DNA of 64,000 bases, from positions 96,001 to 160,000 of the forward strand of contig JANNXA010000009.1 in the NCBI GenBank assembly GCA_031409275.1. The letters are read 5' to 3'. The stretch comes from Planctomycetota bacterium (lineage in GTDB: Bacteria > Planctomycetota > B15-G4 > SIAN01). The notes under the pieces are model-generated. The model had not been told where the DNA came from and searched no databases. It was given only the letters and a program-made list of their open reading frames with translations. Position numbers and translations under genes: made by a program. Shown piece by piece: positions 1-64,000 of this stretch. Positions within the stretch are counted from its first letter, which is position 1, and each line of letters opens with the position of its first letter.

Positions 1-245
1 GAAGTAGCGCGTCGCGCGCAGGCACGCAGCGCCATGATCGCCGCGGGTCGGCGCAGCGAGGCGGAACTCCGCCGCGCGCGCCGGCCCGCTCTCCATCCCG
101 AGCTGCTCCCATCTCCCATCGCCCCGCCGCTCCCGATCCAGATCCCGACTCCGCCGCGGAGACGCCACTCGTCGTCGCCGCGGTCGAGCGCGGTGCCGGC
201 AGCCGCTGCCCGGGTTGCGGCGCCGCTGTCTGCGGCCACGAGGTC

Positions 246-722
246 GTGCTCTCGTGGGTGCTCGGCTTCAAGGACGCGCCGCGTTGCGCGGATTGCCTGG
301 CGAAGGGACTCGACCGCGTCCGCAACGAACTGATCGCGAGCGTGAAGCAGCACGTCGACCACCGCGAGTGCTGGAGCGCCGGCTGGCGACACGCCGGCAC
401 GATCGAGCAGCTGCGCGCCGCGCCCGCCTGCAGGGTGGCCTCCGTCGTCGCATCCAGCGCCCCTGCCGCGGCCGCGCGCTCGAATCCTCCCGTCGTCGCC
501 AGCGACCACGCCGCCTGCTATGACGCCGGCGACCTCGGTTGCGGCGACCTCGTCCTCGAACTGCGAATGCGATTGCGGGAGCTCGCTCCCGGATCGCTGC
601 TCGAAGTGATCGCGCGCGATCCGGGCGCGCCGGCCGATCTGCCTGCCTGGTGCGGGATGACCGGCCACACGCTCGTCTCCGCGAACCATCCCCGCTACCT
701 CATCCGCCGACGCAAGGAGTGA
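246..722 (+). CDS. TusA/SirA-family sulfur carrier with N-terminal Cys/His-rich (putative Zn-binding) domain; true start probably upstream of 207
   Basis: C-terminal YDAGDLGCGDLVLELR...LEVIARDPGAPADLPAWCGMTGH is TusA-like. The frame is open upstream and encodes CPGC-x4-CGH (from 207) before RCADC...HRECW. Confidence 0.75.
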   Translation: MLSWVLGFKDAPRCADCLAKGLDRVRNELIASVKQHVDHRECWSAGWRHAGTIEQLRAAPACRVASVVASSAPAAAARSNPPVVASDHAACYDAGDLGCGDLVLELRMRLRELAPGSLLEVIARDPGAPADLPAWCGMTGHTLVSANHPRYLIRRRKE

Positions 723-724
723 AC

Positions 725-1087
725 ATGGCTGGCAAGTTCTGCGTGACGTTGACCTGCTCGAAGGACAACACCGACAAGGCGACGGTCGCGTTCGTCGTCG
801 CCAACGCCTCCGTCGCGTCCGAGAAGGAGACGATGGTCTTCCTCTCGATCGAGGGCGTGCGCCTGTCGCAGAAGGGCTTCGCCGACACGATCCACGAGGA
901 AGGTTTCGCGCCGCTGAAGGAGCTGATCGCCAACTTCGTGAAAGCGGGCGGACTGATCTGGGTCTGCTCGCCCTGCTTCAAGAAGCGCAAGCTCGACGAG
1001 GCCGCGCTGATCCCTGGCGCGACGATCGTCGGCGGCGCCAAGCTCGTCGAGTTCCTGAGCGCCGGCTCGCCCTCGATCAGCTTCTGA
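725..1087 (+). CDS. DsrE/DsrF-like family protein
   Basis: AAGGAG RBS before ATG725; KATVAFVVANAS, MVFLSIEGVRL and IWVCSPCFKKR are typical of DsrE. Confidence 0.85.
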   Translation: MAGKFCVTLTCSKDNTDKATVAFVVANASVASEKETMVFLSIEGVRLSQKGFADTIHEEGFAPLKELIANFVKAGGLIWVCSPCFKKRKLDEAALIPGATIVGGAKLVEFLSAGSPSISF

Positions 1088-1088
1088 C

Positions 1089-1874
1089 GTGACCGACGGC
1101 AGCGACGACCGCGCCCCCGACGCGATCTGCGAAGGGGGCGAACTCGACTGCGGCAGCGGCCTCCTGCTGATCATCCGCGAGGCGATGGCGCCGCTGCCGG
1201 CCGGTGGCCTCCTCGAGGTGCGCAGCCTCGAATCGAGCGTGAAGGAGGACCTGCCGGCCTGGTGCCGTCTGGTGGGCCACGAGCTGCGCTCGGTGGTCGC
1301 CGGCGAGGGCCGCTCCACGCGCTTTCGCATCGTCAAGCGCAGCGCATCGGCGGCCGACGCTCCCGCCGTGGCGGCGCACGAGGCGCCGCTGGCCGCCGAC
1401 CTCGAACAGGCGCGCCGCTTCACGTGGAGCGCGCGCGTGAAGTGGACCGCCGGAATGCAGGCGACCAGTTACGTGCGCAACCACGCCGTCGCCATCGGGC
1501 AGCCGGCGAGCTTCGACACCGCCGATCCAGCGCCGAGCGCCATCGAGCTGCTGCTCTCGGCACTCGGCGGTTGCCTCGCCGTCGGCCTCCAGTGGCGCGC
1601 CTCGCGCCAGGGCATCGCCGTGCGCCAGCTCGAGGTGTCGCTGCGCGCGCGCGCCGACGACATCCTCGTCTTCCTCGGAATCGACGACACGAGCGAAGCG
1701 AGCCGCGGCGCCGGCCACCCCGGCCTCGCGGTCATCGACGGCTCGATCTACGTCGATTGCGACGCGGACGACGCGACGCTCCAGCAGCTCTTCACCGACA
1801 CGGTTGCTCGCTCGCCGGTCGCGCAGTCGCTGCTGCGCGGCGTCCCGCTCCGCATCAGCGCGAAGCTCGCGTGA
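1089..1874 (+). CDS. TusA-like + OsmC-like fusion protein
   Basis: N-terminal GGELDCGSGLL...EDLPAWCRLVGH (TusA); C-terminal PSAIELLLSALGGCL...RSPVAQSL (OsmC-like, second Cys replaced by Ser). Confidence 0.85.
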   Translation: MTDGSDDRAPDAICEGGELDCGSGLLLIIREAMAPLPAGGLLEVRSLESSVKEDLPAWCRLVGHELRSVVAGEGRSTRFRIVKRSASAADAPAVAAHEAPLAADLEQARRFTWSARVKWTAGMQATSYVRNHAVAIGQPASFDTADPAPSAIELLLSALGGCLAVGLQWRASRQGIAVRQLEVSLRARADDILVFLGIDDTSEASRGAGHPGLAVIDGSIYVDCDADDATLQQLFTDTVARSPVAQSLLRGVPLRISAKLA

Positions 1875-1915
1875 CGCGGAACGGGCTCAGTCGCTGACGC
1901 CAAGCAGCTCGGTGA

Positions 1916-3054
1916 CTACCGATCGTGCGGAGCGTCGGGCAGCTCGACGAGGAAGAGGTCCCACGTTCCGTTGGTGTCGTGCGGGACCAACGTCGACTGG
2001 TAGCTGAGGAAGACGGCGCGCAGCCCGTCTTCGCTCAAGGCGCTCGACCACACGAACGGATCGGCGACCGCCAAGGTCTTGGCATCGAGCTTCGTGTCGT
2101 AGCGATCGAGCCCGCTTTGCGCGCCGACGCTGCCGGAGTAGGTGAGGTAGCGACCGTCGGCCGAGACGGCCTGCGGCGCCGCGGCGTCGAGCGGCAGGAT
2201 CGTCGCCTCGAGCGTCGCGAGGTCCACGCGATAGGTCGCCGGCAACCACGTCCGCCAGAATCCGAGACCGCCGGAGTAGCCGCCGTACCAATAGGTCGAG
2301 TACCACTTGCCGTAGTTGGGGTAGGGCTGCCGCACGCGCTCCGCCGAGAGGAAAACCGCCGAAGCATCGGCGGCGATCACCGGCTCGGAGGGATAGAGGT
2401 AGATGAGGCCGCCCGAATCGCGGAAGTCCGCTCGCGACGACTGCAGCGGCCACGCGATCTCGGCCACGGCCACCGGCGATGCTCCGCCGATGGCGACTGC
2501 CGCGTCCGCGGAAAGCCCCGTCGTCGTCATGAAGAAACCGGTGGAGCCGACGATCGCGGCCGTCGCGATCTCATCGGCGTAGGTGACGTCGGAGTCGGTG
2601 AAGACGACGTACTTGCCGTCGGCTGAAACGAGGGGGCGTTCCGGTGAGCTCCAGTACGAGTAGGTGCCGTTCGCCGTGACCAGCGCCGTCGTCCCCGCCA
2701 CGCGATCGCGCAGGTAGACGTCGGCGTCGTTGTCGTTGTCGATCGGCCCGAGGTCGTTCGCCTCGCTGACGAAGGCGACGTAGCGACCATCGCGCGAGAT
2801 CGAGGGCGAGGCGCTCGCGCCGTTGGAGGCGCCACCGCCGGCGGCGAGCGAGATGCGCTGCGTCTTCCGTGGCGCGCGTTGCCGGAGATCGCGAACTCCT
2901 GATAGGCGCCCTTGGCGAGCTGCGAGCCGTTCGAGCGCACGCTCACCCGTTCGAACTGCTGCGCCGAGGCGAACGGTGCCGCCATGCCGACGCGGAGCAG
3001 GAGAAGTGGCGCCGGACGGACCGGTCCGGGCAGGACGAGGCGCGACACTGGCAC
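1916..3054 (-). pseudogene. TolB/WD40-like secreted beta-propeller, frameshifted near 2867-2875
   Basis: Signal peptide and FERVSVRSNGSQ...FAISGNAR lie in one frame. KTQRISL...PSISRDGRYVAF...DVYLRDR and later SADG(K/R)Y repeats lie in another, and part of a repeat is missing at the junction. Confidence 0.65.
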
Positions 3055-3114
3055 CAGCGGATGCCAGCTCCTAGCGTCACGCGCCGCTCGCATCTCGCCA
3101 GCCTGGAGTCGTCG

Positions 3115-4254
3115 ATGCCGTCGCTTCCGCTCTTCCCGGTGACCAGCGTCGGCAGCTGGCCGAGACCCGACTGGCTGCTCGATGCGATGAAGCGCCAGCG
3201 CCCGAACCTGCGCGAGCTGCAGGACCAGGCCACGCTGCTGGCGATCAAGCAGCAGGAGGACGCCGGCGTCGATCTCGTCACCGATGGCGAGCAGCGTCGC
3301 GACAACTTCTATTCGTTCCTGTGCGACAAGCTCGACGGCCTGCGCCTGATGACGATGGCGGACCTCCTCGACCACGTCGAAGACAAGGCCGGCTTCGAAG
3401 CGCTGCTGCAGACCCTCGATGTGCCCGCCTTCGCGATCCGCAATCCGACCGTGGTCGGCAAGCTGCGCGTGAAGTCGCCGCTGGCCTGCGACGACGCTCG
3501 ATTCCTCCGAGCCCACACGAAGCGCGCGCTCAAGGTGACGTTGCCAGGCCCCTACCTGCTGTCGCGCTCGATGTGGGTGAAGCGCCTTTCCGAGGCGGCC
3601 TACCCGACGCGCGCCGAGCTGATCGACGACCTCGTCAAGATCCTGCGCGCCGAGCTGCAGGAGCTGGTGCGCATGGGCGTCGAGATGGTGCAGTTCGACG
3701 AACCCGCGCTCACCGAGCTCGCCTTCGCCGGCAAGTCGTCGACGCGCACGTTCATGTGCGCGGCGCTCGCCGCGCAGGCCAGTCCCGAGAGCGAGCTCGA
3801 GCTGGCGGTCGAGCTGATCAATCGAGTCGTCGAAGGCGTCACCGGCACCATCACCGCGGTGCACGTCTGCCGCGGGAACTGGAGTCGCAAGGAGGAGGTG
3901 CTGCTGGCCGGCAGCTACGACCCGCTGATGCCAACCTTCAAGAAGATGAAGGTGAAGCAGTTCGTCCTCGAGTACGCGACCGAGCGCGCTGGAACCCTCG
4001 ACGCGCTGCGCGAGCTGCCTCCCGGCGCGCAGGTGGGGCTTGGCACCGTCAATCCGCGCACGAGCGAGATCGAACCGGTCACCACCATCGTCGAGCGCGC
4101 GCGTCGCGTCGCGACGCTGCTGTCGCCCGATCGGGTCTTCCTGAATCCTGACTGCGGCTTCGGGACCTTTGCCGAGCGGCCGGTGAACAGCGCCGCCGCT
4201 GCCGAACAGAAGCTCGCCGCGCTGGCGCAGGCCGCGGCCGTGCTGCGCCGTTGA
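3115..4254 (+). CDS. Cobalamin-independent methionine synthase II family (MetE C-terminal/core-only)
   Basis: TSVGSWPRP, TDGEQRR, VQFDEP, the Zn ligands HVC and LEY, and LNPDCGF; GGAG RBS before ATG3115. Confidence 0.9.
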   Translation: MPSLPLFPVTSVGSWPRPDWLLDAMKRQRPNLRELQDQATLLAIKQQEDAGVDLVTDGEQRRDNFYSFLCDKLDGLRLMTMADLLDHVEDKAGFEALLQTLDVPAFAIRNPTVVGKLRVKSPLACDDARFLRAHTKRALKVTLPGPYLLSRSMWVKRLSEAAYPTRAELIDDLVKILRAELQELVRMGVEMVQFDEPALTELAFAGKSSTRTFMCAALAAQASPESELELAVELINRVVEGVTGTITAVHVCRGNWSRKEEVLLAGSYDPLMPTFKKMKVKQFVLEYATERAGTLDALRELPPGAQVGLGTVNPRTSEIEPVTTIVERARRVATLLSPDRVFLNPDCGFGTFAERPVNSAAAAEQKLAALAQAAAVLRR

Positions 4255-4323
4255 GCGGCGACGCCGCGCGACGATGCAAAGGGCGATGCAACGGGCGATG
4301 CGACGGGCGAGACGACGACGACT

Positions 4324-5784
4324 TCAGCGATCGCCGTAGCCAAGCTGCTGCAGCATCTGCTTGCCGGCGGCACTGAGCGGTCCGGCGGTCGCAGCGTGCG
4401 CGACGTTGCGAACGAGCCAATCGTCGAGGCGACGACGCAGCGCGCGCACGACGCTCGGATGGTCGAGCGCGACATCGACCGTCTCCGCAGGATCGGCGTC
4501 GACGTCGTAGAGCCGCAGCTGCTCGCCGCTCGCGCCCTTCTGCACCACCAGCTTGAAGCGACCCTGCCACGCGCAAAGCTGCTCGACCTCGGGCCGCTCG
4601 CCCGCAGCGGGCGGCGAACAGGGCAGCGCACCGAAGGCGACTCGTTCGCCGTCGGCCTCGTCCACCACCGCCGCGTCGTCGCCGTGCCGCAGCAGCGGCC
4701 AGAGGCTTCGGCCATCGAGCACCTCGCCGACGAGCGCGACCGGGTCGTGGCCGAATGCCTCGAGCACCGTTGGCAGCAGATCGACGTTCTCGACCAGCGA
4801 CTGCACGACGGCGCCTCGTGCGACTCCCGGCCCGGCGATCAGCAGCGGCACGCGCAACGTCTCCTGCGACGCAACGAAAGCGTGCAGCCCGAGCGACGCC
4901 TCGGCGCGGCTCTCGCCGTGATCGGCAAGGAAGAGCAGGAGCGTGCGATCGAGCCGGCCGCGTTCACGCAACCCGTCGAGCAGCGCGCCGACTCGCTCGT
5001 CGAGGAAGGCGACCTCGGCGTCGTAGAGCTGCAGGAACTCGGCCGCGTAGTGAGGCGGGAAGCCGCCGCCGCGCAGTAGTTCGAGCCGCGTGCGCACGGA
5101 GAAGTCGAGCGAGCCGGTGTAGTCGTCCTTCACGTAGCGCGTGAGGTAGGGCTCGGGCGGCACGAAGGGAGTGTGGGCGATGAAGAGATGAACCCACGCG
5201 AAGCTCGGCTGATCGGGGCGCAGTTCGTCGATCCAGGCGAACAGTCTCGGCAAGACGTCCTGCGCGAGGTCGGAGACGTCGCGGACCTGTTTGCGGAAGC
5301 CCTGGACCAGGTTGGCGTCATTGAACTGGAAGACGTTGTAGAAGCACGCCGTCTCGACGCCGCGACGCACCAGGAGCTCGGCGACGGTGTCGACTTCGGG
5401 CGCAAGCGCGTGCCAGTTGTCGGTGAGCCCGTGCGAGAAGGGATAGCGACCGGTCATCATCGACGCGTGCGAGGGAGCCGTCTGCGGCATCGGCGCGGCG
5501 GCGCGGGCGAACCGGGTGCCGGTCGCGGCGAGCGCGTCGAGGTGCGGCGTGGCCACGTCGCGGCCGCCGTAGCAGCCGAGCCGATCGGCCGACAGCGTGT
5601 CGAGCGTGACCAGCAGTACCTGCGGCGGGAGTGGTGGCGTGGATGCTGCGATCGATGACGGAGGGCTCGACCGCGGAGCCGCCGAGCCAGGCTCCGGCTC
5701 GCCGCCACAGCCGCTCGCCACGCCGAGCAGCGCCGCGCCCCACCAGCGCGATCCCGCCGCGCCAATCGCCGAGAAAACGTGCAT
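4324..5784 (-). CDS. Sulfatase-like (alkaline phosphatase superfamily) probable lipoprotein
   Basis: VTLDTL, TPHLDALA, TAPSHASMMTG, ADHGE, RVPL and DLLPT motifs; lipobox-like ASGC. Confidence 0.85.
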   Translation of the reverse strand: MHVFSAIGAAGSRWWGAALLGVASGCGGEPEPGSAAPRSSPPSSIAASTPPLPPQVLLVTLDTLSADRLGCYGGRDVATPHLDALAATGTRFARAAAPMPQTAPSHASMMTGRYPFSHGLTDNWHALAPEVDTVAELLVRRGVETACFYNVFQFNDANLVQGFRKQVRDVSDLAQDVLPRLFAWIDELRPDQPSFAWVHLFIAHTPFVPPEPYLTRYVKDDYTGSLDFSVRTRLELLRGGGFPPHYAAEFLQLYDAEVAFLDERVGALLDGLRERGRLDRTLLLFLADHGESRAEASLGLHAFVASQETLRVPLLIAGPGVARGAVVQSLVENVDLLPTVLEAFGHDPVALVGEVLDGRSLWPLLRHGDDAAVVDEADGERVAFGALPCSPPAAGERPEVEQLCAWQGRFKLVVQKGASGEQLRLYDVDADPAETVDVALDHPSVVRALRRRLDDWLVRNVAHAATAGPLSAAGKQMLQQLGYGDR

Positions 5785-5837
5785 GGCGCGATCGTAGCCC
5801 CGGCCCCCTCCCCTGGCTCGAACGGCCCGCCTGCCAA

Positions 5838-5957
5838 GTGGCGGGGATCTTTCCACCACGCCAACTCCCCAGGAACCGCGCGCTCCATGCGCCGTCGCGA
5901 AGGCCGCGTCTCAGGTACGGGTGTGCGGAGACGGCGGGAGAAAGATCCCCGCCACCT
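5838..5957. repeat. Inverted pair of REP-like elements
   Basis: Perfect 16-nt inverted repeat: GTGGCGGGGATCTTTC (5838-5853) and GAAAGATCCCCGCCAC (5940-5955), intergenic. Confidence 0.75.
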
Positions 5958-5966
5958 GTTCGGCGA

Positions 5967-7187
5967 CTAGATCGCGCGGCGGGCAGGGGCGGAGACGTTG
6001 GCGAAGAGGAGGCCGGCGACGATCGCGGCGGCGACGAAGAGCATCCGAAAGGCCGCTTCGACCCCGCTCACGATGTCCCGCTCGAGCATGAGCGTCGCTC
6101 CGCGGAATCCGAGGCTGCCGGGAACCAACAAGAGGATGCCGGGCAGCAACGTGACGGCGACGGGACGGTTGATGAAGCGCGACCACAGGTTGCTGGCCAG
6201 CGCTACGGCGAAGGCGCCAAAGAACCCTCCCATCTCCGGCCCGAACGTCTCGCTCCCGAACCGCTCGCCGCCGAAGCCAAGCACGCCCGCCACCAGGATC
6301 GGCAACAGGTCGCGCGGCTGGGCACGGAACAGCACGGTGTAAGCGCACGGCGCCAGCACGAGCGCCAGCCACAGCGTCCACGCGGGCAGCAGCGCCGGCT
6401 CGAAGCTCCCGGCGCCGTCGACCAGCCGCAGCGCGACCGCACGACCCAGCGCGACACCGAACGTGAGCTCGACCAGGACCACCGCGGCACTCACCAGACG
6501 CACGGTGCCCGACACGAGGCTCTGCGCCGCGAGTTCCGAGATCGCCATCGTCAGCGCGAGCCCGGGCAGCAGCACGACGAGGCTCGCCACGGTGATGACG
6601 TAGGACGACATCCCGCCCAGGCGCGTCGCGATGCAGAGCGCGAGGAACGAGACACCGAATGCCGCCGCCGCTTCGTACACGCGCTGGAAGCCGGGCCGCA
6701 CGCGCTGCACCAGACCGAGTCCGGCCGTGAAGGCCCCGAGCAGCGCTGCGGCCGCGATCTCACGGACGCCGCCCGCGAAGAAACGCGCCGCGCACGCCGA
6801 GGCCAGCGCGAACGCGACGATGGTCAGCCACGGGCCGTAGCGAGCCGGCGTTGCCTCGACGGCATCGACGCGCGCGGCAGCCTGCCCGGGCGTGACCGCT
6901 CCGCGCAGCAGATCCTTCATCACCTCGTCGAGCAGCACGAGCTTCTCGAGATGGACCGAACCGGGCTGCACGCGGATCAATCCAGTGCTGCGTTGTTCGG
7001 GAGCTCCGAAGGCCGCGAGAATGACCGTGGGCAGCGAGAAGAACTGGCTGGGCAAGCCGAGCCGCTCGGTGGCGACTTCGAGCGCCTGTTCGATGCGGTG
7101 CGCCGGCGTGCCATACATGTGGAGGCCGCGCGCCAGCTTGACGAGAAAGCGAACGGCTTCGGGCGACGAGGCGTCAGGGCGATCCAA
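5967..7187 (-). CDS. ThrE-family threonine/serine exporter (ThrE + ThrE_2 fused)
   Basis: LHMYGTPAHRIE, LLPGLALTMAISEL...LVSGTVRL and LLPGILLLVPGS; about 10 TM segments; probable TTG start at 7187 after GAAGGA. Confidence 0.85.
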   Translation of the reverse strand: MDRPDASSPEAVRFLVKLARGLHMYGTPAHRIEQALEVATERLGLPSQFFSLPTVILAAFGAPEQRSTGLIRVQPGSVHLEKLVLLDEVMKDLLRGAVTPGQAAARVDAVEATPARYGPWLTIVAFALASACAARFFAGGVREIAAAALLGAFTAGLGLVQRVRPGFQRVYEAAAAFGVSFLALCIATRLGGMSSYVITVASLVVLLPGLALTMAISELAAQSLVSGTVRLVSAAVVLVELTFGVALGRAVALRLVDGAGSFEPALLPAWTLWLALVLAPCAYTVLFRAQPRDLLPILVAGVLGFGGERFGSETFGPEMGGFFGAFAVALASNLWSRFINRPVAVTLLPGILLLVPGSLGFRGATLMLERDIVSGVEAAFRMLFVAAAIVAGLLFANVSAPARRAI

Positions 7188-7236
7188 GGCGGCAATCCTT
7201 CGTGGGCGGTGCGACACGTTACGCTCGAACCCCGCC

Positions 7237-8121
7237 ATGGACTTCCGCGATCGCTGGCATGCCCCGCATCCGCTCCTGCTCGACGCCGCGCTCGGCAGCG
7301 AACTGACGCGCCGCGGGGTCGCCACGCCGCTGCCGTTGTGGAGCGCCGCCGCCCTTCGCGACGCTCCCGCGGCGGTCGCCGCGATCCACGCCGACCACGT
7401 CGCGGCGGGCGCCGAGGTGGTCACGACGGCGACCTTCCGAACGACCCGCCGCGCGCTGGCGAAGGCGGGAATTCAGGAGACGGCGAGCGAAGCGCGGCGG
7501 CTCGTCACCGTTGCCGTCGGCCTCGCTCGAGCGGCTCGCCCCGAGTTCGTCGCCGGCTCGATCGCGCCGCTCGAGGACTGCTACGAGCCGACGCTCGTTC
7601 CCGACGACGCGACCTGCGCACGCGAGCATGGCTGGCTCGCCCGCGACCTCGCCGACGCGGGCGTCGACCTCTTGCTGATCGAGACGATGAACAGCGTTCG
7701 CGAGGCCGTCGCCGCGACGCGCGCGGCACGTGCGACCGGGTTGCCGGTCGTCGTCGGTTTGGTCTGTCGCAGCGATGGAAGGCTCGTCAGCGGCGAGCGA
7801 GTCACCGTCGCGGCGCGCTCGCTGCTGGGCGAGCACGTCGATGGACTCGCCATCAACTGCACGCCGGTCCCCACCTTGCACGAACCGCTCGCGGAGCTGA
7901 TCGCGGCGGTCGCCGGCCACATGCCGTGCGGCGCGTGGGGCAATGTCGGCCACACCGACGAGATCGACGGGTGGACATGCACCGACGACTGCACCCCCGC
8001 TCAGTACGTCGCCGCCGCGCGCCGCTGGCTCGACCTCGGCACGCACCTCATCGGTGGCTGCTGCGGCACCACCTCCGCTCACCTCGTGGCGCTGCGCGAC
8101 GAGATCGCGGCACGCGCCTGA
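7237..8121 (+). CDS. Homocysteine S-methyltransferase family (stand-alone BHMT/MmuM-like)
   Basis: LLLDAALGSEL, PLWSA, AGSIAPLEDCY, IETM, AINC and IGGCCGT (Zn-binding Cys). Confidence 0.9.
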   Translation: MDFRDRWHAPHPLLLDAALGSELTRRGVATPLPLWSAAALRDAPAAVAAIHADHVAAGAEVVTTATFRTTRRALAKAGIQETASEARRLVTVAVGLARAARPEFVAGSIAPLEDCYEPTLVPDDATCAREHGWLARDLADAGVDLLLIETMNSVREAVAATRAARATGLPVVVGLVCRSDGRLVSGERVTVAARSLLGEHVDGLAINCTPVPTLHEPLAELIAAVAGHMPCGAWGNVGHTDEIDGWTCTDDCTPAQYVAAARRWLDLGTHLIGGCCGTTSAHLVALRDEIAARA

Positions 8122-8134
8122 AACAGGAAACGAC

Positions 8135-8839
8135 ATGGCAACGAAGCGTTCCGCCAGCGCCCGATCGTCTCGCAGCGACCCGCCGCTGGCGCTCCCTGCG
8201 CAAGTCAAGGCGGCGCTCGCCTGGATGAAGGCGAAGAGCAGCGCGCATGACCGCGCCAACCTCGCGCGTTTCGGAATCGCCGCGAAAGACGCGCTCGGCG
8301 TCTCGGTGGCGAACCTGCACGTGCTGGCGAAGCAGCTCGGCCGCAACCACGCGCTCGCCGAGGCTCTATGGACGACCGGTTGCTACGAGGCGCGGATGCT
8401 GGCCGTCTTCGTCGACGAGCCCGCATGCGTCACGCCAGCCCAGATGGAGCGGTGGTGTCGCGACTTCGACAACTGGGCGCTCTGCGACACCGCCTGCTTC
8501 CACCTCTTCGATCGCACGCCCCACTCCTTCGCGATGGTCGCGAAGTGGGCCGATCGCCGCGAGGAGTTCGTCCGGCGCGCCGCGTTCGCGCTGATCGCCG
8601 GCTCAGCCGCGCACGACAAGACGGCCGCGGATGCGCCGTTCCTCGACTGCCTGCCGCGGATCGATCAAGCAGCGGACGATGCGCGCCATCTCGTGAAGAA
8701 GGGGGTGAGCTGGGCACTGCGCGGCATCGGCCATCGCAACGCCGCGCTGCATGCAGCGGCGGTCGCATGGGCGGAACGGCTGGCGACCGACGATCACCCG
8801 ACGCGGCGCTGGATCGGCAAGGACGCGCTGCGCGACTGA
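8135..8839 (+). CDS. DNA alkylation repair protein (AlkD-like HEAT-repeat glycosylase)
   Basis: ALWTTGCYEARML, DFDNWALCD, EFVRRAAF and VKKGVSWALRGIGHRN. Confidence 0.85.
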   Translation: MATKRSASARSSRSDPPLALPAQVKAALAWMKAKSSAHDRANLARFGIAAKDALGVSVANLHVLAKQLGRNHALAEALWTTGCYEARMLAVFVDEPACVTPAQMERWCRDFDNWALCDTACFHLFDRTPHSFAMVAKWADRREEFVRRAAFALIAGSAAHDKTAADAPFLDCLPRIDQAADDARHLVKKGVSWALRGIGHRNAALHAAAVAWAERLATDDHPTRRWIGKDALRD

Positions 8840-8934
8840 ACGCGCTGCGCATCGACCGCCACGCGCGCCTTCCCGCTCGTGCAGCCTCCGACGGGCAGCA
8901 ATCCCCATCGCCGCACGACGGTCCGTCCAGGATC

Positions 8935-8962
8935 TGGAACCGGTACGGCGCGCTCCGGGGAG
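8935..8962 (+). promoter_or_regulatory. Putative ECF-sigma promoter TGGAAC-N16-GGGG
   Basis: Resembles the motif upstream of the five FG-GAP genes; about 135 nt before GTG9096. Confidence 0.4.
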
Positions 8963-9095
8963 CTGCGGCTTCATCGCTGGCATCGCGCGAGGAACGGTCG
9001 TTGCGCCTCTCTCCGCCGTGTCGAACGCCGCCGACGACGACTGCTGCCACGAAGGCGCGGACGGTGACGCGGCGACGGCACCAAAGGAGATCGCC

Positions 9096-10682
9096 GTGGA
9101 TCGGATTCGGACTCGTGGTTGCATCGTCCCCTTGGCCGCCGCGTTGAGCTGCTTCGCCTCCGCGGGCGCCGCGGCTCAAGTCAGCGTCGATTGGGTCGAT
9201 CTGACGCGCGGCAACAGCATCGCCGTCGACGCCGCCAACAACGTCTACACCGTCGACTTCGAACAGGCGCTCGGCGATGAGATCACGCTGACCAAGCGCG
9301 ACGTGAACGGCTCGCTGCTGTGGAACGCGAGCTACGACCAGACGGACGGCACGAAGTGGGAGGCCGCGACGTGGGTGACGGTCGACCACGCGGGCGACGT
9401 GATCGTGACCGGATCGCTGATGTCGGGCTACTCCAACCCGGTCAACGCCGCGAGCATCGCGATGAAGTTCGACGCGAACGGGAACTTCATCTGGCGCCAG
9501 GTCTACGAAAGTCCGTTCGACGGCTCGTACACGCGCAAGTGCCTCGTCGACGCCAACGACAACATCTACGTGCTGGGCATGGGCAGCGGCCCGAACGGCT
9601 TCGTGCCGAAGATCAAGAAGTTCGACTCGAGCGGCAATACGGTCTGGGACTGGTACGACACCACCGGCGTCGGCTTGCCGCTGAACTTCAAGCTCTCGCC
9701 CGACGGCTACCTGCTCGTCACGGGGCGTGGGATCACCGGCAGCGTGAACGGCTACGCGAAGGTCGACCTCGCCGGCCAGACGGTCTGGGGGTTCAACCTC
9801 GCGAGCTACACCATCGGCGACCTCGCCGGCGACTCGCTCGGCAACACCTACGTGCTGCACAGCGAGTACTACCCGAGCCCACGCAACGTCCTGACGAAGC
9901 TCGATGCTGCCGGCGTGCAGCTCTGGGAGACGCGCCATGACCTGCTGGCGCAGCGCATCGAGATCGCGCCCGACGACCTGCCGATCGCCTGCGGCTACCC
10001 GGTGACCGGCTTCGGCGCGGCGTTCCTCAAAGTGGACGCCAACGGCAACGAGATCTGGAAGAACCTTGACGCCGACGGCTCGCTGAGCCTCCTGCTGCAC
10101 GCGCAGATGGTGGTCGACGAGCGCGGCGCGGTCTACCTCGCGGCGGGCACCCTCTTCGACATGGCGATCTGCAAGGTGAACCCCGATGGCAGCTCGTCGT
10201 GGACGGCGACCACCGCAGGCAGCTACGCCTACGGGATGGCGCTCGGCATGCATGACAGCGGCGTCTTCGTGGTCGGCGGCCGGACCGCGCGCCTGATCGA
10301 TGGGACGGGCTCGCCGTGGACCGATCTCGGTCGCGGCTTGGCCGGTGCCGGCGGCATTCCGCGGTTGTGGGGCGCCGGCGATCTCACGCCGAGCAGCAAC
10401 GTCGAGCTCGACCTCGTCGACGCCGCGCCGAATGCGCCGACGCTGCTGGTGGTCGGCGCGAGCCGCATCGACCTGCCGCTCTTTGGCGGCACGCTGGTGC
10501 CGAATCTCGACGCGGTGATCAGCGGTCTCGTCACCGACGGCAGCGGCGCGTGGCAGATCGTCGACACCTGGCCGGACGACGTCGCAGTCGACAGCGAGTT
10601 CTTCGTGCAGACCTGGGTGGTCGACGCTGGCGCACCGCGCAAGCTGGCCGGCAGCAATGCGCTGCGGCTGGTCGCTCGCTGA
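9096..10682 (+). CDS. Secreted SBBP-like beta-propeller protein with shared 121-aa C-terminal domain
   Basis: AAGGAG RBS, GTG start and signal peptide (AAAQ); repeats IAVDAANNVY / VDHAGDVIVTG / K(F/L)DxxGxxxW; C-terminus WTDLG...SNALRL. Confidence 0.85.
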   Translation: MDRIRTRGCIVPLAAALSCFASAGAAAQVSVDWVDLTRGNSIAVDAANNVYTVDFEQALGDEITLTKRDVNGSLLWNASYDQTDGTKWEAATWVTVDHAGDVIVTGSLMSGYSNPVNAASIAMKFDANGNFIWRQVYESPFDGSYTRKCLVDANDNIYVLGMGSGPNGFVPKIKKFDSSGNTVWDWYDTTGVGLPLNFKLSPDGYLLVTGRGITGSVNGYAKVDLAGQTVWGFNLASYTIGDLAGDSLGNTYVLHSEYYPSPRNVLTKLDAAGVQLWETRHDLLAQRIEIAPDDLPIACGYPVTGFGAAFLKVDANGNEIWKNLDADGSLSLLLHAQMVVDERGAVYLAAGTLFDMAICKVNPDGSSSWTATTAGSYAYGMALGMHDSGVFVVGGRTARLIDGTGSPWTDLGRGLAGAGGIPRLWGAGDLTPSSNVELDLVDAAPNAPTLLVVGASRIDLPLFGGTLVPNLDAVISGLVTDGSGAWQIVDTWPDDVAVDSEFFVQTWVVDAGAPRKLAGSNALRLVAR

Positions 10683-10760
10683 GCCGATTCAAGCGCTCTC
10701 TCGGGCGCGCGTCGCAGGCCGATCCCTGCGGCGCGCGCCGCTCACGTCAGCGCGCACTGC

Positions 10761-11483
10761 TCAGCTCCGCTCGCCGGCACGCGCCAGCACCTCGCGCGCG
10801 GGGCCATCGTCGACGACGTTGCCATCCTGCAGGCGCACGACGCGGTCGGTGCGCGCGGCCAGTCGCGGGTCATGGGTGACCACGACGATCGTCTGTCCCT
10901 GCTGGCGCACCAACCGCTCGAAGAGCGCGAAGACGAGTTCGCCGTTCTTCGTGTCGAGGTTGCCGGTCGGCTCGTCGCCAAGCACGACGAGCGGGCGATT
11001 GGCGAGGCTGCGCGCGATGGCGACCCGCTGCTGTTCGCCGCCCGAGAGGCGACCGGGCAGGCGCCCTTCCTTGCCGGCGAGTCCGAGCAGGCCAAGCAGT
11101 TCGTAGGCGCGCTCGCGCGCTTCCTTTGCCGGAACGCCGAGCTTGCGCATCGGCAACCCGACATTCTCCGCCGCGCTGAACTCCGGCATCAGGTAGTGGA
11201 ACTGGAAGACGAAACCGATCTTCCGACCGCGCACGTCGGCGAGCGCCGCCTCCGACAGCGACCTGGTGTCGATGCCGTCGATCAGCACCTGCCCGCTGCT
11301 CGGCCGATCGAGCGCGCCGAGCAGGTACATCAGCGTCGACTTGCCGCTGCCCGACGGCCCCATGATCGAGCAGAACTCGCCGGGCCGGATCACCACGTCG
11401 AGCCCGTGCAGGATCTCGAGCTCGTTCTCGCCGCTGCCGAGCGTCCGGCGCAGCGCGCGCGTCTCCATCGCCGGCGCGATCAC
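10761..11483 (-). CDS. ABC transporter ATP-binding protein (LolD/MacB-type)
   Basis: GPSGSGKST, IGFVFQ, LSGGEQQRVAIAR, DEPTGNLD and VVTHD; GTGA overlap with the permease gene. Confidence 0.95.
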   Translation of the reverse strand: MIAPAMETRALRRTLGSGENELEILHGLDVVIRPGEFCSIMGPSGSGKSTLMYLLGALDRPSSGQVLIDGIDTRSLSEAALADVRGRKIGFVFQFHYLMPEFSAAENVGLPMRKLGVPAKEARERAYELLGLLGLAGKEGRLPGRLSGGEQQRVAIARSLANRPLVVLGDEPTGNLDTKNGELVFALFERLVRQQGQTIVVVTHDPRLAARTDRVVRLQDGNVVDDGPAREVLARAGERS

Positions 11484-12763
11484 GCGCGGCCTCGCAATGT
11501 CACCACCGGATCGAGCCGCCCTGCGCGCAACGCCGGCAGGCACGCCGCGATCACCGTCGAAGCGAACGAGACCGTCGCCGCCACCGCATAGATGCGCAGC
11601 GGATCGACGAAGATCAGGTGCTCGATCTCGATCAGCCCTTTCATCGGGATCGGGAAGGTGGCCAGCGCCTGCTGCAGCCAGTAGCCGCCGATCGACCCGA
11701 AGACGACGCCGAGCGCGCCGATGGCCAGCCCCTCGAGCAGGAAGACCACGGTCACGTCGGCCGCGGTGTAGCCCATGCTCTTCAACATCGCGATCTCGGG
11801 CAGCTTCTCCAGCACCAGCATGATCAGCACGTTCAGGATGCCGAACGCCGCGACGATGGTGATGCCGCTGGTCACGACGTAGGTGATGACCGTCTGGATG
11901 TTGAACAGCGAGAGGAAGTTCTTGTTCTGCTCCTGCCAGCTTTCGCTGCGGTAGCCCACCATCGCCTCGAGGTCGGCGGCGACGTCCTGCGCTTGCGTGT
12001 GGTCGTCGAGCCGTACGACGATGCGGTTGACATCGCGGCCCAGCCCGAGCAGCTGCTGCGCGAGGCTGACCAGCGTGTAGGCGCGCACTGCGTCCACCGG
12101 CACGAGCCCGGTCTTGAAGACACCGACCACGCGCAGCGCGCGTGTCGTCCCCTCGCGCCCCCCCACCTCGCCGCTGCCGCGCAGCGACGCACCGATGGTG
12201 TCGCCGCGCCGCACGCCGAGCCGCTCGGCGAGCCCGCTGCCGAGCACGATCGCGCCGCTGGCCGAATGCAGGTCCGCGAGGCGCCCCTCGATCATGTAGG
12301 TATCGGTCGACACCACTCGGTCCTGGCGATCGGGATCGATGCCGACTAGCGCGGCGCCGACCTCGCGGTTGCCGAAGTTGAGGATCGACGTGCCCACGAC
12401 GTTGAGCGCCGCGGCGGCGACGCCGGGCCGCGACTCGATGGCCGCCAGCGTCTCGTAGGGTTTCTTGATGCGGTAGACGCGTTCGCGCGGGTGCGCCGAT
12501 TCGACCGTGACGACGCCCTGCTCCTTCTCCGAAAGCCAGTCGGCGAACTCGTCGGGCGGATCGCGGAACTCGTCCAGCACGGTGACGTGCGGGCTCGACT
12601 CGACCGTCTCGTCGACGAACTTCGCCTCGAAGCCCGCCATCAGCGCCGACATCAGCACCATGAAACAGTCGCCGATGGCGACGCCGGTGATCGACAGCGC
12701 GGTGCGAAACGGGCTGTGCAGCAGATGACGGCGCGCGATCTGGAAGAGCGGCAGGAATCGCAT
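11480..12763 (-). CDS. ABC transporter permease (LolC/E, FtsX-like)
   Basis: RTALSITGVAIG, large periplasmic domain, EIAMLKSMG, FLLEG and PALRAGRLDPV. Confidence 0.93.
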   Translation of the reverse strand: MRFLPLFQIARRHLLHSPFRTALSITGVAIGDCFMVLMSALMAGFEAKFVDETVESSPHVTVLDEFRDPPDEFADWLSEKEQGVVTVESAHPRERVYRIKKPYETLAAIESRPGVAAAALNVVGTSILNFGNREVGAALVGIDPDRQDRVVSTDTYMIEGRLADLHSASGAIVLGSGLAERLGVRRGDTIGASLRGSGEVGGREGTTRALRVVGVFKTGLVPVDAVRAYTLVSLAQQLLGLGRDVNRIVVRLDDHTQAQDVAADLEAMVGYRSESWQEQNKNFLSLFNIQTVITYVVTSGITIVAAFGILNVLIMLVLEKLPEIAMLKSMGYTAADVTVVFLLEGLAIGALGVVFGSIGGYWLQQALATFPIPMKGLIEIEHLIFVDPLRIYAVAATVSFASTVIAACLPALRAGRLDPVVTLRGRA

Positions 12764-12766
12764 GAG

Positions 12767-14011
12767 CTACTTCGCCGCGGCGGGCGCCGCGACCTTGCGG
12801 ACCTGCACGCGCGCCTCATCCTTCAACGCGCCGAGGTGGTCGAGCGCGACGGCGTCACCAGCGGCGAGCCCTGCGCGCGCCTCGCAACGGTCGTAGTTCA
12901 TCAGGCCGACGTCGACCTGCACTTCGTGAGCGACGCCATCGCGGACGACGAAGACCGAGCTGCGCAGCGTCAGCGCCGAGCGCGGGAACGACAGCGCATC
13001 GTCCTTCTCGCCCACCACGATGCCGAGCTCGCACGACGAGCCGATCAGCAGCGCGCGTCCGCCGTCGGCGCGCGTGACGCCCGCGAGCCCCTTCGCACCG
13101 CTCGCCGTGAAGCGTGCGCCAGGGAACTCGACGCGCACGCGGTAGCTGCGAGTCACCTTGTTCGAGTCGGGGAAGAGCTCGACGACACGCCCTTCGACCA
13201 GCGCCGACTCGTCGCCCGCGACGCGCACCAGCACGCGCTGGCCCGCCACGACGCTGGCCGCATCCTCTTCGTCGACTTCCCCTTCGACCCAGAGCGAACG
13301 CGCATCGCCGAACTTCAGCAGATCGCGCTCGGGGTTCACCGACTCGCCCTCTTCCGCGAAGCGCGCCAGCACGACGCCATCGAAGGGCGCGCGCAGCGTG
13401 TCGTCCTGCTCGGCGGCGCGCAGCACCTCGAGCTCGGCGGCTGCCTGCTCGCGGCGCGTCGTGCGCTCGGCCAGCGTCTGCGCGAGCTCCTGCTCCGCGA
13501 GCGCGAGGCGTTGCGCCGCTCCATCGTGCGCCGCTTGCAGCTCCTGCCAGGCGCGCACTTCGATCAGCCCCTGCTCGCGCAACGGCTGCGCGCGCGCCAC
13601 TTCGCTGACGGCCCAATCGACCTGGACGCGTGCGTCGGCGATGCGCGCCTGCGCGGCTCGGCGTAGCGCGCTGCCCTCGGAAAGGTCGGCGTCGAGTCGA
13701 TCGAGCTGCGCCAGGACGCTCGCCTGCCGCTGAGCGCGGGCACTGTCCCGCAAGGCGACCAGCGGCTCGCCGGCGCGGACTTCCGCGCCCTCCCTCGCGA
13801 AGATTCGCTCGACGATGGCGGGGCGTGCGGGGCGCAGCAGCCGGCGCTCGCGCGGCTCGATCCAGCCGGTGGCGAAGACGGTGGCGACGACTGGCCCGCG
13901 CTCGACCGAACCGGTGCGCGCCTCGATGGGCTGGCCGAAACGGCGCCAAAGAGCGAGGCCGCCGGCCCCGAGCAACGCCACGACCAGCAACCAGCCAAGC
14001 AGACGTCCCAC
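12767..14011 (-). CDS. Efflux RND/MacA-type periplasmic adaptor (membrane fusion protein)
   Basis: N-terminal TM segment, lipoyl halves (VERIFAREGAEVRAGEPL; LRAPFDGVV), coiled coil and VEGEVDEED; GTG start inferred. Confidence 0.9.
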   Translation of the reverse strand: MGRLLGWLLVVALLGAGGLALWRRFGQPIEARTGSVERGPVVATVFATGWIEPRERRLLRPARPAIVERIFAREGAEVRAGEPLVALRDSARAQRQASVLAQLDRLDADLSEGSALRRAAQARIADARVQVDWAVSEVARAQPLREQGLIEVRAWQELQAAHDGAAQRLALAEQELAQTLAERTTRREQAAAELEVLRAAEQDDTLRAPFDGVVLARFAEEGESVNPERDLLKFGDARSLWVEGEVDEEDAASVVAGQRVLVRVAGDESALVEGRVVELFPDSNKVTRSYRVRVEFPGARFTASGAKGLAGVTRADGGRALLIGSSCELGIVVGEKDDALSFPRSALTLRSSVFVVRDGVAHEVQVDVGLMNYDRCEARAGLAAGDAVALDHLGALKDEARVQVRKVAAPAAAK

Positions 14012-14107
14012 CTGCGCGCTCCTGCCCTCTTCGCCCCATCCGATTGCGAGCGGCGTGCCGAACCTCGCGCCCCTTCCTACCATGCGCCGCCCCGAAGCCT
14101 CAGGAGC

Positions 14108-14563
14108 ATGCCGATGGTCGCGCCGCCTCGTCTCGCCGCCGCCCCGCTCCTCGCGACTGCGCTCGCCGTGCTGCTTTGCCAGGGTTGCAGCAACGTGCCG
14201 CCGGAGGGGCGCGCGCGCCTCGAGCGGCAGTTGCCCGAACAGTCGCTCTCGCTGCCACCCGCCGACGTCGCGCGCGCCGCCGTGCACGCCGATGACCGTG
14301 TGACTTGCCTGCTGGTGCGCGCCACCGGCCCGATCGTTCCCCATCGCCACTTCCACAGCGAGGAGATCGTCTACGTGATCTCCGGACGCGGCGTCCTCCA
14401 CCTCGCCGATGGCGATCGCGACGTGGCGCCAGGCGACCTGATCGTGGTGCCACCCAACACGCCGCACGGCTTCACGCCGAGCAGCGAAGAGCCGGTGGTG
14501 CTGCTCGCGACGTTCGTGCCGCCGCTGCGCGAAGGGGATCGGGTGCCGGAAGTGGAGCGCTGA
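14108..14563 (+). CDS. Cupin-domain lipoprotein
   Basis: Lipobox CQGC; cupin motifs HRHFHSEE-x-VYVISGRG and PGDLIVVPPNTPHGF. Confidence 0.85.
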   Translation: MPMVAPPRLAAAPLLATALAVLLCQGCSNVPPEGRARLERQLPEQSLSLPPADVARAAVHADDRVTCLLVRATGPIVPHRHFHSEEIVYVISGRGVLHLADGDRDVAPGDLIVVPPNTPHGFTPSSEEPVVLLATFVPPLREGDRVPEVER

Positions 14564-14883
14564 GAGACGCGACGTCGGTTCCCGAAGTTGGACGGCAGCT
14601 CCAATCGATGGAGTGACGCAGCGGCGCGTTGTTCGCGCTGATCGGCGATGAGCGCCGTGACGCCGCTCAACATCGTCGCCCGCTTCACCCGCGCGATCGA
14701 CGCCAGCCGCGAGAACGTCACCACCTTCGCCAGCGACGCGCTCGACCTCGCCGTCGCGACGGAACGCGGTTCGCTTACTGCTTCGAAGCGATCGGCGATC
14801 TTGAAGAAGTTTCACGAACGTTCTGCGTTCGACTCGCAGGCGCGACGACGCTGCGCAGAGCCTCGGCGGAGCGGAGCAGGGAG

Positions 14884-16272
14884 ATGAAGATGAAGACGAG
14901 CCTCGGAGCGCTTCTCGTGGCGGTGCCGCTGTTCATGGGGACGGGCGCGCATGCGCAGACCGTCACCATCACGGACCTGCCTCTCCTCCCCGGTGGCACC
15001 TACGCCTCCGCGTATGGCATCGACGACACCGGCAAGATCGTGGGCGTGGCCAACGATTCGAGCTTCGCGTTGCGAACGGTGCAGTGGGTCAACGGCCAGA
15101 TCTCCGTCATTCCGGATCTCGGCGGTGGCTTGGCCGTACCCGAAGACCTCAATGACGCGGGCGAGATTGCAGGGGGACAGGACCTCGGCAAGGGCGGTCA
15201 CTTGGGCATCTATTGGGATTCCCAGAACAACCCGTTCCAGCTTCCAGGCCTCCCGAGCGGCACGTCGAACAGCCAGTGGGCGCACGGAATCAACTCGATC
15301 GGACAAGTCGTTGGAATGGCCCAGGAGGGGGCGCCGAACTTCTGGGGCCACGCGGTCATCTGGCTCGGAAGCTCATTTCAGACGGACCTCGGGTTCATGG
15401 GCGGAGGCACCTATTCGGAAGCGTACGGCATCAACGACTTGGGCGAAGTCGTGGGGGTTGCATCCGTCGCGAACACGAATCAACACGCCTTCCTCTGGAA
15501 GGGCGGACAGTACACGGATCTCAGCACGTGGAGCGGCGGCGGCGCCAGCTCAAAGGCCTACTCGATCAACCGTCACGGCGTGATCGTCGGCTTGAACGCC
15601 AACGTCGCGTCGGTCTTCGAGGACGGCGTCGTGACCGCGCTGAAGATGCCGCGCGGCGTGTCGGCCTACACGCCAGCCATCGACATCAACGACAACGGCG
15701 ACATCATCGCGACCGGCTCCAAGGGCTATCCGATCGACGTCGGCGTCCTCTGGCGCAACCGGACGGCGATCGACCTCGGAACGCTCCCCGGTGGCACGAT
15801 CAGCCGTGCGTATCACCTCAATGCGTCCGGCGAGATCGTCGGCGCGGCGAACACGACGAGCGGCTACTTCCACGCCGTGAAATGGACCGTCACTCCCACG
15901 CCGACCTGGACGGACCTCGGTCATGTGTTGCCGGGAAGCACCGGCGCACCGCTCCTCGTCGGCAGCGGTGACCTCAGCGCCAACTCCACCATCACGGTCA
16001 CCATGAGCAACGGACTGCCCAACGCCCTGATGTTCACGGTGCTCGGGATCAACTCGCTGTATGCGCCGCTGTTCGGTGGCGTGCTCGTCCCTGCGCCCAC
16101 CGTGGTCTTTCCGGCGGTTCAGCTTGATGGCTCCGGCAGCGTGACGATCACGGACACCATGCCGCCCGGCATTCCCTCGGGCAGCGTCTACTTCATCCAG
16201 AACTGGATCCTCGATCCGGTGGGGCCGCGCGGCTTGGCCGCGTCGAACGCGCTCAAGGCAACGACCCCCTGA
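14884..16272 (+). CDS. Secreted HAF-repeat beta-propeller protein with shared 121-aa C-terminal domain
   Basis: Signal peptide (AHAQ); repeats AYGINDLGEVVG...HAFLW and DLGTLPGG; C-terminus WTDLG...SNALKA. Confidence 0.9.
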   Translation: MKMKTSLGALLVAVPLFMGTGAHAQTVTITDLPLLPGGTYASAYGIDDTGKIVGVANDSSFALRTVQWVNGQISVIPDLGGGLAVPEDLNDAGEIAGGQDLGKGGHLGIYWDSQNNPFQLPGLPSGTSNSQWAHGINSIGQVVGMAQEGAPNFWGHAVIWLGSSFQTDLGFMGGGTYSEAYGINDLGEVVGVASVANTNQHAFLWKGGQYTDLSTWSGGGASSKAYSINRHGVIVGLNANVASVFEDGVVTALKMPRGVSAYTPAIDINDNGDIIATGSKGYPIDVGVLWRNRTAIDLGTLPGGTISRAYHLNASGEIVGAANTTSGYFHAVKWTVTPTPTWTDLGHVLPGSTGAPLLVGSGDLSANSTITVTMSNGLPNALMFTVLGINSLYAPLFGGVLVPAPTVVFPAVQLDGSGSVTITDTMPPGIPSGSVYFIQNWILDPVGPRGLAASNALKATTP

Positions 16273-16304
16273 CCCGATCGGCAGGTTCAGCGTCGCCCCG
16301 CCCC

Positions 16305-17408
16305 CTACCGCTTCACGCCGCAGACGACGTCGTAGGTCCGCAACATGCGGGTCGACACCTTGTCGAAGTCGCGCGGGAGGCGTTCGAGGAACCACTCGGG
16401 CTGCTTGGTGACGATGTGGACGCGGCCACCGCGGCGCAGGCCACCGCGCGCGGCGAGCACGAAGACCTCGGCAATGCGGAAGTGCGAGTAGTAGGGCGGA
16501 TTGAGCAGGGCGAGGTCGAAGTTGCCGACGTCGAGCTGCCCGTCGAAGCAGACGGCGCCCGTGCAACCGGTGATGCCGTTCATCTCGGCGCCGCGCAGCG
16601 CGCACGCGACGGCGCGCGGCATCGAGTCGACGAAGTGGACCTTCACGTCCTTCGAGCGCAGCGCGCACGCGATGCCGACCGTTCCCGAGCCGCAACCGTA
16701 GTCGAGCACGCGCATGCCGTTCTCGAGGTAGTCGCGCTCGAGCCCGTTCTCCTCGGTCCAGCTCAGCGATTCCAGGACCGCGCGCGCGCCGAGGTCGAGC
16801 CGCCGATGGCTGAAGACGGCGGGTCGGCTCACGGCACGCACGAGTCGTTCGCGATCCCGGAAGGCGAACTCGCAGTCGAACGTCTTCACCTTCTTCAACG
16901 GATCGCGCTTGATGCCGATGTAGGCGATCGCGTCGTCGGCCTTGTGGCGCGTGAAGCGGGTGCCAAAGAGCGCTTCCATGCGGCCCGCGACCCAATGGTC
17001 GCGCCGCTCATCCACGCTGGCGATCAGCGTGCCGCCCACGTTCAGCTCGACGTAGGCGTGCTGCAGCATCTCCCATGCGAGCTCCGAGTCGGCGCCGGCG
17101 CGCAACGGCATCAGCGCGGCATCGAAGGGGCCTTTCGGAAAGTCCGCTGCGCAATCGACGGTGAGGTTCGGCGGCGCGGTGCCTTCCCGTCCACCGGCCG
17201 CTTCGCGCGCGGCGTCGGCGAGGAACGCGTCCACGAAGCTGACCACGACCTGCCGCTCGGGCGACGCGCGCGCCGCCTCGACGGCGAGCTGACCGCGCCC
17301 CGGCGACACGCACCAGACGCGCGCTTGCGGGCCGATCTTGGCTTCGGGCAGGAGGGCGAAGAGCAGGGCTTCGGACGCGCGCGATCGCTCCGGTCCGTCG
17401 CCGCTCAC
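16305..17408 (-). CDS. Class I SAM methyltransferase, RsmC/RlmG (methyltransferase small) family
   Basis: PAVFSHRRLDLGAR, VLDYGCGSG and NPPY; GTGA coupling to the upstream kinase gene. Confidence 0.85.
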   Translation of the reverse strand: MSGDGPERSRASEALLFALLPEAKIGPQARVWCVSPGRGQLAVEAARASPERQVVVSFVDAFLADAAREAAGGREGTAPPNLTVDCAADFPKGPFDAALMPLRAGADSELAWEMLQHAYVELNVGGTLIASVDERRDHWVAGRMEALFGTRFTRHKADDAIAYIGIKRDPLKKVKTFDCEFAFRDRERLVRAVSRPAVFSHRRLDLGARAVLESLSWTEENGLERDYLENGMRVLDYGCGSGTVGIACALRSKDVKVHFVDSMPRAVACALRGAEMNGITGCTGAVCFDGQLDVGNFDLALLNPPYYSHFRIAEVFVLAARGGLRRGGRVHIVTKQPEWFLERLPRDFDKVSTRMLRTYDVVCGVKR

Positions 17409-18112
17409 TTCGCCCCTTCTTTCCACAGCGCGATGCCGCCGAGGATCCCGTACTCGTTCGGCACGATCTCGACGCCCGCCGGCAGCTGCCAATCGATCAA
17501 GCGCGCGTTGCCGCCGCCGAGGCACAGCCGCGTCGGCCAGAAGACGCGCAGCATCTGCGCGATGGCGAGCTTCATGCGCTTCTTCCAGCGCCGCTTGCCG
17601 ACGACGTCGAGCGCGTGCTGGCCAAGCTGCTGCTCGTAGGTCTCGCCCTTGCGAAACGCATGGTGGCCGAGTTCGAGGTTCTCGACGAGCTTGCCGTCGA
17701 CGAAGAGGCCCGAGCCGACTCCGGTGCCGAATGTCACGGTCAGCTCGACGCCGATCCCCTTGATCGCGCCGTAGCCCTGCATGTCGGCGTCGTTCAGCAC
17801 CCGCGTCGGTTTCTTCAGCTTCTTCTGCACGGCAGCCTGCAGGTCGAACCCGGCCCACTTGCCGTCGAAGTTGACGGCCGTCAGCACGCGGCCCGCGCGG
17901 ATCACGCCAGGAAAACCGACCGAGACGCGGTCGAAGGCGCCGGCCTGCGCGGCGACCTGACCGATGGTGGTGACCACCGCCGTCGGGCTCGCGGGTCGCG
18001 GCGTGGGGAGCTTGACGCGCTCGGTGAGCGGCTTGCCGCGCGCATCGAGCAGCATCGCCTTGATGTTGCTGCCACCCACATCGATCGACAGCGTGATCGG
18101 CCCCTTGGCCAT
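17405..18112 (-). CDS. ppgK: Polyphosphate glucokinase / ROK family kinase
   Basis: IDVGGSNIK, PTPRPASP, VGFPG, LNDADMQG, TFGTGVGS, NLELGH and GGGN. Confidence 0.8.
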   Translation of the reverse strand: MAKGPITLSIDVGGSNIKAMLLDARGKPLTERVKLPTPRPASPTAVVTTIGQVAAQAGAFDRVSVGFPGVIRAGRVLTAVNFDGKWAGFDLQAAVQKKLKKPTRVLNDADMQGYGAIKGIGVELTVTFGTGVGSGLFVDGKLVENLELGHHAFRKGETYEQQLGQHALDVVGKRRWKKRMKLAIAQMLRVFWPTRLCLGGGNARLIDWQLPAGVEIVPNEYGILGGIALWKEGAK

Positions 18113-18163
18113 GTTCCTATCCCTCCTCGGCATCTGGACGCAGCGCGGCGCGATGGTAGCGCG

Positions 18164-19801
18164 TCAGCCACCCGACGCAGGGATCGACCGTGTGCCGAGG
18201 TCGACTTCGCTCGAACCGGCGGCCGCGTCATCGGGCGCTGGCTCGAGCGTGGTCGTGAGGAACGGAACGCCGGTCGCGCCTGGCTCCGTGAGCGAGAAAC
18301 GGAGCGCGCGTCCGACGGCGGCCTGCTCGAAACGAAAGCGACCGGCGAAGTCGACCGTCGCCTCGGCCAGCAGCAGCTGCGAGTCGGCGTCGTGCAGTTG
18401 GACGACGCGCACGCCGCGCTCGACCGGCGGCAGATCGGCGAGCGTGCCCTTCACCGCGCGACCGGCCGCGAACTCGAGCGGCTCGACGTGCGGCGCGCCG
18501 GAAGTGCTCGCCGTCGCGGTCGAGGCGGCGAGCGCGAGTGCGTGCACCGTGGCCGCCTGATGCTCGGCGCGCAGCAGCGCCCACAACGGAGTGACGCACG
18601 GCGCCCGCAGCGTGAGCGTGCCATGCGCGTCGCAAACGCCGGCGGCGACGGCTCGCTCGCCCGCCGCGTCGCGAGTGATCAGCTCGACCGCGACGCCAGC
18701 CACTGGAACTCCCGCGCGCGTCAGCTCGAGACGTACGTCGACCTGCGCCGGAAAGCGCAGCTCGAGCGGCGTCACGCGGCCGCCGTCGCTCATGCCAGGC
18801 GCCGCCGGCAGCTCGCCGACGACGGTTCCAAGCGTCCGCTCGACCGCACGCACGACGAGCCGGCCGGGCCATGCGAGCGGCAGCTCGAAGCGGCCCTCGC
18901 CGTCGCTGCGCACCGTCAGCACCGGCAGTTCGCGGACGCTGCTGGCCTGCAGCGCCATCACCAGCGCGCGCGCCGCCGGATCGGCCGGCAGCTCGTCGCT
19001 GACGTGGTAGGCCGGGATCAGCCGCGCGCCGACGACGGGTGCGCCGCTGGCATCGAGGAGGCGACCAGCGACCTTGCCGCCGCGCGCGGCGGGCCGCAGC
19101 AGGACGAGCGTTCCGCTGCGCGCCGATTCGAGGTAGGCCGTCGCGTGGCCGTCGGCGACCGCGAAGAGGAGGTCGCTGTTGCTGTCGATCTGCGGGCGCA
19201 CGAAGGTCGCACGGCCATCGGCACCGCTCACGCCGAGCGTGGCGCCCGACTCGTGGACGATCGCGACCCCCGCCAACGGCGCTCCGGTGCCATCGATCTG
19301 GAACAGGCGCTCATCGCGCCGCGCGCGCAGCAGTCCCAATCGAAACGGCGCGTCGAGACGGGAGATGGTGGTCGTCGCGAGGCCAGGGGGCAGGCACCAC
19401 TCGCTGCCCACCAATTCGACGCGAAGCGGCAGCTCGGGATCCTGGACCGGCAGCTGCAGCGCGAGCGTGAAGTGCTGGCGCGGACGCTCTTCTCGCGCCG
19501 TGAGGTCGAAGGGGCGGGTCGCCCCTTCGCGCGCACGCAGCCGCAGCACGAGCGGCGGACCGATCGCGCTCGCCGCCATGGCCGCCTGCACTTCGAGACG
19601 CAGCGTGGCGCCGGTCGTCGCGCGCGTCGCCGAGTCGGACCCGGGCGTCGCGGCCGTGGGCTGCGCGGCGGCCCGGCGAGCTTCGAGTTCCGCGGCCGCT
19701 TTCCCTGCGACGCTCGAACGCGCCACCGAAACGGCGAGCAGCCCGGCCGCGAGCAAGACGGCCGCCACCACGATCCCGCGCGAATGAGCTTCGTCCGCCA
19801 T
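18164..19801 (-). CDS. Membrane-anchored protein with carboxypeptidase-regulatory-like (transthyretin/Ig-like) domains
   Basis: N-terminal hydrophobic anchor; repeated GRLLDASGAPVVGA / SDGEGRFEL / GVPVAGVAV modules. Confidence 0.65.
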   Translation of the reverse strand: MADEAHSRGIVVAAVLLAAGLLAVSVARSSVAGKAAAELEARRAAAQPTAATPGSDSATRATTGATLRLEVQAAMAASAIGPPLVLRLRAREGATRPFDLTAREERPRQHFTLALQLPVQDPELPLRVELVGSEWCLPPGLATTTISRLDAPFRLGLLRARRDERLFQIDGTGAPLAGVAIVHESGATLGVSGADGRATFVRPQIDSNSDLLFAVADGHATAYLESARSGTLVLLRPAARGGKVAGRLLDASGAPVVGARLIPAYHVSDELPADPAARALVMALQASSVRELPVLTVRSDGEGRFELPLAWPGRLVVRAVERTLGTVVGELPAAPGMSDGGRVTPLELRFPAQVDVRLELTRAGVPVAGVAVELITRDAAGERAVAAGVCDAHGTLTLRAPCVTPLWALLRAEHQAATVHALALAASTATASTSGAPHVEPLEFAAGRAVKGTLADLPPVERGVRVVQLHDADSQLLLAEATVDFAGRFRFEQAAVGRALRFSLTEPGATGVPFLTTTLEPAPDDAAAGSSEVDLGTRSIPASGG

Positions 19802-19811
19802 GACCACGAAA

Positions 19812-20618
19812 CTAGCGCGACGCCGCATTCAACAGCTTGCGCGCCGTGAGTTCGGCTGCGAGTCCCCGCGACCAGCGCTCCGGTACGGCGCGCGCCGGAT
19901 GCTCCCATGCCACGATGCGCGCGGGGCCGAGGCGGGCCATCAGCGGCGCGGCCAACGCGGCCTCGACGTCGCGTCCGAGCAGCACGATGCCGCGCGGCGC
20001 GAGTCGCGCGATCGCCTCATCGACGGTCGCGAGTCGTGCCGCATCGAAGCGCGCGACGAAGTCGTTCGCCACTGCCGCCGGCGCACCGCGCGCTCGCAAG
20101 CTGCGCGGCAGGTCGGCCGGCGTCCGGTTGGCGCCATCGTTCGGATCGATGAAGAGGAGCGGACACGGGTTCATCACGGCGAGCTCGGTGAAGCCCTGCT
20201 CGGCGCTGCCGTAGGCGTGGTCAAGGAAGCGGTAGACGCGAACGGACGACGACTCGAACGTGCGCTTCAGCCATGGCCGCAACCCCGTGGGCGCGAGCCC
20301 CGGCAGCGTCAGTTCAGCGCCGGTGGCGCGCAGCGTTGCCGCAAGGCGCGGGAGCTTCGACTCCAGCCGCTTGAGATCGGTGAAAGGAATGCCCGACTGT
20401 GCCATTCCATAGGGGCCAGGGTTGAGCCCGCAGATCAGCAGCGGCTTCTGCCCCAGCGGGTAGCACGCGCGGAAGCGGGCGTGCCATGGCTCGCCGTAGC
20501 CGCCGGGGTGAAAGACCTGCCAACCGGTCGCGGCGGCGATCTCGCGCCCGAGCGGCACGAAGCGCTTTGCGGCGTTCTGCCAGCAGACGCCAAGCGGATC
20601 GACGGGAGGCTCGCTCAT
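19812..20618 (-). CDS. SMUG1-like (family 3) uracil-DNA glycosylase
   Basis: GLNPGPYGMAQSGIPF motif 1, NPCPLLF...NRTP and WEHP motif 2. Confidence 0.85.
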   Translation of the reverse strand: MSEPPVDPLGVCWQNAAKRFVPLGREIAAATGWQVFHPGGYGEPWHARFRACYPLGQKPLLICGLNPGPYGMAQSGIPFTDLKRLESKLPRLAATLRATGAELTLPGLAPTGLRPWLKRTFESSSVRVYRFLDHAYGSAEQGFTELAVMNPCPLLFIDPNDGANRTPADLPRSLRARGAPAAVANDFVARFDAARLATVDEAIARLAPRGIVLLGRDVEAALAAPLMARLGPARIVAWEHPARAVPERWSRGLAAELTARKLLNAASR

Positions 20619-21004
20619 GAGCGGCAAGCTACCCCGTCTGATTCACGAAACCCCTGCTGCGGCTCGGTCTGCCGGCGCATGACTTCGTCGGAAAACCGCG
20701 TTCCTTCCTCAGCGGGTCAGCCAACCCGCATCGTCGGAACCGCGATTTCCCTCCTCGTCATGCACCGACATCCCGTCGCCTCGCGACGGGGATCGAGAAT
20801 CAAACGGGCTAATCTCCGCCGCCGCTTGGAACGACGGTCGTCACGTCCGCGCCCAACGAGGTGGGAACATCCGGGGTGCCGCAGGCGTACGAAACGTCCG
20901 ATCCAGACGATCGCACGGCATCGGTGCGCCGCGAGATCGAGATCGACGAATCACAAGCACCCAAGGACAAGGCGGCGTGCGCCGTCATGCAGATGGAGGT
21001 GGAG

Positions 21005-22117
21005 ATGCGCTGTTGGCTCCTCGTCGCGGGAGCAGTCGTGCTGCTTGGAGGCGGACTCCGGGCACAGGACACCCTCGACAAGATTCAGAAAGAGACGAAC
21101 CTCGTCCTGGCGCGCGGCGCCAAGGCGGGTCCGGACCTCGCCGAGATCGAGCGCCTGCTCGGTCGCGCGCGGGACCTCTCGATCGACCTCAAGGCCGACG
21201 ACGAGGGGTTGCGGGCGAGCTTGCTGGTGCTCGACCTGTCGAGCTTCCTTGCGGAGGAGCGACAGAGCGAGCTCTTCACCGAGGTCTTCGACTCGCTGAT
21301 CGAGAACCACCTGCAGAGCGATGGGCTGGCGCAGGTCGTTCTGATGCGGCTGGCCAACCCTGCTCCCCACCTCGCGAAGGCGGCGGGCGAGTACTTCGAC
21401 TGGATCGCGCGCGATTCGAAGTCGAAGCCGGTGCAGGCGGCGTGCAAGTACACCCGTCTCACCAAGGACGCGGCAGCGGCCGGGAATGTCGCCGACGTGA
21501 AGAAGATGGTGGCGAAGCTCGAGGCGCTGAAGGCGGAGATCGGCAAGGAGCCGGCCGCGTTCGGTCAGACCTACGGGCAGATGCTCGACGAGTTGATCGA
21601 GTCGCTGAAGATCGTCGGGACGCCGGCCCCTGAAATCGAGGGCAAGGACCTCGACGGCGTCGCGTTCAAGCTCTCCGACTATCACGGCAAGGTCGTGCTG
21701 CTCGACTTCTGGGGCTATTGGTGAGGCCCTTGCCGGGGCATGTTCCCGCACGAGCGGTCGCTCGTGGCACGACTGAAGGATGATCCTTTCGCTCTGGTCG
21801 GAGTGAACAGCGACGAGAACTTCGAGGAGCTGAAGAAGAAGGAGTACCTCGAAGAGAAGATCACTTGGCGCAGCTTCCAGAACAGCGCGGCGACGCCGCC
21901 GATCTCGGAGCAGTGGAAGGTGAGTGGCTGGCCCACGCTCTACCTCGTCGACGCCGAAGGCAAGCTGCGCAAGAAGTGGATCGGCAGCCCGAGCGAAGCG
22001 GAGCTCGACGCGGCGATTGATGGCCTCGTGGCCGAAGCCACAGCGGGCAAAGGCAAGGCCGCTCCCGCCAAGCCCGTGAAGAAGGCCGATCCGAAGAAGA
22101 GCGGCGCTCCGAACTGA
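21005..22117 (+). CDS. Exported TlpA/redoxin-family thiol-disulfide oxidoreductase, probable selenoprotein (Sec at TGA 21722-21724, W-U-G-P-C)
   Basis: ORFs 20861-21724 and 21740-22117 are in the same frame and join as GKVVLLDFWGYW-TGA-GPCRGMFPHE...VGVNSD...GWPTLYLVD; signal peptide; hairpin after the TGA. Confidence 0.88.
21725..21759 (+). promoter_or_regulatory. Putative bacterial SECIS element
   Basis: GGCCCTTGC-CGGGG-CATGT-TCCCG-CACGAGCGGTC directly after the TGA; G-containing apical loop 15-19 nt downstream and a lower stem GGCC/GGTC. Confidence 0.55.
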
Positions 22118-22128
22118 CCTGTCCGATG

Positions 22129-22165
22129 AGGTGGCGGGGATCTTTCTCCCGCCGCATCCGCACAC
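22129..22165 (+). repeat. REP-like element
   Basis: AGGTGGCGGGGATCTTTCTCCCGCCGCATCCGCACAC matches the reverse complement of 5921-5957 at 35 of 37 nt. Confidence 0.75.
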
Positions 22166-22253
22166 TCGATCCGCGGCCCCGCGTCGAACCCGACGCGGGG
22201 CCGTTTGCGTCCCGGCGAACCGGCATGCTGCAGCCGACCGCGTGCGCCGGTCG

Positions 22254-23525
22254 ATGAGCGCTGCGACCTCCCACGGAGCCGCCGACGCGATGTTCGCCGC
22301 CCACCTCGCCTATCAGCTGACCGATCTGCTCATTGCGACCGCGGCGCTCCTGCCCTGCCTCTGGCTCGCGGGAACGAGCCCCGCTCGCGCCCTCGCGAAG
22401 CGCTTCCCCACGCTGCTCGGCACGCCACCGCGGCGGCTGCTCCTGATCGCCACCGCGCTCTACGTGATGCTGATGGCGATCGCCGTGGTGTCGGGCTACA
22501 CGTTCGGGTTCGCGGCGATCGATCGTCTGCTGAAGGGCCGCCCGAGCTGGCAGCGCGCGCTCAATCTCAGCTCGTTCCTGGTGATCGGCTCGGCGTGGCT
22601 CGGCGGCACGCTTTTGCTGCCGGCCATCGCGCTGTGGACGACGTGGCGCTGCCGCGCCACCACGGCACTCGCGCGCGCGCGACGACGCACCGATCGTGCA
22701 CTTGCGGGCGTCTTCGCCATCGCGATGGCGGCGCTCTTCATCGACGCCTGCTTCCTCGAGCCCAACCGCCTGGTCGTCGAGCGGTCGCGGGTCGAACTCG
22801 CAAGCTGGCCAGCCGAGCGCCCGCCGCTGCGCGTCGTCCTCTTCTCCGATCTGCAGTCGGCCTACCTTGGTGCGCGTGAGCGAAGCGTGCCGGAGATCGT
22901 GGCGTCGCTGAAGCCCGACCTCATCGTGATCGCCGGTGACCTGGTGGCGCAGAGCTTCGATGAGTCGACCGCGCTCGAGCAGGCCCGCTACGTGCTCTCG
23001 AGGCTGCACGCGCCGCTCGGGGTCTACGTCGTGAACGGCGACGTCGATGACGTGGTGAGCGGCGGCATCGAACGGATCGTCGAGGGAATGCCCGTCACGC
23101 TGCTCGACAACGAATCGATCGTGCTGCCCTGCGAGCCGCCGATCGAACTCCTGGGAATCGACCCTCGCCGTCTGGCGCGGATGGGAGCGCTGCTCGATGC
23201 GCCGGCCCGCGCGCCGCTGCGGCTCGGGCTCGTCCATCGTCCGCGCCACTGGGAGCAGCTGTCGGCGGCCGGGTGCGAGCTCGTCATGGCGGGCCACACG
23301 CACGGCGGTCAGGTCGTCGTCCCCGGCTACGGTCCGCCGATCACGTTCGAAACGGTCCCGCGCTTCGTTGCGGCCGGCGGGTTGCACACGATGAGCCCCA
23401 CGACGCAGCTCTACGTCACGCGCGGGATCGGCCGCGAAGGCGGCTTCGCCCCGCAGATCCGTCTGCTGTGCCCGCCCGAGATCACGCTGCTCGAAATCGG
23501 CGGCCCCGAGCCAGCGACGCCCTGA
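22254..23525 (+). CDS. Membrane-anchored metallophosphoesterase (YkuE/YaeI-like)
   Basis: Four N-terminal TM segments; SDLQ, PDLIVIAGDLV, NGDVD, AGHTHGGQ, YVTRGIG and RLLCPPEI. Confidence 0.85.
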   Translation: MSAATSHGAADAMFAAHLAYQLTDLLIATAALLPCLWLAGTSPARALAKRFPTLLGTPPRRLLLIATALYVMLMAIAVVSGYTFGFAAIDRLLKGRPSWQRALNLSSFLVIGSAWLGGTLLLPAIALWTTWRCRATTALARARRRTDRALAGVFAIAMAALFIDACFLEPNRLVVERSRVELASWPAERPPLRVVLFSDLQSAYLGARERSVPEIVASLKPDLIVIAGDLVAQSFDESTALEQARYVLSRLHAPLGVYVVNGDVDDVVSGGIERIVEGMPVTLLDNESIVLPCEPPIELLGIDPRRLARMGALLDAPARAPLRLGLVHRPRHWEQLSAAGCELVMAGHTHGGQVVVPGYGPPITFETVPRFVAAGGLHTMSPTTQLYVTRGIGREGGFAPQIRLLCPPEITLLEIGGPEPATP

Positions 23526-23543
23526 CGGCGAGCGCCTCGTGGA

Positions 23544-23569
23544 AGGTGGCGGGGAGAACCCCGCCACCT
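23544..23569. repeat. REP-like palindrome (possible terminator between convergent genes)
   Basis: AGGTGGCGGGG-AGAA-CCCCGCCACCT perfect 11-bp stem with the same core as the other copies. Confidence 0.7.
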
Positions 23570-23582
23570 GTTACGCCACCTG

Positions 23583-25010
23583 TCAGTCGAGCCGCCGCAG
23601 TCGCAGCGAGCGGAACCAGACGTCGTCACCGTGATCCTGCAGTGCGATGACGCCGGTCGTGCAGGTCGCGAACTTCGGCATCGAGCCGAACTTGCTGGCG
23701 GCGATCTTCGCGCGGACCGCCGCGCTGGCGAGCTCCTGGTCGACCACCTTCTTGCCGTTGAGCCAATGCTCGACGTGCCAGCCGCGGACCACGATCCGCC
23801 CTTCGTTCCACTCGCCCACCGGCGCGAGCGCCTTGCCTTCCGCAGCGATGAGCGCGTAGAGGGCCGCCGCGGACGTACGCGGGTCCTTGCCATCCGGGTG
23901 CTTCGCATCGTCGAGCACCTGGTACTCCGGTCCCGTCTGCCACGGGTACTGCTGCTCCTCGCTCACCCGGTACATCACGCCGCTGTTCGCGCCCGCCGAC
24001 ACCTTCCACTCGAAGCGCAATTCGAAGTCGCCGTACGTCTCCGCCGTGACGAGATCGCCGCCACCACCGCCCGCGTGGACATGCAGCGTGCCATCCACGA
24101 TGGCCCACCCCTGAGTCGGGAATTCCGCCTTCGCGAACCCGCGCCAGCCATTCGGGCTGCGACCGTCGAACAGAATCTTGAAGCCGGCGGCCTCCTCCTC
24201 GAGCGAGAGTTGATTGGGCACCACCGCCGGCAGCGTCACCGCTCCCGTCGCCGCCCATTCGGTGCCGCGCGCGATCAGCAGGTGCAGCTCGGGGTTGTCG
24301 AACGTGGCACGCGACGCCACATCGCCCGGCCACACATGGCCGAGCGGCGTGTGGAAGATGCGGCCGGCGCCGAACTGCAGCACGATCGCCATCGGCTCGT
24401 CCTTGCCGGTTCCACCCGTCTCCGGATCGGAGTAGGCCGTCGCCAGCACGCGCGTCTCGACCCCCGGCGTGTGCACGAGCTTGTGGTACAGCTCGTCGGG
24501 GTGAGCCTTCAGGTCCCGCATCCCGTGCGTGATCGGGTGGTCACGATCGATGATCTTGACGTCGAAGGCGTGGTAGCGGCCGTGACCCGTGCCGGCGCGC
24601 CACAAGTCGGCCACCATCTGCTCGTACTCGGTCCATCCTTCGAACGCGTTGTCGGCCGCGTGGATCACGCTGACGCCGACGCCGCCGCGAACGGCCGCGA
24701 CGAAGTTCTTCTCCGCCGCCTCGCCCCAGCGCGCGCCGTTGTAGTTCAGCACGAAGCAGCGGTACTTGGCGATCGCCGCCGCGTCGGCCAGGGTCTTGGC
24801 AGGCTCGAGCGTGACGTCGACGTCGAAGCGGCCGCTCTTCTCGAGCCCCTCCTCGATCTTCGGGTTGGTGTACTCCCAATCGTGGTTGTTCTGCCCCGAG
24901 ATCAGCAGCACGGGGATCTTCTCGAGCGGGATCGCGCCGTGAACCGGCACGTCCGCACCACCACCGCATGCCACGAGAGCCAGCCACGAGAAAGCGTGCA
25001 GCATCGTCAT
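23583..25010 (-). CDS. ThuA-like + DUF1080 (3-keto-disaccharide hydrolase-like) fusion, exported
   Basis: ISGQNNHDW, IHAADNAF, DELY and GRIFHTPLGH (ThuA); LFDG...GW, NSGVMY, EYQVLD, WLNG and IALQDHG (DUF1080). Confidence 0.9.
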   Translation of the reverse strand: MTMLHAFSWLALVACGGGADVPVHGAIPLEKIPVLLISGQNNHDWEYTNPKIEEGLEKSGRFDVDVTLEPAKTLADAAAIAKYRCFVLNYNGARWGEAAEKNFVAAVRGGVGVSVIHAADNAFEGWTEYEQMVADLWRAGTGHGRYHAFDVKIIDRDHPITHGMRDLKAHPDELYHKLVHTPGVETRVLATAYSDPETGGTGKDEPMAIVLQFGAGRIFHTPLGHVWPGDVASRATFDNPELHLLIARGTEWAATGAVTLPAVVPNQLSLEEEAAGFKILFDGRSPNGWRGFAKAEFPTQGWAIVDGTLHVHAGGGGGDLVTAETYGDFELRFEWKVSAGANSGVMYRVSEEQQYPWQTGPEYQVLDDAKHPDGKDPRTSAAALYALIAAEGKALAPVGEWNEGRIVVRGWHVEHWLNGKKVVDQELASAAVRAKIAASKFGSMPKFATCTTGVIALQDHGDDVWFRSLRLRRLD

Positions 25011-25291
25011 CTCCGAGGGTGAACCGCCCTTTGGAGGACGCTCCGGGTCGACCGGCGGCGGCGCTCGAGCCGGTCGTTCGTCGGAGGCTCTCGACCACTC
25101 ACCTTGGAGCTGGCTTCGAACCTCCTCCGCGTCCCGACTCGAAGTCCACTCACCCGACTCGCGGCGACTCCTCCAACCGACGGCTGAGGCTTTGAAGCGT
25201 ACCAGCCGCGCGCGCCCATCCCCATCGGCTCGAAACGCCGCGCCGCGTCCGGCAGTAGCCTTCGCCGGTCGTGCACCGTCGGAGCCGCACG

Positions 25292-25783
25292 ATGATCGAA
25301 GCGCTGCTGTCGAGCCACGCCTACACGACCCGGTGGATCGTCGATGCCGTCGCCGACATCGCCGAGCGCGACCGGGCACGCCTCTTTCCCGGCATCGCCA
25401 ACCACCCGGCGTGGACGCTCGGCCACCTCATCTTCAGCGCGCAGTCGATCGGCGGCGAGCTCGAGGTCGCGCCATGGCTCGACGCGAGCTGGCAGGCGCG
25501 CTTCGGTCAGGGCAGTGTCCCGATCGACGACGCCGACGCCTATCCACCGCTCGCGTTCCTCGTCGTCGATCTGCGCGCTTGCGCCAAACAGCTGCAGGCC
25601 CACCTCGCCGCACGCGGCGCCGACTTCCTCGCGCAGCCGCTTCCCGACGTCCGCTTTCGCGCCCTGCTGCCGACGCGCGGCCACGCGGCGCTGCAGGTCC
25701 TGGTCGGTCACACCGCGTTCCATGCCGGCCAGCTCGCCGTCGGGCGCCGCGCCGCGGGCCTGCCTGGCCGCTCGTTCGTGTGA
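25292..25783 (+). CDS. DinB-family protein
   Basis: NHPAWTLGHL and HTAFHAGQL His motifs. Confidence 0.85.
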   Translation: MIEALLSSHAYTTRWIVDAVADIAERDRARLFPGIANHPAWTLGHLIFSAQSIGGELEVAPWLDASWQARFGQGSVPIDDADAYPPLAFLVVDLRACAKQLQAHLAARGADFLAQPLPDVRFRALLPTRGHAALQVLVGHTAFHAGQLAVGRRAAGLPGRSFV

Positions 25784-25810
25784 TCGCGGCGCCGCGGCGC
25801 GACGGCGCGC

Positions 25811-27982
25811 CTACTGTCCCGTAGCGCCGCCCTTCTTCAATTCCGGCAGATCGCAGCCGATCGCCTTGGTGCGATCGTTCGTGATCTTCTTGCCGGCCAG
25901 CAACGCGTCGAGCGCGACGCGCAAGTCACGAACCGTGGGTGCCGGCCGCTTCTTCGCCAGGTCGCCCCACTGGTCGTCGATCCGGCCGCGGTACGCGATG
26001 GTGCCGCCAGCGGTGATCACCGCAACTTCGGGCGTCGCGTCGATGCCGAGCTTCTTCGCCAGCACGTGCTTCGGATCGAGCAGGAGCCGCGGACGCAGGC
26101 TGTACTCGCGCGCGTGAGCTGTCGCCGATTCGGCGCTCGTGTCGGGATCGACGTGCACGACGAAGAAGCGCAGCGGCTGCTCGGCGTAGTCGGCGACGAT
26201 CGCGTTGATCTCCGGCGCATACGAGTTGGCGATCGGGCAATCGGGCGTCACGAAGAGCATCACGTTGGCCTTCTGCTCGCCCGGATCGAGCGGCCAGCAC
26301 GCCACGCCGGCGACGTCGCTCCACTTCGGGCCGCTGCCCGCCTTCTGCGGCGCCTCGGACTTCGGCTTCGCGGGCGCCTCGCCCTCCTTGCCGGCCGGCG
26401 CAGGTTTGGCAGCGCCCGGCTCCTCGCCGGTCAGCGCGGCGAGCTCGGCCGCATCGATGTCGCCATCGCCATTGCTGTCGAGCCGCCCGACGAACGGCTT
26501 CATCTGCGCCGGGATCTCATCCTTCGAGATCGTCCCGTCCTTGTTGAGGTCGAACTGCTTCACGCGCGCCGCGAGCCCTTCGAGCAGCCCGCCCCCGCCG
26601 CCCGCGCTCTTTCGCGCACCACGCGCCATCGAGGCGATCCGGTTCAACCGGATGCCGGCCAGCAGCGCGGCCGAGTCCGCTTCGCGCGTCGGCACCAGCA
26701 ACAGCGAGACGCTGCCCATCTCGTCGGTCGTCTCTTCGCCCCACCGCACGCGCTGTGGCGGGTCGTGCGGATTGTTCTTGTTGGCGGCGGAGTTGTCGTA
26801 GGTGAGCTCGACCTCGACCTTGGTGCCCTTCGGCAACGGCAGCGGCTCGCGGTACTGGTACTGGTTCTGCCAGTCGAAGTCCCACTGGTCGATGAAGAAG
26901 GCGGACTCGCGCTCCGATTGCGGCCGCGTCACCCACACCTGCATCGTCGTGCAGAGCAGGTGGGCATGGCCGCCGACCATCACCGCCTCGGCGTCGACCG
27001 GCAGCTCGAACGAGTCGCGCAGCTTGAACGCCGCTTCGCCGGCCGGGATGTCGAGACCCGCGCTGACGCCAAAGAGCGGCGGCAGTTGCAGCGTGGCCAT
27101 CGTGCGCGCGGGCGGCTCCTTCGCGAAGTGCAGCCCGAGCACCGTCTGCTCCGTCTCCGCCTTCCCGGACGGATGGAGGTGGCTCTGCAAGACGAGGTCG
27201 GCGCCCTTCGGGACGCGGCGCGCGAGACCTTGCGGCAAATGGCGCGGCATGCCGCCGACCGCCCAACCGCCAAGCCCCGCTGTATCCGCGCCCAGCAGCT
27301 GGTTGTCGCCCCCACCCACCATGCGCCGGAATCCAGGCTTGCCGTCCTTGCCATCGATCTGGCGCGCCTCGCCTGTTTCGTCGAGGAAGAAGAGCACGTG
27401 ATGCAGCACCGCGCGCGCGCTCGGCCGCACCTCGATCGCCGTGAGGTAGCGATCCTCCTTGAAGCCGAGCGGCACCAGGAAGTTGCGGTAGATGTCGGGC
27501 CCGCCGGCCGCGACGTCGTAGCCCTTCGGCATCTTCACGACGAGGTCGGGCTCGCCGAGCTGCCACCCTTGCGTGAACTTCGGCAGCGCCGGGGTCTGCT
27601 TCGGATCCCCTTGCGGGCAGCCACCATCCACCCACGCCGTGATCGTCTCGACCTCGCTCACGCTCAACGTGAGTTCGTCGGCGAACTCGCCGTGCCCCTC
27701 GACCGGTTGCCATGGTGGCATCAAGCGGCGCGACACGACCCGCTCGATCATCGTCGAGCGCTTGCGGACCTCCTCGTAGGTCAGCAGCGAGAACGGTCCG
27801 ACCTCGCCCGGTCGATGGCACGAGCTGCAGTTCGAGAAGATGATCGGCGCGACGTCCTTCGCGAAGGTCGGCGGCGCGTCGGCGGCGAGACCGGCGACGG
27901 CGACGCCCGCACCGCTCAGCACGAGGGCGGCGAGGGCGCGGACGCCGCAGCGGATGAAGGAGTGCGCGTGACGATGCAGCAT
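25811..27982 (-). CDS. Exported cytochrome c / type II copper monooxygenase-like / EF-hand / redoxin multidomain protein
   Basis: CSSCH heme motif; LHHV, QSHLH, GHAH and DEM; DLNKDGTISKDE and DSNGDGDIDAAE; C-terminal DCPIANSY...ATPEV...YRGRIDD...AIGC. Confidence 0.85.
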   Translation of the reverse strand: MLHRHAHSFIRCGVRALAALVLSGAGVAVAGLAADAPPTFAKDVAPIIFSNCSSCHRPGEVGPFSLLTYEEVRKRSTMIERVVSRRLMPPWQPVEGHGEFADELTLSVSEVETITAWVDGGCPQGDPKQTPALPKFTQGWQLGEPDLVVKMPKGYDVAAGGPDIYRNFLVPLGFKEDRYLTAIEVRPSARAVLHHVLFFLDETGEARQIDGKDGKPGFRRMVGGGDNQLLGADTAGLGGWAVGGMPRHLPQGLARRVPKGADLVLQSHLHPSGKAETEQTVLGLHFAKEPPARTMATLQLPPLFGVSAGLDIPAGEAAFKLRDSFELPVDAEAVMVGGHAHLLCTTMQVWVTRPQSERESAFFIDQWDFDWQNQYQYREPLPLPKGTKVEVELTYDNSAANKNNPHDPPQRVRWGEETTDEMGSVSLLLVPTREADSAALLAGIRLNRIASMARGARKSAGGGGGLLEGLAARVKQFDLNKDGTISKDEIPAQMKPFVGRLDSNGDGDIDAAELAALTGEEPGAAKPAPAGKEGEAPAKPKSEAPQKAGSGPKWSDVAGVACWPLDPGEQKANVMLFVTPDCPIANSYAPEINAIVADYAEQPLRFFVVHVDPDTSAESATAHAREYSLRPRLLLDPKHVLAKKLGIDATPEVAVITAGGTIAYRGRIDDQWGDLAKKRPAPTVRDLRVALDALLAGKKITNDRTKAIGCDLPELKKGGATGQ

Positions 27983-28204
27983 GCGGAGCTCCCGAGCGAT
28001 CTGGCGGAGTGCGGGAAACTAGCGATTGAACCGCAACGCGCGCAGTCGGGCATGGTGCGCGGCGTCTGGAGGTTCCCGCGATGAGGGCATTCGCCCCCGG
28101 TTCGACGCTCTGGAAGGAGGAGTCGCGCCGCCGCGCCGCCGGCGGGCTCCTCGCGTTGCGCGGCGCGTGGCGCCACCGACGCGAGGAGCTCGAGGCCGCC
28201 GCCC

Positions 28205-30808
28205 TCAGCAGATGACGTTGACGATCTTCCGCGGCACGACGATCACCTTCTTCGCCGGCTTGCCCTCCATCGCGCGCTGCACCTTCTCGCTCGCGAGCGC
28301 GAGCTGCTGGCAGAGCGCCGCGTCGGCGGCGACCGGGATCTTGATGGTGTCGCGCACCTTGCCATTCACCTGCACGGCGATCTCGAGCTCGTCATCGACG
28401 CACAGCGCCGCATCGAACGTCGGCCACGGCGCATTGGCGATCGACTCGCGGTGACCGAGCGCGGCCCACACCTCTTCGGCGAAGTGCGGCGCGAACGGCG
28501 CGAGCAGCAGGACGAACTTCTCGAGCAGCGACCGCGGCAGCCGCTCGCGACCGGTCGCGGCATTCACGAAGACCATCATCGCGCTGATCGCCGTGTTGAA
28601 TCCCATCACGGCGAGGTCGGCGGTCACCTTCTGGATCGTCTTGTGGAGGAGCTTCTCGAGCTCCTTGTCCTCGGGCTGCAGCGGGCCGTCGACGAGCGCC
28701 GGGTTCAACACATCGACCGTCGCCCCCTTCGGCGTCATGAACCAGAGGCGCCACGCGCGCTCGAGGAAGCGATAGACCCCCTCGACGCCATTGGTCTGCC
28801 AGACGCCGCCTGACTCCATCGGGCCGATGAAGCACTCATAGAGGCGCATCGAGTCGGCGCCGTAGTCGCGCACGACATCGTCGGGGTTGACGACGTTGTA
28901 GCGCGACTTGCTCATCTTCTCGATCTGCGTCTTCACGGCGACGCCGCTCGCCTTGACCCGCCACTGCCCGCTGCCGAGCGCCGTCTCCTCGACATCGTCG
29001 GGGTAGTAGTACTTGCCGGCCGCGTCCTGGAAGCTCGCCGCGACGATCATTCCCTGGTTGCGCAGCTTCTGGAACGGCTCCTTCGTCGTGACGAGGCCGA
29101 GGTCGAAGAGCACCTTGTGCCAGAAGCGGGCATACAACAGGTGCAGCACCGCGTGCTCGACGCCGCCGACGTAGAGGTCGACGGGCATCCAATACGACTC
29201 CGCCTCCTTCGACCACGGCGCCTGCGAGTTCTTCGGGTCGATGAAGCGCAGGTAGTACCAGCACGAGCCGGCCCACTGCGGCATCGTGTTGGTTTCGCGT
29301 GTCGCCGGCTTGCCGCTGCGCGGATCGGTCGTCTTCACCCATTCGGTCGCGCGAGCGAGCGGCGGCTGCCCATCGGCCGTCGGCTTGTATTCATCGATCG
29401 GCGGCAGCAGCAGCGGGAGATCCTCGTAGGGAACCGCCACCGTCGTGCCATCCTCGAGGTGGAGCACGGGGAAAGGCTCGCCCCAGTAGCGCTGCCGTGA
29501 GAAGAGCCAGTCGCGCAGCTTGTACTGGACGCGCTCTTTGCCGAGCCGCTTCTCCTCGAGCCACTTCGTCATCGCCGCCTTGGCGTCGACGGTGCCCTTG
29601 CCATCGAGGAAGTTCGAGTTCACCGCGACCCCGTCGTCGACGTAGGCCGCCTGCTGAACATCACATTTCGCCGCGACGCCACTCGCGCCGGCCGCCGGCG
29701 CCACCACCTGCACGATCGGCAGACCGAATGCCATCGCGAAGGCGTGGTCGCGCTCGTCGTGGCCAGGCACCGCCATGATCGCGCCGGTTCCGTAACCCCA
29801 CAGGACGTAGTCGGCGACCCAGATCGGGATCGCCTGGCCGGTCGCCGGGTTCAGCGCGAACGCGCCCGTGAACGCGCCCGTCTTCTCCTTGGTGTCCGCC
29901 ATGCGATCGCGCTCGGCCTTGTTCTTCGCGGCCGTCACGTACGCATCGACGGTCGCGCGCTGCGCCGGCGCGGTGATCTTCGCGACCAGCGGGTGCTCGG
30001 GCGCCAGCACGCAATAGGTGGCGCCGAAGAGCGTGTCGGGACGCGTGGTGAAGACCGTGAACGACGCGGGAGCTCCGCCGCTCGCGCCGCCGCCACCTTG
30101 CACCGCGAACGTGACCTCCGCGCCACTGCTCTTGCCGATCCAGTGGCGCTGCATCTCCTTCAGCGACTCGGGCCAGTCGAGGCCGTCCAGGTCGCTGATC
30201 AGCCGCTCGGCATACGCCGTGATCTTCATCATCCACTGCCGCATCGAGCGCTTCTCGACCGGGTCGCCGGTCTCGACGTACTTGCCGTCCTGCACCTCTT
30301 CGTTGGCCAGCACGGTGCCGAGCGCCGGGCACCAGTTCACGGCGACCTCTGCCTGGTAGGCGAGCCCCTTCTCGTAGAGCTTGAGGAAGATCCACTGCGT
30401 CCACTTGTAGTACTCGACATCGGTCGTCGAGACTTCGCGCTCCCAGTCGTAGGCGAAACCGAGTCGCTGGATCTGCTGGCGGAAGTTCGCGACGTTGCGC
30501 TTGGTGATGACCGCCGGGTGGAGGTTCTCGCGCACCGCGGCGCGCTCGGCCGGCAACCCGAACGCATCCCATCCCATCGGATGGAGCACGTTGAAGCCCT
30601 GCATCCGCTTCCAGCGCGAGATCACGTCGGTCGCCGTGTAGCCCTTCGGATGGCCGACGTGGAGCCCCGAGCCGCTCGGGTAAGGGAACATGTCGAGCAC
30701 GTAGTACTTCGGCTTGCTGCGATCGAGCTGCACGCTGAAGGTCTTCTCGCGCAGCCACTTCTCCTGCCAGCGCGGCTCGATCGAATGCGGGTTGTAGGGC
30801 ATCGGCAT
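28205..30808 (-). CDS. leuS: Leucine--tRNA ligase
   Basis: [14 protein letters not shown], editing domain [34 protein letters not shown] and QVNGKVR; start at 30802 or 30808. Confidence 0.98.
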
Positions 30809-31242
30809 CCATCCGTGGGCGCGCCCCGGATCGGGCGCGAGGGGCCGGGATGATACGCCGCCGCTCCACGCGCCCGCGCCGTGCCGTCGGCGAAGCGCTG
30901 AAGTGGCCACTTCACGTGGTCCCGCATCAGCGCGACGATTCCAAGGTGAAGTGGAGCTTGAACTCGGCTTCGAGCTCATCCGGCGGTTGAACGGCGACCA
31001 CCCCGTCGGCATCCGCATGGTCGATCCGCTGCCGCGAAGTGCCGACGCGACCTGCGGACGTGCAGCGTGGTGCCGAGCAACGCCCCGACGTCCCCGTTCG
31101 GCTCGACCGACGGGCCCGTCCTCTTCTTCAATCGCCGCGCGACCCGAGCGGCCCGAACCGACACCAACGGAGCGCGCTGGTTGGCACGCCGTGCCGCACG
31201 ACCGCGCATTGATGAGCTTTTCGCTCGGCCCAGGAGAACCCA

Positions 31243-32613
31243 ATGGTCGCTCGCCCGCTCGCCGTACTCGCCGCGGTACTGCTCACGACCGGCGCCGCCA
31301 CGGCGCAGATCCAGTTCGGCTATCGGGCGCTCGCGCTGCTGCCTGGCGACCAGCTCGCAACGCCCATCGCGATGAACGCACATGGAGACATCGTCGGCAC
31401 GTCGTTCGACGCCGCCTACGTCGCCTGCGCGACGCTCTGGATCGATGGCGTACCGCAATCGCTCGGCACGCTGCCGGGAACGACCTCGTCGTACGCCCTC
31501 GCACTCAACCAACTGCGCGAGGTCGTCGGGATCTCGACGACGAGCGGATCACCTGACCGGTCCGCCTGGATCTGGGACGCCGTGAACGGCATGCGCGAGC
31601 TGCCGCCACCGATCGGCCACTCCAACGCGATGGCCCGCGACCTCAACGAGTCCGGGACGATCATCGGCTCCTCCGTCGACGCGAGCGGGTTCACGCAGAT
31701 CGTCCGATGGGATCACCTCGGCGCGGCGACGCTGCTCGGCGTCCCTGCCGGCTACGACGACGCGGCCCCGGCCGGGATCAACCGCTTCGGCGAGATCTGC
31801 GGAACCGCGACTGCGTCGGGTGGCCGCGTCGCCGATGCGCTGCGTTACGACGACGTCAACGGATTCCGCATGCTGCCGCCGCCCGGAACCGGACGCACCT
31901 CTTCCAACGACATCCGTGATGACGGCATCGTTTGCGGCGCCGCAACCGATGACGGCGAGCTCATCACCTGGAACGGACTGGTGCCGACCTCGCTCGGCTT
32001 CGGCAAGAACGGCGGTTTCCTGTGGGGAGTGGATCGCAACGAGCAAGGCTGGATCATCGGCTTCGGCAACGCCGACGAGGGGCTCGAGTTCTATGACGGC
32101 CACCGCTTCGACTACGTCGTCGACCTGCTTCCCTCGAGCGTCGGCGCCTACTCGATGGACTCGACGTGGGTCGCTGACAACGGCTGCCTGCTCGGCACCC
32201 CCGTCGACGACAACTACGAACTGCTCGCTGGATTCGTCCTCGAGCCCCCGAGCCGTCTCGAGATCGACGGCGGTCAGATCGGCGGCACCATCGCCTTCCG
32301 CCACGTCGCGCCGACCTTCCCTGGCAAGCTGGCCGCGACGCTCGTCTCGCTGACCGGCATGGTGGGCAGCTTCCACGTCGGGAAGGGAACGCACGTGCGG
32401 CTCGACTTCGACATCGCCACCGCGACGCTGCTCGGCTTCCCGGGCATCGGCATCCTCGCGCTCGATGGCAGCGGTCGCGCGACGACCGCAGCGATCGACA
32501 TCGACAACGACCCGGCGCTGAGCGGCCTGCCCGGATGGGCCTGCAGCGTCGTCTTCCAGGGTGGCAAGACGCCGCCGGTCGGCTCGACGACGATGCCCTT
32601 CATCCTCGAGTGA
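31243..32613 (+). CDS. Secreted HAF-like repeat beta-propeller protein with C-terminal beta-sandwich domain
   Basis: AGGAG RBS and signal peptide (ATAQ); repeats [10 protein letters not shown] / LGTLPG / [10 protein letters not shown] / [10 protein letters not shown]. Confidence 0.8.
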
Positions 32614-32742
32614 CGCGCGCGAACGACGCGCTTCCGCTGACACGCGACGTACCCGCCGCGTAGTCCGCTTCGCAGTGGATCGCTCCGTCCGCCGCGCGCG
32701 CACCCTTTGCCCCGGGGCGCGCGCGGCGGCCCGCCGTTTGTC

Positions 32743-33183
32743 ATGTCGACCGCCATGTCGACGCTCCTTTCACTCCAGAACGACCCCGAGGTGCTGCGGC
32801 TCCTCCCGTGGTGCCTGATCGTCGCCGGCTTCCTCTCGGGCGCCACGCTCGGCCTCTTCTTCCATCGCGACGACTTCCTCGGCGGCTACGGGTCGTTCCG
32901 ACGCCGCCTGGTGCGCCTGGGCCACATCGCCTGCATCGCGCTTGGAGTGCTGGCGCTGCAGCTGCAGCAGTCGCTCGCGACGCTTCCCGCGTCGCCACCC
33001 GGTTGGATCGCGCCCGCCTTCCTCGTTGGCGCGCTGTTGATGCCGACGACCTGCTTCCTCACCGCGTGGCGCCGCCCGTTTCGCCACCTCTTCGCGTTGC
33101 CCGTGACGCTGCTGGTCGCGCCGATCGTCGCGCTGCTGATCGCCCTGGCCACGTCGATCGACCCGTCGCACCACGCCCCGTGA
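32743..33183 (+). CDS. Small 4-TM hypothetical membrane protein
   Basis: Hydrophobic helices and GGYGSFRRRLVRLGH; lies directly upstream of the B12 radical SAM gene. Confidence 0.7.
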   Translation: MSTAMSTLLSLQNDPEVLRLLPWCLIVAGFLSGATLGLFFHRDDFLGGYGSFRRRLVRLGHIACIALGVLALQLQQSLATLPASPPGWIAPAFLVGALLMPTTCFLTAWRRPFRHLFALPVTLLVAPIVALLIALATSIDPSHHAP

Positions 33184-33211
33184 GCGGCCGCGCGCCGCAT
33201 TGGAGTTCGCC

Positions 33212-34564
33212 ATGAGAATCGGCTTCCTCGCGATGAGCGGCATTCGGGCGCACGACCCGGAACTGCTGGCATTGGGCCTGACGCTGCCCGGCTTCGTCGC
33301 ACGCAGCAAGCAGATCGCCGCGCTGCCGAGCCTCGGCCTGCTGCTGCTCGCCGCGGTGACGCCGCCGGGCCACGAGCTGCGCTACTTCGAGGCGCCCGCC
33401 GACGGCAGCGAACCGCGCGAGCTCTACGACTGCGACCTCGTCGCGATCAGCACCTTCTCCGCCCAGATCTTCGAGGCCTACGCCATCGCCGATCGACTGC
33501 GCGCGCGCGGCGTGAAGGTGGCGATGGGCGGCCTGCACGTCAGCGTGCGTCCAGACGAAGCGGCCGACCACGCCGACTACCTGGTGATCGGCGAGGGGGA
33601 GGTGGTCTGGCCCGAAGTCGTGGCGGCGGCGGAGCGGAACGCCACCTCGGCGCGCTTCGACGGACGCGCCGCCGGGCCCGTCGATCTCGCGACGCTGCCG
33701 GTGCCGCGCTACGACCTGCTGGCCGGCCGCCACTACTCGCGCTTCACCGTGCAGACGAGCCGCGGCTGCCCCTGGCGCTGCGAGTTCTGCGCGTCGACCG
33801 TGATGCTGCAGCAGCGCTACCGCCGGCGCCCCGTCGCCCATGTGATGCGCGACCTCGCCGCGATCCGCGCCGTGCAACCCGGCGCTTTCATCGAGTTCGC
33901 CGACGACAACACCTTCGTCGACCACGCCTGGTCGCGCGAGCTATGCGAGGCGATCACGCCGCTGCGCATGAAGTGGTTCACCGAAACCGACCTCTCGGTG
34001 GCCGACGATCCGCAGCTGTGCGATGCCATTGCGCGCTCGGGCTGCCGGCAGCTGCTGATCGGGCTCGAGAGCCCCAACGAGCGCGCGTTGCGCGGCGTCG
34101 AGCAGCGCGCCGACTGGAAGGCGGGGCGCGCACGCGACTACGGCAAGAACCTGCACGAACTGCAGTCGCGCGGCGTCACCGTCAACGGCTGCTTCGTGCT
34201 CGGGCTCGACGAGCACGGGCCGGAGATCTTCGCGGAGGTGCTCGACTTCGCCGAGCGCCACGCGTTGTGGGAAGTGCAGGTGACGGCGCTCACGGCGTTC
34301 CCGGGCACGCCGCTGCATGAGCGGCTGGAACGCGAGGGGCGGCTGCTGAAGCCCGGCCGATGGGATCTCTGCACGCTCTTCGATGTCAACTTCGAACCCA
34401 AGGGCATGAGCGTCGAGGAGTTGCGCGCCGGCCTGCGCTGGCTCACCGAGCGGCTCTACTGCGACTCCGCGCTGCGTCGCCGCCGCAGGGCCTTCCTCGC
34501 GCGCCGTCGCGCCGCGCTCGGGACGCTGCCGCTTCGATCACGGATGCGCGCGGCGGTCGCCTGA
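33212..34564 (+). CDS. B12-binding radical SAM protein
   Basis: MGGLHVS and IGEGE (B12 domain); TSRGCPWRCEFC, FADDN and IGLES. Confidence 0.92.
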   Translation: MRIGFLAMSGIRAHDPELLALGLTLPGFVARSKQIAALPSLGLLLLAAVTPPGHELRYFEAPADGSEPRELYDCDLVAISTFSAQIFEAYAIADRLRARGVKVAMGGLHVSVRPDEAADHADYLVIGEGEVVWPEVVAAAERNATSARFDGRAAGPVDLATLPVPRYDLLAGRHYSRFTVQTSRGCPWRCEFCASTVMLQQRYRRRPVAHVMRDLAAIRAVQPGAFIEFADDNTFVDHAWSRELCEAITPLRMKWFTETDLSVADDPQLCDAIARSGCRQLLIGLESPNERALRGVEQRADWKAGRARDYGKNLHELQSRGVTVNGCFVLGLDEHGPEIFAEVLDFAERHALWEVQVTALTAFPGTPLHERLEREGRLLKPGRWDLCTLFDVNFEPKGMSVEELRAGLRWLTERLYCDSALRRRRRAFLARRRAALGTLPLRSRMRAAVA

Positions 34565-35830
34565 ACCCTCCGGGCTCGCAGCCGGATCGCTCGATTCGCC
34601 GGGAGTGCCCTTCGTCGCGAGCAGGCGCTGCGCCGGGTAGATGCTGCGTCGACCGGTCAACAAGTAGGCGACCATGCAGACGATCGCCGCATGCGGCAGG
34701 ATGCTCGCCCCGAACAGCTCGGCGGCCATCACGGTCATCGCAAGCGGCGTGTTCGACGCCGCCGCGAAGACCGCCGCGAGGCCGACGCCCGCGGCGAGCG
34801 GGAGCGGCAAGGCGAACATCTGACCCAGCAGGTTCCCGAGCGTCGCGCCGATGAAGAAGAGCGGCGTCACCTCGCCGCCGACGAAACCGACGCTGAGCGT
34901 GACCGCCGTGAAGAGCAGCTTCGCCGCGAAGGCGTAGCTCGGCAGCTGCGGATCGGTGAAGGCGCGCACGATGGTCGGGAGGCCGAGACCGAGGTAGGCG
35001 CTGCTGGCGAAGAGCTGCCAGAAGAAGACGACGATGGCGCCGCCGATGAACATCCGGATCGGCAGGCTCGGCAGCCAACGCGCCGCGCTCTTCTTCAGGA
35101 AGTGGGTCGACTCGATGAACACGACCGTGGCCGCGGCCACCACGATGGCGAACAACATCCACTTGCCGAGGAGCCCCGGTGTCATTTCCAGCGACGGGGC
35201 GATGGGATAGGCCGTGTGGACGATGCCCCACGCGCGCGTCGTCCAGTCACCGACCAGCGACGCCACCAGCGCCGGCAGCAGGGCCGTGTACTGCACGCGG
35301 CCGAGGATGACGAACTCGAGTCCGAAGAGTGCGCCGGCGATGGGCGTCCCGAACACCGAGCCGAAGCCGGCGGCGACGCCCGCGGCGAGGAGCGTGCGGC
35401 GCAACGGCAGCGGCAGGCGCAAGCGATGCCACACCTCGTCGGCGAGGCTCGCCCCCATCTGCACGGCCGTTCCCTCACGCCCCGCGCTGCCGCCGAAGAG
35501 GTGAGTGAGCACGGTGCCGATCAGCACCATCGGTGCCATTCGCAACGGCAGCTTCGACCCGCCGTCATGGATCGTGTCGATGACCAGGTTCTGCCCGGCT
35601 TCGATCGGTTTGCCGAACCGCTCGAGGATCCAGCCCATCCCCAAACCGGCGATCGGCAGCAACCAGACCAGCCACTCGCGGCGCTCGCGCACGTCGGTCG
35701 CCTGGTCGAGCGACCAGAGGAAGAGCGCGGAACCGCTGCCGCAAAGCAGGCCGACCAACGCGCCGAGCACGACCCATTGGGCCAGCGTCGCGACGCTGCG
35801 CAGCCGTCGATTCGAGGGAGAGTCGTTCAT
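34538..35830 (-). CDS. eriC: CLC-family channel/antiporter with fluoride-type (CLC-F) signature
   Basis: GQNLV, GGSAGREGT, FGTPIAG and GGEVTP. Confidence 0.88.
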   Translation of the reverse strand: MNDSPSNRRLRSVATLAQWVVLGALVGLLCGSGSALFLWSLDQATDVRERREWLVWLLPIAGLGMGWILERFGKPIEAGQNLVIDTIHDGGSKLPLRMAPMVLIGTVLTHLFGGSAGREGTAVQMGASLADEVWHRLRLPLPLRRTLLAAGVAAGFGSVFGTPIAGALFGLEFVILGRVQYTALLPALVASLVGDWTTRAWGIVHTAYPIAPSLEMTPGLLGKWMLFAIVVAAATVVFIESTHFLKKSAARWLPSLPIRMFIGGAIVVFFWQLFASSAYLGLGLPTIVRAFTDPQLPSYAFAAKLLFTAVTLSVGFVGGEVTPLFFIGATLGNLLGQMFALPLPLAAGVGLAAVFAAASNTPLAMTVMAAELFGASILPHAAIVCMVAYLLTGRRSIYPAQRLLATKGTPGESSDPAASPEGSGDRRAHP

Positions 35831-35834
35831 GAGC

Positions 35835-36902
35835 TCAGCGTGGTACCGCGCCGCTCTTCGGAATCAATGCGGCGAGGTCGAGCGCGACTTCCCCCGACTT
35901 GCCATCGGCATCGACGACCACGAAGAGGCGGTCGTTGCGGCTGACGACTTCCGCGCCGACCGTCCCGCTCGCCTTCTTCGCGGCGACGAGCGGCACCGTC
36001 ATCTCGAACGGCGACGGCAGCAGCGCCATCCCCGCGAGCTCCGCGCGCAGTTCGTTCAGCTCCGCGTCGAGTTGCTCGATCGCCTGACGGACACGGGGTG
36101 AGGGGGCGGCGCCGCTGCGCTTCTTCATCGCCGCGCCCGCCGCTTCCTTGCGCGCGAGGCGGTCCGAGACCTTCGCTCGATCGCGCGAGGTGAACCGGAC
36201 CGTCGCGTTGGCCCCATCCGACTTCAGGTCGACGTCGAAGGCGCCATCGCTCTCCCCCACGTAGAAGGAGCCGACGCGACCCGCGCGCATGAAGCGGCCC
36301 GCCGGAACGTCGGCAGCCTTCGCACTGAACCAGCGCGAGCTCGCCGACTCGCCAGCGATCGCGAGCTCCGACTCGCGGGTCGCCAGAGCCGCCATCGGCG
36401 CGGAAAGTTCGAGCGGGCCGAATCGCACCACCAGCGCCTGTCGAGCGTCGACCTCGGCGAACGTGACGACGAGCTTCGCGGAAGGTTCCTTGGTGCCACG
36501 ATCGACCAGCTTCGCGGGGATCTCCCACTGCGTGTCGTCGGGGGCGACGTCCGTGTCGGAACCGTCGTAGGCGACGAAGGCGTATTCCTTGTCACCGAGC
36601 CGGCGCAGGTTCAGCCCGTAGCCGCCTGCCTCCACCAGCACTCCGCCGATCATCACGTCGCCGCCGTCGACCAGCAGCGTCGTGCGCCGGTCGGCGCCAA
36701 GCCGCCACTCCTTGCCGATCGGCAGCGATTGGTCGAGCTGCGCCGAGCGCGACTCGTTCCAGGGCGGCGCGCCGTACTCGATCGAGAGCTTCGCAGGACC
36801 GATCTGCTGTTCGGCCGTCCCGCGCGGCGCCTGCGCCTCGGCCGGCGGCGCGGCCGCCATCACCATCCCGACCAGCGCCATCCCGTGCACGATCGACCGC
36901 AT
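35835..36902 (-). CDS. Exported DUF2911-domain protein with C-terminal extension
   Basis: Signal peptide; APRG, SIEYGAP, WRLGAD and AGGYGL. Confidence 0.75.
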   Translation of the reverse strand: MRSIVHGMALVGMVMAAAPPAEAQAPRGTAEQQIGPAKLSIEYGAPPWNESRSAQLDQSLPIGKEWRLGADRRTTLLVDGGDVMIGGVLVEAGGYGLNLRRLGDKEYAFVAYDGSDTDVAPDDTQWEIPAKLVDRGTKEPSAKLVVTFAEVDARQALVVRFGPLELSAPMAALATRESELAIAGESASSRWFSAKAADVPAGRFMRAGRVGSFYVGESDGAFDVDLKSDGANATVRFTSRDRAKVSDRLARKEAAGAAMKKRSGAAPSPRVRQAIEQLDAELNELRAELAGMALLPSPFEMTVPLVAAKKASGTVGAEVVSRNDRLFVVVDADGKSGEVALDLAALIPKSGAVPR

Positions 36903-37046
36903 GAGCTGCTCCGCTGCGCGCCAACGACGGCCGCTCGGGTGAGCGGCGAGGCGGCGGAGCATACGAAGCGAGGGGCGACGGATCGCTCCGCCGCCCCTCG
37001 TGCATCGTTCGAAACGCGATCCCGCGAGCGGATCGCTGGCGTCCGG

Positions 37047-38588
37047 TCACACGTCGACGTGGACCCGATTTGAGCTGACCAACGGCCCGGTCGGGCTGAT
37101 CTTCCACGCGGTCACCCCGACGTTGAAGCCGAGCAGCGGGTTCTCCGCGTCGGTGTCGAAGGTGAGGCGGTGATCGGCGCCGAAGACGAAGGTCACGACC
37201 TCGATGAAGACCGGGATGCCGTCGACTTCGTCGACCACCAGCAGGACCGGCGCGTTCTCCTCGCCGTCGTAGATCGAGATGGTCATCGTCTGGCCCGGCA
37301 GCGGCTGGGTCGGGTTGATCTTGAGGTTGATCTCGTCGGCGTCGAAGGCGTAGACGCTGCCCCAGTCGGTGCCGCTCGTCGTGTCATTCGCGTAGCTGCC
37401 GATCAGGATGTGCTCGTCGCTGCAGGCGATCGCGACGGCGAAACCGTCGGAAGCGAGGCCATCGCTGGCCGCCAGATCCTGATCGAGGAACCAGCCCTTG
37501 TTGGCCTTGCCCTTGCGGAAGGTGTAGGCCATGCCCGAGTCGGTGCGACCGAAGGCGTTGTCGAGGTAGCTGCCGACGACGGCGAGCTTGCCGCTCATGG
37601 TCGCCGACTGGCCGAACTGGTCGCTGTTGACCGGGTCGGGGTTGGTGATCAGCCCGGTCTGCGTCCAGCTGCCGCTCGCGTTGCTGAAGAAGTAGGCGCC
37701 GCCGGCGTCGGTCGCGCCGCTGAGGTCGAGGTAGCGCGCGCCGACGACGATCTGGTCGCCCGAGACGCCAACCGCCGAGCCGAACCAGGCGTAGTTCTGG
37801 ATCGCCGCGGCCTGAAGCTCCGCCGTCTGCGTCCAGGTCGTGCCGCTCACCGTCCAGACACCGACCGTGCCGGTGTCACCGAAGCCCGGGTTCTCCTCCG
37901 TCGGCGAGCCGACCACCGCAGTGGCTCCATCGAACGCGAGGCTCCAGCCCGCCAAGTCGCTGACGCCGCCGCTCGGATCGACCAGTGTCGTCTCCTCGGC
38001 CCACTTCACGATCGAGTTCTTGTAGCGGTAGACGTAGACGAGGCCCGAATCGGTGCCGTTCGAAGTGTCGGCATAGGGCGCGCTGACCAGCAGCACGGTG
38101 CCGACCAGGCTGATCGTCAATCCGTACTGGTCGTTCACCGCGCCGACGCTGGGCGTCAGCTTCTGTTCCTGCGCCCAGACCCCTGTGCTGCTGTTGCGGC
38201 GGAAGATGTAGACCGCGCCTGCGTCGGCGCCCTTCGTGTTGTCCTCGAGGTAGCAGCCGACCACCGCAACATCGCCATCGACCGCGGTCGAGACGCCGAA
38301 GTTGGCGCCGATTTCGGGGTCGGAGGGCATCAGCTGCGCCTCGAAGCCCCAGCTCTGGGTGGTCGCGTTGAAGCGATAGACGAACGCAGTGCCGGCATTC
38401 GCACCGTTGGTGTCGTCGCCCGGGGAACCGGCGACCATCACGTCGCCCTTGGTCGCGATGCCGCGGCCGAACAGCTGCGTGGAGGTGCCGAGCGTCGGGG
38501 TGACGATCTGCTGCTCGAGCGCCTGGCCCGCGGCGAGGCTGGCGAATCCGGCCACGAGGCCGAGGGTGGAAACGATCGAACGACGCAT
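37047..38588 (-). CDS. Secreted FG-GAP (integrin-alpha-like) beta-propeller, paralog 1
   Basis: Signal peptide; about seven FG..VA.DG...VG(A/S)P...GAVY repeats; conserved C-terminal domain starting PTQP. Confidence 0.9.
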   Translation of the reverse strand: MRRSIVSTLGLVAGFASLAAGQALEQQIVTPTLGTSTQLFGRGIATKGDVMVAGSPGDDTNGANAGTAFVYRFNATTQSWGFEAQLMPSDPEIGANFGVSTAVDGDVAVVGCYLEDNTKGADAGAVYIFRRNSSTGVWAQEQKLTPSVGAVNDQYGLTISLVGTVLLVSAPYADTSNGTDSGLVYVYRYKNSIVKWAEETTLVDPSGGVSDLAGWSLAFDGATAVVGSPTEENPGFGDTGTVGVWTVSGTTWTQTAELQAAAIQNYAWFGSAVGVSGDQIVVGARYLDLSGATDAGGAYFFSNASGSWTQTGLITNPDPVNSDQFGQSATMSGKLAVVGSYLDNAFGRTDSGMAYTFRKGKANKGWFLDQDLAASDGLASDGFAVAIACSDEHILIGSYANDTTSGTDWGSVYAFDADEINLKINPTQPLPGQTMTISIYDGEENAPVLLVVDEVDGIPVFIEVVTFVFGADHRLTFDTDAENPLLGFNVGVTAWKISPTGPLVSSNRVHVDV

Positions 38589-38689
38589 GACGAGCTCCTG
38601 ATTCTTGGGATGCGCGAGGGAGTCGCGCAGGGGGGGTGCAGTTCTCCGCTCGTGCCCGGGTGGGCGGTCGACGAGCGGTTTCCCAAGAC

Positions 38690-38715
38690 AACCGGAGCTG
38701 GGATCAGGCGTTACA
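38690..38715 (-). promoter_or_regulatory. Putative ECF promoter TGTAAC-N16-GGTT
   Basis: Motif shared upstream of the array genes. Confidence 0.6.
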
Positions 38716-38782
38716 CGCCTCGTCGCCGTGGCTGGCGAACCACGGCGGCGAGGCGCAGGACTGCTTGAATCCCGGTGCTCAC

Positions 38783-39091
38783 TCAGAGGTCGACGTTCAC
38801 GCGGTCCGAGAAGACCACCGGCCCGGTCGGGCTCAGCTTGAGAGCAAGCAGGCCGACGTTGAACCCAAGCAGGGGGTTCTCCGCGTCGGCGTCGAACTCG
38901 TAGCGATGCGTGGCGTCGAACACGTCGAGCGTCAGCACGATCCAGGTCGGGATGCCGTCAATCTCGTCGACCACCAGCATCACCGGATCGCCTGGCGTCC
39001 CGTCATAGACCGAGACGCTGATCGTCTGGCCGGGAGCTGGCTGCGTCGGAGTGATGGAGAGGTTGATCTCGTCGGAGTCGAAGAGGTAGAC
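38783..39091 (-). repeat. 309-nt direct repeat copy A (3' end of paralog 2)
   Basis: 12 mismatches against 40540-40848 by manual alignment. Confidence 0.9.
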
Positions 39092-40348
39092 CTTGCCGGT
39101 GTAGGTGCCGCCGTGAGTCGGCGCGCCGACCACCAACGTCTCGTCACCGATCCCGACCGCCGAGCCGTAGTTGTCCGCCGTCCCCTTGTCGCTGCCGCCG
39201 AGCTCCTGATCCAGGGACCAGCCACGGTTGAACCGCCCCTTGCGGAACGACCAGGCGCGGTTGACGGCGTAGTAGTCGGTTCCCGCCAGCGCCGTCTTGC
39301 CGCGCAATGCCACCGACCGACCGAAGTAGACGTAGTTCAGGGCGATCGGATTGGCGAAGGTGCCGCTCGGCGTCCACGTCCCGTTGCGCAACGTGAAGAA
39401 GTGGACGGCGCCGGTGCCCGCGGGCCCGCCCACGACGTTGTGGCTCGGCGCACCGACGATCAGGTCGACGCCGTCGAGCGCCACCGAGTAGCCGAACGCC
39501 TCGACGTTCGCGCTGGGCCCCCGCAGCTCGAGCGAGTGGGTCCAATTCGTGGCGCCCTTGGTCCAGATCGACACGCTGCCCTCGTTCGCGAAGCCGAGGC
39601 TGCCCACCTCGCCGGGCGTTCCGACCAGCGCCGTCGTGCCGTCGAACGCGAGGCTGCTGCCGGCGTAGTCGTAGCCGCTCCCGTCCGGGTCGAGCAGCGT
39701 CGTCGTCTCGTTCCAGCTTCGATTGGGTCGGTCGTACTCGAAGACGTGGACCTGCCCGGAGTTGATGCCCAGCGTGGTGTTCTCGTAGGGCGCGCCCACC
39801 AGCAGCACATCGTCGTGCACCGCCAGAGCGCGGCCGAACTGCATGTTGGTGAGAGCGACCGTCGACGTCAGGCGCGCTTCATGGATCCAACTCCCGGTGG
39901 ACGGCCGGCTGCCGCGGAAGAGGTGCACGGCGCCGCAGTCGACCGCGGTTGCCGAATCCTCGTAGCGCGCCGACACCGCGATCACCTCGCCGTGGATCGC
40001 GACGGCATAGCCGAAGGCGCCGTTGGTCTCGGGCGTCGACGAGGTGAGCGTGGCATCGAGGAGCCACTCCTGCGTCGCCGGGTCGAAACGGAAGACCCAT
40101 GTCTTCCCGGCGCTCGAGGCCGTTCCGCCCTCGCCGCGACCACCGATGACCATCAGGTCGCCGTCGATCGCGATCCTGTCGCCGAAGTACTCATTGCTGA
40201 TCGGCACCGGCGAGGTCAGTTGCTGCACCTCGACCGCCTGCGCCGAGGCGGTCGCCGGATGGAGCGCGAAGGAGGCCACGGCGATCGCCGCGCTGACGGC
40301 AACGAGCGAGCGGGAACGGACAAAGAAGGTCGCGAGCGGACGGTGCAT
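38783..40348 (-). CDS. Secreted FG-GAP beta-propeller, paralog 2
   Basis: GGAG RBS before ATG40348; FG-GAP repeats; C-terminal domain. Confidence 0.9.
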   Translation of the reverse strand: MHRPLATFFVRSRSLVAVSAAIAVASFALHPATASAQAVEVQQLTSPVPISNEYFGDRIAIDGDLMVIGGRGEGGTASSAGKTWVFRFDPATQEWLLDATLTSSTPETNGAFGYAVAIHGEVIAVSARYEDSATAVDCGAVHLFRGSRPSTGSWIHEARLTSTVALTNMQFGRALAVHDDVLLVGAPYENTTLGINSGQVHVFEYDRPNRSWNETTTLLDPDGSGYDYAGSSLAFDGTTALVGTPGEVGSLGFANEGSVSIWTKGATNWTHSLELRGPSANVEAFGYSVALDGVDLIVGAPSHNVVGGPAGTGAVHFFTLRNGTWTPSGTFANPIALNYVYFGRSVALRGKTALAGTDYYAVNRAWSFRKGRFNRGWSLDQELGGSDKGTADNYGSAVGIGDETLVVGAPTHGGTYTGKVYLFDSDEINLSITPTQPAPGQTISVSVYDGTPGDPVMLVVDEIDGIPTWIVLTLDVFDATHRYEFDADAENPLLGFNVGLLALKLSPTGPVVFSDRVNVDL

Positions 40349-40436
40349 GGTGTGCTCCAGGAGATTCATCACGGCAGGAGGATCGGTTAGGGCAGCCGGG
40401 CGAAGCCGGTTGGAGATACTCGGACAGACTCGTAGG

Positions 40437-40461
40437 TCCCGATCGCGCGGACGGCGTTCCA
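40437..40461 (-). promoter_or_regulatory. Putative ECF promoter TGGAAC-N15-GGGA (variant)
   Basis: Motif shared upstream of the array genes; weaker match. Confidence 0.45.
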
Positions 40462-40539
40462 TGGCGGCGCGAAAGTCACGGCACGCCCCGGAGTGGAACG
40501 GAGAGTGGTGCGGGCGGGGCCGTCGCGGCCGGGCCGCAC

Positions 40540-40848
40540 TCAGAGATCGACGTTCACGCGGTCCGAGAAGACCACCGGACCGGTCGGGCTCAGCTTGAGA
40601 GCAAGCACGCCGACGTTGAACCCAAGCAGGGGGTTCTCCGCGTCGGCGTCGAACTCGAAGCGATGGTTCGCGGCGAACGTGTCGAGCGTCAGCACGATCC
40701 AGGTCGGGATGCCGTCAATCTCGTCGACCACCAGCATCACCGGATCGCCTGGCGTCCCGTCATAGACCGAGACGCTGATCGTCTGGCCGGGAGCTGGCTG
40801 CGTCGGCGTGATGGAGAGGTTGATCTCGTCGGAATCGAAGAGGTAGAC
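40540..40848 (-). repeat. 309-nt direct repeat copy B (3' end of paralog 3)
   Basis: Near-identical to 38783-39091. Confidence 0.9.
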
Positions 40849-42108
40849 GCCGCCGTGATCCGCGAAGAACGGGATGTCGATGCCGGGAGCCCCGACCAGC
40901 AGTTGCTCGCCGCTGATGGCGAGCGCTGCACCGTAGTCATCCGCAAAGACGAGGCTGCTGGCGCCGAGTTCCTGGTCGAAGAACCAGCCCTTCTGGAAGC
41001 GGCCCTTGCGGTAGGACGCAGCCTGATTCGCGTAGCCGGTTCCAGCCATGGCGATCTTCCCCTCGATCGTGACGGAGCTGCCGTAGGCCTCGAACACCCA
41101 CGGGTCGGGGTTCTCGAAAGTGCCGCTGTGCTGCCAGCTGCCGTTGTGCAGCGTGAAGAAGTGGACGCCGCCGCAGTAGGCCTTTCCGGAGCTGCCGCTC
41201 CAACCCGGCGCGCCAACGATCATGTCGACGCCGTTGACGCGGTCGAGCGCCACCGCCGCGCCGAACTGCTCGCCGCCGACCGGCGCTGGCGACACGAGTT
41301 CGCGCGTGTGCGTCCAGGTCGAGGCGCTCTTGGTCCAGAGCGAGACGGTGCCGGTGTTGAAGGCGCCGGCACCGGTCACTTCGCCGGGTGTTCCAACGAG
41401 TGCGGTCGTGCCATCGAAGGCCACCGACGCGCCGGCGTAGTCGAAGCCCGAGGCGTCGGGATCGAGCAGCGGTGCCGACTCGTTCCAGACCTGGCCGACG
41501 CTGTCGTACTCGAAGACGTGAACCTGCCCCGTGCTGGCGCCCATCGCCGTGTACTCGTACGGCGCGCCGGCCAGCAGCACGTCGCCATGCAGCGCCAGCG
41601 ACTTGCCGAACTCGTTGTTGGACGTCGCCACGGTCGAGGTCAGCCGCTGTTGGTGGACCCAGGTGCCGCCGACCGCGCTGCCGCCGCGGAAGAGGTGGAC
41701 CGCACCGCAATCGGACGCGCTGCTCGAGTCCTCGTAGCGCGCTGCGACCGCGATGACGTCGCCGTGGATCGCGACCGCGCTACCGAACGCACCGTTGGTC
41801 TCGGGCGTCGAAGAGAGGAGCGTCGTCTCGAACTGCCACTCTTCGGCGACCGGATCCCACCGATAGACGACGGCGACCCCTTCGCTGCCGGCGTAGCCGC
41901 CGGTGCTCCTGCCGCCAACCACCAGCAGATCTCCGTCGACGGCCATCGCGGAGCCGAAACGGTGGTAGGGCACGGGCACCGGCTCCTTGAGCACCTCCTG
42001 CTCGATGGCCTGCGCCCGCGCACCGTCGCCGAGCGCCACCGAGGCGCAAAGCGCCGCCAGCCCCGGCATGCCGCGCGAACGAAGGAAACGGCGGACCGAG
42101 CGATTCAT
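40540..42108 (-). CDS. Secreted FG-GAP beta-propeller, paralog 3
   Basis: AGGAG RBS before ATG42108; signal peptide (ARAQ); FG-GAP repeats. Confidence 0.9.
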   Translation of the reverse strand: MNRSVRRFLRSRGMPGLAALCASVALGDGARAQAIEQEVLKEPVPVPYHRFGSAMAVDGDLLVVGGRSTGGYAGSEGVAVVYRWDPVAEEWQFETTLLSSTPETNGAFGSAVAIHGDVIAVAARYEDSSSASDCGAVHLFRGGSAVGGTWVHQQRLTSTVATSNNEFGKSLALHGDVLLAGAPYEYTAMGASTGQVHVFEYDSVGQVWNESAPLLDPDASGFDYAGASVAFDGTTALVGTPGEVTGAGAFNTGTVSLWTKSASTWTHTRELVSPAPVGGEQFGAAVALDRVNGVDMIVGAPGWSGSSGKAYCGGVHFFTLHNGSWQHSGTFENPDPWVFEAYGSSVTIEGKIAMAGTGYANQAASYRKGRFQKGWFFDQELGASSLVFADDYGAALAISGEQLLVGAPGIDIPFFADHGGVYLFDSDEINLSITPTQPAPGQTISVSVYDGTPGDPVMLVVDEIDGIPTWIVLTLDTFAANHRFEFDADAENPLLGFNVGVLALKLSPTGPVVFSDRVNVDL

Positions 42109-42191
42109 GGTGAACTCCTGCGGAGTGGCGTCACGCGTTGGCGACGCAGGGAGGGTTGGGGGGGGTGGTGCACGCGAATCGGCGCCTCTAC

Positions 42192-42217
42192 ACCCGAGGA
42201 TTTGCCGCCGCGTTACA
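42192..42217 (-). promoter_or_regulatory. Putative ECF promoter TGTAAC-N16-GGGT
   Basis: Motif shared upstream of the array genes. Confidence 0.65.
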
Positions 42218-42321
42218 GCCGCAGCGTCATTTCCTTCGAATCGCCCTCCGCAACGCACGAGGGGCGCCCGGTCGCCCGGACGCCCCTCTCACCGTCGCTT
42301 CGCCACTAAGACGGCGTCAAC

Positions 42322-43899
42322 TCACAGGTCGATGTCGATCGCCTGCGAACCGACCAGCGGACCGCCCGCACCGATCTTCCAGGCGCGCACGGTCACCGTG
42401 CTGCCGAAGGCGGGATCAGGCGCGTCGAGCTGCAGGCTCCACGAGGAGTCGACCGCGAACACGTCGTAGAGCAGCGGAAGGAAGAGCGGGATCCCGTCGA
42501 TCGCCTCGACCGCCAGCAGCAGCGGCGAGCCGGGCGCGCCGCGATGCGCTTCGAGGTCGATCGTGGCGCCCGGCGCCGGCTGCGTCGGCGTCACCGTCAG
42601 CGTGAACTCGGCGGCGTCATAGAAGAAGAGCGCCCCGGTGTCGCGGCCGTTGCTGGTGTTGGCCCAGCGCGACGCAACGACGATGTCGGAGTTCGCGATG
42701 TTCAGGGCACCGCCGAAGTTCTCCTCGGCGATCGTCGGTCCCGCCTGCAGCTCGCTCTCGAAGTGCCACGGCCCGTTCTTCTTCTTGCCGAGCCGCCAGG
42801 TCCACACGCTGCCGATGTGGCCGCCGCCGGTCACCTCGTTCGGCGCGCCCGCGACGAACAGCCCGCCCTGCAGTTCGACCGCCGTCCCGAAGCCGCTGTT
42901 GTAGGCGAGCGTCGGCGAGTCGAAGCTCTGCTCGAGGTTGAAGAGTCCGGTGACCGTGTCCTTCACGAAGACGTAGGCGCGGCCGGCCAGCGAGTTCGCG
43001 CCGATCGTCTCCGTCGGTGCGCCGACGGCGATCCGATTGCCGTCGAGCGCAAGCGAGCTGCCGAAGTTCGCGCTCTGCTGCGGGACGTTCGCGCGGAGTT
43101 CCTGCCCTTGCGTCCAGGTCGTTCCGCTGATCGAGAAGAGCTCGACGGTGCCGGCGTAGTTCGTCGCGCCAGCCGCCCCGTTCGGCGCGGCCACCAGCAA
43201 CGTGGTCCCATCGAAGTCGATCGTCCGGCCGAAGAAGGAGGCGCTGCTGCCGTTGCTGTCGACGAGCTGCGCCTCGAAGGCGAAGAGCCCGGTCACGGCA
43301 TCGCGTCGGCACACCTGGACTGACCCGAGACCGGCGCCCGGCGCGCCGACCAGCAGCAGATCGCCCTTCAACGCCAGCCCGTAGCCGAAGCCTTCGCCGG
43401 CAATCGGCGCGTTCGAATCGAGCTTCTGCACTTCGACGAAGAGTCCGGTGATCGCGTCGCGCTCGAACAGGTAGACCGAACCCGCATCGCCGAGGTTGTT
43501 GACGACGTTGCGTGGCGCGCTGACGGCGAGGCGATCGCCATCGACGGCGACCGTCGCGCCGAACGTCTCGAAACTGGCGTAGTCGCTCGCGAAGAGCTTC
43601 TGCTGGTAGCTCCACGCACCGGTCACGGGATCGCGAACGTGGACTGTCGCGGCTCCGTGACCGCCGATCGGGTAGTAGGAGCTGTCGTTGGGAGCGCCGA
43701 CCACCATGAGGTCGCCGTCGATCGCGAACGCGGAACTCCAGTAGTTGCTGTCGGAGATGTAGGGACAGATCAACGACGACTGCTCGTTCGCCTGCGCGCG
43801 CGCATCGCCGGCGGCGATGAGAGCGGCGGCGACCGGAAGCGCGGCCGGCGCGATCCTGCGGACGACGCGTGAAAGCAGGCGATTGGCCGAAGCGGACAT
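42322..43899 (-). CDS. Secreted FG-GAP beta-propeller, paralog 4
   Basis: GAGGAG RBS before ATG43899; signal peptide (ARAQ); FG-GAP repeats. Confidence 0.9.
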   Translation of the reverse strand: MSASANRLLSRVVRRIAPAALPVAAALIAAGDARAQANEQSSLICPYISDSNYWSSAFAIDGDLMVVGAPNDSSYYPIGGHGAATVHVRDPVTGAWSYQQKLFASDYASFETFGATVAVDGDRLAVSAPRNVVNNLGDAGSVYLFERDAITGLFVEVQKLDSNAPIAGEGFGYGLALKGDLLLVGAPGAGLGSVQVCRRDAVTGLFAFEAQLVDSNGSSASFFGRTIDFDGTTLLVAAPNGAAGATNYAGTVELFSISGTTWTQGQELRANVPQQSANFGSSLALDGNRIAVGAPTETIGANSLAGRAYVFVKDTVTGLFNLEQSFDSPTLAYNSGFGTAVELQGGLFVAGAPNEVTGGGHIGSVWTWRLGKKKNGPWHFESELQAGPTIAEENFGGALNIANSDIVVASRWANTSNGRDTGALFFYDAAEFTLTVTPTQPAPGATIDLEAHRGAPGSPLLLAVEAIDGIPLFLPLLYDVFAVDSSWSLQLDAPDPAFGSTVTVRAWKIGAGGPLVGSQAIDIDL

Positions 43900-43974
43900 G
43901 GCGGAACTCCTCACAAGGACGATCAGGGAAAGGGGCGCCGGCCCGAGGGATGACTCCGCGGCGGCAGCAGTAGC

Positions 43975-44000
43975 ACCCGAACGCGGCGGCCGCCGTTACT
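43975..44000 (-). promoter_or_regulatory. Putative ECF promoter AGTAAC-N16-GGGT
   Basis: Motif shared upstream of the array genes; overlaps the stop codon of the pseudogene. Confidence 0.6.
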
Positions 44001-45136
44001 GAAGTCGCTTCCCGGCCACCGGCGCCCGGGCGACGCCCGCGCCGATCTTCCAGGCGCGCACCGACACGGTAACCCCGAACAGCGGGTCGGGAGCGTCGAG
44101 CGCCGCGTGCCACGCGTGGTCGCTGCCGAAGACGTCGGTCAGGATCGGCACGAAGAGCGGAGCCCCGTCGATCGCCTCGACCATCAACAACAGCGGGTCG
44201 CCCGGGTCGCCGCGAGTGACGTCGAGGTCGATGTTCGCGCCGGCGGCAGGCTGCGTCGGATGGACCGTGAGCACGAGTTCGGCGGCGTGGAAGAGGAAGA
44301 GCTCGCCGGAGTCGCGGCCGCTCGTCGGGTCGGTGTAGCGCGCCGCCGTCACCGCCTCGCGGTCGTCGAGCGCGACGGCATCGCCGAAGTTGTCGGCCAC
44401 CAAACCGAGGCTCGACCCGAGCTCGGTGTCGAAGTGCCACGGGCCGTTCTTCTGCTTGCCGAGGCGGTCGACCCACGCCGATCCGGAGTGGCTGCCACTG
44501 ACCCGATCTTGCGGAGCGCCGCCGACCCACATGCCGCCGTTCAGCGCGAGCGCCTGGCCGAAGTGCATCCCGACCTGCGCCTTCGGCGATGGCAGATGCT
44601 GCTCGTGGCTGAAGAGGCCGGCGGTGCGCTTGAAGACGTCGGCGGCGCCGACGCTCGCGACACCGGTTGCATCTTCCTCGGGCGAACCGATCGCCAGGCG
44701 ATCGCTATCGAGCGCGATCGCGCTGGCGAAGCAGAGATCGTCCTGCGCCACGGTGGGCAGCGGTTCCTGTCCCTGCGTCCACGTGGTGCCGCTGACCGTC
44801 CACCGATCGACCGCTCCGCCGTGTCACTTTGCCATGCGACGGCGCTGCCGCAGCCGAAGTCGGCGTCACCATCGTTGTCATCGAGCTGCGTCTCGCCGTT
44901 CCACACTCCCGTCACGGCGTCGCGACGGAAGACGTAGGCCGCGCCGGAACGGCCGATCTCGTTCACTGCCTTGCCGATCGCACCGATCGACACGACGTCG
45001 CCGTCGAGCGCCAGCGCATTGCCGGCGTAGGCATCGGGCACGTCGTAGGGCGGAACGATCGCGCCCTGCTCGTAAGCCTGCGCCGGCAAGGAGGCGTTTC
45101 CGACGAGCGCCTCGAGCTGGAACGACGCGCGGCCAT
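43996..45136 (-). pseudogene. FG-GAP paralog 5, internally deleted and frameshifted
   Basis: GGAG + ATG45136; homologous pieces are spread over ORFs 44541-45194 and 43996-44751 in different frames; about 1.14 kb versus about 1.55 kb for the intact paralogs. Confidence 0.75.
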
Positions 45137-45192
45137 GGTGGACTCCGTGAGCGAGTGAAGCGGCGTGCATCTCGCATCGGCTCGCAGGTGGC

Positions 45193-45218
45193 ACCCGACG
45201 GCAACGCGCGGCGTTACA
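45193..45218 (-). promoter_or_regulatory. Putative ECF promoter TGTAAC-N16-GGGT
   Basis: Motif shared upstream of the array genes. Confidence 0.65.
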
Positions 45219-45251
45219 CGCGTCGTCTTCACGCGCCAGGAACTTCCGCCG

Positions 45252-46391
45252 TCAGCTCGTGCCGTCGAACAGCCCACCCTGATGCGGCCCCGGACGGCGA
45301 AAGGCGGCGGTCGAGATGCCGCGCTCGCGCATGCCGGCGAGACCAGCGCGCCGCACCGCCAAGCCGAAGAGCTGTTCGAGCTGGCGCGCCCACTCCCCGT
45401 CGCCGCGGAAGCGCGTGCCGAACTCCGCGTCGTTGAGTGCGCCGCCGCGAAGCTCGCGGATGCGATCGAGCACCTTGCTGCGCCGATCGGGCTGGTGCAG
45501 CACCAGCCATTCGTCGAAGAGCTGCTTCAAGCCGTACGGCAGTCGCAAGAGCTGCCAGCTCGCCATCGTCGCGCCCGCGTCGCGCGCGGCGGCGACGATC
45601 GCCGGCATCTCGTGATCGGTCAGGCCGGGAATCACCGGCGCCACCAACACGCCGACCGGAATGCCCGCCGCCGCGAGCTGCGCGATCGCCTCGAGCCGCT
45701 TCGCCGGCCGCGACGCCCGTGGCTCGAGCTCCGCAGCGAGCTGCGCATCGAGGGTCGTCACGCTGAGGAAGACCTGCGCCGCGTCGTGCGCCGCAAGGCT
45801 GGCGAGCAGGTCGGCGTCGCGCGTGACCAACGCGTTCTTCGTGACGATGCCGACCGGGTTCCTGAAGTCAGCCAGCACTTCGAGGCAGCCGCGGGTGATC
45901 CGCAGCAGCCGTTCGACCGGCTGGTAGCAGTCGGTGACGCCCGACAGCGCCAGCAGCCGCGGCCGCCAGCTCCTCTTCATCAGCTCGCCGCGCAGCAGCT
46001 CGGGCGCGCGCCGCTTCACCAGGATCTTCGTCTCGAAGTCGAGGCCGGCGGACAGGCCGAGGTACTCATGGGTCGGGCGCGCGTAGCAGTAGACGCAGCC
46101 GTGCTCGCAACCGCGGTACGGGTTGACGCTGACGTCGAAGGGCAGGTCGGGGCTGTCGTTCTCCGACAGGATCGAACGCGAGGCGTCCTCGAAGAACTGC
46201 GTGCGCGGCGCCGGGATCGCGTCGTCACCGGCGGCGCGCGCCGCCGCTGCGACTCCTTCGAGGTCGACCTCGATCTGACGCGCGGTGAAGCGATCGGCAG
46301 GATTGGACGCGACCCCGCGACCGCGCGCCGCGAACGCCTTCGCGTCGCTCGCCGATTCGGTCGGTTCACGAGGATCCGCCACGCCGCTCAT
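45252..46391 (-). CDS. PA0069/Rv2578c-family radical SAM protein (SplB-like)
   Basis: SPDLPF, VNPYRGCEHGCVYCYARPTHEYL, TDCYQPVE and APVIPGL. Confidence 0.92.
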   Translation of the reverse strand: MSGVADPREPTESASDAKAFAARGRGVASNPADRFTARQIEVDLEGVAAAARAAGDDAIPAPRTQFFEDASRSILSENDSPDLPFDVSVNPYRGCEHGCVYCYARPTHEYLGLSAGLDFETKILVKRRAPELLRGELMKRSWRPRLLALSGVTDCYQPVERLLRITRGCLEVLADFRNPVGIVTKNALVTRDADLLASLAAHDAAQVFLSVTTLDAQLAAELEPRASRPAKRLEAIAQLAAAGIPVGVLVAPVIPGLTDHEMPAIVAAARDAGATMASWQLLRLPYGLKQLFDEWLVLHQPDRRSKVLDRIRELRGGALNDAEFGTRFRGDGEWARQLEQLFGLAVRRAGLAGMRERGISTAAFRRPGPHQGGLFDGTS

Positions 46392-46444
46392 CGATTGCCA
46401 CCCGAAGGCCGACGCAGGAAGAGTTCGGCTCGGACGGTCGATCG

Positions 46445-47425
46445 TCAGCGCGCCGCGTACGCGAGGATCGCGGCCGGTTTGCCGTCGCGAGCCGGCGCCG
46501 CGACGAAGAGCAGGGCTAGCTCCGGCACGAAGAGCGCCGTGCGGGCGCCGGCCGCGGTGGCGATCGAGGCGCTCGGCGCGAGCTCGCCCTTTGCGCCGCG
46601 CTCGAGCAGCGTGACGACCCCTTCACCGCATGCGACGTAGACGCGGTGGCGCGCGGCATCGACGAAGAGGTCGTCCGGATCGCCCCCGATCGGGAGCTCC
46701 TGGAGCAGCGCGCCGCTCGCGGCATCGAGCGCGAGGAGGCGTGCCGGCTCCCGGCAACCGATCAGCACTCGGCCGGCGGCGGCATCGAGCGCCATCGGAT
46801 AGTTGCGTGCGGCGGACGTGACCGGCCAGGTCGCGATCACCTTGCGCTGCTTGCGATCGACGACGGCGACGTGGCGTGCGTCGGGAACGTTGACGTAGAC
46901 GCGCGTGCCATCGGGATCGAGCTGCAGCGACTCGGCGTGGCCGGCGAGCGCGACCACCGCCACCCGCTCCTGCTTGGCAACGTCGACGACCGCGAGCCCC
47001 TCCTCGGTCCCGATCCACAGCAGCTCCCCGCCCTCGTCGACGCGCACGTTGTCGGCATCGCCGCCGACCGCGAGGCGCTTCTTCTCGACCAGGGTCGCCG
47101 CGTCATGCACGTGGAGCAGGCCATCGCCGCCGGTGGTGAACAGCAGCTCCTCGCGCGCCGGCAGGTAGATGATCCCTTGCGGTTCATCGAGCTTCGGAAT
47201 CGTCCCGACGCGACGTCCGACGAGCGGCTCGCTGCTGCCCCACTCGATGACCTCGACGCTGCCGTTGGCAAGCGCGGCGACGGCCAGGTGGCGGCGCTTC
47301 GCGTCCCAGGCGAGGTGGTCGATGCGCCCGCTGACGCCGGGCAGCTCGACGCGCGCGACCGACACGAGTTCGGCCGATTCGCCGCGGCAGAACGTCAACG
47401 CCGCGATCAGCAGCGCGGCGTTCAC
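46445..47425 (-). CDS. YncE/YVTN-like beta-propeller protein
   Basis: GRIDHLA, EPQGI, DADNVR, HAESLQL, NYPMALD and GARTA; GTGA overlap with the DHS-like gene. Confidence 0.8.
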   Translation of the reverse strand: MNAALLIAALTFCRGESAELVSVARVELPGVSGRIDHLAWDAKRRHLAVAALANGSVEVIEWGSSEPLVGRRVGTIPKLDEPQGIIYLPAREELLFTTGGDGLLHVHDAATLVEKKRLAVGGDADNVRVDEGGELLWIGTEEGLAVVDVAKQERVAVVALAGHAESLQLDPDGTRVYVNVPDARHVAVVDRKQRKVIATWPVTSAARNYPMALDAAAGRVLIGCREPARLLALDAASGALLQELPIGGDPDDLFVDAARHRVYVACGEGVVTLLERGAKGELAPSASIATAAGARTALFVPELALLFVAAPARDGKPAAILAYAAR

Positions 47426-48558
47426 GCCGGCTTCCACGCGGCGTCGAGCAGCTTCATCGCGGCGGGGAGCCGGTCGTAGAGCCGCATCGGCTTGCGGCGC
47501 AGCGTCGTATCGGAGAGCAGCGCCTGCGTGAGGATCGGCAGCGCGATCGTCACGTCGGTGCGCAGGTAGACGCTCTTGCTCTCCACGCACTCGATCGACG
47601 TCTTGCCCCAGGTGTGCCCTTCGCCCGCGCTGCACGACGAGAGCGCACCGTTGTCGACGACGTCGACGCAGATCTGCACGTCGATGTCGAAGCCGCGGGC
47701 GTCGACCTCGAGGATCTGCGAAAGGAGCGGCTCACCTTGCAGCGTGTAGTTCTTCGGCACGCCGCCACCGAAGATCCAGACGCTCGCCTGCCCCTGTTTG
47801 CCGCGACCGCCCTCGGCTCGCGACCAGTGCTGCAGCGCCGCCATCGAATAGACGTCGCGCGCGACGTCGAGGCGGAACTTGAAGCCCTTGGGATCCTCGC
47901 GCTCCATCTTCACGACGTTCAGGTAGATCGAGCCGTCCTGCGGCGCGCCAACGAAGACCGGCACGCCATGCCGGTAGCAGGTGGCCAGCAGCGACGGCCG
48001 CGTGATCTGCTTGTGCTCTTCGATCTGCGCGACCACGCGGCCGATCTCGTAGTGCAGCTCGGGCGTCGTCATCGAGCGCTGGAACGGTCGCGTCTTCAGC
48101 AGCTCGCAGAAGAAGCGGTCGGTGTCGAGCAGCACCTCCTCGTCGAAACCGAGGTCGTAGATGCGGATGATGCGTGCCTTGCGGTACGCGCCATCGTCGC
48201 CGGCCGGGTTCACCTCGTGGATCAGGTGGCCGAGCGTGCGATGGAGATCGTGGTAGAGGTTGGCACCCGTCGTCGTGAGGCTCGAGATCCAGCCCGCCTC
48301 GATGGCCGGGATGATCGACGACTGGTGCATGCCGGCGGGCGTCATCGCGCCCGACACGGTCGCGAACACCGCGTGGTCCTCCTCGACGCTGGCGCGCATC
48401 AGGCGATGCGCTTCGCGCAGCCCGCGGCCGGCGAAGGCGGGGAAGTGGTTCTCGAGCAGCTCGCGCGGCGTCTCACGCCCCGAAAGTGGGGCGGGATCGA
48501 CCGGTCGGACGCGCGGCTTCGCGGACTTTGCAGGCTTTGCGGGCTTCGTCTTGCTCAT
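47422..48558 (-). CDS. Deoxyhypusine synthase-like protein (possible homospermidine synthase)
   Basis: SGAMTPAG, TTGANLYHD, RIYD, GGGVPKNY and GALSS...EGHTWGK with the catalytic Lys position retained. Confidence 0.88.
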   Translation of the reverse strand: MSKTKPAKPAKSAKPRVRPVDPAPLSGRETPRELLENHFPAFAGRGLREAHRLMRASVEEDHAVFATVSGAMTPAGMHQSSIIPAIEAGWISSLTTTGANLYHDLHRTLGHLIHEVNPAGDDGAYRKARIIRIYDLGFDEEVLLDTDRFFCELLKTRPFQRSMTTPELHYEIGRVVAQIEEHKQITRPSLLATCYRHGVPVFVGAPQDGSIYLNVVKMEREDPKGFKFRLDVARDVYSMAALQHWSRAEGGRGKQGQASVWIFGGGVPKNYTLQGEPLLSQILEVDARGFDIDVQICVDVVDNGALSSCSAGEGHTWGKTSIECVESKSVYLRTDVTIALPILTQALLSDTTLRRKPMRLYDRLPAAMKLLDAAWKPA

Positions 48559-48570
48559 GAAGGCGAGTTC

Positions 48571-49644
48571 TTAGCGGTCGCGCGCCGCGACGTCGACGAT
48601 CAGCGGCGACCAGCCGAGACCGTCGGGTCCCTTGCCGGTGGCGAGCGTGCCGACCTGAGTGCGCGCCGTCAGATCGAGGATGGAGACGAGATCGGCGTTG
48701 CCGTGGGCGATGTAGGCGAGCCGGCCGTCGGGGTGGACGAGGATGCCGATGGGAACGGAGCTGGCGGCGAACTCGTCGCCGAGCGTCGACGCGTCGACGG
48801 CTCCGGCGGGCCGCGCCAGCGAGGTGGCGATCCGCGCGACGAGCTTGCGCTCGACGGCGTCGAACAGCGCCACGTCGCCCGACTTCGCGCAGCTGACCAA
48901 CGCGAAGCGGCCGTCGGGAGTGACCTTCGCGCGAATCGGAAAGCTCGCGCACGGCAGCGTGGCGACCACGGCGTGGCTCGCGACATCGATGACGCAGACC
49001 GTGTCGGCCGCGCGGTTGGCGGTCCAGACGAACGCTCCGTCCGGCGTCACGTCGACTCCCTCGCAGCCGGCGCCGCTCTTCACGTTGCCAAGCGACTTCT
49101 CGGCGACGAGGTCGAGGATCGTGAGGGTGCCCGAGCCGACGTTCGCGGTGAAGGCGAGTTCCAGCTTCGGGCCGAGCGCGACCATGTGCGACCCTTCCTG
49201 GGCGGTCGCGATCACGGCGTCGACTTTGCCGCTGTCGAGGTCGACGATGAGGAGCGCCTTGCTCGTCTCGGAAGTGACCGCGACCCGCGCCTCTTCCCCC
49301 ATCCAGGCGATGCCGTGGGGCCGACGGTGCGGCGAGAGGTCGATCGTCTTCAGTTTCTTCGCGCTCGGAACATCGAAGAGGGTGAGCGTCGAGCCCGGTT
49401 GCTGCTCGCCGTAGTCACAGACGACCGCCGTGCGACCGTCCGGGCTGACGATCACCTCGTGCGGGCCGACGCCCGTCGCCACGCGCGTGACCTCCTTGCC
49501 GAGCGCGAGGTCGATCAGCGACGCGCTCGCCTCCGCCTTGTTGAGGACGATCAGCGTGCCGGTCGCGGCGGCCGTCGCGGGCGTCGCCACCGGCGCCTGG
49601 ACGAAGAGTTGCGCGAGCACGAAGAGCGTGGCGGCGAGCGGCAT
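48571..49644 (-). CDS. Exported YVTN beta-propeller protein
   Basis: Signal peptide; TGVGPHEV, RPHGI, SHMV, GCEGVDVTPDG and TGKGPDGL repeats. Confidence 0.85.
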   Translation of the reverse strand: MPLAATLFVLAQLFVQAPVATPATAAATGTLIVLNKAEASASLIDLALGKEVTRVATGVGPHEVIVSPDGRTAVVCDYGEQQPGSTLTLFDVPSAKKLKTIDLSPHRRPHGIAWMGEEARVAVTSETSKALLIVDLDSGKVDAVIATAQEGSHMVALGPKLELAFTANVGSGTLTILDLVAEKSLGNVKSGAGCEGVDVTPDGAFVWTANRAADTVCVIDVASHAVVATLPCASFPIRAKVTPDGRFALVSCAKSGDVALFDAVERKLVARIATSLARPAGAVDASTLGDEFAASSVPIGILVHPDGRLAYIAHGNADLVSILDLTARTQVGTLATGKGPDGLGWSPLIVDVAARDR

Positions 49645-49739
49645 CAGCGGACTCCAGCAGCGGTGACGAGGGCGATTCGCTCGACCCCGTACTGCGGGTC
49701 GCGGGCACCGTTCCGACGGCCGCATGGACGCCCGCATCG

Positions 49740-49862
49740 ATCGGATTCAGAACTCAGACTCGTTGATGTAAACAACGTTTCAACAAGATCAATGTTCATA
49801 CGATTTGAGATAAATGAGCCGCCTATAAGTGAATTTCTGATGATATTAATGATCGATCGTTC
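49740..49862. promoter_or_regulatory. AT-rich divergent promoter/operator region upstream of glnA
   Basis: Strongly AT-rich in a GC-rich background; inverted repeat GTTGA-N13-TCAAC at 49762-49784. Confidence 0.55.
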
Positions 49863-49913
49863 GACCCAACGCCCTCGCCTCGACGAGGGCCGTCCCCACC
49901 CCGACGGAGCCGG

Positions 49914-51359
49914 ATGACCATGGAACCGACCAGCCTGCGCAGCTTCCTCGAGATCCCCTACGACCAGCTCGAGGAGATGAACCTCGCCGCCAAGCAGCAG
50001 CGCATCGACCGCGTCGACCCGGCCAAGGTGAAGGCGGAGCGGGTCAAGTACCTCGCCGGCGAGAAGCGCATCAAGGCCGTCACCGTCTGCTTCAGCGACC
50101 TCGAAGGTCGCCTGCACATGCTCGACTACGACAAGAAGTTCCTGCTGAAGTCGTACGACAACCTCACCTTCGACGGCAGCTCGATCCGCGGCTTCTCGCA
50201 GCAGTCGGAGTCGGACTTGCGCCTCGGCGTCGACTGGCCGGCGACCTACTGGCTGCCGAGCGACGTGTTCGGCGCCGGCAAGGTGCTCGTCTTCGGCGAA
50301 GTGCTCGATCGCGAGGGCAAGGCGTACTCCGGCGACATGCGCGGCGTCCTGAAGCAGTACCTGACCAAGCTCTTCAACAAGGATGGCTCGACCTGCTACG
50401 CCGCCAACGAGATCGAGGGCTTCCTCTTCAAGGGGCGCGATGCCGAGCGCCACTTCCATGAGACCGGCAAGTTCGAGTACGTCTCGACCGGCGGCTACTA
50501 CCACTCGCTGCCGACCGACCCGCTGCGCAACTTCATCGACGCCGCGGCCGAGGCGCAGCGCGCGATGGGATTCGAGAACGAGAAGGACCACCCCGAGGTG
50601 GCGCCCTCGCAATTCGAGATGAACTTCTCCTACGCCGAGGCGCTGATCGCGGCGGACCAGTACCAGCTCTACAAGCTGCTCTGCCGGCAGATCGCGCAGC
50701 GGATGGACATGACGGCGAGCTTCCTCCCCAAGCCGGTCACCGGCATCAACGGCAGCGGCGCGCACACCAACATCTCCGTCGGCCGCAAGGGGAAGAACGT
50801 CTTCTTTGACAAGTCCGGCCAGGATGGCGTCAGCAAGCTCGCGTGGGAGTTCATCGACCGCATCCTGAACGCCGGCAGCGACCTCTGCCTCATCCTCAAT
50901 CCGAGCGTGAACGCCTATCGCCGCCTCGACCCGCACTTCGAGGCGCCCAACCAGATCAAGGTGTCGCCGATCGACCGCGGCTCGATGATCCGCATCCCGC
51001 TCGGCAACGAGCGCAGCGCCCGCATCGAAGTGCGCAGCGTCGGACCGGACACGAACATCTACCAGACGCTCTACGCCCTCTTCCGCACCGGTTTCGAGGG
51101 CGCCGGCTCCGATCCGAAGGACGAGGCGAAGCGGGCGCGCACGCGCTTCCTGCCCGACAACATTCAGGACGCCGTCCGCCTCTTCAAGCAGAGCAAGTGG
51201 ATGGTCGAACTCTTCGGCGAGTCGGTCCACGGCAAGTTCGCCGAGGTGAAAATGGCCGCCGCCGATCGCTGCGCGAAGCTGCTCGGCACGACGGTGAAAG
51301 CCGGCGAGGTCCAGTTCCACCACGAGGTGACCAACCAGTACCTGTGGAACCGCTTCTGA
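49914..51359 (+). CDS. glnA: Glutamine synthetase (type I-like)
   Basis: FDGSSIRGF, ESDL, HPEVAPSQFE, FLPKP, NGSGAH, NAYRRL...EAP and RIEVR. Confidence 0.9.
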   Translation: MTMEPTSLRSFLEIPYDQLEEMNLAAKQQRIDRVDPAKVKAERVKYLAGEKRIKAVTVCFSDLEGRLHMLDYDKKFLLKSYDNLTFDGSSIRGFSQQSESDLRLGVDWPATYWLPSDVFGAGKVLVFGEVLDREGKAYSGDMRGVLKQYLTKLFNKDGSTCYAANEIEGFLFKGRDAERHFHETGKFEYVSTGGYYHSLPTDPLRNFIDAAAEAQRAMGFENEKDHPEVAPSQFEMNFSYAEALIAADQYQLYKLLCRQIAQRMDMTASFLPKPVTGINGSGAHTNISVGRKGKNVFFDKSGQDGVSKLAWEFIDRILNAGSDLCLILNPSVNAYRRLDPHFEAPNQIKVSPIDRGSMIRIPLGNERSARIEVRSVGPDTNIYQTLYALFRTGFEGAGSDPKDEAKRARTRFLPDNIQDAVRLFKQSKWMVELFGESVHGKFAEVKMAAADRCAKLLGTTVKAGEVQFHHEVTNQYLWNRF

Positions 51360-51494
51360 TTCGCAGCGGGCCGACGGCGCAGGGCGCCATCGGACGCTGA
51401 GATCAGGGGCGGGGTTGCGCCCGCTCGCGGGATGACTGCAAAGCGGCACGGCGCGCGGACCTCGAAGCGGAGGGACGCGCGACGTGCCGCTGGC

Positions 51495-51680
51495 TGCTGA
51501 ATCCCCGCCGCGACGGACAGCAGCCCGACGCCAAGTTCGTGGAGCGGCTTGCCGAGGGGCGCGCGGACCAGCACGCTCTCCGCCGGATTGTCGGGGTCGT
51601 ACCCCACCGCGACCGGCTCGCCGTCCCGCGCCTTGCGCCACAGCTCGGTCGCCGCGTCCGAAGTAGCGTCTCTGCGCCGG
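51495..51680 (-). pseudogene. Gene remnant resembling a DUF3592-like C-terminus
   Basis: ELWRKARDGEPVAVGYDPDNPAESVLV followed by a hydrophobic stretch, with no N-terminal half. Confidence 0.35.
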
Positions 51681-51682
51681 GG

Positions 51683-53086
51683 CTATCGCTCCACCGCTCC
51701 ACTCGGCTCCGGCACCTCGCGGTCGGTGGCGATCGTCACCTCGAGCCGCGCCGGGTAGAGGCGGCCGCGGTCGTCGTAGCGTCGCGCGTGTTCCAGCAGC
51801 GTCGCCAGCGACAGCTTCGCGCTCACCTTGCGCTTCTCGCCGTTCACCACCAGTTCGATCGGCTTGGCGAGGTCGACCATCTTCGGATGGAGGCGCAGCG
51901 CCAGCTTGCGCACGTTCTTCGTGGTGAGCTCGATCTGGTTGCCCGGCTTCCACTCCGCCGCCGCCTCCTGCAGCAGGGCCGCGGCGGGCGTGCCCGCGGC
52001 AGCAGGAATCAGCTCGACCCAATGCACGTGGTTGAACTCGATCGGCCGTCCCTTGCGCCACGTGTGCTCGGGCCACGAAGGCTTGCGCGGCTCCGCCTCC
52101 TCGTAGCGCATCGAGCCGCCTCCGCGCGCGAAGACGCGTGGCCGATAGGGATCGCGCGGATGGGCAGCGAAGAAATCGAAGAGCTTCGGTACCTCGTCCT
52201 CGAAGATCTCGTGGCCGCCCGGCTTCTCGACGATGACCCAGTCGAAGCGGTGCTCCTCGAGCCATGCGCGCATCTTGCGGTTGTGGTCGGCGATGCCGTA
52301 CGGCTCGTCGCGGCCGTGAGTCGCATAGCCGGGGATGTTGAAGAGGTTCAGGATCGAGCGGTCGGCGACGTAGTCGTAGCCGCCGCTCATCGGGCCGACC
52401 GCGCCGAAACGGTCGGCGAAGTAGATCGCGGCGCGCCACGAGAAGTGGCCGCCCATCGAATGGCCGGTGACATAGACGCGATCGGGATCGATGTGCAGGT
52501 CGCGCGAGAGCTTCGACACCGCGCTCAGGAGCAGCGAGTTGCCGGTCCACATCCAACCGCGCCCGGTGGCCGGCGCCGCGAGGATCACGCCCTTCGCGGC
52601 GGCCGCGTCGGTGAAGCAGCGGATGTAGTCGCGCGCGGTCAACTCCGCCCGCTCCTGCGACATCTCCGCGTTGCCGCCGTGGCCGACGATGACGAGCGGC
52701 CACGCCTTGGCCGCGTCGTACTCCTTCGGCACGAAGAGGCTCATCGTGGTGTCGTAGTCCACATAGTCGTTGGCGAGCGGCACGCCATCGACCAGCGTGC
52801 CGGGCGCGATCGGCGGCGCGGGGTAGCTCGCGCGGCCGGCTCGCAGCAGCGCCTCGACGTCACCGATCTTCTGCTTGTTGCGCTCGAGCTTCGCGACGAG
52901 TTCGCGGGTGGCATTTGCCGCGCCGTCGAACCGAGTGTCGAAGTAGTGATCGAGCGCGACAGCCAGCTCATTCGCCGGCGCGTCGGCGACTTGCGCGCGT
53001 AGCTCGCCGATCGCCACGAGAGAGAGCGTCGCCATCCACGCGAGCCCGACCACCACCCGACCGATCCTCGTCTGCACCATTCGCAT
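51683..53086 (-). CDS. Exported alpha/beta hydrolase (esterase/peptidase-like)
   Basis: PLVIVGHGG, IDPDRVYVTGHSMGG, HGRDE and GGHE. Confidence 0.85.
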   Translation of the reverse strand: MRMVQTRIGRVVVGLAWMATLSLVAIGELRAQVADAPANELAVALDHYFDTRFDGAANATRELVAKLERNKQKIGDVEALLRAGRASYPAPPIAPGTLVDGVPLANDYVDYDTTMSLFVPKEYDAAKAWPLVIVGHGGNAEMSQERAELTARDYIRCFTDAAAAKGVILAAPATGRGWMWTGNSLLLSAVSKLSRDLHIDPDRVYVTGHSMGGHFSWRAAIYFADRFGAVGPMSGGYDYVADRSILNLFNIPGYATHGRDEPYGIADHNRKMRAWLEEHRFDWVIVEKPGGHEIFEDEVPKLFDFFAAHPRDPYRPRVFARGGGSMRYEEAEPRKPSWPEHTWRKGRPIEFNHVHWVELIPAAAGTPAAALLQEAAAEWKPGNQIELTTKNVRKLALRLHPKMVDLAKPIELVVNGEKRKVSAKLSLATLLEHARRYDDRGRLYPARLEVTIATDREVPEPSGAVER

Positions 53087-53280
53087 CGCCGCTCCCGACG
53101 TTTCGTCCCCAAGTCGCCATTCGACCGCCGTCTCGATCGCGAGTTCCGACGGCAATGGCGCGCGCTCTTCGCGCCGTGCGCGAGCGCACACGATTCCTTT
53201 CACTCCTGCTTCAACGACCATTTTGGCACGCCGTTGGATGAGTGTCCCTTGCCTGAACCGAATCCTCCTGAGAGACGTCG

Positions 53281-53874
53281 ATGTCCTTGCGCATGCCAGG
53301 TTGTGCCGGCCTCGCCCTGGTCGTGTTCGCGTCGCTGCCCGGCAGCGGACACGCCCAGGGTGAAGGCCCGTTCATCCAGCTCGAACCGCGCGCGATGGCG
53401 CGGGTCGTCTACTTCTCGCAGACCGGCCTCGCGGGTGAGTACGCGATCGAGTACGGCAAGCCGGAATGGAAGAGCGAGTACGACTCCCAGTTCGAGAAGC
53501 TCACTCGAGGTCAGCGCCTGCGACTCGGCCGCGATTGGTGGACGACGCTCAACACCTTCTGCGTGCTCAAGTTCGGCGAGAAGAGCGAGCTCAAGCCTGG
53601 CGAGTACTTCCTTGCGCTCGACTGCTCGGACAAGGGCGAGTGGAGCCTCGTCGCGCTCGACCCGGAGCCACTGCGCAAATCGAAGTTCGACGCCTTCGGC
53701 AGCTCGCAGACGAAGGGTGGCACGAAGATCCCGCTGCAGTACGCCACGACCAGCGACTCGGTGAAAGAGCTGACGATCCAGTTCGTCGCCGACCCGCAAT
53801 CGACCAAACAGCAGACGCTCGAGATCCGCTTCGGCAAGCATCGCCTCACCGCGCTGGTGAAGCCGACGATCTGA
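53281..53874 (+). CDS. Exported DUF2911-domain protein
   Basis: Signal peptide; AIEYGKPEW, RLGRDWWTT and LKPGEYFL. Confidence 0.78.
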   Translation: MSLRMPGCAGLALVVFASLPGSGHAQGEGPFIQLEPRAMARVVYFSQTGLAGEYAIEYGKPEWKSEYDSQFEKLTRGQRLRLGRDWWTTLNTFCVLKFGEKSELKPGEYFLALDCSDKGEWSLVALDPEPLRKSKFDAFGSSQTKGGTKIPLQYATTSDSVKELTIQFVADPQSTKQQTLEIRFGKHRLTALVKPTI

Positions 53875-53879
53875 GGTTG

Positions 53880-54057
53880 CCACTGCGCGGAGCCTTGGGT
53901 CGCTGAGAGACCACGCCGAGCCGAGGACCGAACTGGAACGAGCAAGGCGCTGAGACAAGCGCTTCGCTGAACTGAAACAAGCACTCCAGCAAACCCCGAG
54001 CGCTGGAGTGTCACCCCGGAGCGGGGCTGCGTGCCATCACGCGGCCCCGCTCTTTTT
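53880..54057 (+). ncRNA. Candidate structured small RNA / 3'-UTR RNA
   Basis: Several hairpins with recurring CTGA(G/A)A, ending in an intrinsic terminator; no known family recognised. Confidence 0.3.
54019..54057 (+). terminator. Rho-independent terminator
   Basis: 15-bp stem GAGCGGGGCTGCGTG-CCAT-CACGCGGCCCCGCTC followed by TTTTT. Confidence 0.85.
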
Positions 54058-54160
54058 CGTGAAGCGCCGTCTTGCTTGCGGCTCGCCGCCAACGACACGG
54101 CCCGCGACCGTCGCGGAGAGCGACGAGCGCGGGCCGGCCGAGCGATCGCGAACGGAGGGG

Positions 54161-54946
54161 TCAGCCCCCCTTCTCGCCCTGCTCCTGCTTCTTCAACGAC
54201 TGGAACTCCTTCAGGAGCTCCTTCGCCGTCTTCTTGCCGACGATCTTCTTCAGCGGCTTGGCCTCGGGCTTCTCCGCATTCGGATCGAGCACGAACAGCA
54301 CCGGCTGCTCCATCGACCCGACTGCGAAGCGCTTGGCCTCCTCGTTGTCGCGCGAGATCACGACGCGCGCCACCACGAACCTCGCCATCGCCGGGCTGAG
54401 CGTCTCATCGAAGAGCGCCTCCTCCAGCGCGGCCGAATCCTTGCCCTTGGTCGCGAAGAGGAAGAGCACGAGTTTGTCGTCCTTCTTCGCCTCGGCCGCC
54501 GCCGCCTCGAAGGTCGCGTGGAAGCTCTTCGTGTTCGCCTTGGCGATCTTCTCGATCTGCGCCTTCACGCTGGCCGAGTCGCGCCCGCCGAGCGGCTCGA
54601 TCACCTCGCCCTTGCTGTCGGTGAAGATCACCGTCGGGTAGCCGCGCACGCCGTACTTCTTCGACAGGTCGCTGTTCTTCTTGCCCCAGTCGCAGTCGAC
54701 GAAGACGTTGACGATCGACTTGCTGGCCTCGACCACCGCCTCATCGCTGAACGCACCTGCGCTCAGCTGCTTGCACGGGCCTCAGCCAAGGCTCGTGAAG
54801 AACATCATCATCGGCTTGCCCGACGACTTGGCCGCCTTCATGGCCGCCGCTGGTTCGTGGTTCCACGGGATCTTGCCGCCGTCTTGCGCGAGCGCTTCGC
54901 TCGCGAAGAGCGCGGTGGCGGCCACCGCAAGCAACGTCTTCATCAT
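54161..54946 (-). CDS. Exported thioredoxin-fold protein (two Trx-like domains), probable selenoprotein (Sec at TGA 54784-54782, G-U-G-P-C)
   Basis: ORFs 54782-55102 and 54161-54736 are in frame: MKTLL...GKPMMMFFTSLG-TGA-GPCKQL...VDCD...YGVRGYPTVIF; strong hairpin after the TGA. Confidence 0.9.
54746..54767 (-). promoter_or_regulatory. Putative bacterial SECIS element
   Basis: GCTGAGCGC-AGGT-GCGTTCAGC, a 9-bp stem with an AGGU loop, starting after a 14-nt spacer from the UGA. Confidence 0.75.
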
Positions 54947-55056
54947 TTGATTCCACTCCAGTTTCCGGGGACGCACCTCGGCTCCTGCCGAGCAGGTGCC
55001 ACGCGCGAACGGGCCACAGGATAGGCAAGCGAGCTCGCCGCTACGATTCGTCGCCG

Positions 55057-56394
55057 ATGGACCTCTTCGCCAAGTCGCCGGCCGAGCTTGCCCGCAGCGC
55101 ACCCCTTTCCGACCGCATGCGCCCCCGTTCGCTGGCGGAAGTGGTGGGCCAGGAAGAGGTGATCGGCCCCGGTCGGCCGCTGCGCCGCATCCTCGACGCG
55201 CGCGAACGGCCCCCCTCGATGGTCTTCTGGGGACCGCCCGGGACCGGCAAGACCACGCTCGCGCGCCTGGTGGCCAAGGACGCCGACCTCCCGTTCCTGC
55301 CGTTCAGCGCCGTGACCAGCGGGATCAAGGAGGTTCGTGAATCGATCGAGAAGGCGCGCGCGCGCCGCCGTGAGGACGGCAAGCCCGCGCTCGTCTTCGT
55401 CGACGAGATCCACCGCTTCAACCGCGCGCAGCAGGACGCCTTCCTGCCGCACGTCGAGGACGGGACGATCATCCTGGTCGGCGCCACCACCGAGAATCCG
55501 AGCTTCGAGGTGAACGCCGCGCTCCTCTCGCGCTGCCGCGTCTTCGTGCTGAAGGGGCTGTCCGACACGCAGGTGGTGGAACTGCTGCAACGGGCGCTGA
55601 CCGACGTCGAACGCGGACTCGGCGCTGAAGCGATCGACCTCGAAGAGCAGGCGCTCGAGCGGCTGGCCGGCCTCGCCAACGGCGACGCGCGCCAGGCGCT
55701 GAACCTGCTCGAGCTGTCGGTGCGCGCGACGCCGCTCGAAGAGGGACGTCGACGCGTCACGTTCGCCACGGTGCGCGACGTCACGCAGCGGCGCAACAGC
55801 AACTACGACGCGAGCGGCGACCAGCACTACGACGTCGCCTCCGCGCTGATCAAGTCGTTGCGCGGCAGCGATCCCGACGCGGCGATCTACTGGCTGGCGC
55901 GAATGCTGGAGAACGGCGAGGACCCGCTCTTCGTCGCGCGCCGCCTCGTCGTCTTCGCCAGCGAAGACGTCGGCAACGCCGATCCCCGCGGCCTCATGGT
56001 CGCCGTCGCTGCGATGCAGGCGACCCACTTCGTCGGCATGCCCGAGGCGCACTACGCGCTGGCACAGGCGACCGCCTACCTCGCGACCACGCCCAAGAGC
56101 AACGCGGCCGGCGCCGCCTACGCGAAGGCGGCGCACGACGTCGAAGCAACCCGCAACGACCCCGTCCCGCTCCATCTGCGCAACGCCGCGACCGGCCTGA
56201 TGCGCGGGCTGGGCTACGGCAAGGGCTACCAGTACGCGCACGATCAGCAGGACGCGATCGTCACCCACGCGCATCTGCCCGAAGCGCTGGCCGATCGGCG
56301 CTACTACGAGCCCAAGGAGGTCGGCCACGAAGCCGCCATCCGCCGCTGGCTCGCCGAACGCGAAGCGAAGCGGGCCGGGCGCGGCGGCAGCTGA
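55057..56394 (+). CDS. rarA: Replication-associated recombination protein A (RarA/MgsA)
   Basis: APLSDRMRP, GPPGTGKTT, DEIHRF, GATTENP, SALIKSLRGSDPDA, SEDVGNADP and VPLHLRNA. Confidence 0.97.
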   Translation: MDLFAKSPAELARSAPLSDRMRPRSLAEVVGQEEVIGPGRPLRRILDARERPPSMVFWGPPGTGKTTLARLVAKDADLPFLPFSAVTSGIKEVRESIEKARARRREDGKPALVFVDEIHRFNRAQQDAFLPHVEDGTIILVGATTENPSFEVNAALLSRCRVFVLKGLSDTQVVELLQRALTDVERGLGAEAIDLEEQALERLAGLANGDARQALNLLELSVRATPLEEGRRRVTFATVRDVTQRRNSNYDASGDQHYDVASALIKSLRGSDPDAAIYWLARMLENGEDPLFVARRLVVFASEDVGNADPRGLMVAVAAMQATHFVGMPEAHYALAQATAYLATTPKSNAAGAAYAKAAHDVEATRNDPVPLHLRNAATGLMRGLGYGKGYQYAHDQQDAIVTHAHLPEALADRRYYEPKEVGHEAAIRRWLAEREAKRAGRGGS

Positions 56395-56460
56395 AGACTC
56401 GCACGCGCTATCGTGCGCCGCTCGTCCCGTCGCCCCGATTTCCGCCGCAGGATCCCGCCG

Positions 56461-56895
56461 ATGCCGCAAGCCTTCCCGCACCACTATCACTGCGAACTCA
56501 CGATGAAGGACGATGCGTCGAGCGTCGTGAAGGCGGGTTCGCGTCCGCCGATCGTGGGCGGCAATCCACCCGAGTTCGACGGCAGCGACGCGTGGTGGGC
56601 TCCCGAGCACCTGCTGCTCGCCTCGCTGCAGATCTGCTTCCGCGGCACCTGGAACGCGCTCTCCGCGAAGCCGGGCATCAAGGCGTCGAAGTTCGCGACG
56701 CGCGCGCAGGCGACGCTGGAGAAGGGCGCCGCCGGCATCGTCTTCACCAAGATCGAGCTGACCGCGATGGTCACCGTCCCCGCCGCTCACGTCGAGGCGA
56801 CGAAGGAGCTGCTGGTCAAGGCGAAGAAGTTCTGCATCGTCTCGAACCAGCTGAAAACCGAGCCGACGCTGGTGGTCGAGGTCACGGCCGGCTGA
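56461..56895 (+). CDS. OsmC-family protein
   Basis: PPEFDG, WAPEHLLLASLQICF and AKKFCIVSN (both Cys present). Confidence 0.88.
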   Translation: MPQAFPHHYHCELTMKDDASSVVKAGSRPPIVGGNPPEFDGSDAWWAPEHLLLASLQICFRGTWNALSAKPGIKASKFATRAQATLEKGAAGIVFTKIELTAMVTVPAAHVEATKELLVKAKKFCIVSNQLKTEPTLVVEVTAG

Positions 56896-58774
56896 GCGCG
56901 CGAATCGTGCCCGCGCGCGCGCGCTGCTCCCAGTAGCGGTCGATGATCGACTGGCGCAGCGCGGCGCGATCGGCCTCCGAAAGCGTCGCCGAAAGGTCGT
57001 GCTGCTCGGCAGGGTCGACCGCCCGATCGTGCACCCAGAGCTCGTCGCGCTCGGGCCGAAACGTCACCTTGCGATCGCCCACCAGCAGCCCGAGCTTCAG
57101 GTCCTGGTAGACGTTGCTGAGCAGCAGCGACTCGTCCCGCCGATTGGCGAAGAGCGCGCGCGACTCGCGCAGCGGCCGTTCGTCGCCGAACAGCCAGAGC
57201 AGCGTGCCGGCGAGGTCGCGCAGCCCGAAGCGAACGTCGCAGCGACGCGCCTCCGGGAACATGCGACGGTTCACCAGCAAGCACGGAACTCGCAGCGAAT
57301 GGTCCCAAAGGAAGCTGCCGTGGAAGCGGTCGCCCCGCTCGCCGAGCGCTTCGCCGTGGTCGCCGACGATCAGGAGCAGCGTGTCGTCGAAGCGACCCTC
57401 CGCGTCCAGCCCGTCGATCAGTTCACCCAGCGCCCGATCGGCGCACCACACGCTGTTGTCGTAGCGCGCCGCGAGCGTCGCCTCGCCAAACGGCGTCTCG
57501 ACCGCGCGATAGGGATGGTGCGCTGCCGCGAACCAGAGCAGCGCCGTCGCATGGCGCCGCACCCCCGCGGGCAGCGTCGACTCTTCAGTGGCTCGCCACC
57601 GCAGGAAGTCGGCGACCAGCGCGCGATCGTCGTAGCTCTGCCGGGTCGGGCGCACGGCGGCACCGAGTTCCGCGGCGCCAACGCAGCGATCGAGCGGCCG
57701 GCCCGCCGCGCTCGCCACGAAGGCGTCGAAGGCGTCCGTCTCCTTCGCGAAGCTCGTCCCGAAGTAGAGCGCATCGCCGTTCTGCGCGCGTCGGCGCAAC
57801 AGCGAATCGGTCGCGGGCGCGAGCTCGCCCCAGGTCAGCGACGCGGACTGCGGATCGGGATCGATGCCGAGCAGCAACGACTCCATCGTCTTGCAGCTGC
57901 GCGGCTGCGTCGCCCACGCCTCCTCGAACACGAGCGCATGGTCGGCGAGCCGCGCCAGACGCGGCGTCGTGTCGCGCGCCGCACCATAGAGGCTCACGCG
58001 ATCGCGGCGAGTCGACTCCAGCACGACGATCACCAGGTCCAGACCGCGCGCCGCTCCTGCCAACGCGCCCCACTCCGTTGGGATCGGCAGTGCCGGCTCG
58101 CGCAACGCCGACGTGATGAGAGGAGTCGAATCGGACGGCGGCCAGCGCCGCCAGTCGAGGCCGCGCTCGCCGGCGCGCAGGTCGTTGGCCAGCAGCAACA
58201 GCGGTGACGGCACCGCCGGATCGAAGGCGCCAGGATGGGCCAGCGGCGCGAACGCTCCGATCGCGAGCGCGACGCATGTCGCGGCCAGCACGCCGATCGC
58301 GCGTCGCCGCGTCGCCGCGCTGCGCAATCGGCGCGTGGCACTCCATGCTCCAAGCAGCGCCGCGCCGAACAGCAGCGCCACCAGCGCCATCTTGCGATCG
58401 AGCACGAACTCGAACAGGTCGGCCGACACTCCCGCCATGCGGCCCGCGTCGAGGTGCGGCGGTTCGAGGTACCAGCCCCACTCCCAGAAGACATAGCCCG
58501 ACAGCAGGTAGAGCGCGGTGAGCAGCACCAGCAACGCGGTCAGCAGCGTCGATGCGGCGCGCGCCACGACTCGCGGCCCGATCGCGCGCAGGAGCAGGGC
58601 CAACGCGAGCAGCGCCAACGCCACCAGCGCATCACCGCCGGCACCGCACGCCACGTCGGCCGGCGCGAGCGTCCGCCCGAATCGCCACGCGCTAGTCGCC
58701 AGCGCGAAGCCCTTGGACGCCGCCATCACGGCGACCAGCGCCACCCACGCACCGAGCGCCCGCGTCGTCGTCAC
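56882..58774 (-). CDS. Membrane-bound LTA-synthase/sulfatase-like protein
   Basis: About five N-terminal TM segments; IVVLEST, TTPRL, HHPY, YDNSV...D, GDHGE and RVP; GTGA coupling. Confidence 0.8.
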   Translation of the reverse strand: MTTTRALGAWVALVAVMAASKGFALATSAWRFGRTLAPADVACGAGGDALVALALLALALLLRAIGPRVVARAASTLLTALLVLLTALYLLSGYVFWEWGWYLEPPHLDAGRMAGVSADLFEFVLDRKMALVALLFGAALLGAWSATRRLRSAATRRRAIGVLAATCVALAIGAFAPLAHPGAFDPAVPSPLLLLANDLRAGERGLDWRRWPPSDSTPLITSALREPALPIPTEWGALAGAARGLDLVIVVLESTRRDRVSLYGAARDTTPRLARLADHALVFEEAWATQPRSCKTMESLLLGIDPDPQSASLTWGELAPATDSLLRRRAQNGDALYFGTSFAKETDAFDAFVASAAGRPLDRCVGAAELGAAVRPTRQSYDDRALVADFLRWRATEESTLPAGVRRHATALLWFAAAHHPYRAVETPFGEATLAARYDNSVWCADRALGELIDGLDAEGRFDDTLLLIVGDHGEALGERGDRFHGSFLWDHSLRVPCLLVNRRMFPEARRCDVRFGLRDLAGTLLWLFGDERPLRESRALFANRRDESLLLSNVYQDLKLGLLVGDRKVTFRPERDELWVHDRAVDPAEQHDLSATLSEADRAALRQSIIDRYWEQRARAGTIRALSRP

Positions 58775-59847
58775 GCACTGGCACCCGCGCGCAGCAGCTC
58801 GGTTCCAAGCTGACCGCAGCCGGCGAATCGCTCGCGGCCGCCGCTCAAGCGCAGCTTCACCGGGAAGCCGAGCGGTCGCAGCTTCGCGGTCCAGGCGCGC
58901 ACCTCCTCCATGGTCGGCGCTTCGAACTCGTCGCCCACCGGATTGAACGGGATCACGTTCAGCAGGAAGCGAAAGCCCGCGCGCGCCGCGAGGTCGGCGA
59001 GCGCCGCGACGTCGTCCTCGCCCATCGTGAAGTTGCGGATCGCGACGTATTCGAGCGTGACGTGCTTGCCACGGCGCAGCCGCTCGTAGGCGCGCACCGC
59101 GCCGAGGAACGACTCGAATCCATGGTGCTCCTGGATCGGCATCAGGCGCAACCGCTTCGCAGGATCGGCGCAGCCGAGGCTGAAGACCAGTCGATAGGGC
59201 CGCGCCGCGTCGACGAAGCGGTGGATCGCGGGCACCATGCCCGCCGTCGAGATCGTGATGCGCCGCGCGCCGATCTGCAGTCCATGCGACTGCGTCATCA
59301 CCTGCGCCGCCTGGAAGACCGCGGCCTCGTTGGCGAGCGGCTCCCCCATGCCCATGAAGACGAGGTCGCTGGCGCGAACGCCCGCGAGCGCCGTGACCTG
59401 CGCGACCTGATCGACGATCTCCCACGCTTCGAGGTTGCGCTTCAGTCCCAACCGTCCGGTCGCGCAGAAGCGGCACGCGAGCGCGCAGCCCGCCTGGCTC
59501 GAGACGCACACCGTGTAGCGGCCGGAACCGGCGTGGTGCGGCAGCAGGACCGACTCGATCACGGCGCCATCGGCGAGGCGAAAGGCGTGGCGCACGCTGC
59601 CGTCGCCGGCAGGTTCGACGGCGAGGCGTTCGATTCGCGGGACGCGGACGATCTCGGCGAGTCGCGCGCGCCGTGCCGCCCCCAGCTCCGTCATCGCGTC
59701 GATCGACGCCGCGCCATCGAGGTAGAGCGCGCGCAACGTCGCCGCCGCAGCCGCCGCTGCGCCGACGCCACCCCACGCGCTCGCTAGTTGCGCGACGGTC
59801 AGCGATTGCAGGGCGGGAAGAGGCGCGGGAGCGGACGAGGGGCACAT
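58771..59847 (-). CDS. rlmN: RlmN-like radical SAM methyltransferase
   Basis: IESV, CVSSQAGCALACRFCATG, FMGMGEP, ITISTAG, NVIPFN and AGCGQL; the short, divergent N-terminus suggests a paralog. Confidence 0.75.
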   Translation of the reverse strand: MCPSSAPAPLPALQSLTVAQLASAWGGVGAAAAAAATLRALYLDGAASIDAMTELGAARRARLAEIVRVPRIERLAVEPAGDGSVRHAFRLADGAVIESVLLPHHAGSGRYTVCVSSQAGCALACRFCATGRLGLKRNLEAWEIVDQVAQVTALAGVRASDLVFMGMGEPLANEAAVFQAAQVMTQSHGLQIGARRITISTAGMVPAIHRFVDAARPYRLVFSLGCADPAKRLRLMPIQEHHGFESFLGAVRAYERLRRGKHVTLEYVAIRNFTMGEDDVAALADLAARAGFRFLLNVIPFNPVGDEFEAPTMEEVRAWTAKLRPLGFPVKLRLSGGRERFAGCGQLGTELLRAGASA

Positions 59848-59857
59848 GGCCCAGAGG

Positions 59858-61105
59858 CTACTTCCCGTCGGCCGCCTTGCGCGGGTCGGCCTGCTCGATC
59901 GCCTCGACCACCGGGTCGCGCCCCTCCTTCCAGTGCGCGAAGCGCAGCGGCGCGGCGAGGTCCGGCATCACCGAAGGGGAGTCGTCGGCCAGCAGTTCGA
60001 AGTGCTTGGTCGAGTAGGTCACTCGCAACTTGCTGCTCGGCAGCTCGAGCGAGAGGATCTCGCCGTAGCTGCGCGGCTTGCCGCCGGTCGGCTCGCCGAC
60101 CAGCACCGCCCCGAAGCCCTTCTTGAGTTCCACCGCGTTCATCATCGCGGAACTGAAGGTCTGCGGCCCGATCGCGACGAAGAGGTGGCCCTTGGCGCGC
60201 AACGCCTTCTTCTGGCCCAGCAGCTGGTAGAGCGGCTGGATCACCAGCGAGTTGCCACCGCCGTTGTGGCGCAGGTCGATCAGCAGGCGCGCCGGCATCT
60301 GCTTCGCCACCTGCGCTGCGATCTCCGCCACCACCGTCGCGAAGGGCCGCTGCGGATCCTCCGCGCAACGGTTGAACTGCAGGTAGAGCAGCTCCTGCGC
60401 AGCGTCGTAGCTCCACCAGTAGTTCTCGCCGCGCCGCTGCCGCCACAACGGCTCGACCTTCGACTCCGCGCCGAGCTTGCCCAGCGACAGACCGCCGTCG
60501 GGCCCGAGCTCGAGCGCCTTCACCTCGCCCGTCTCGGTGCGCACCGTGAAAGTCGCGTGGTCGAGGTCGTGGCCCATGCCGAGCGCATGCACGATCCAAG
60601 GCGTCTCGAGCAGCGGCGGCAGCGCCGCGATGACGCCCGCCTCGTTCTCGTGAGAGATCGTCTCCGCGACGCGCGCCCACGCCTCATCGATCGGCTTGCC
60701 GCCGACCGCCGTGACCTCGGCCCCCAGCGACCAGGCAAGCTCGCGCGGCGCCTGCACCACGCGCAACCCGTCGGCGAACGGGTGGAACTGCACCGGGAAG
60801 ACCTTCCGCGTCACCGGCCCATTGGCCCATTGCACGGCGGTGTGGCCATCGCCGACGCTCGCGACCAGCCGCATCAGCTCGACGACGATCTCATGGTCGG
60901 CCAACCCGTCGAGCTGCGGGTCGAGGTCGGCCACCCGCGCCTCCCACTCCTCACGCGGCTGCGTGAAGAAGAGGTTCAGGTGGCGCTTGGGCAGCTCGGC
61001 AGCGAGGAACGCGAGGTCGGCGCGCCAATCGATGGCCCGCTCGGTGGCAGGCTCGTTGGCGCAAGCGCCGATCACGGCAGTCAGCAGCATCGACATCGGC
61101 GGCAT
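59858..61105 (-). CDS. S41-peptidase-like lipoprotein
   Basis: Lipobox IGAC; GDGHT, IDLRHNGGGN, TFSSA, VGEPTGG and VMPD. Confidence 0.82.
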   Translation of the reverse strand: MPPMSMLLTAVIGACANEPATERAIDWRADLAFLAAELPKRHLNLFFTQPREEWEARVADLDPQLDGLADHEIVVELMRLVASVGDGHTAVQWANGPVTRKVFPVQFHPFADGLRVVQAPRELAWSLGAEVTAVGGKPIDEAWARVAETISHENEAGVIAALPPLLETPWIVHALGMGHDLDHATFTVRTETGEVKALELGPDGGLSLGKLGAESKVEPLWRQRRGENYWWSYDAAQELLYLQFNRCAEDPQRPFATVVAEIAAQVAKQMPARLLIDLRHNGGGNSLVIQPLYQLLGQKKALRAKGHLFVAIGPQTFSSAMMNAVELKKGFGAVLVGEPTGGKPRSYGEILSLELPSSKLRVTYSTKHFELLADDSPSVMPDLAAPLRFAHWKEGRDPVVEAIEQADPRKAADGK

Positions 61106-61158
61106 CTCCTGGCAGGCGATCCTCTACGACGCGCGCGGAGGTCCGTTCGTTGGAGAGT

Positions 61159-63717
61159 TCAGCGCGGCCGCCGTTTCGGCCCGCGCACCGCCTCCGCGTT
61201 CCACGGATCCTCGGGCCACGAGTGACGCGGGTAGCGGGCGCGCAACTCCCCGCGGATCTTCGGATAGGCGTTGTTCCAGAAGCTCTTCAGGTCCTGAGTG
61301 ACCTGCTGGGGACGGTGGTTGGGCGACAGCAGGTGGAGCACGACCGCGACGCGGCCGGCAGCGATGCGCGGCGTCTCGCTCCAACCGAACAGCTCCTGCA
61401 AGCGCGCCGCGAGGATCGGCGGCCCTTCGGCCGGATAGTCGAGTCGGATCGCGCTGCCGCTCGGCACCACGAGTCGCTCGGGCGCATGCTGCTCGACCGC
61501 GCGCGCGAGACGAGGTCCGAGCTTCGTGCGCAACCGTTCCAGCAACGGCAGTCGTTGCAGCTCGGCGAAGCTCTTCGCGCCGATGCAAAGCTCGGGCAAC
61601 CAGCCGCTCCAGAACGTGGCGTCGAACGCCGGCAGTTCGAGCTCCGGCATCCAGCCGGCCAGTCGGCGCACACGCAGCAACCACGCCGCGATCTCCTCGC
61701 GCGCCAGGCCAAGCGCGCGCTCGACGTCGCCGCTCGCCGCCTCCGCCAGCACGCTCGCCGTCGCCTCGACATCGCCGAGGCCCACCTGCTTCTCTTCGAC
61801 CACGAGGTCGCCGCAACGCGTCACGCGCCGCGCGACGACCGTCTCGCGCTCGCGGTCGAAACGGAGCTCGTCGGCGACGACGAGGCCCACCTCTTCGAGC
61901 CACTCGCGCTCGACGCCGCTGGCGCGCCGCACGCGCGCCTCGTCGCTCTTGCTGTCATCGAGGTCGATCGCGACGAAGAATTCGGCGCGCCGCAACGCGC
62001 TGCCCTCGCCGAGCCGCACCCCGCGCCCGCCCGCCATGAGCGCGCGCGGCGAACCCGCTTCGCGCCGCCGCGCCAGCCGATCGGCCCAGGCGACGAAGAG
62101 CGCGCGGCGCAGCGCCGAATCGGAGTCCGTCTCGACGGGGTGCCCTTGCGCGGCTCGGCGCGGCGACTCATCACCACTGCGCAGCGCGCGCAGCAGCTGC
62201 TCGGCACCGCGGCGCACGTAGTCGGCACGGCCACGGTCGAGATCGCCGCACTCGAAGCGAGTCGAGCCGCGCGCGAAGTGCTCCTCCAATGCGGCGACGC
62301 GATCGACGACGTCGGAGTCGCTCTCGTGCGGCGCCGGCAGTCGCTCGTCGCGGTGAAACGGCTCGCGTTCGGAGAGCAGCGCCGCCGCCAACGCCGCGCG
62401 CGGCGCGACGCCAAGCCGCTCGCCCTCGATCAGCAGGCGTGCGAGTCGCGGCGCCGCCGGCACTTGCGCCATTCGGCGACCGATCGAGGTGAGCGCGCCG
62501 CCTTTCGTGGCGCCAAGCCGCTCGAGCTGCGTGAGCGCATGGGCCAACGCGGCGGCAGGCGGCGCCTCGAAGAAGGGGAAGCGATCGAGGTCGTGCTCGC
62601 CGAAGGCCAGGAGCTGCAACGCCATGCCGGCCAGATCGACGCGCGCGATCTCCGGCGTCTCATGATCGGGCAGGCCGCGATGGTCGAGGGCGCTCCAGAG
62701 GCGCAGGCAGCGCCCCGGCGCCACGCGGCCGGCGCGCCCGCGTCGCTGCTCGGCGGAGGCTTGCGAGACGCGGCCGAGTTCGAGGCGATCAAGGCCGCTC
62801 GCCGGATCGAGTTGCACGCGACGCACGAGGCCGCTGTCGACCACGCCGGTCACGCGCGGCAGCGTGACCGAGGTCTCGGCCACGTTGGTGGCGAGGATCA
62901 CGCGGCGCTTCGCGCCCGGTCGCAACGCCGCATCCTGCCGCTCCGGCGCGAGTTCTCCGTGCAGCTCGATCGTCTCGATGCCGACGCCCGCGAGCTCCGC
63001 TTCGAGGCGCTGCGCGCAGCGGGCGATCTCGCCACGCCCCGGCAGGAAGACCAGCACGTCGCCGCCGCCGTCGTCGCTGCGCAATGCCGCGCGCACCGCC
63101 GCCGCGATCGACTCCTCCAACCGATCGTCGCGCTTGGTCGGCCGCCATTCGAGTTCGACCGGAAAGGCGCGACCCGCGACTTCGAGCGCCGGCGCATCGC
63201 CAAGGAAGCGCGCCAGCGGCGCGGCGTCGAGCGTCGCCGACATCACCAGCAGCTTCAGATCGGGACGTACGTCGCGCCGCACTTTCGCTGCCAGCGCGAA
63301 GGCGAGATCGGCATCGAGGCTGCGCTCGTGGAACTCGTCGAAGACGACGATGCCAACCGCTTCCAGGAACGGATCGTCCTGCAGCATCCGCAGCACGATC
63401 CCTTCGGTCACCACCAACAGTCGCGTGCGCGGCCCGGCACATCGATCGAGGCGAACGTGGTAACCCACCTCTTCGCCCAGTCGCGTGCCGCTCTCCTCGG
63501 CGATGCGGCGCGCCGCCGCGCGCGCCGCGAGACGCCGCGGCTCGAGCAGCAGCAACTGCCGCTCGCCGGCGAGTCCGGCGGCCAGCAGCGCCGGCGCCAC
63601 TCGCGTCGTCTTGCCGGCGCCGGTCTCCGCGCGCAACACGGCGACGCCGCGCGCGCGCAACGCTTCGACGATGCGGGGCAGTTCGGCGTCGATCGGGAGC
63701 GGAACGGGGAGTGCCAT
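61159..63717 (-). CDS. hrpB: ATP-dependent RNA helicase HrpB
   Basis: GAGKTT, EPRRLAARAAA, DEFHER, MSATLD, ATNVAETS, QRRGRAGR and C-terminal LQELFG...RYPRHSWPEDP. Confidence 0.96.
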   Translation of the reverse strand: MALPVPLPIDAELPRIVEALRARGVAVLRAETGAGKTTRVAPALLAAGLAGERQLLLLEPRRLAARAAARRIAEESGTRLGEEVGYHVRLDRCAGPRTRLLVVTEGIVLRMLQDDPFLEAVGIVVFDEFHERSLDADLAFALAAKVRRDVRPDLKLLVMSATLDAAPLARFLGDAPALEVAGRAFPVELEWRPTKRDDRLEESIAAAVRAALRSDDGGGDVLVFLPGRGEIARCAQRLEAELAGVGIETIELHGELAPERQDAALRPGAKRRVILATNVAETSVTLPRVTGVVDSGLVRRVQLDPASGLDRLELGRVSQASAEQRRGRAGRVAPGRCLRLWSALDHRGLPDHETPEIARVDLAGMALQLLAFGEHDLDRFPFFEAPPAAALAHALTQLERLGATKGGALTSIGRRMAQVPAAPRLARLLIEGERLGVAPRAALAAALLSEREPFHRDERLPAPHESDSDVVDRVAALEEHFARGSTRFECGDLDRGRADYVRRGAEQLLRALRSGDESPRRAAQGHPVETDSDSALRRALFVAWADRLARRREAGSPRALMAGGRGVRLGEGSALRRAEFFVAIDLDDSKSDEARVRRASGVEREWLEEVGLVVADELRFDRERETVVARRVTRCGDLVVEEKQVGLGDVEATASVLAEAASGDVERALGLAREEIAAWLLRVRRLAGWMPELELPAFDATFWSGWLPELCIGAKSFAELQRLPLLERLRTKLGPRLARAVEQHAPERLVVPSGSAIRLDYPAEGPPILAARLQELFGWSETPRIAAGRVAVVLHLLSPNHRPQQVTQDLKSFWNNAYPKIRGELRARYPRHSWPEDPWNAEAVRGPKRRPR

Positions 63718-63801
63718 CGAGCGCGCCACGTTAGGGCTCACGACCCCGTATGCTCCCGCACTTCGCGGTCCCAGAAGGGGCCGGACTCCACGGAGCTCAC
63801 G

Positions 63802-64000
63802 GTGTCACTCCTCGCGACGTTGCTTGCGGCGGCGATCGGCGCGCCGCAGGGCATTCCTGCCAAGATCCCAGCGGATGTCGGACCGGTGCAGAAGACCGCC
63901 AGCGGCCTGATCTACAGCGTGCTCAAGCCCGGCCAACCCGGCGACAGTCCGAAGTTCAGCGACCGGGTGACCTGTCATTACACCGGTTGGAACAGCGACG
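63802..64000 (+). CDS. FKBP-type peptidyl-prolyl isomerase (5' part, runs off the window)
   Basis: GGAG RBS and GTG start: MSLLATLL...KTASGLIYSVLKPG...PKFSDRVTCHYTGW; not in the ORF track. Confidence 0.8.
   Translation, partial: MSLLATLLAAAIGAPQGIPAKIPADVGPVQKTASGLIYSVLKPGQPGDSPKFSDRVTCHYTGWNSD

Follow-up and report, generated by a model that had tools for sequence, protein, structure and literature searches.

Reading frame and gene layout

The question raised by this locus is whether a TGA codon lying at the attacking position of a thioredoxin-type redox centre ends translation or is decoded and, in the latter case, as which amino acid. In the window, by which we mean the whole stretch of 64,000 nucleotides of planctomycete DNA analysed here, a plus-strand frame runs from ATG 21005 to the stop TGA 22115-22117 (gene 21005..22117; 370 codons plus the stop), and its sole interruption is the TGA at 21722-21724, which is codon 240. 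An earlier note on this DNA had read an in-frame W-TGA-GPC followed by a complete TlpA domain. The frame is indeed open, the context of the TGA being GKVVLLDFWGYW-TGA-GPCRGMFPHE with VGVNSD and GWPTLYLVD downstream in frame, and Pfam matches extend across the TGA. We consider it very probable (roughly 0.88) that this codon is read as selenocysteine (Sec) by means of SelB and a SECIS element, which would produce an exported TlpA/ResA-like oxidoreductase with a Sec-Gly-Pro-Cys centre behind a helical-repeat domain.

A Shine-Dalgarno-like GGAGG read in the sequence (20995..20999, plus strand) is located 5 nt upstream of ATG 21005, which corresponds to the matching Met where the orthologue gene calls begin. 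The N-terminus, MRCWLLVAGAVVLLGGGLRAQD, resembles a signal peptide by eye, as the earlier note had also read it, and is common to the orthologues. The predicted signal peptide covers residues 1-20 (MRCWLLVAGAVVLLGGGLRA, then QD; 21005..21064, plus strand), as judged by eye from sequence features (a basic residue, a hydrophobic run and an A-x-A-like LRA), and has low pLDDT in the structure model. At the opposite end, residues 351-370 (22055..22114, plus strand) form a Lys/Pro/Ala-rich tail that is predicted to be disordered (pLDDT 57-63) and is not conserved in the alignment. A terminator-like hairpin (22173..22204, plus strand) with a G+C-rich stem of 14 bp followed by UUUG occurs 56 nt past the stop, in a 101-nt stretch with a z of -3.6. 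It is missing from a simple terminator scan, which retrieved just one minus-strand site, because its T run is short; a sigma-70 promoter scan found no promoter.

A thioredoxin fold behind a helical-repeat domain

The AlphaFold2 model (pLDDT 89.6) consists of nine helices (residues 24-202) followed by a thioredoxin fold at residues 205-350. The helical N-terminal region, which had been estimated before at approximately 200 residues, constitutes an all-helical repeat domain at residues 22-204 (21068..21616, plus strand), with a pLDDT of 94.8 when modelled alone. Pfam assigned no family to it and a Foldseek comparison with the PDB gave no match at E <= 0.001. VIA-align retrieved designed repeats (best Z 10.1) and TPR domains (Z 7-9), values that are below the meaningful level for helical repeats, and the resemblance of the modelled domain to TPR and other helical repeats appears to be only generic.

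The TlpA/ResA-like domain (residues 205-350; 21617..22054, plus strand) was recognised by both Pfam and Foldseek. Matches to AhpC-TSA (the best one, with 56 bits), Thioredoxin_8 and Redoxin span the TGA over residues 204-337 (E 5e-15 to 3e-12), and the structural search retrieved ResA (1st9/2h1b; TM 0.92 by target, rmsd 1.5-1.6, ~138 columns) together with 4nmu, Etrx2 (4hqz), CcmG and TlpA. The redox motif, W239-U240-G-P-C243, has the predicted Sec240 (TGA 21722..21724, plus strand) at the first, attacking position, where W-C-x-x-C has its first Cys. Its resolving partner would be Cys243 (TGC 21731..21733, plus strand), an invariant alignment column with a Cys codon in 64/64 relatives, and the W-P-T loop (W309-P310-T311) is invariant or nearly so. 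The scores against the NCBIfam models of ResA (66 vs 170), TlpA (55 vs 230) and DsbE (33 vs 123) all remained below the cut-offs, so that a specific function cannot be transferred from those enzymes; the protein has the fold of the TlpA/ResA/CcmG class, but it is not an orthologue of ResA, TlpA or DsbE.

With AhpC-TSA as best Pfam match, the same selenoprotein might instead be a periplasmic peroxidase (Prx- or GPx-like), in which Sec240 would be the peroxidatic and Cys243 the resolving residue, and not a disulfide reductase. A 'Prx-like thiol:disulfide oxidoreductase, UxxC' is a selenoprotein family listed in Table 1 of PMC13188914 and in the tables of PMC1088965, and the same genome has predicted Sec forms of both a true Prx and MsrA, which fits a theme of oxidative stress. 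This chemistry seems nevertheless unlikely, since ResA, Etrx, CcmG and TlpA, which are the nearest solved structures, reduce disulfides and are not peroxiredoxins, the W-x-G-P-C motif is of the thioredoxin type and the PxxxTxxC signature of Prx is absent.

The fold also bears on whether the UGA might be a true stop, in which case the gene would encode a 239-residue helical protein and the C-terminal part would either have its own translation start at ATG 21740 or stay untranslated. Gene callers yield the truncated product everywhere, the window's own call stopping at codon 239. However, the protein would then break off within the thioredoxin fold, past strand beta1, losing the attacking residue and leaving a downstream piece without signal peptide, whereas both halves model as one domain with pLDDT around 90.

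Conservation of the TGA codon

The closest database entries are 'hypothetical proteins' of 239-260 residues without any domain, and the 16 short homologues retrieved (233-260 aa; 44-79% identical), like the window's call, all end exactly at ...DFWGYW. By contrast, eight of the homologues retrieved are full-length, with Cys in seven and Ser in one at the column of codon 240. We counted motifs on DNA because the number of 'stops inside' a match is an unsafe proxy for an active-site TGA (one match with '1 TGA' was a Cys form). All 64 distinct relatives read as DNA, from the same order and from the phylum, have TGA at codon 240. Within the order, TGA occupied the motif in 31/31 motif matches from 30 loci; at the phylum level it did so in the 34/34 Sec-type loci among 40 fetched, the remaining six having been chosen as matches without TGA (five Cys forms and one unresolved). 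The TGA is therefore not accidental, as the earlier note had argued from the improbability of chance nonsense mutation.

A pseudogene or an assembly error, that is, a chance nonsense change of the Cys codon, would require one base only (TGC to TGA), but these sequence comparisons already refute it. The relatives that keep the TGA reach down to ~45% identity with the downstream frame and domain intact, a 430-nt contig from another sample covers 21687-22116 with zero differences, and the assembled contigs of four sequencing runs show no alternative letter at 21722-21724 while flanking positions vary. In one RNA-labelled library, three contigs of relatives bridge the TGA; they speak neither to transcription of the gene nor to decoding.

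Some local features might still seem to accommodate a genuine stop with reinitiation: the Met at +6 is an ATG in 59/64 relatives, and a GAGG that overlaps the TGA lies 13 nt upstream of ATG 21740. Yet the codon after the TGA is not Gly in 10/64 relatives, the GAGG is gone where that codon is Pro (CCN), as in six of the sequences, and a hairpin frozen at SECIS distance (see below) would be purposeless. The earlier note had named two separately translated proteins, with a ribosome-binding site before ATG 21740, as evidence that would count against a selenoprotein; we found no good ribosome site there and the full-length Cys homologues are single proteins. Termination at codon 240 is thus extremely improbable.

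Selenocysteine machinery and genetic code

Reading UGA as Sec requires a dedicated apparatus, which the earlier note had suggested looking for. It is present in the genome: a tRNA-Sec (76 bits; called SeC with anticodon tca by ARAGORN) is encoded on another contig, and selB (334 bits), selA (484 bits) and selD (338 bits) all score over the curated cut-offs; in the 64-kb window itself ARAGORN found no tRNA. Together with the Sec/Cys pair and the maintenance of the TGA, this complete machinery upholds the previous proposal of a hidden selenoprotein with a W-U-G-P-C centre.

The sequence of one codon cannot separate Sec from Cys, and Cys is the residue found in the homologues, so we considered that the UGA may be decoded as Cys or Trp by a suppressor tRNA, in a recoded genome or through a mischarged tRNA-Sec. 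Several observations make such decoding very improbable and much weaken the alternative, also raised before, of UGA being read as Cys. TGA is the stop of 37/46 coding-like ORFs in the window, including the TlpA-like gene at 21005-22117, and its use as main stop argues against general recoding; the single UCA-anticodon tRNA in the whole genome is the tRNA-Sec; selA, selB and selD accompany it; and two relatives' genomes that have a homologue and no selA match use Cys codons.

A similar association is seen across the phylum. Close homologues occur in 93/401 sampled genomes, often several per genome, and by our own reading 147/150 of the matches listed contain TGA, although the presence of TGA in a match is an unsafe indicator of its position at the active site. 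selA was found in 290/401 sampled genomes and, according to our reading of the tables, in 90/93 of those bearing homologues. Of the three exceptions, two have Cys forms; the other, with a Sec form, is an 84%-complete genome.

A conserved hairpin downstream of the TGA

Downstream of the TGA, the stretch encoding H-E-R-S-L-V can fold into a SECIS-like hairpin, CACGAGC-GGUC-GCUCGUG (21749..21766, plus strand; 7 bp and a 4-nt loop), with -10.5 kcal/mol and a z of -3.97 vs shuffles. The loop of the fdhF SECIS is also GGUC. The hairpin is letter-identical in 42/63 relatives, among which 88.9% of cells are paired vs 18-41% when the structure is slid along the alignment. Moreover, the genome contains this 18-mer exactly four times, always in a TlpA-like paralogue and 27 nt downstream of its TGA.

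Compared with the bSECIS criteria in the legend of Fig. 2A of PMC13188914 (loop of 3-9 nt with a G within its first two positions, upper stem of 4-16 bp, UGA-to-loop distance of 16-37 nt and MFE <= -7.5 kcal/mol), this hairpin agrees with all four, its spacing from the UGA being 31 nt. As far as that legend describes the type, it is like the SelB-dependent bSECIS of E. coli fdhF, an in-coding hairpin just after the UGA whose loop begins with GG-U, and unlike typical ones in its spacing near the long end of the range and its lack of a bulged base.

Codon usage within the hairpin is almost fixed (Arg+11 is CGG in 47/51, Ser+12 TCG in 47/47 and Leu+13 CTC in 55/57), whereas the control codons are much more variable (24/60 TCG at Ser-16, where six codons occur, and 26/43 CGC at Arg-13). 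On the strength of these codon counts, the freezing of synonymous sites points to selection at the RNA level, although part of the hairpin conservation is at the protein level because the same codons encode a conserved peptide.

Covariation is thin, with two-sided changes in only one of the seven pairs (5 cells), and for all 63 sequences together RNAalifold returned an empty consensus. The upper stem is broken in 13/63 relatives, some of which fold a different, longer hairpin further downstream, so the family does not conform to a single SECIS model; a minority of its planctomycete members appear to use this other hairpin, unlike a single bSECIS type. Taken as a whole, the 69 nt that follow the TGA have no folding advantage over shuffled sequences (z -0.74), with just the 18-mer standing out, and a search of the whole window against Rfam at gathering thresholds gave no match.

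The earlier note had pointed to a different hairpin, with a CAUGU loop. It can form (-5.7 kcal/mol), but with a z of -0.17 and 78/200 shuffles equal to it, and its spacing and loop do not fit the bacterial SECIS model. We also rejected a small GGCCC/GGGCC hairpin directly after the TGA (-8.0, z -1.06), which likewise does not surpass shuffled sequences and disappears in relatives where Pro or other codons occur. The candidate SECIS is accordingly the conserved GGUC hairpin at 21749-21766 and not the CAUGU one.

Genomic context and other TGA-containing redox genes

The immediate neighbours of the gene are unrelated to it (UDG-like, metallophosphoesterase, ThuA-type and LeuRS). A Pfam search of 39 flanking ORFs, picked from 75 at 30 loci of relatives, revealed no shared partner; the repeats among flanking genes are lineage-local, namely a 2OG-oxygenase next to one paralogue group, a methyltransferase next to another and ECF sigma factors twice. 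Neither the locus itself nor those of the relatives has a conserved neighbour that would indicate a client.

Elsewhere in the window, a second gene, which the earlier note had also detected at a distance of 33 kb with TGA in an xGPC motif, is real: its TGA lies 33,060 nt away (54782-54784, minus strand) in the context FFTSLG-U-GPC, and Thioredoxin_7/Thioredoxin_2 domains span it. Extending the scan for in-frame TGA in thioredoxin-fold ORFs to the genome, as had been suggested, gave 13 further candidate genes, in 12 of which a redox domain spans the TGA. TGA occupies the catalytic site of at least 12 further thiol-redox genes, among them those for a DsbD-like membrane protein, which has it in the C-terminal (gamma-type) thioredoxin domain, and for an exported MsrB-MsrA, which has it at the MsrA catalytic site; a true Prx of the same genome is predicted to be of the Sec type as well. 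These candidates, along with the Sec machinery, lend support to the expanded extracytoplasmic selenoproteome that had been put forward.

Proposed mechanism and relation to known systems

From what was observed directly (the reading frame, the fold, a TGA and a hairpin that are both conserved, and a genome that has tRNA-Sec, SelA, SelB and SelD) we infer the decoding, export and chemistry of the protein as follows. With the ribosome positioned on the UGA, SelB carrying Sec-tRNA would attach to the GGUC hairpin 31 nt further on, leading to the insertion of Sec240, and the protein would reach the periplasm by means of its signal peptide. In that compartment, Sec240 may attack the disulfide of a client (or a sulfenate or peroxide), Cys243 would resolve the resulting selenenyl-sulfide, and the redox centre might be re-reduced by the DsbD-like membrane protein, whose own C-terminal thioredoxin domain contains a TGA. 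The choice of client could be determined by the helical-repeat domain; analogy with CcdA-Etrx-MsrAB2 (Streptococcus pneumoniae) makes the exported Sec-type MsrB-MsrA encoded in this genome one candidate. That pneumococcal CcdA-Etrx1/2-MsrAB2 surface repair pathway, as described in PMC3914529, is similar in that its TlpA-like thioredoxin is exported (Etrx2, 4hqz, ranks with the best structural matches), and the planctomycete genome likewise has an exported MsrB-MsrA and a membrane reductase of the DsbD/CcdA type; it differs in that the three candidate components here all have TGA at the catalytic position, their genes are unlinked and their partnership is putative.

Like ResA of Bacillus subtilis, CcmG/DsbE and TlpA of Bradyrhizobium, the protein combines the TlpA/ResA-like fold with a W-C-x-x-C-type centre, a cis-Pro W-P-T loop and an export signal (here predicted). 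It departs from them by the replacement of the attacking Cys by Sec, by its extra N-terminal domain and by the lack of cytochrome c maturation or Sco genes adjoining it. It also recalls the NCBIfam selenoprotein model NF041054, the 'ResA-like WAxxUGC motif-containing protein', in being a ResA-like selenoprotein with an N-terminal extension; with 34.6 bits vs a cut-off of 300, and W-U-G-P-C instead of WAxxUGC, it belongs to a different family.

UxxC selenoproteins of the TlpA-like (cd02966; thiol-disulfide isomerase-like) and Redoxin families were predicted from marine metagenomes (Zhang, Fomenko & Gladyshev 2005, PMC1088965), and Table 1 of PMC13188914 includes TlpA-like and Redoxin types in its list of UxxC families. 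This kind of enzyme, predicted since 2005, is thus already known. To judge from the available portion of PMC1088965, its families share with ours the TlpA/redoxin thioredoxin fold, Sec as first residue of UxxC and widespread Cys homologues, and were likewise found via a Sec/Cys pair and a downstream hairpin. Going by the same descriptions, the planctomycete protein adds a helical-repeat domain of ~180 residues and a predicted signal peptide, and its family is multi-copy with a nearly fixed 18-nt hairpin. The available portions of PMC1088965 and PMC13188914 do not mention Planctomycetes.

A broader, doubtful proposal is that Planctomycetes possess a periplasmic electron relay based on selenium throughout, in which this gene would encode one of the adaptors. 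A DsbD-like membrane protein, its final thioredoxin domain containing Sec, would feed a family of Sec-TlpA proteins, whose differing helical-repeat heads would pick clients including the exported Sec-MsrB-MsrA, and the SECIS constraint would dictate the H-E-R-S-L-V beside the active site.

Implications

In public records this gene ends at the TGA, which makes a class of exported redox enzymes invisible in planctomycete annotations. The near-invariant 18-nt hairpin provides a simple and specific marker to find and repair the truncated gene calls, and it clearly illustrates how a protein motif is moulded by a signal in the RNA. Should the DsbD-like, TlpA-like and MsrB-MsrA proteins act in concert, they would form a selenium-based repair chain in the periplasm.

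The gene and its reading frame

The studied gene (21005-22117, + strand) is a genuine gene and almost certainly a selenoprotein gene, as predicted. A single open frame runs from the ATG at 21005 to the stop at 22115-22117 with one interruption, the TGA at 21722-21724 (codon 240), which lies in the context GKVVLLDFWGYW-TGA-GPCRGMFPHERSLV and is followed further on, in the same frame, by VGVNSD and GWPTLYLVD. Pfam matches to AhpC-TSA, Thioredoxin_8, Redoxin and Thioredoxin span this TGA (residues 204-337); frame and domains are thus continuous across it, which bears out the earlier note's proposal of an in-frame TGA inside one gene. GGAGG is found 5 nt upstream of the ATG, and the start Met is also that of the orthologue gene calls. 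At the other end, the stop is followed after 56 nt by a G+C-rich hairpin of 14 bp and then UUUG. Because it diverges from its upstream neighbour, the gene seems to form a separate unit.

Genetic code and selenocysteine machinery

The same TGA might be read as Cys, an alternative that the earlier note had kept. However, 37 of the window's 46 coding-like ORFs, the studied gene among them, end in TGA, and the only tRNA with anticodon tca in the source assembly (92.9% complete, 55 contigs) is a tRNA-SeC according to ARAGORN, scoring 76 bits on the Rfam tRNA-Sec model. A general UGA recoding is thus unlikely in this genome. The selenocysteine (Sec) machinery, a check proposed together with the gene, was found in full: besides this tRNA, selA (484 bits), selB (334 bits) and selD (338 bits) all score above their curated cut-offs, the selD match holding one in-frame TGA. 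selA adjoins selD (C40:252211-254558, - strand), with the tRNA-Sec gene 47 kb off on the same contig and selB on contig C29. Across the phylum, selA occurs in 290 of 401 genomes, so that Sec use looks like the rule and not the exception.

Conservation of the TGA

A protein-collection search with the studied protein retrieved 219 proteins at E <= 0.001. The top matches were short (233-260 residues), without Pfam domain and with 64% query coverage, and all 17 short proteins inspected (16 fetched homologues and the window's own call) end exactly in DFWGYW; gene callers had therefore all stopped at one same codon. Eight full-length homologues were fetched, with Cys in the Sec column in seven (WCPPC, WCGPC, WCAPC, WCPSC) and Ser in one. 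Within the same order, 24 of 42 genomes gave matches, and the 30 loci obtained carry TGA at the Sec codon in 31/31 motif matches. At E <= 1e-25 the phylum search gave matches in 93 of 401 genomes, with TGA in 147 of the 150 listed rows by our own reading of the table. We fetched 40 of these loci, including six chosen for showing no TGA: in 34 the codon is again TGA (Sec forms), five are Cys forms (CPIC, CGSC, CAPC) and the last had no motif with the search pattern used. The pooled Sec-type set comprises 64 distinct sequences, all with TGA at that codon and Cys three codons later. By our own reading of both tables, 90 of the 93 homologue-bearing genomes have selA; two of the other three hold Cys forms with zero stops, and the third, 84% complete, a Sec form. 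Many genomes of the 401-genome sample carry two to seven copies of this Sec-TlpA family.

A candidate recoding hairpin

The earlier note recognised the gene correctly and misplaced its SECIS element. The CAUGU-loop hairpin that it proposed (CGGGG/UCCCG) has a folding energy of -5.7 kcal/mol, equalled by shuffled sequences (z -0.17); it has no initial G in its loop and sits just 14 nt away from the UGA. The hairpin CACGAGC-GGUC-GCUCGUG at 21749-21766 (+ strand; seven pairs, 4-nt loop) reaches -10.5 kcal/mol (z -3.97; equalled by 1 of 200 shuffles), and its loop starts 31 nt past the UGA. It agrees with the bacterial SECIS model in all four criteria given in the legend of Fig. 2A of PMC13188914.

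Forty-two of 63 distinct relatives share this 18-mer letter for letter, and it occurs exactly four times in its own genome, each time 27 nt 3' of the TGA of a TlpA-like paralogue. It encodes H-E-R-S-L-V with frozen synonymous sites: counting from the TGA as 0, relatives use CGG for Arg+11 in 47/51 cases, TCG for Ser+12 in 47/47, CTC for Leu+13 in 55/57 and GTG for Val+14 in 50/62, whereas control codons of the same genes vary freely (Ser-16 TCG 24/60, with six codons used; Arg-13 CGC 26/43; Arg+16 CGC 12/34). The peptide is absent from all five Cys-type genomic loci and retained in some database Cys homologues (P0020), which would fit a recent Sec/Cys conversion.

On the 63-row alignment of relatives, 88.9% of cells are paired in this stem, against 18-41% when it is slid. 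Only one pair is altered on both sides (5 cells), RNAalifold returned no consensus for these rows and the upper stem is broken in 13 of them; support for the SECIS element hence comes from conservation and model fit, not from covariation. Six Sec-type loci belonging to two families of the same order (L035-37 and L040-42) lack the 18-nt hairpin, encode HEKEMV or HEREMV instead, and have a longer hairpin ~31-75 nt past the UGA in which base changes preserve the lower stem. Given the broken stems and these two lineages, no single element is common to the whole family, and the longer hairpin may be a second SECIS type inside one protein family. Other candidate selenoprotein genes of the genome have stable hairpins with G-rich loops 17-30 nt past their TGA.

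Protein architecture

In an AlphaFold2 model based on a 27-sequence alignment (pLDDT 89.6, pTM 0.79), residues 24-202 form nine helices and residues 205-350 a thioredoxin fold, while the Lys/Pro/Ala tail is disordered; W239, C243, P248 and W309-P310-T311 are among the invariant or nearly invariant residues. For the C-terminal domain, superposition on ResA (1st9, 2h1b) gives TM 0.92 by target and rmsd 1.5-1.6 across ~138 columns; further structural matches are 4nmu, a thiol-disulfide oxidoreductase from Bacillus, as well as pneumococcal Etrx2, CcmG and the TlpA-ScoI complex. No NCBIfam model reached its cut-off (ResA 66 vs 170, TlpA 55 vs 230, WAxxUGC selenoprotein 34.6 vs 300). The protein thus shares a fold class with ResA and TlpA, but orthology to a studied enzyme is not supported.

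Modelled on its own, the N-terminal domain reached pLDDT 94.8; it matched no Pfam family, and Foldseek found nothing significant for it in the PDB. VIA-align scores (Z 10.1 to designed repeats, 7-9 to TPR domains) may reflect a common helical-repeat arrangement and perhaps nothing more. A signal-like peptide, a helical domain of ~200 residues and a Sec-TlpA domain recur in 20 delimitable loci of the order, the helical domains being strongly divergent between paralogue groups.

The wider predicted selenoproteome

Scanning the genome for in-frame TGAs with coding-like flanks gave 90 places, mostly ordinary gene ends, 13 of which we chose for their redox-like context. In 12 of these a Pfam domain spans the TGA at the catalytic position, in line with the enlarged selenoproteome already suspected: four TlpA/redoxin-like genes (three paralogues of the studied gene plus one more), four Thioredoxin_7 genes, one peroxiredoxin, one glutaredoxin, an MsrB-MsrA fusion and an FG-GAP protein. 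One Thioredoxin_7 gene, the first hidden selenoprotein of the earlier note, lies in the window (54161-54946, - strand; TGA 54782-54784, FFTSLG-U-GPC) and has a signal-like peptide, a Thioredoxin_7/Thioredoxin_2 domain, a second C-terminal domain and, starting ~17 nt past the TGA, a hairpin of 9 bp whose loop is AGGU; another forms the tail of a DsbD-like protein. Ten other TGAs, likewise in frame and at catalytic sites, lie at C7:86341(-), C7:112758(-), C47:5887(+), C16:170423(+), C28:70576(-), C34:79169(+), C34:159256(+), C51:271010(-), C30:17689(+) and C23:25248(-). They include the three paralogues, the other redoxin, two Thioredoxin_7 proteins, the peroxiredoxin (with a long peptidase-like tail), the glutaredoxin, the FG-GAP protein (with U-C) and one gene with zero Pfam matches, context C-U-G-S-G-K and an 8-bp hairpin with GGUC loop.

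The window also encodes an exported-looking protein of 723 residues without TGA (25811-27982, - strand). A CxxCH haem motif lies near its N-terminus, EF-hand loops are present, and the redoxin-like domain at its C-terminus has a single Cys (D-C-P-I-A).

Possible function

In the mechanism that we infer, SelB with Sec-tRNA would bind the GGUC hairpin and Sec would be inserted at codon 240. After export, Sec240, which occupies the motif's exposed first position, would attack a client disulfide, Cys243 would resolve the selenenyl-sulfide and a membrane reductase would recycle the redox centre. The main functional rival is that the protein acts as a peroxidase. A candidate electron donor to periplasmic Sec enzymes is the sole clear DsbD-type protein of the genome (C51:106264-109000, - strand; DsbD_TM core 94 bits). 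It has two DsbD-alpha-like repeats at the N-terminus, two membrane Cys motifs and, at the C-terminus, a Thioredoxin_7 domain with TGA as the codon of the first redox residue (C51:106506, LLNFTGFT-U-INC). The MsrB-MsrA fusion (SelR + PMSR; contig C37, + strand) has its TGA (62433) at the MsrA catalytic position G-G-U-F-W-G, and its N-terminus resembles a signal peptide or that of a lipoprotein. About 13 kb away on this contig, C37:48924-49379 encodes a TlpA-like paralogue of the Cys type (WCPIC). By analogy with the CcdA-Etrx-MsrAB2 system described for S. pneumoniae in PMC3914529, a chain from DsbD through a TlpA-like protein to Msr is a fair guess for this genome, with no link specific to the studied paralogue. 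We found no conserved partner in the gene neighbourhoods of its own locus and the relatives' loci.

Predictions of UxxC thioredoxin-fold selenoproteins go back to the Sargasso Sea survey, whose tables list four 'thiol-disulfide isomerase-like' and 22 'Prx-like' sequences (PMC1088965), and Sec use has already been described in Planctomycetes (PMC4807772). The word stem 'Planctomyc' is absent from the main text of the selenoprotein review PMC13188914 and of the BSepDB paper (PMC13326102), according to which the database leaves out unnamed 'sp.' and 'bacterium' genomes. Our literature search found no paper on a planctomycete Sec-TlpA family; supplementary tables or BSepDB entries may include such genes. 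The studied gene is therefore a new, mis-annotated case of the already known UxxC thioredoxin-fold selenoproteins, with a lineage-typical helical-repeat head and an unusually fixed candidate recoding hairpin.

Follow-up and report, generated by a model that had tools for sequence, protein, structure and literature searches.

A two-box motif preceding secreted FG-GAP propeller genes of a planctomycete is very probably an ECF promoter, with a possible link to a membrane kinase

The window analysed here is a 64,000 nt stretch (positions 96,001–160,000 of contig JANNXA010000009.1, assembly GCA_031409275.1) from the genome of a Planctomycetota bacterium, which we call G000, and contains on its minus strand an array of genes for secreted FG-GAP proteins (Table 1). 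Product P1 is predicted to comprise a seven-bladed beta-propeller and a C-terminal domain of ~95 aa without assignment; its single-sequence model (mean pLDDT 58, 28 strands) gave beta-propellers as fold matches, and the signal peptide of P4 was called by a crude rule. The fifth copy is no longer intact: as a pseudogene it changes frame near 44820, lacks a large internal stretch and has an altered C-terminus, and its last frame ends at a TAA inside the −35 box of the next site (43974–44000). The array paralogs are 32–65% identical in protein, and their upstream regions share a pair of boxes, one 18-nt match and almost nothing else. The five minus-strand strings that the original prediction had placed before these genes are all present at their coordinates, and the second box ends 55, 74, 82, 87 (66 if an alternative ATG is used) and 100 nt before the start codon, in agreement with the predicted ~55–105 nt. 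The boxes are also spaced as described, although the description left out the invariant C with which the second box, CGG(G/A/T)T(G/C), begins. The proposed set of five members shrinks to three intact genes with strong sites, plus a strong site before the pseudogene and a decayed one at 40461. A scan for intrinsic terminators found none on the minus strand, and no sigma-70 consensus promoter was found in 36000–47000. Separate transcription of the array genes, as opposed to an operon, is plausible; transcription of P2, which follows the decayed site, may come from read-through out of the neighbouring gene.

Table 1. Features of the FG-GAP array and candidate regulatory genes located elsewhere in G000. 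Coordinates are those of the window unless a contig is given; bits and ranks are from the genome-wide weight matrix search.
Feature	Coordinates	Strand	Details
Secreted FG-GAP_2 protein P1, 513 aa	37047..38588	-	PF14312 E=6e-69
Strong site TGTAAC-N15-CGGTTG	38689..38715	-	24.2 bits, rank 2
GC-rich hairpin without U-tract	38716..38756	-	directly abuts the −35 box
Secreted FG-GAP_2 propeller protein P2, 521 aa	38783..40348	-	closest paralog P3, 63–65% identical
Degenerate site TGGAAC-N14-CGGGAC	40436..40461	-	5.4–5.8 bits; both invariant T's missing
Secreted FG-GAP_2 propeller protein P3, 522 aa	40540..42108	-	PF14312 E=1e-37
Strong site TGTAAC-N15-CGGGTG	42191..42217	-	24.3 bits, rank 1
GC-rich hairpin without U-tract, possible terminator	42258..42288	-	separates P4 from site 42191–42217
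Secreted FG-GAP_2 propeller protein P4, 525 aa	42322..43899	-	PF14312 E=5e-42
Strong site AGTAAC-N15-CGGGTG	43974..44000	-	16.6 bits, rank 14
FG-GAP pseudogene	43996..45136	-	blastx vs. intact paralogs
Strong site TGTAAC-N15-CGGGTG	45192..45218	-	19.8 bits, rank 11; before the pseudogene
Orphan planctomycete ECF sigma, candidate reader	C9:25560-26180		same contig as the FG-GAP array
Membrane Ser/Thr kinase with motif upstream	C44:89552		cytoplasmic kinase, one membrane helix, outer TPR-like region

The two-box motif GTAAC(G/A)-N14-CGG(G/A/T)T(G/C) is real and not a chance pattern. The string GTAAC[AG]-N14-CGG[GAT]T[GC] has 14 matches at the native spacing in the 5.6-Mb genome vs. 0–3 at each of 17 other spacings, and they lie upstream of genes in sense orientation; background frequency or random orientation, named in advance as refuting outcomes, were not what we found. 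A weight matrix trained only on 21 sites from other genomes was then run on G000; these sites had been retrieved with the G000-derived pattern, so that the core letters are not independent, whereas position and spacing are. Among the matches of at least 16 bits, 12 of 15 are intergenic, in sense and at most 200 nt from a start codon, a placement found for 3.3% of random positions; under the same matrix criteria the other spacers produced 1–8 matches, none of them placed upstream, so that motif matches are upstream only at spacer 16. The distance to the start codon is 32–100 nt for 13 of the 14 called targets. Position 17 of the motif is G in all 21 training sites, being fixed by the search pattern, and some loci of sigma homologues (see below) carry C there.

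As judged from sequence, the putative regulon is larger than the FG-GAP array and includes a kinase gene: about 14 genes of G000 lie behind the motif, coding for secreted FG-GAP and LamG proteins and for one orphan membrane Ser/Thr kinase. A crude signal-peptide rule selects 10 of the 14 targets vs. 580 of 3933 genes (P=3e-6), in keeping with the enrichment before secreted proteins that had been anticipated. The motif precedes only 11 of the 59 scorable FG-GAP genes, which counts against the reading favoured below. Of 32 kinase genes it precedes a single one, whose orthologues keep the site in congeners G002, G003 and G004. An unrelated secreted gene at 9096, formerly suggested as a member, drops out, since its TGGAAC..GGGGA (8935–8961, plus strand; ~135 nt before a GTG) scores 0.7 bits.

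Comparison with four congeners revealed that the boxes are kept while the spacers have diverged, and that 20 of 24 exact matches precede genes for FG-GAP (15, assigned by eye), kinase (2), ferredoxin (2) and LamG (1) proteins. The orthologue of the gene behind site 44000 carries the motif in G001, G003 and G004; in G004, the orthologue of site 38715 reads TGTAAC-N15-CGGATG and the single P2/P3-type gene has a site as well. A G003 site before a glyoxalase gene and a broken sigma gene is without a close G000 counterpart. Strict matches at the native spacing amounted to 13/15 in the genus vs. 1/24 outside it, and exact matches outside family f1 were mostly coding or at background level, with few before secreted genes.

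The fixed spacing, the intergenic and sense-upstream position and the conservation in congeners bear out the idea of an ECF-type promoter common to a regulon of secreted proteins, and the motif is very probably the −35/−10 promoter of an ECF sigma factor. In the parts of the sources consulted, the Streptomyces promoters of ShbA (CGTAAC-N16-CGATGA; PMC12019637) and BldN (CGTAAC-N16-CGTTGA; PMC2375139) have, as do those of SigD/ECF40, the same GTAAC −35 box and a G-(A/T)-T-G equally distant from it. The second box, previously considered unusual, is thus in register with CGATGA and CGTTGA, differing from them in the G instead of C at position 17 and in an extra invariant C at position 16. According to the same material, these sigmas belong to another phylum and show low overall protein similarity (E 1e-8 to 2e-5); ShbA has a context without anti-sigma and SigD uses RsdA, with a kinase link reported for neither. 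In the planctomycete literature we found general papers only, and none describing this motif; none of the TAAC passages (at least 11) in the consulted portions of the Casas-Pastor supplement is described as a planctomycetal group.

The motif is likely read by the family of the orphan sigma C9:25560, whose closest homologues in other lineages form compact modules together with a kinase gene, the motif and an FG-GAP gene. Locus L401 holds the complete kinase–site–FG-GAP–sigma module, and L399 the same order with a broken kinase frame. Overall, a kinase is found within 3.5 kb of the sigma at 61 of 84 family loci, the G000 gene itself being an orphan. A site occurs at 6 of 24 loci with Val/Thr at the −34-reading position of the sigma vs. 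0 of 58 others, a pattern chosen after some of the sites were already known. In a replication fixed beforehand, 7 of 43 Val/Thr loci from metagenomes had a site, with seven sites at the native gap vs. 0–1 at 11 other gaps; taken alone, the difference between the residues was not reproduced (7/43 vs. 1/29, Fisher P=0.13). In the sigma tree, the G000 protein falls in a 12-row clade (SH-aLRT 98), of whose five deepest branches four have a site next to an FG-GAP gene. All 14 site-bearing loci belong to one weakly supported group of 59 rows, so that the effect of the residue cannot be separated from that of ancestry. Region 4.2 of C9:25560 aligns with BldN, ShbA-type sigmas and SigD, and its best NCBIfam match is TIGR02984 Sig-70_plancto1 (E=2e-37), with a score of 128.4 bits that is under the curated cut-off of 183.75. 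That G000 has two further paralogs of this family counts against the assignment.

Several observations fit this assignment poorly. In the published mutagenesis code, a Thr that reads −34 favours G there, and at the −13/−12 position GG is preferred by Lys and not by His; both speak against C9:25560. Neither its own locus nor the four secreted genes directly behind it has a site (best 3.5 bits for the latter). Autoregulation of an ECF gene, which had also been expected, was not seen: among the sigma genes listed out of 69 places (at least five without a called gene), the 300 nt upstream contain no strong site and score 9.9 bits at best. The assignment is also weakened by G001 (94% complete, 470 contigs), which lacks a sigma at the syntenic place (best family member at most 33% identical) and the kinase, and nonetheless retains the ferredoxin site and one strong site, the latter in front of an FG-GAP gene that has become shorter internally. 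No sigma orthologue was found in G003 (84% complete), where the syntenic block reaches a contig end. As for further searches, de novo expectation maximization, run on 260 nt before each of 84 family sigmas, returned only a TCGA codon bias and missed the motif, and a relaxed pattern upstream of all called genes gave little excess in 40 more distant loci fetched later. At gap 15, a post hoc relaxed pattern yielded 13 sites that precede genes whose products have a hydrophobic N-terminus, vs. 0–2 at other gaps, an excess that is suggestive only. Asp at the −13 reading position and C at position 17 showed no significant association (P=0.27).

The reader could be another ECF sigma, be it C50:161135, C30:67972 or one of those with a long C-terminal extension (C7:96899, C9:20371), which we find unlikely. 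C50:161135 was our first candidate by the residue code: it carries Lys at the −13/−12 position, the sole residue preferring G at −13 in the mutagenesis table, as well as Lys/Met at the −31/−34 positions, and it is single-copy and order-wide (38 of 41 genomes, including G001); C30:67972, with Ile at the −34 position, occurs in all four congeners. However, within 1.5 kb a site was found at 4 of 24 C9:25560-type loci vs. none, at the right spacing, at 86 homologue loci (30 + 28 + 28) of three rival ECFs. C50:161135 was dropped, as its loci are without a site and several have TATAAT-like boxes upstream, and its residues are unchanged in families where the motif is near background; for C9:20371, G001 has a split orthologue and a search in G003 found none. 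No rival ECF explains the kinase–site–FG-GAP–sigma modules. A different sigma, the RpoD/RpoS-like paralog beside hemN (C44:86055), stands just upstream of the kinase locus in an order, sigma–hemN–site–kinase, that is kept in G000, G002, G003 and G004. That it reads the motif is nevertheless hardly credible: its region 4.2 is of the RpoD type, which reads TTGACA, and the sigma–hemN pair occurs without kinase or site in G001, G005 and G006.

It is quite improbable that the motif is instead the operator of a transcription factor, such as the LuxR-type response regulator C50:114515, with transcription from other promoters. A strong site (20 bits) does lie 182 nt before the gene for this regulator, and two sites form a loose palindrome, GTAAC...GTTAC; but the motif is asymmetric, keeps a strict orientation and shares its geometry with the ShbA and BldN promoters, the site before C50:114515 is strong in none of the four congeners (one weak, 11.9 bits), and the array region offered no sigma-70 consensus for such transcription. 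The boxes might also be relics of gene duplication, or their TAA merely the stop codon of the upstream gene, given that the targets are mostly FG-GAP paralogs, that one site precedes a pseudogene and that a called gene terminates at the TAA of 2 of the 15 sites. This is very improbable and, from the conservation before non-homologous genes, already largely refuted: LamG, kinase and ferredoxin genes, which are unrelated to the array, have the motif upstream as well, 13 of 15 sites do not coincide with a stop, and the array proteins and their upstream regions have diverged to the extent given above. We favour overall, with somewhat better than even confidence, a promoter of a C9:25560-type ECF sigma that is kinase-activated and serves a dispersed regulon.

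Whether kinase C44:89552 activates this sigma is an even call. Co-folding of the two scored 0.43, with 0.00 for the best control (runs sharing at least 45% of their contacts, with a partner pLDDT of at least 60); 116 of 157 solved pairs came up to this mark, as did 2 of 215 mismatched ones, although at scores up to 0.60 by only 18 solved pairs along with both mismatches, and the modelling lends weak support to the pairing. In the sigma family, the region 2.2 serines are well conserved (Ser48 in 72/84, Ser50 in 70/84, Ser55 in 84/84) and Asp51 is kept; a review, in the part consulted, names a serine as the phospho-site of ECF59. The kinase would sense an external cue and phosphorylate a serine in region 2.2, and the holoenzyme would then transcribe every secreted propeller gene from its own promoter, starting ~8 nt past the second box; transcription of the kinase gene as well would provide positive feedback through the kinase in place of sigma autoregulation. 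The ancestral state may have been a local sigma–kinase module beside one FG-GAP target, which came apart in this genus as the sigma came to lie behind a TatD/monooxygenase operon, hemN became the upstream neighbour of the kinase and one target, and the FG-GAP target multiplied with each copy retaining its promoter.

Planctomycetes contain dozens of ECF sigmas, many of them beside Ser/Thr kinases, and in the sources consulted we found no published target promoter for this kinase-linked class. The relevant sections of Casas-Pastor et al. (2021; PMC7826278) give 'TC in −35' as the promoter prediction for ECF59 and 'not conserved' for ECF61 and ECF62; the current classification, as far as these sections go, offers no usable promoter for the three groups because these sigmas seem not to be autoregulated, whereas the search for promoters had been directed at the region before the sigma gene. 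Searching at the neighbouring secreted gene yields a candidate promoter, a named sigma, a named kinase and ~14 putative targets. Tentatively, and at slightly less than an even chance, G-T-(A/C/G)-A-C, 15 nt, C-(G/C/T)-G-(A/G/T)-T could be the first readable code for a widespread family of kinase-activated planctomycete ECFs, ancestrally with one neighbouring secreted target per sigma–kinase pair, of which one module has here dispersed into a kinase-amplified propeller regulon. Phosphorylation-dependent transcription in the phylum would thereby become testable with a simple reporter, although the uncultured host limits the immediate impact, and the case would illustrate how a local three-gene module grows into a dispersed regulon.

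As described in the same sections for ECF59, ECF61, ECF62 and ECF217, the proposed system involves a planctomycete ECF whose family mostly, though not in G000 itself, has a one-helix membrane Ser/Thr kinase encoded nearby; it shares the TPR often seen in the kinase with ECF59s2, and the serines in region 2.2 with the kinase-associated planctomycetal groups. It differs from ECF59 in its GTAAC, not TC-containing, −35 box, from ECF59, ECF61 and ECF62 in the full two-box promoter and the targets proposed here, and from the kinase-associated groups in that sigma, kinase and targets are unlinked in this genus. EcfP/PknT of Vibrio parahaemolyticus and EcfK/PknS of Xanthomonas citri belong to ECF43 (PMC8999054, PMC8103513, PMC13147305, consulted in part), with a sigma that lacks an anti-sigma and is switched on through phosphorylation by a Hanks-type membrane kinase, as is likely here by analogy. 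Unlike in ECF43, the sigma is of another family, its region 2.2 has E-S-x-S-D with acidic residues kept and not STTA replacing DAED, and the predicted targets are secreted propeller proteins and the kinase gene.

The motif GTAAC(G/A)-N14-CGG(G/A/T)T(G/C) is a real promoter motif. All five minus-strand box pairs originally predicted upstream of the FG-GAP paralogs were found in the window, at the positions in the table. In the genome holding the window (5.59 Mb, 69% G+C), the pattern had 14 matches at this spacing vs. 0–3 for each of the 17 alternative spacings. With the five window sites as seed, a matrix retrieved 15 matches of at least 17 bits, 13 of them intergenic, in sense orientation and less than 200 nt from a start codon (3.3% for random positions); the iteration favored such sites, and starts of non-Pfam genes come from our own simple caller (4046 genes) and may be misplaced. 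A second matrix, built from 21 sites of other genomes that were found with the pattern from this genome, ranked four window sites 1, 2, 11, and 14, and 12 of its 15 top matches lay upstream of genes at spacer 16, with none at eight other spacers. Apart from the boxes and a single 18-nt stretch, the upstream regions of the paralogs had nothing in common, and the TAA of the box was the stop codon of the upstream gene in just 2/15 sites. Two predicted members dropped out on this evidence: the site at 40461 scored 5.4–5.8 bits, and that preceding the unrelated secreted gene at 9096 scored 0.7 bits. The latter sequence, TGGAAC-N16-GGGGA, was rare in shuffled sequence (2 of 100 shuffles), although it does not fit the motif, and might belong to another ECF sigma.

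The -10 box had been considered unusual. However, its layout is in register with the promoters of ShbA (CGTAAC-N16-CGATGA; PMC12019637) and BldN (CGTAAC-N16-CGTTGA; PMC2375139): positions 18–21 from the -35 box (G, G/A/T, T, G/C) coincide with G-A-T-G and G-T-T-G, respectively. The layout is therefore that of an ordinary ECF promoter, apart from a distinct upstream edge, with G instead of C at position 17 and an invariant C at position 16. By ShbA numbering, transcription would start around 8 nt beyond the second box.

Coordinates of the features (window positions unless a contig or locus is indicated)
Feature	Position	Strand
FG-GAP_2 array	37047–45136	minus
P1–P4, each ending in the common C-terminal domain	37047–43899	minus
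P2, 3′ end	38783–39070	minus
P3, 3′ end	40540–40830	minus
Site 38715	38715–38689	minus
Site 40461	40461–40436	minus
Site 42217	42217–42191	minus
Site 44000	44000–43974	minus
Site 45218	45218–45192	minus
TGGAAC-N16-GGGGA	8935–8961	plus
Radical SAM gene	45252–46391	minus
Deoxyhypusine synthase-like gene	47422–48558	minus
Window in contig	C9:96001–160000	
Candidate reader sigma	C9:25560–26180	
Four tandem secreted paralogs	C9:26350–31192	
Membrane Ser/Thr kinase gene	C44:89552	
Unusual ECF sigma	C50:161135–161890 (L042:5139–5891)	
Ferredoxin-like gene	C55:~171300 (L053, L065)	

The array contains four intact genes for secreted FG-GAP_2 proteins (P1–P4, 32–65% identical) plus one pseudogene, behind site 45218. 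The single-sequence model of P1 has 28 strands and, with modest confidence, predicts a seven-bladed propeller, followed by a C-terminal domain without resolved fold. This domain comprises the last ~95 aa of P1–P4 and had no match in Pfam or NCBIfam; many secreted proteins of the genome have a similar tail. At their 3′ ends, P2 and P3 are almost the same DNA, while the remainder is ~63% identical in protein, which suggests a recent gene conversion. A radical SAM gene directly precedes the array, with a deoxyhypusine synthase-like gene upstream; in the congeners G001 and G004, too, the radical SAM gene precedes the array.

Outside the window, sites precede seven more FG-GAP genes, a LamG protein gene, the membrane Ser/Thr kinase gene, a LuxR-type regulator gene and one further gene. 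As predicted, the motif was enriched before genes for secreted proteins, with a crude signal-peptide rule passed by 10 of 14 called targets vs. 580 of 3933 genes. The site was present at just 11 of 59 scorable FG-GAP genes (PF01839 search, 150 of 661 candidates scored) and before only 1 of 32 kinase genes. Strict matches at this spacing amounted to 13/15 inside the genus vs. 1/24 outside it, and 20 of the 24 exact matches in the four congeners stand before FG-GAP, kinase, ferredoxin or LamG genes. The kinase site is retained in G002, G003, and G004, that of the LuxR-type regulator is not conserved, and G007, from another genus, has one site, before an FG-GAP gene. A highly conserved ferredoxin-like gene (115 aa), a candidate non-secreted target, has the site in two congeners (G001 and G004); in the window genome, a TGAAC variant with equal spacing stands there.

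The genome has 72 sigma-70 matches, and the autoregulated ECF gene anticipated by the original prediction did not appear: no sigma gene among those listed had a strong upstream site. The first candidate came from the residue code published by Todor and coworkers (PMC7776599, with dataset S3): the single-copy ECF at C50:161135, which was found in 38 of the 41 genomes covered for the order; the motif is absent from its loci, and none of the 86 loci of three rival ECFs had a site within 1.5 kb. This unusual sigma, 81–94% identical within the genus and with, in several genomes, TATAAT-like boxes upstream, is likely a core regulator. A better lead came from G002, where two sigmas ~70% identical to the orphan ECF at C9:25560 each have an FG-GAP gene back to back with them on one side and a kinase on the other; a TGTAACG site lies 50–57 nt upstream of the FG-GAP genes. 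Locus L401 packs the entire module into 5.6 kb (982-aa kinase, site, FG-GAP gene and a sigma sharing 65% identity with C9:25560), as does L399 with a broken kinase frame. In this sigma family, whose best NCBIfam match (TIGR02984) is under the cut-off, 61 of 84 loci have a kinase no more than 3.5 kb away, and region 4.2 aligns with those of BldN, a ShbA-type sigma and SigD.

Among 82 family loci with full region 4.2, the site was carried by 6/24 whose -34-reading residue is Val/Thr and by 0/58 others, a pattern chosen after some loci had been seen. With the pattern fixed in advance, in 80 metagenome loci minus six duplicates, one repeat of the first set and one incomplete sigma, 7/43 Val/Thr loci had the site, with seven sites at this gap vs. 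0–1 at 11 other gaps (P about 5e-6), compared with 1/29 others (an Ile variant; Fisher P = 0.13). Thus, the link between site and family was replicated but the residue contrast was not on its own; pooling both sets gave 13/67 vs. 1/87 (P = 9e-5). In a quick, midpoint-rooted tree of 155 sigmas, in which residue and ancestry are confounded, all 14 site-bearing loci were confined to a single group of 59 rows with weak support; the C9:25560 sigma is in a 12-row clade (SH-aLRT 98) with sites in L401, L203, L239, and L399, and six orphans as a derived tip. Against the assignment, Thr at this position predicts G at -34 in the published code (PMC7776599), yet BldN has Thr and reads GTAAC. Other family loci (L243–L245, L255, L258, L266, L283, L298, and L303) have neighboring sites with -35 GTCAC, GTGAC or G(A/G)GAC and -10 C(C/G)GAT, which may, post hoc and weakly, roughly track region 4.2 residues.

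Evidence against C9:25560 as the reader comes from G001, where the sigma is gone from its syntenic place, no family member exceeds 33% identity and the kinase is absent, but one strong site remains, in front of an FG-GAP gene of reduced length (352 aa), plus the ferredoxin site. That sigma, kinase and most targets disappeared together is consistent with a module, but it requires the sites left behind to be either relics or read by a different sigma. G001 (loci L138, L140, L326, and L342) has also lost the secreted clusters and carries a split extension-type ECF. G003 has no orthologue where the contig ends and two paralogs, and the window genome itself contains two further paralogs. None of the four tandem secreted paralogs (~335 aa) directly behind C9:25560 has the motif.

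The link of ECF sigmas to kinases was already known. For ECF59, the promoter prediction is just "TC in -35", with no conserved promoter for ECF61/62, in the part consulted of the PMC7826278 supplement; among the papers that our literature search covered, none described the motif in planctomycetes. According to reviews (PMC8999054 and PMC8103513), the acidic motif of region 2.2 is missing from EcfP, which has to be phosphorylated to bind core polymerase, and serine is named as the phospho-site for ECF59. The C9:25560 family keeps E-S-x-S-D-L-x-Q-S in region 2.2, which makes serine phosphorylation plausible, although, unlike in EcfP, acidic residues are retained. The C44:89552 kinase starts with a helical piece, followed by a Hanks domain, a single hydrophobic helix (410–430) and a TPR-like outer part. 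Its co-folding with the sigma scored 0.43 vs. 0.00 for the best control (runs agreeing to 45% or more; partner pLDDT of 60 or higher) and lends weak support to the pairing. In calibration, 18 of 157 solved pairs passed at this level, as did both of the mismatched pairs that passed at all. In the mechanism that we propose, an outside cue would act on the kinase, which would phosphorylate the sigma; this would then transcribe the secreted propeller genes, each separately, as well as the kinase gene. Elsewhere (L410, L447, and L459), kinase genes have a site facing them as well, so kinase self-induction may be a trait of the family.

Follow-up and report, generated by a model that had tools for sequence, protein, structure and literature searches.

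Two open reading frames called at one locus of a planctomycete contig raised the question of whether the TGA between them ends a gene or lies inside one. The locus falls in a window of 64,000 nucleotides, the whole stretch of contig JANNXA010000009.1 (assembly GCA_031409275.1, positions 96,001 to 160,000) that was analysed. Standard ORF calling returned 54782..55102, which ends at the TGA, and 54161..54736, and gene callers report the downstream ORF as a 191-aa piece that begins at an internal GTG. The original prediction had joined the two ORFs into one frame through the TGA at 54784-54782 and taken that TGA for a selenocysteine (Sec) codon at the first Cys position of a CxxC motif. Translation of the minus strand from 54946 to 54161 bore out this join. 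Reading through the TGA gave 261 residues with no other internal stops, the context at codon 55 was GKPMMMFFTSLG-[TGA]-GPCKQL, and the resulting U-G-P-C begins in a column that aligns with Cys in homologs. On the evidence of the codon, a hairpin that follows it and the decoding machinery of the genome, we infer that the in-frame UGA is very probably read as Sec. Our full reading, to which we give a probability of about 0.6, is that this is one gene for an exported selenoprotein, built of a catalytic and a Cys-free thioredoxin domain, that would reduce or reshuffle disulfides in the cell envelope.

Table 1 Features of the split gene and its surroundings, in window coordinates.
Feature	Position	Strand	Basis
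Whole gene, 261 codons + stop, with one in-frame TGA as predicted Sec	54161..54946	-	Translated sequence
Putative ribosome-binding site, GGAG	54956..54959	-	Sequence; 9 nt ahead of the ATG at 54946
Predicted Sec-pathway signal peptide, residues 1-20, with A-L-A end before conserved QDGGK	54887..54946	-	Sequence
Thioredoxin domain 1, residues 25-139, predicted catalytic, DsbD-gamma/DsbH/Thioredoxin_7-like	54530..54874	-	Pfam and fold
In-frame TGA, codon 55, predicted Sec, first position of U-G-P-C	54782..54784	-	TGA in 53/58 family copies
Cys58, predicted resolving Cys	54773..54775	-	Present in all 12 close orthologs
SECIS-like hairpin, 9-bp stem, AGGU loop at 54758-54755, overlapping codons 60-67	54746..54767	-	Folding and conservation
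Cys85 in V-D-C-D-W-G, third conserved Cys	54692..54694	-	At least 90% of 84 aligned proteins
Pro104 of G-Y-P-T, thioredoxin cis-Pro position by alignment	54635..54637	-	Invariant in 84 rows
Thioredoxin-fold domain 2, residues 140-252, Cys-less	54191..54529	-	AlphaFold and fold match
True stop codon, TGA	54161..54163	-	Translated sequence
Two terminator-like hairpins between the gene and the convergent gene 53281-53874	53970..54053	.	Sequence

The features of the gene are collected in Table 1. Translation might also start at a second ATG, at 54943, and the other close orthologs (n = 11) end in TGA, TAA or TAG 200-225 codons past the Sec codon. In one study, contigs of the three runs X1, X2 and X4 extend across the TGA with zero differences and show TGA rather than TGC or TGT at the site, and the TGA is thus no assembly error; this DNA may itself derive from X1 and X2. 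The RNA run X7 contained related pieces, none spanning the TGA. Without selenium the UGA would be a stop and would leave a 54-residue stub.

The spacer, stem and loop described in the original prediction were all recovered where it had placed them. The stem follows the UGA after 14 nt. The bSECIS criteria listed in the legend to Fig. 2A of PMC13188914 are a loop of 3-9 nt with G at loop position 1-2, a stem of 4-16 bp, a distance of 16-37 nt from the UGA and an energy of -7.5 kcal/mol or lower. By our own script the hairpin here has a 4-nt loop that opens with A-G and starts 23 nt from the UGA, a 9-bp stem and -14.8 kcal/mol, so that it agrees with every constraint given in that legend for SelB-dependent recoding. 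One side clade of the family has its loop at 17 nt instead. Taken alone, such a hairpin is only moderately rare in DNA of 70% GC and is weak evidence. The loose bSECIS test was passed by 336 of the 1846 ordinary TGA stops of long ORFs and a strict version (-14 kcal/mol or lower, at least 9 bp) by 57, and the corresponding counts among 2000 sampled Cys codons were 288 and 14. The folding z-score varied with the slice taken (-2.80 for 55 nt, -1.27 for 45 nt and -0.41 for 85 nt), and an Rfam scan of 53900-55300 found nothing over the gathering score and nothing on the hairpin.

What places the hairpin above chance is its conservation across relatives. The 20-nt core is identical in 13 of 13 close copies. 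An alignment of 12 orthologs that share 50-90% identity pairwise shows no variation in six of the seven codons 61-67. Two of the invariant codons, GCA and GGT, are rare in this genome (5% of Ala and 10% of Gly codons, respectively), and all 12 sequences keep them; elsewhere in the gene a single codon is kept in only 5 of the 33 invariant 4- or 6-fold columns. The seven-codon window over the hairpin had the lowest synonymous divergence of 229 windows (0.033 vs a median of 0.359). The peptide encoded there is partly under protein constraint, since Cys and Ser forms hold a similar one. The Cys copy L169 keeps the LDAGAFS peptide in common codons and without the hairpin; the hairpin is present in L166, a Sec paralog from the genome of L169.

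Contiguous stems of -7.5 kcal/mol or lower were found in 31 of the 37 Sec copies. This register is not used by ten copies, which come from two other families; eight of the ten pass by virtue of another hairpin, with its loop beginning at 17 nt. Copies L076-L079, L081, L082, L084 and L090 form one clade with a distinct hairpin, in which a GGC loop lies 17 nt past the UGA vs 23-25 nt elsewhere, 6 nt further upstream than the main register. Formal covariation support for the hairpin is modest. Covariation of its pairs was not significant on 37 rows or on 27 rows, and the fixed-register test on 37 rows failed because ten of them use the shifted hairpin. On 43 rows, with the ten shifted-hairpin rows left out, the score was beaten by 0 of 500 shuffles, a test that kinship alone can pass, and the number of pairs changed on both sides was matched in 111 of 500 shuffles and was not significant.

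A genome that decodes UGA as Sec should carry the machinery for it, and all four components named in the original prediction scored over their curated cut-offs in the examined genome (5.59 Mb, 92.9% complete): selA (484 bits, cut-off 268), selB (334, cut-off 242), selD (338.5, cut-off 125) and tRNA-Sec (76, cut-off 47). The selD gene has an in-frame TGA and hairpin of its own. TGA is otherwise the main stop, terminating 1846 of 2220 long ORFs genome-wide, and recoding is therefore site-specific, as had been argued from the TGA triplets that are indeed present at window positions 1087, 4254 and 8121. Fifty-nine tRNAs were found, and the only one with a UCA anticodon was tRNA-Sec. Across the 22 other genomes that carry the family, selA was detected in 21 and tRNA-Sec in 19, with one or the other in all; this co-occurrence is weak evidence, as selA is widespread (289 of 401 genomes across the phylum) and kin are not independent.

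Full-length orthologs with 71-78% identity and one internal TGA each occurred in 4 of 4 congeners, and seven metagenome loci held further full-length, one-TGA orthologs. Within the order, profile searches recovered the family from 5 of 42 genomes, every one belonging to this genus. Across the phylum, with scoring limited to 5 candidates per genome, at least 21 of 401 genomes carried it, and a search with a Cys homolog detected it in 17 of 20 genomes from another order. The active-site column was TGA in 13/13 close copies, 24/25 phylum copies and 16/20 further copies, which totals 53 of the 58 copies with DNA read and reaches down to ~30% identity. The five non-TGA copies had Cys, Ala (twice), Leu and Thr/Gly. 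This count leaves out L087 (27% identity, TGA, without the xxC), neighbours of the C-U type at L075 and L148, L095 (a repeat of L075), two loci that repeat congener matches, and loci from genomes already counted.

Both kinds of homolog that the original prediction had envisaged at the Sec column were found, copies with a conserved TGA and hairpin and proteins with Cys (P0042, P0047, P0049, P0050, P0057 and P0064). By our own rank cut, 87 of 96 protein database matches belonged to the family. Its expectation that pipelines would split the gene also held, as 72 of the 87 begin past the Sec column; contig ends may contribute to this number, and one of the 72 is this gene's own fragment. Fourteen others are full-length with a C-terminal extension and have Cys (6), Ser (7) or Asn (1) at the column, and the last, P0056, has Trp there in a protein record alone. 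There was no full-length two-domain Cys form among the 87 family proteins, and the genome yielded no Cys backup copy of the family. Relatives appear in public records as 'hypothetical proteins' of 186-192 aa that lack the signal peptide and active site.

Several variants of the family were seen alongside these copies. A linker rich in Pro and a short C-terminal domain, helical by eye, mark a subfamily of ~340 aa (P0042, P0047-P0050, P0057, L070 and L143), which holds Sec, Cys, Ser and Asn versions. One-domain Sec versions with 82-88 residues past the TGA were found at L057, L081, L146, L158 and L160, some in tandem with a two-domain copy. At L075/L106 (G162:C48) and L148 (G427:C96) the family gene adjoins a distant thioredoxin_7 paralog with an exported N-terminus, in which G-G-G-C-U (TGC TGA) replaces UxxC and is followed by a hairpin-like stretch. 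The only longer fused forms among 7989 scored candidates were six eukaryotic multi-thioredoxin proteins, which is weak evidence of absence.

Selection has acted on both sides of the TGA. Codon models gave dN/dS of 0.06-0.18 upstream, 0.12-0.22 in domain 1 past the hairpin and 0.07-0.14 in domain 2, and the control values for the neighbours rarA, glnA and an OsmC-like gene in four congeners were 0.03-0.11. The original prediction had named a ratio near 1 past the TGA as evidence against it, and the range measured there was 0.07-0.22. These low values come from codon models only; the uncorrected pN/pS was ~0.65, probably because GC bias caps pS.

The 58-row tree resolved the 14 extended Cys/Ser/Asn proteins and one Sec member as a single clade (100/99) nested in three further supported Sec-rich branches (97/87, 99/93 and 98/91). 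A tree constrained to separate the 37 Sec rows from the outgroups and from every Cys/Ser/Asn row was rejected (p-AU 0.003); the group to be constrained had been chosen once the tree was known. The root has weak support (61/44), and the Cys rows come from a database able to hold read-through-free forms only. On the simplest reading Sec would be old in the family and the extended clade would have lost it; Sec may instead have been gained several times.

These data bear on whether the TGA could be anything other than a Sec codon. The separate 191-aa piece given by the gene callers is what a nonsense pseudogene, a pair of genes or a sequencing error might produce, but the TGA is shared across the 53 copies, purifying selection flanks it, the run contigs agree on it, and the break falls inside a thioredoxin domain, between the first strand and the active-site helix, where it would cut that domain in two. 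We consider this reading extremely improbable and, in practice, already refuted by conservation. Reassignment of UGA to Trp, or read-through without a SECIS, is just as improbable. The Trp in P0056 would fit the former, but TGA ends most long ORFs of the genome and this gene itself, the only tRNA able to pair with it by a UCA anticodon is tRNA-Sec, and a Trp reading would turn a Cys-aligned column into W-G-P-C, without an attacking residue. Selenocysteine is the reading carried forward below.

Export had also been predicted, and the N-terminus has a basic N-region, a hydrophobic core and an A-x-A cleavage site, the sequence features of Sec-pathway export. Residues 1-20 were modelled with low confidence (pLDDT about 50). 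By our own hydropathy rule, a basic N-region with a hydrophobic stretch was present in 32 of 36 scored family copies and no Tat motif was flagged. From these features the protein is very probably exported through the Sec translocon and cleaved after Ala20.

Domain 1 scored over cut-off for PF13899 (51.4 bits), PF13098 (48, cut-off 27) and PF00085 (40.4). Its best fold match was 1vrs_D (Z 14.8, rmsd 2.1, 109 aligned), followed by a Bacteroides exported domain (Z 14.7) and DsbH (Z 13.8). The GYPT taken in the original prediction for the thioredoxin cis-Pro motif lies at residues 102-105 and aligns with GYPT of human ERp46 and ERp57 domains and with YPT of Bacteroides 2kuc. The domain thus has the fold, the (U/C)xxC at the start of helix 2 and, by alignment, the cis-Pro loop of a thioredoxin-fold oxidoreductase. 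The residue before the UxxC is Gly; Trp is the residue that usually precedes CxxC. The second, Cys-less thioredoxin-like domain was likewise as predicted, with no Cys past residue 85 and a thioredoxin fold by AlphaFold. Modelled alone it reached a pLDDT of 94.1 and again matched 1vrs_D best (Z 12.4, rmsd 2.3, 106 aligned). The two domains aligned to each other with 98% probability (hhalign, E about 1e-13), and domain 2 is likely an internal duplicate of domain 1. The whole-chain AlphaFold model has two thioredoxin domains with a mean pLDDT of 89.7 and a pTM of 0.76.

The closest single-domain folds, DsbD gamma (1vrs) and DsbH (NF043050, 2ju5), are single-domain Cys proteins, and the DsbH model scored 30.8 vs a cut-off of 190. 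The top whole-chain Foldseek matches were eukaryotic a-b modules, namely yeast Mpd1p (3ed3), QSOX1 Trx1-Trx2 (3q6o) and protein disulfide isomerase (PDI, 4el1), with E about 2e-9. Our protein shares with these modules a signal peptide and a G-Y-P-T catalytic domain followed by a redox-inactive thioredoxin domain. It differs from them in its low identity (17-20%), in a TM of about 0.35, which indicates a different domain orientation, and in having U-G-P-C where they have C-G-H-C. C-G-H-C is absent from it and the PDI models fell short of their cut-offs (TIGR01130, 36.9 vs 344; TIGR01126, 37.2 vs 107). The PDI-like layout is likely convergent, because domain 2 resembles a duplicate of the protein's own domain 1.

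What the protein does in the envelope depends on its redox partners. The genome encodes a complete DsbD, with two alpha-like domains, a membrane domain and a gamma domain whose motif is F-T-U-I-N-C. A TGA stands at the first Cys of that gamma domain (G000:C51, 106506 (-); L116:3606-796) and is followed by a small hairpin of -6.6 kcal/mol. The gamma-domain TGA is present in all 4 congeners and in G063, and several other carriers have Cys at this position. DsbD was present in 22 of 22 carriers, a count made on carriers alone. DsbB, VKOR and DsbA-like proteins (PF13462) had no match in the genome, which is 92.9% complete, so that DsbA and DsbB may lie in the missing part. According to PMC5403849, DsbD, ScsB or CcdA keep the isomerases and reductases of the envelope in the reduced state, and oxidases are served by DsbB or VKOR homologs. 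A full DsbD together with the lack of a DsbB, VKOR or PF13462 match favours a reductive role.

In the mechanism we propose, SelB and Sec-tRNA would bind the AGGU hairpin downstream of the UGA and Sec would be inserted at codon 55, and the signal peptide would direct the product to the Sec translocon before being cut off after Ala20. As suggested by the fold, the U-G-P-C and the G-Y-P-T, the selenolate of Sec55 would attack a disulfide or an oxidised Cys of an envelope protein, and Cys58 would resolve the mixed bond to yield a selenenylsulfide. DsbD would then re-reduce the selenoprotein, a pairing that we favour by a small measure. The Cys-less domain 2 would likely bind a substrate or partner by analogy with PDI, whose b domain does so. 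An extended version, in which the protein is a selenium counterpart of PDI with a Sec-first, duplicated domain pair, fed by the Sec-containing DsbD through a Se-to-Se relay in an envelope without DsbA, DsbB or VKOR, is tentative, and we regard it as rather unlikely.

A selenoprotein at this site could also serve other ends. It might scavenge peroxide or sulfenic acids, or form disulfides, rather than carry out DsbD-fed reduction or isomerisation. Such roles would suit the loss of Cys58 from two distant Sec copies, L073 (U-P-P-Y) and L148 (U-P-P-S), and the strong conservation of Cys85, and since DsbA-like proteins, DsbB and VKOR went unmatched, another protein must make disulfides in this envelope if any are made. 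The G-P dipeptide, by contrast, is of the thioredoxin type, the nearest folds (DsbD gamma and DsbH) are extracytoplasmic thioredoxin-like proteins of reductive pathways, and an oxidase needs a re-oxidising partner, of which none was found in the genome. We judge scavenging or oxidation unlikely, at perhaps a third of the weight of our preferred reading. Somewhat less likely again is a protein that mainly binds or chaperones through its two-domain scaffold, with Sec as a redox switch or transient tether. The Cys-less domain is more constrained than the catalytic one, Ser or Asn occupies the Sec column in 8 of the 14 full-length extended relatives, and Ala, Leu or Thr/Gly does so in 4 genomic copies, all of which would agree with a binding role. 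Against it, Sec and a costly hairpin are kept in 53 of 58 copies, and the non-redox forms are mostly paralogs or members of one derived clade. DsbD-fed reduction or reshuffling of envelope disulfides remains our preferred function.

UxxC thioredoxin-like selenoproteins are a long-catalogued kind. Table 1 of PMC13188914, with 119 families, lists a 'thiol:disulfide interchange protein' selenoprotein (PF13098, UxxC, representative WP_011366075.1), and 'Trx-like 2' (cd02953) in Table 2 of PMC2398784 is of that kind. The protein described here resembles it in PF13098 (48 vs 27 bits), the UxxC, the in-gene SECIS and the DsbD-gamma-like domain 1, and is set apart, by description, by its second, Cys-less thioredoxin domain and its signal peptide. 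Cys homologs of that kind outnumbered Sec forms in the GOS set by 2,098 to 22, according to the portion of PMC2398784 covered, whereas Sec forms dominate in this family. Table 1 of PMC13188914 has no entry named for a tandem pair of catalytic and Cys-less thioredoxin domains, and the words 'signal peptide', 'periplasm' and 'Planctomycet' are absent from the covered parts of that paper. Exported bacterial selenoproteins are already known, however, as the same table includes substrate-binding proteins and multiheme cytochromes.

TsoB (NF045694), Trx7/PDZ (NF041199), VPGUxxT type 2 (NF041383) and PDO_seleno_TRX (TIGR02187) share a thioredoxin_7-type domain with our protein, which scored below their cut-offs (59.7 vs 805, 23.9 vs 300, 34.9 vs 275 and 13.6 vs 185, respectively). 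Except for TIGR02187 their motifs differ (UxxxxU, CxxU, VPGU), and our protein has no rhodanese or PDZ part. No NCBIfam model reached its cut-off, and the best E among the 84 aligned members was no better than 1.4e-16. BSepDB covers 64,762 genomes searched with known families, by the part of PMC13326102 covered, and may hold this gene under a broad thioredoxin-like name. We found no description of this family in the covered portions of the literature on bacterial selenoproteins, including PMC9312934.

The family is apparently uncatalogued and unnamed, a planctomycete family of a familiar selenoprotein type, and it shows neither a new recoding mechanism nor a new fold. It adds a well-supported selenoprotein family whose members are beheaded by gene callers. 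Sec predominates in it and Cys is exceptional, whereas the opposite holds for the majority of thioredoxin-like selenoproteins that have been catalogued. Sec, Cys and Ser versions that occur naturally side by side offer a direct test of what selenium contributes in the envelope, and a coding-sequence hairpin that is frozen in most copies, relocated in one clade and decayed in a Cys copy provides a SelB-SECIS case outside E. coli.

Neighbouring genes gave little further indication of function. Conserved neighbours were not found beyond genus or family level across 20 fetched regions, three metagenome loci and the window; the gene caller returned nothing for two of the regions (L102 and L115). 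The gene stands alone, so its neighbourhood provides no tie to DsbD or to a substrate. The terminator-like hairpins downstream comprise one on the plus strand at 54018-54053 with a T run and one on the minus strand at 54010-53982 followed by a T-rich run, the latter judged by eye, and a promoter scan at the locus found no sigma-70-like promoter. The proteins encoded at window positions 51683-53221 (-) and 53281-53874 (+) had no Pfam match at the thresholds used and lie beside the gene in some congeners.

The genome, G000 in our numbering, appears to have a large selenoproteome, judging by its in-frame TGA candidates. Those with coding signal on both sides are C37:62433, C45:88346, C34:159256, C51:406320 and C33:63551, together with C28:70576, C34:79169, C50:48182, C43:53376, C23:26950, C23:25248, C43:63697, C27:33213 and C16:170423. 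By motifs named by eye, these 14 include MsrA-like, peroxiredoxin-like, AhpD-like, ArsC-like and several thioredoxin-like frames. Four TlpA-like paralogs have W-U-G-P-C and an identical hairpin whose loop starts 31 nt past the TGA; their TGAs are at window position 21722 (+), which is G000:C9:117722, and at C7:86341, C7:112758 and C47:5887. In-frame TGAs were also seen in FG-GAP-like repeat frames at G000:C14:295797 (-), C34:64177 (-), C3:2400 (-) and C30:17689 (+), and the motifs of these four frames are D-L-U-S-F-W-W, D-T-U-S-T-Y-W and two U-C dyads.
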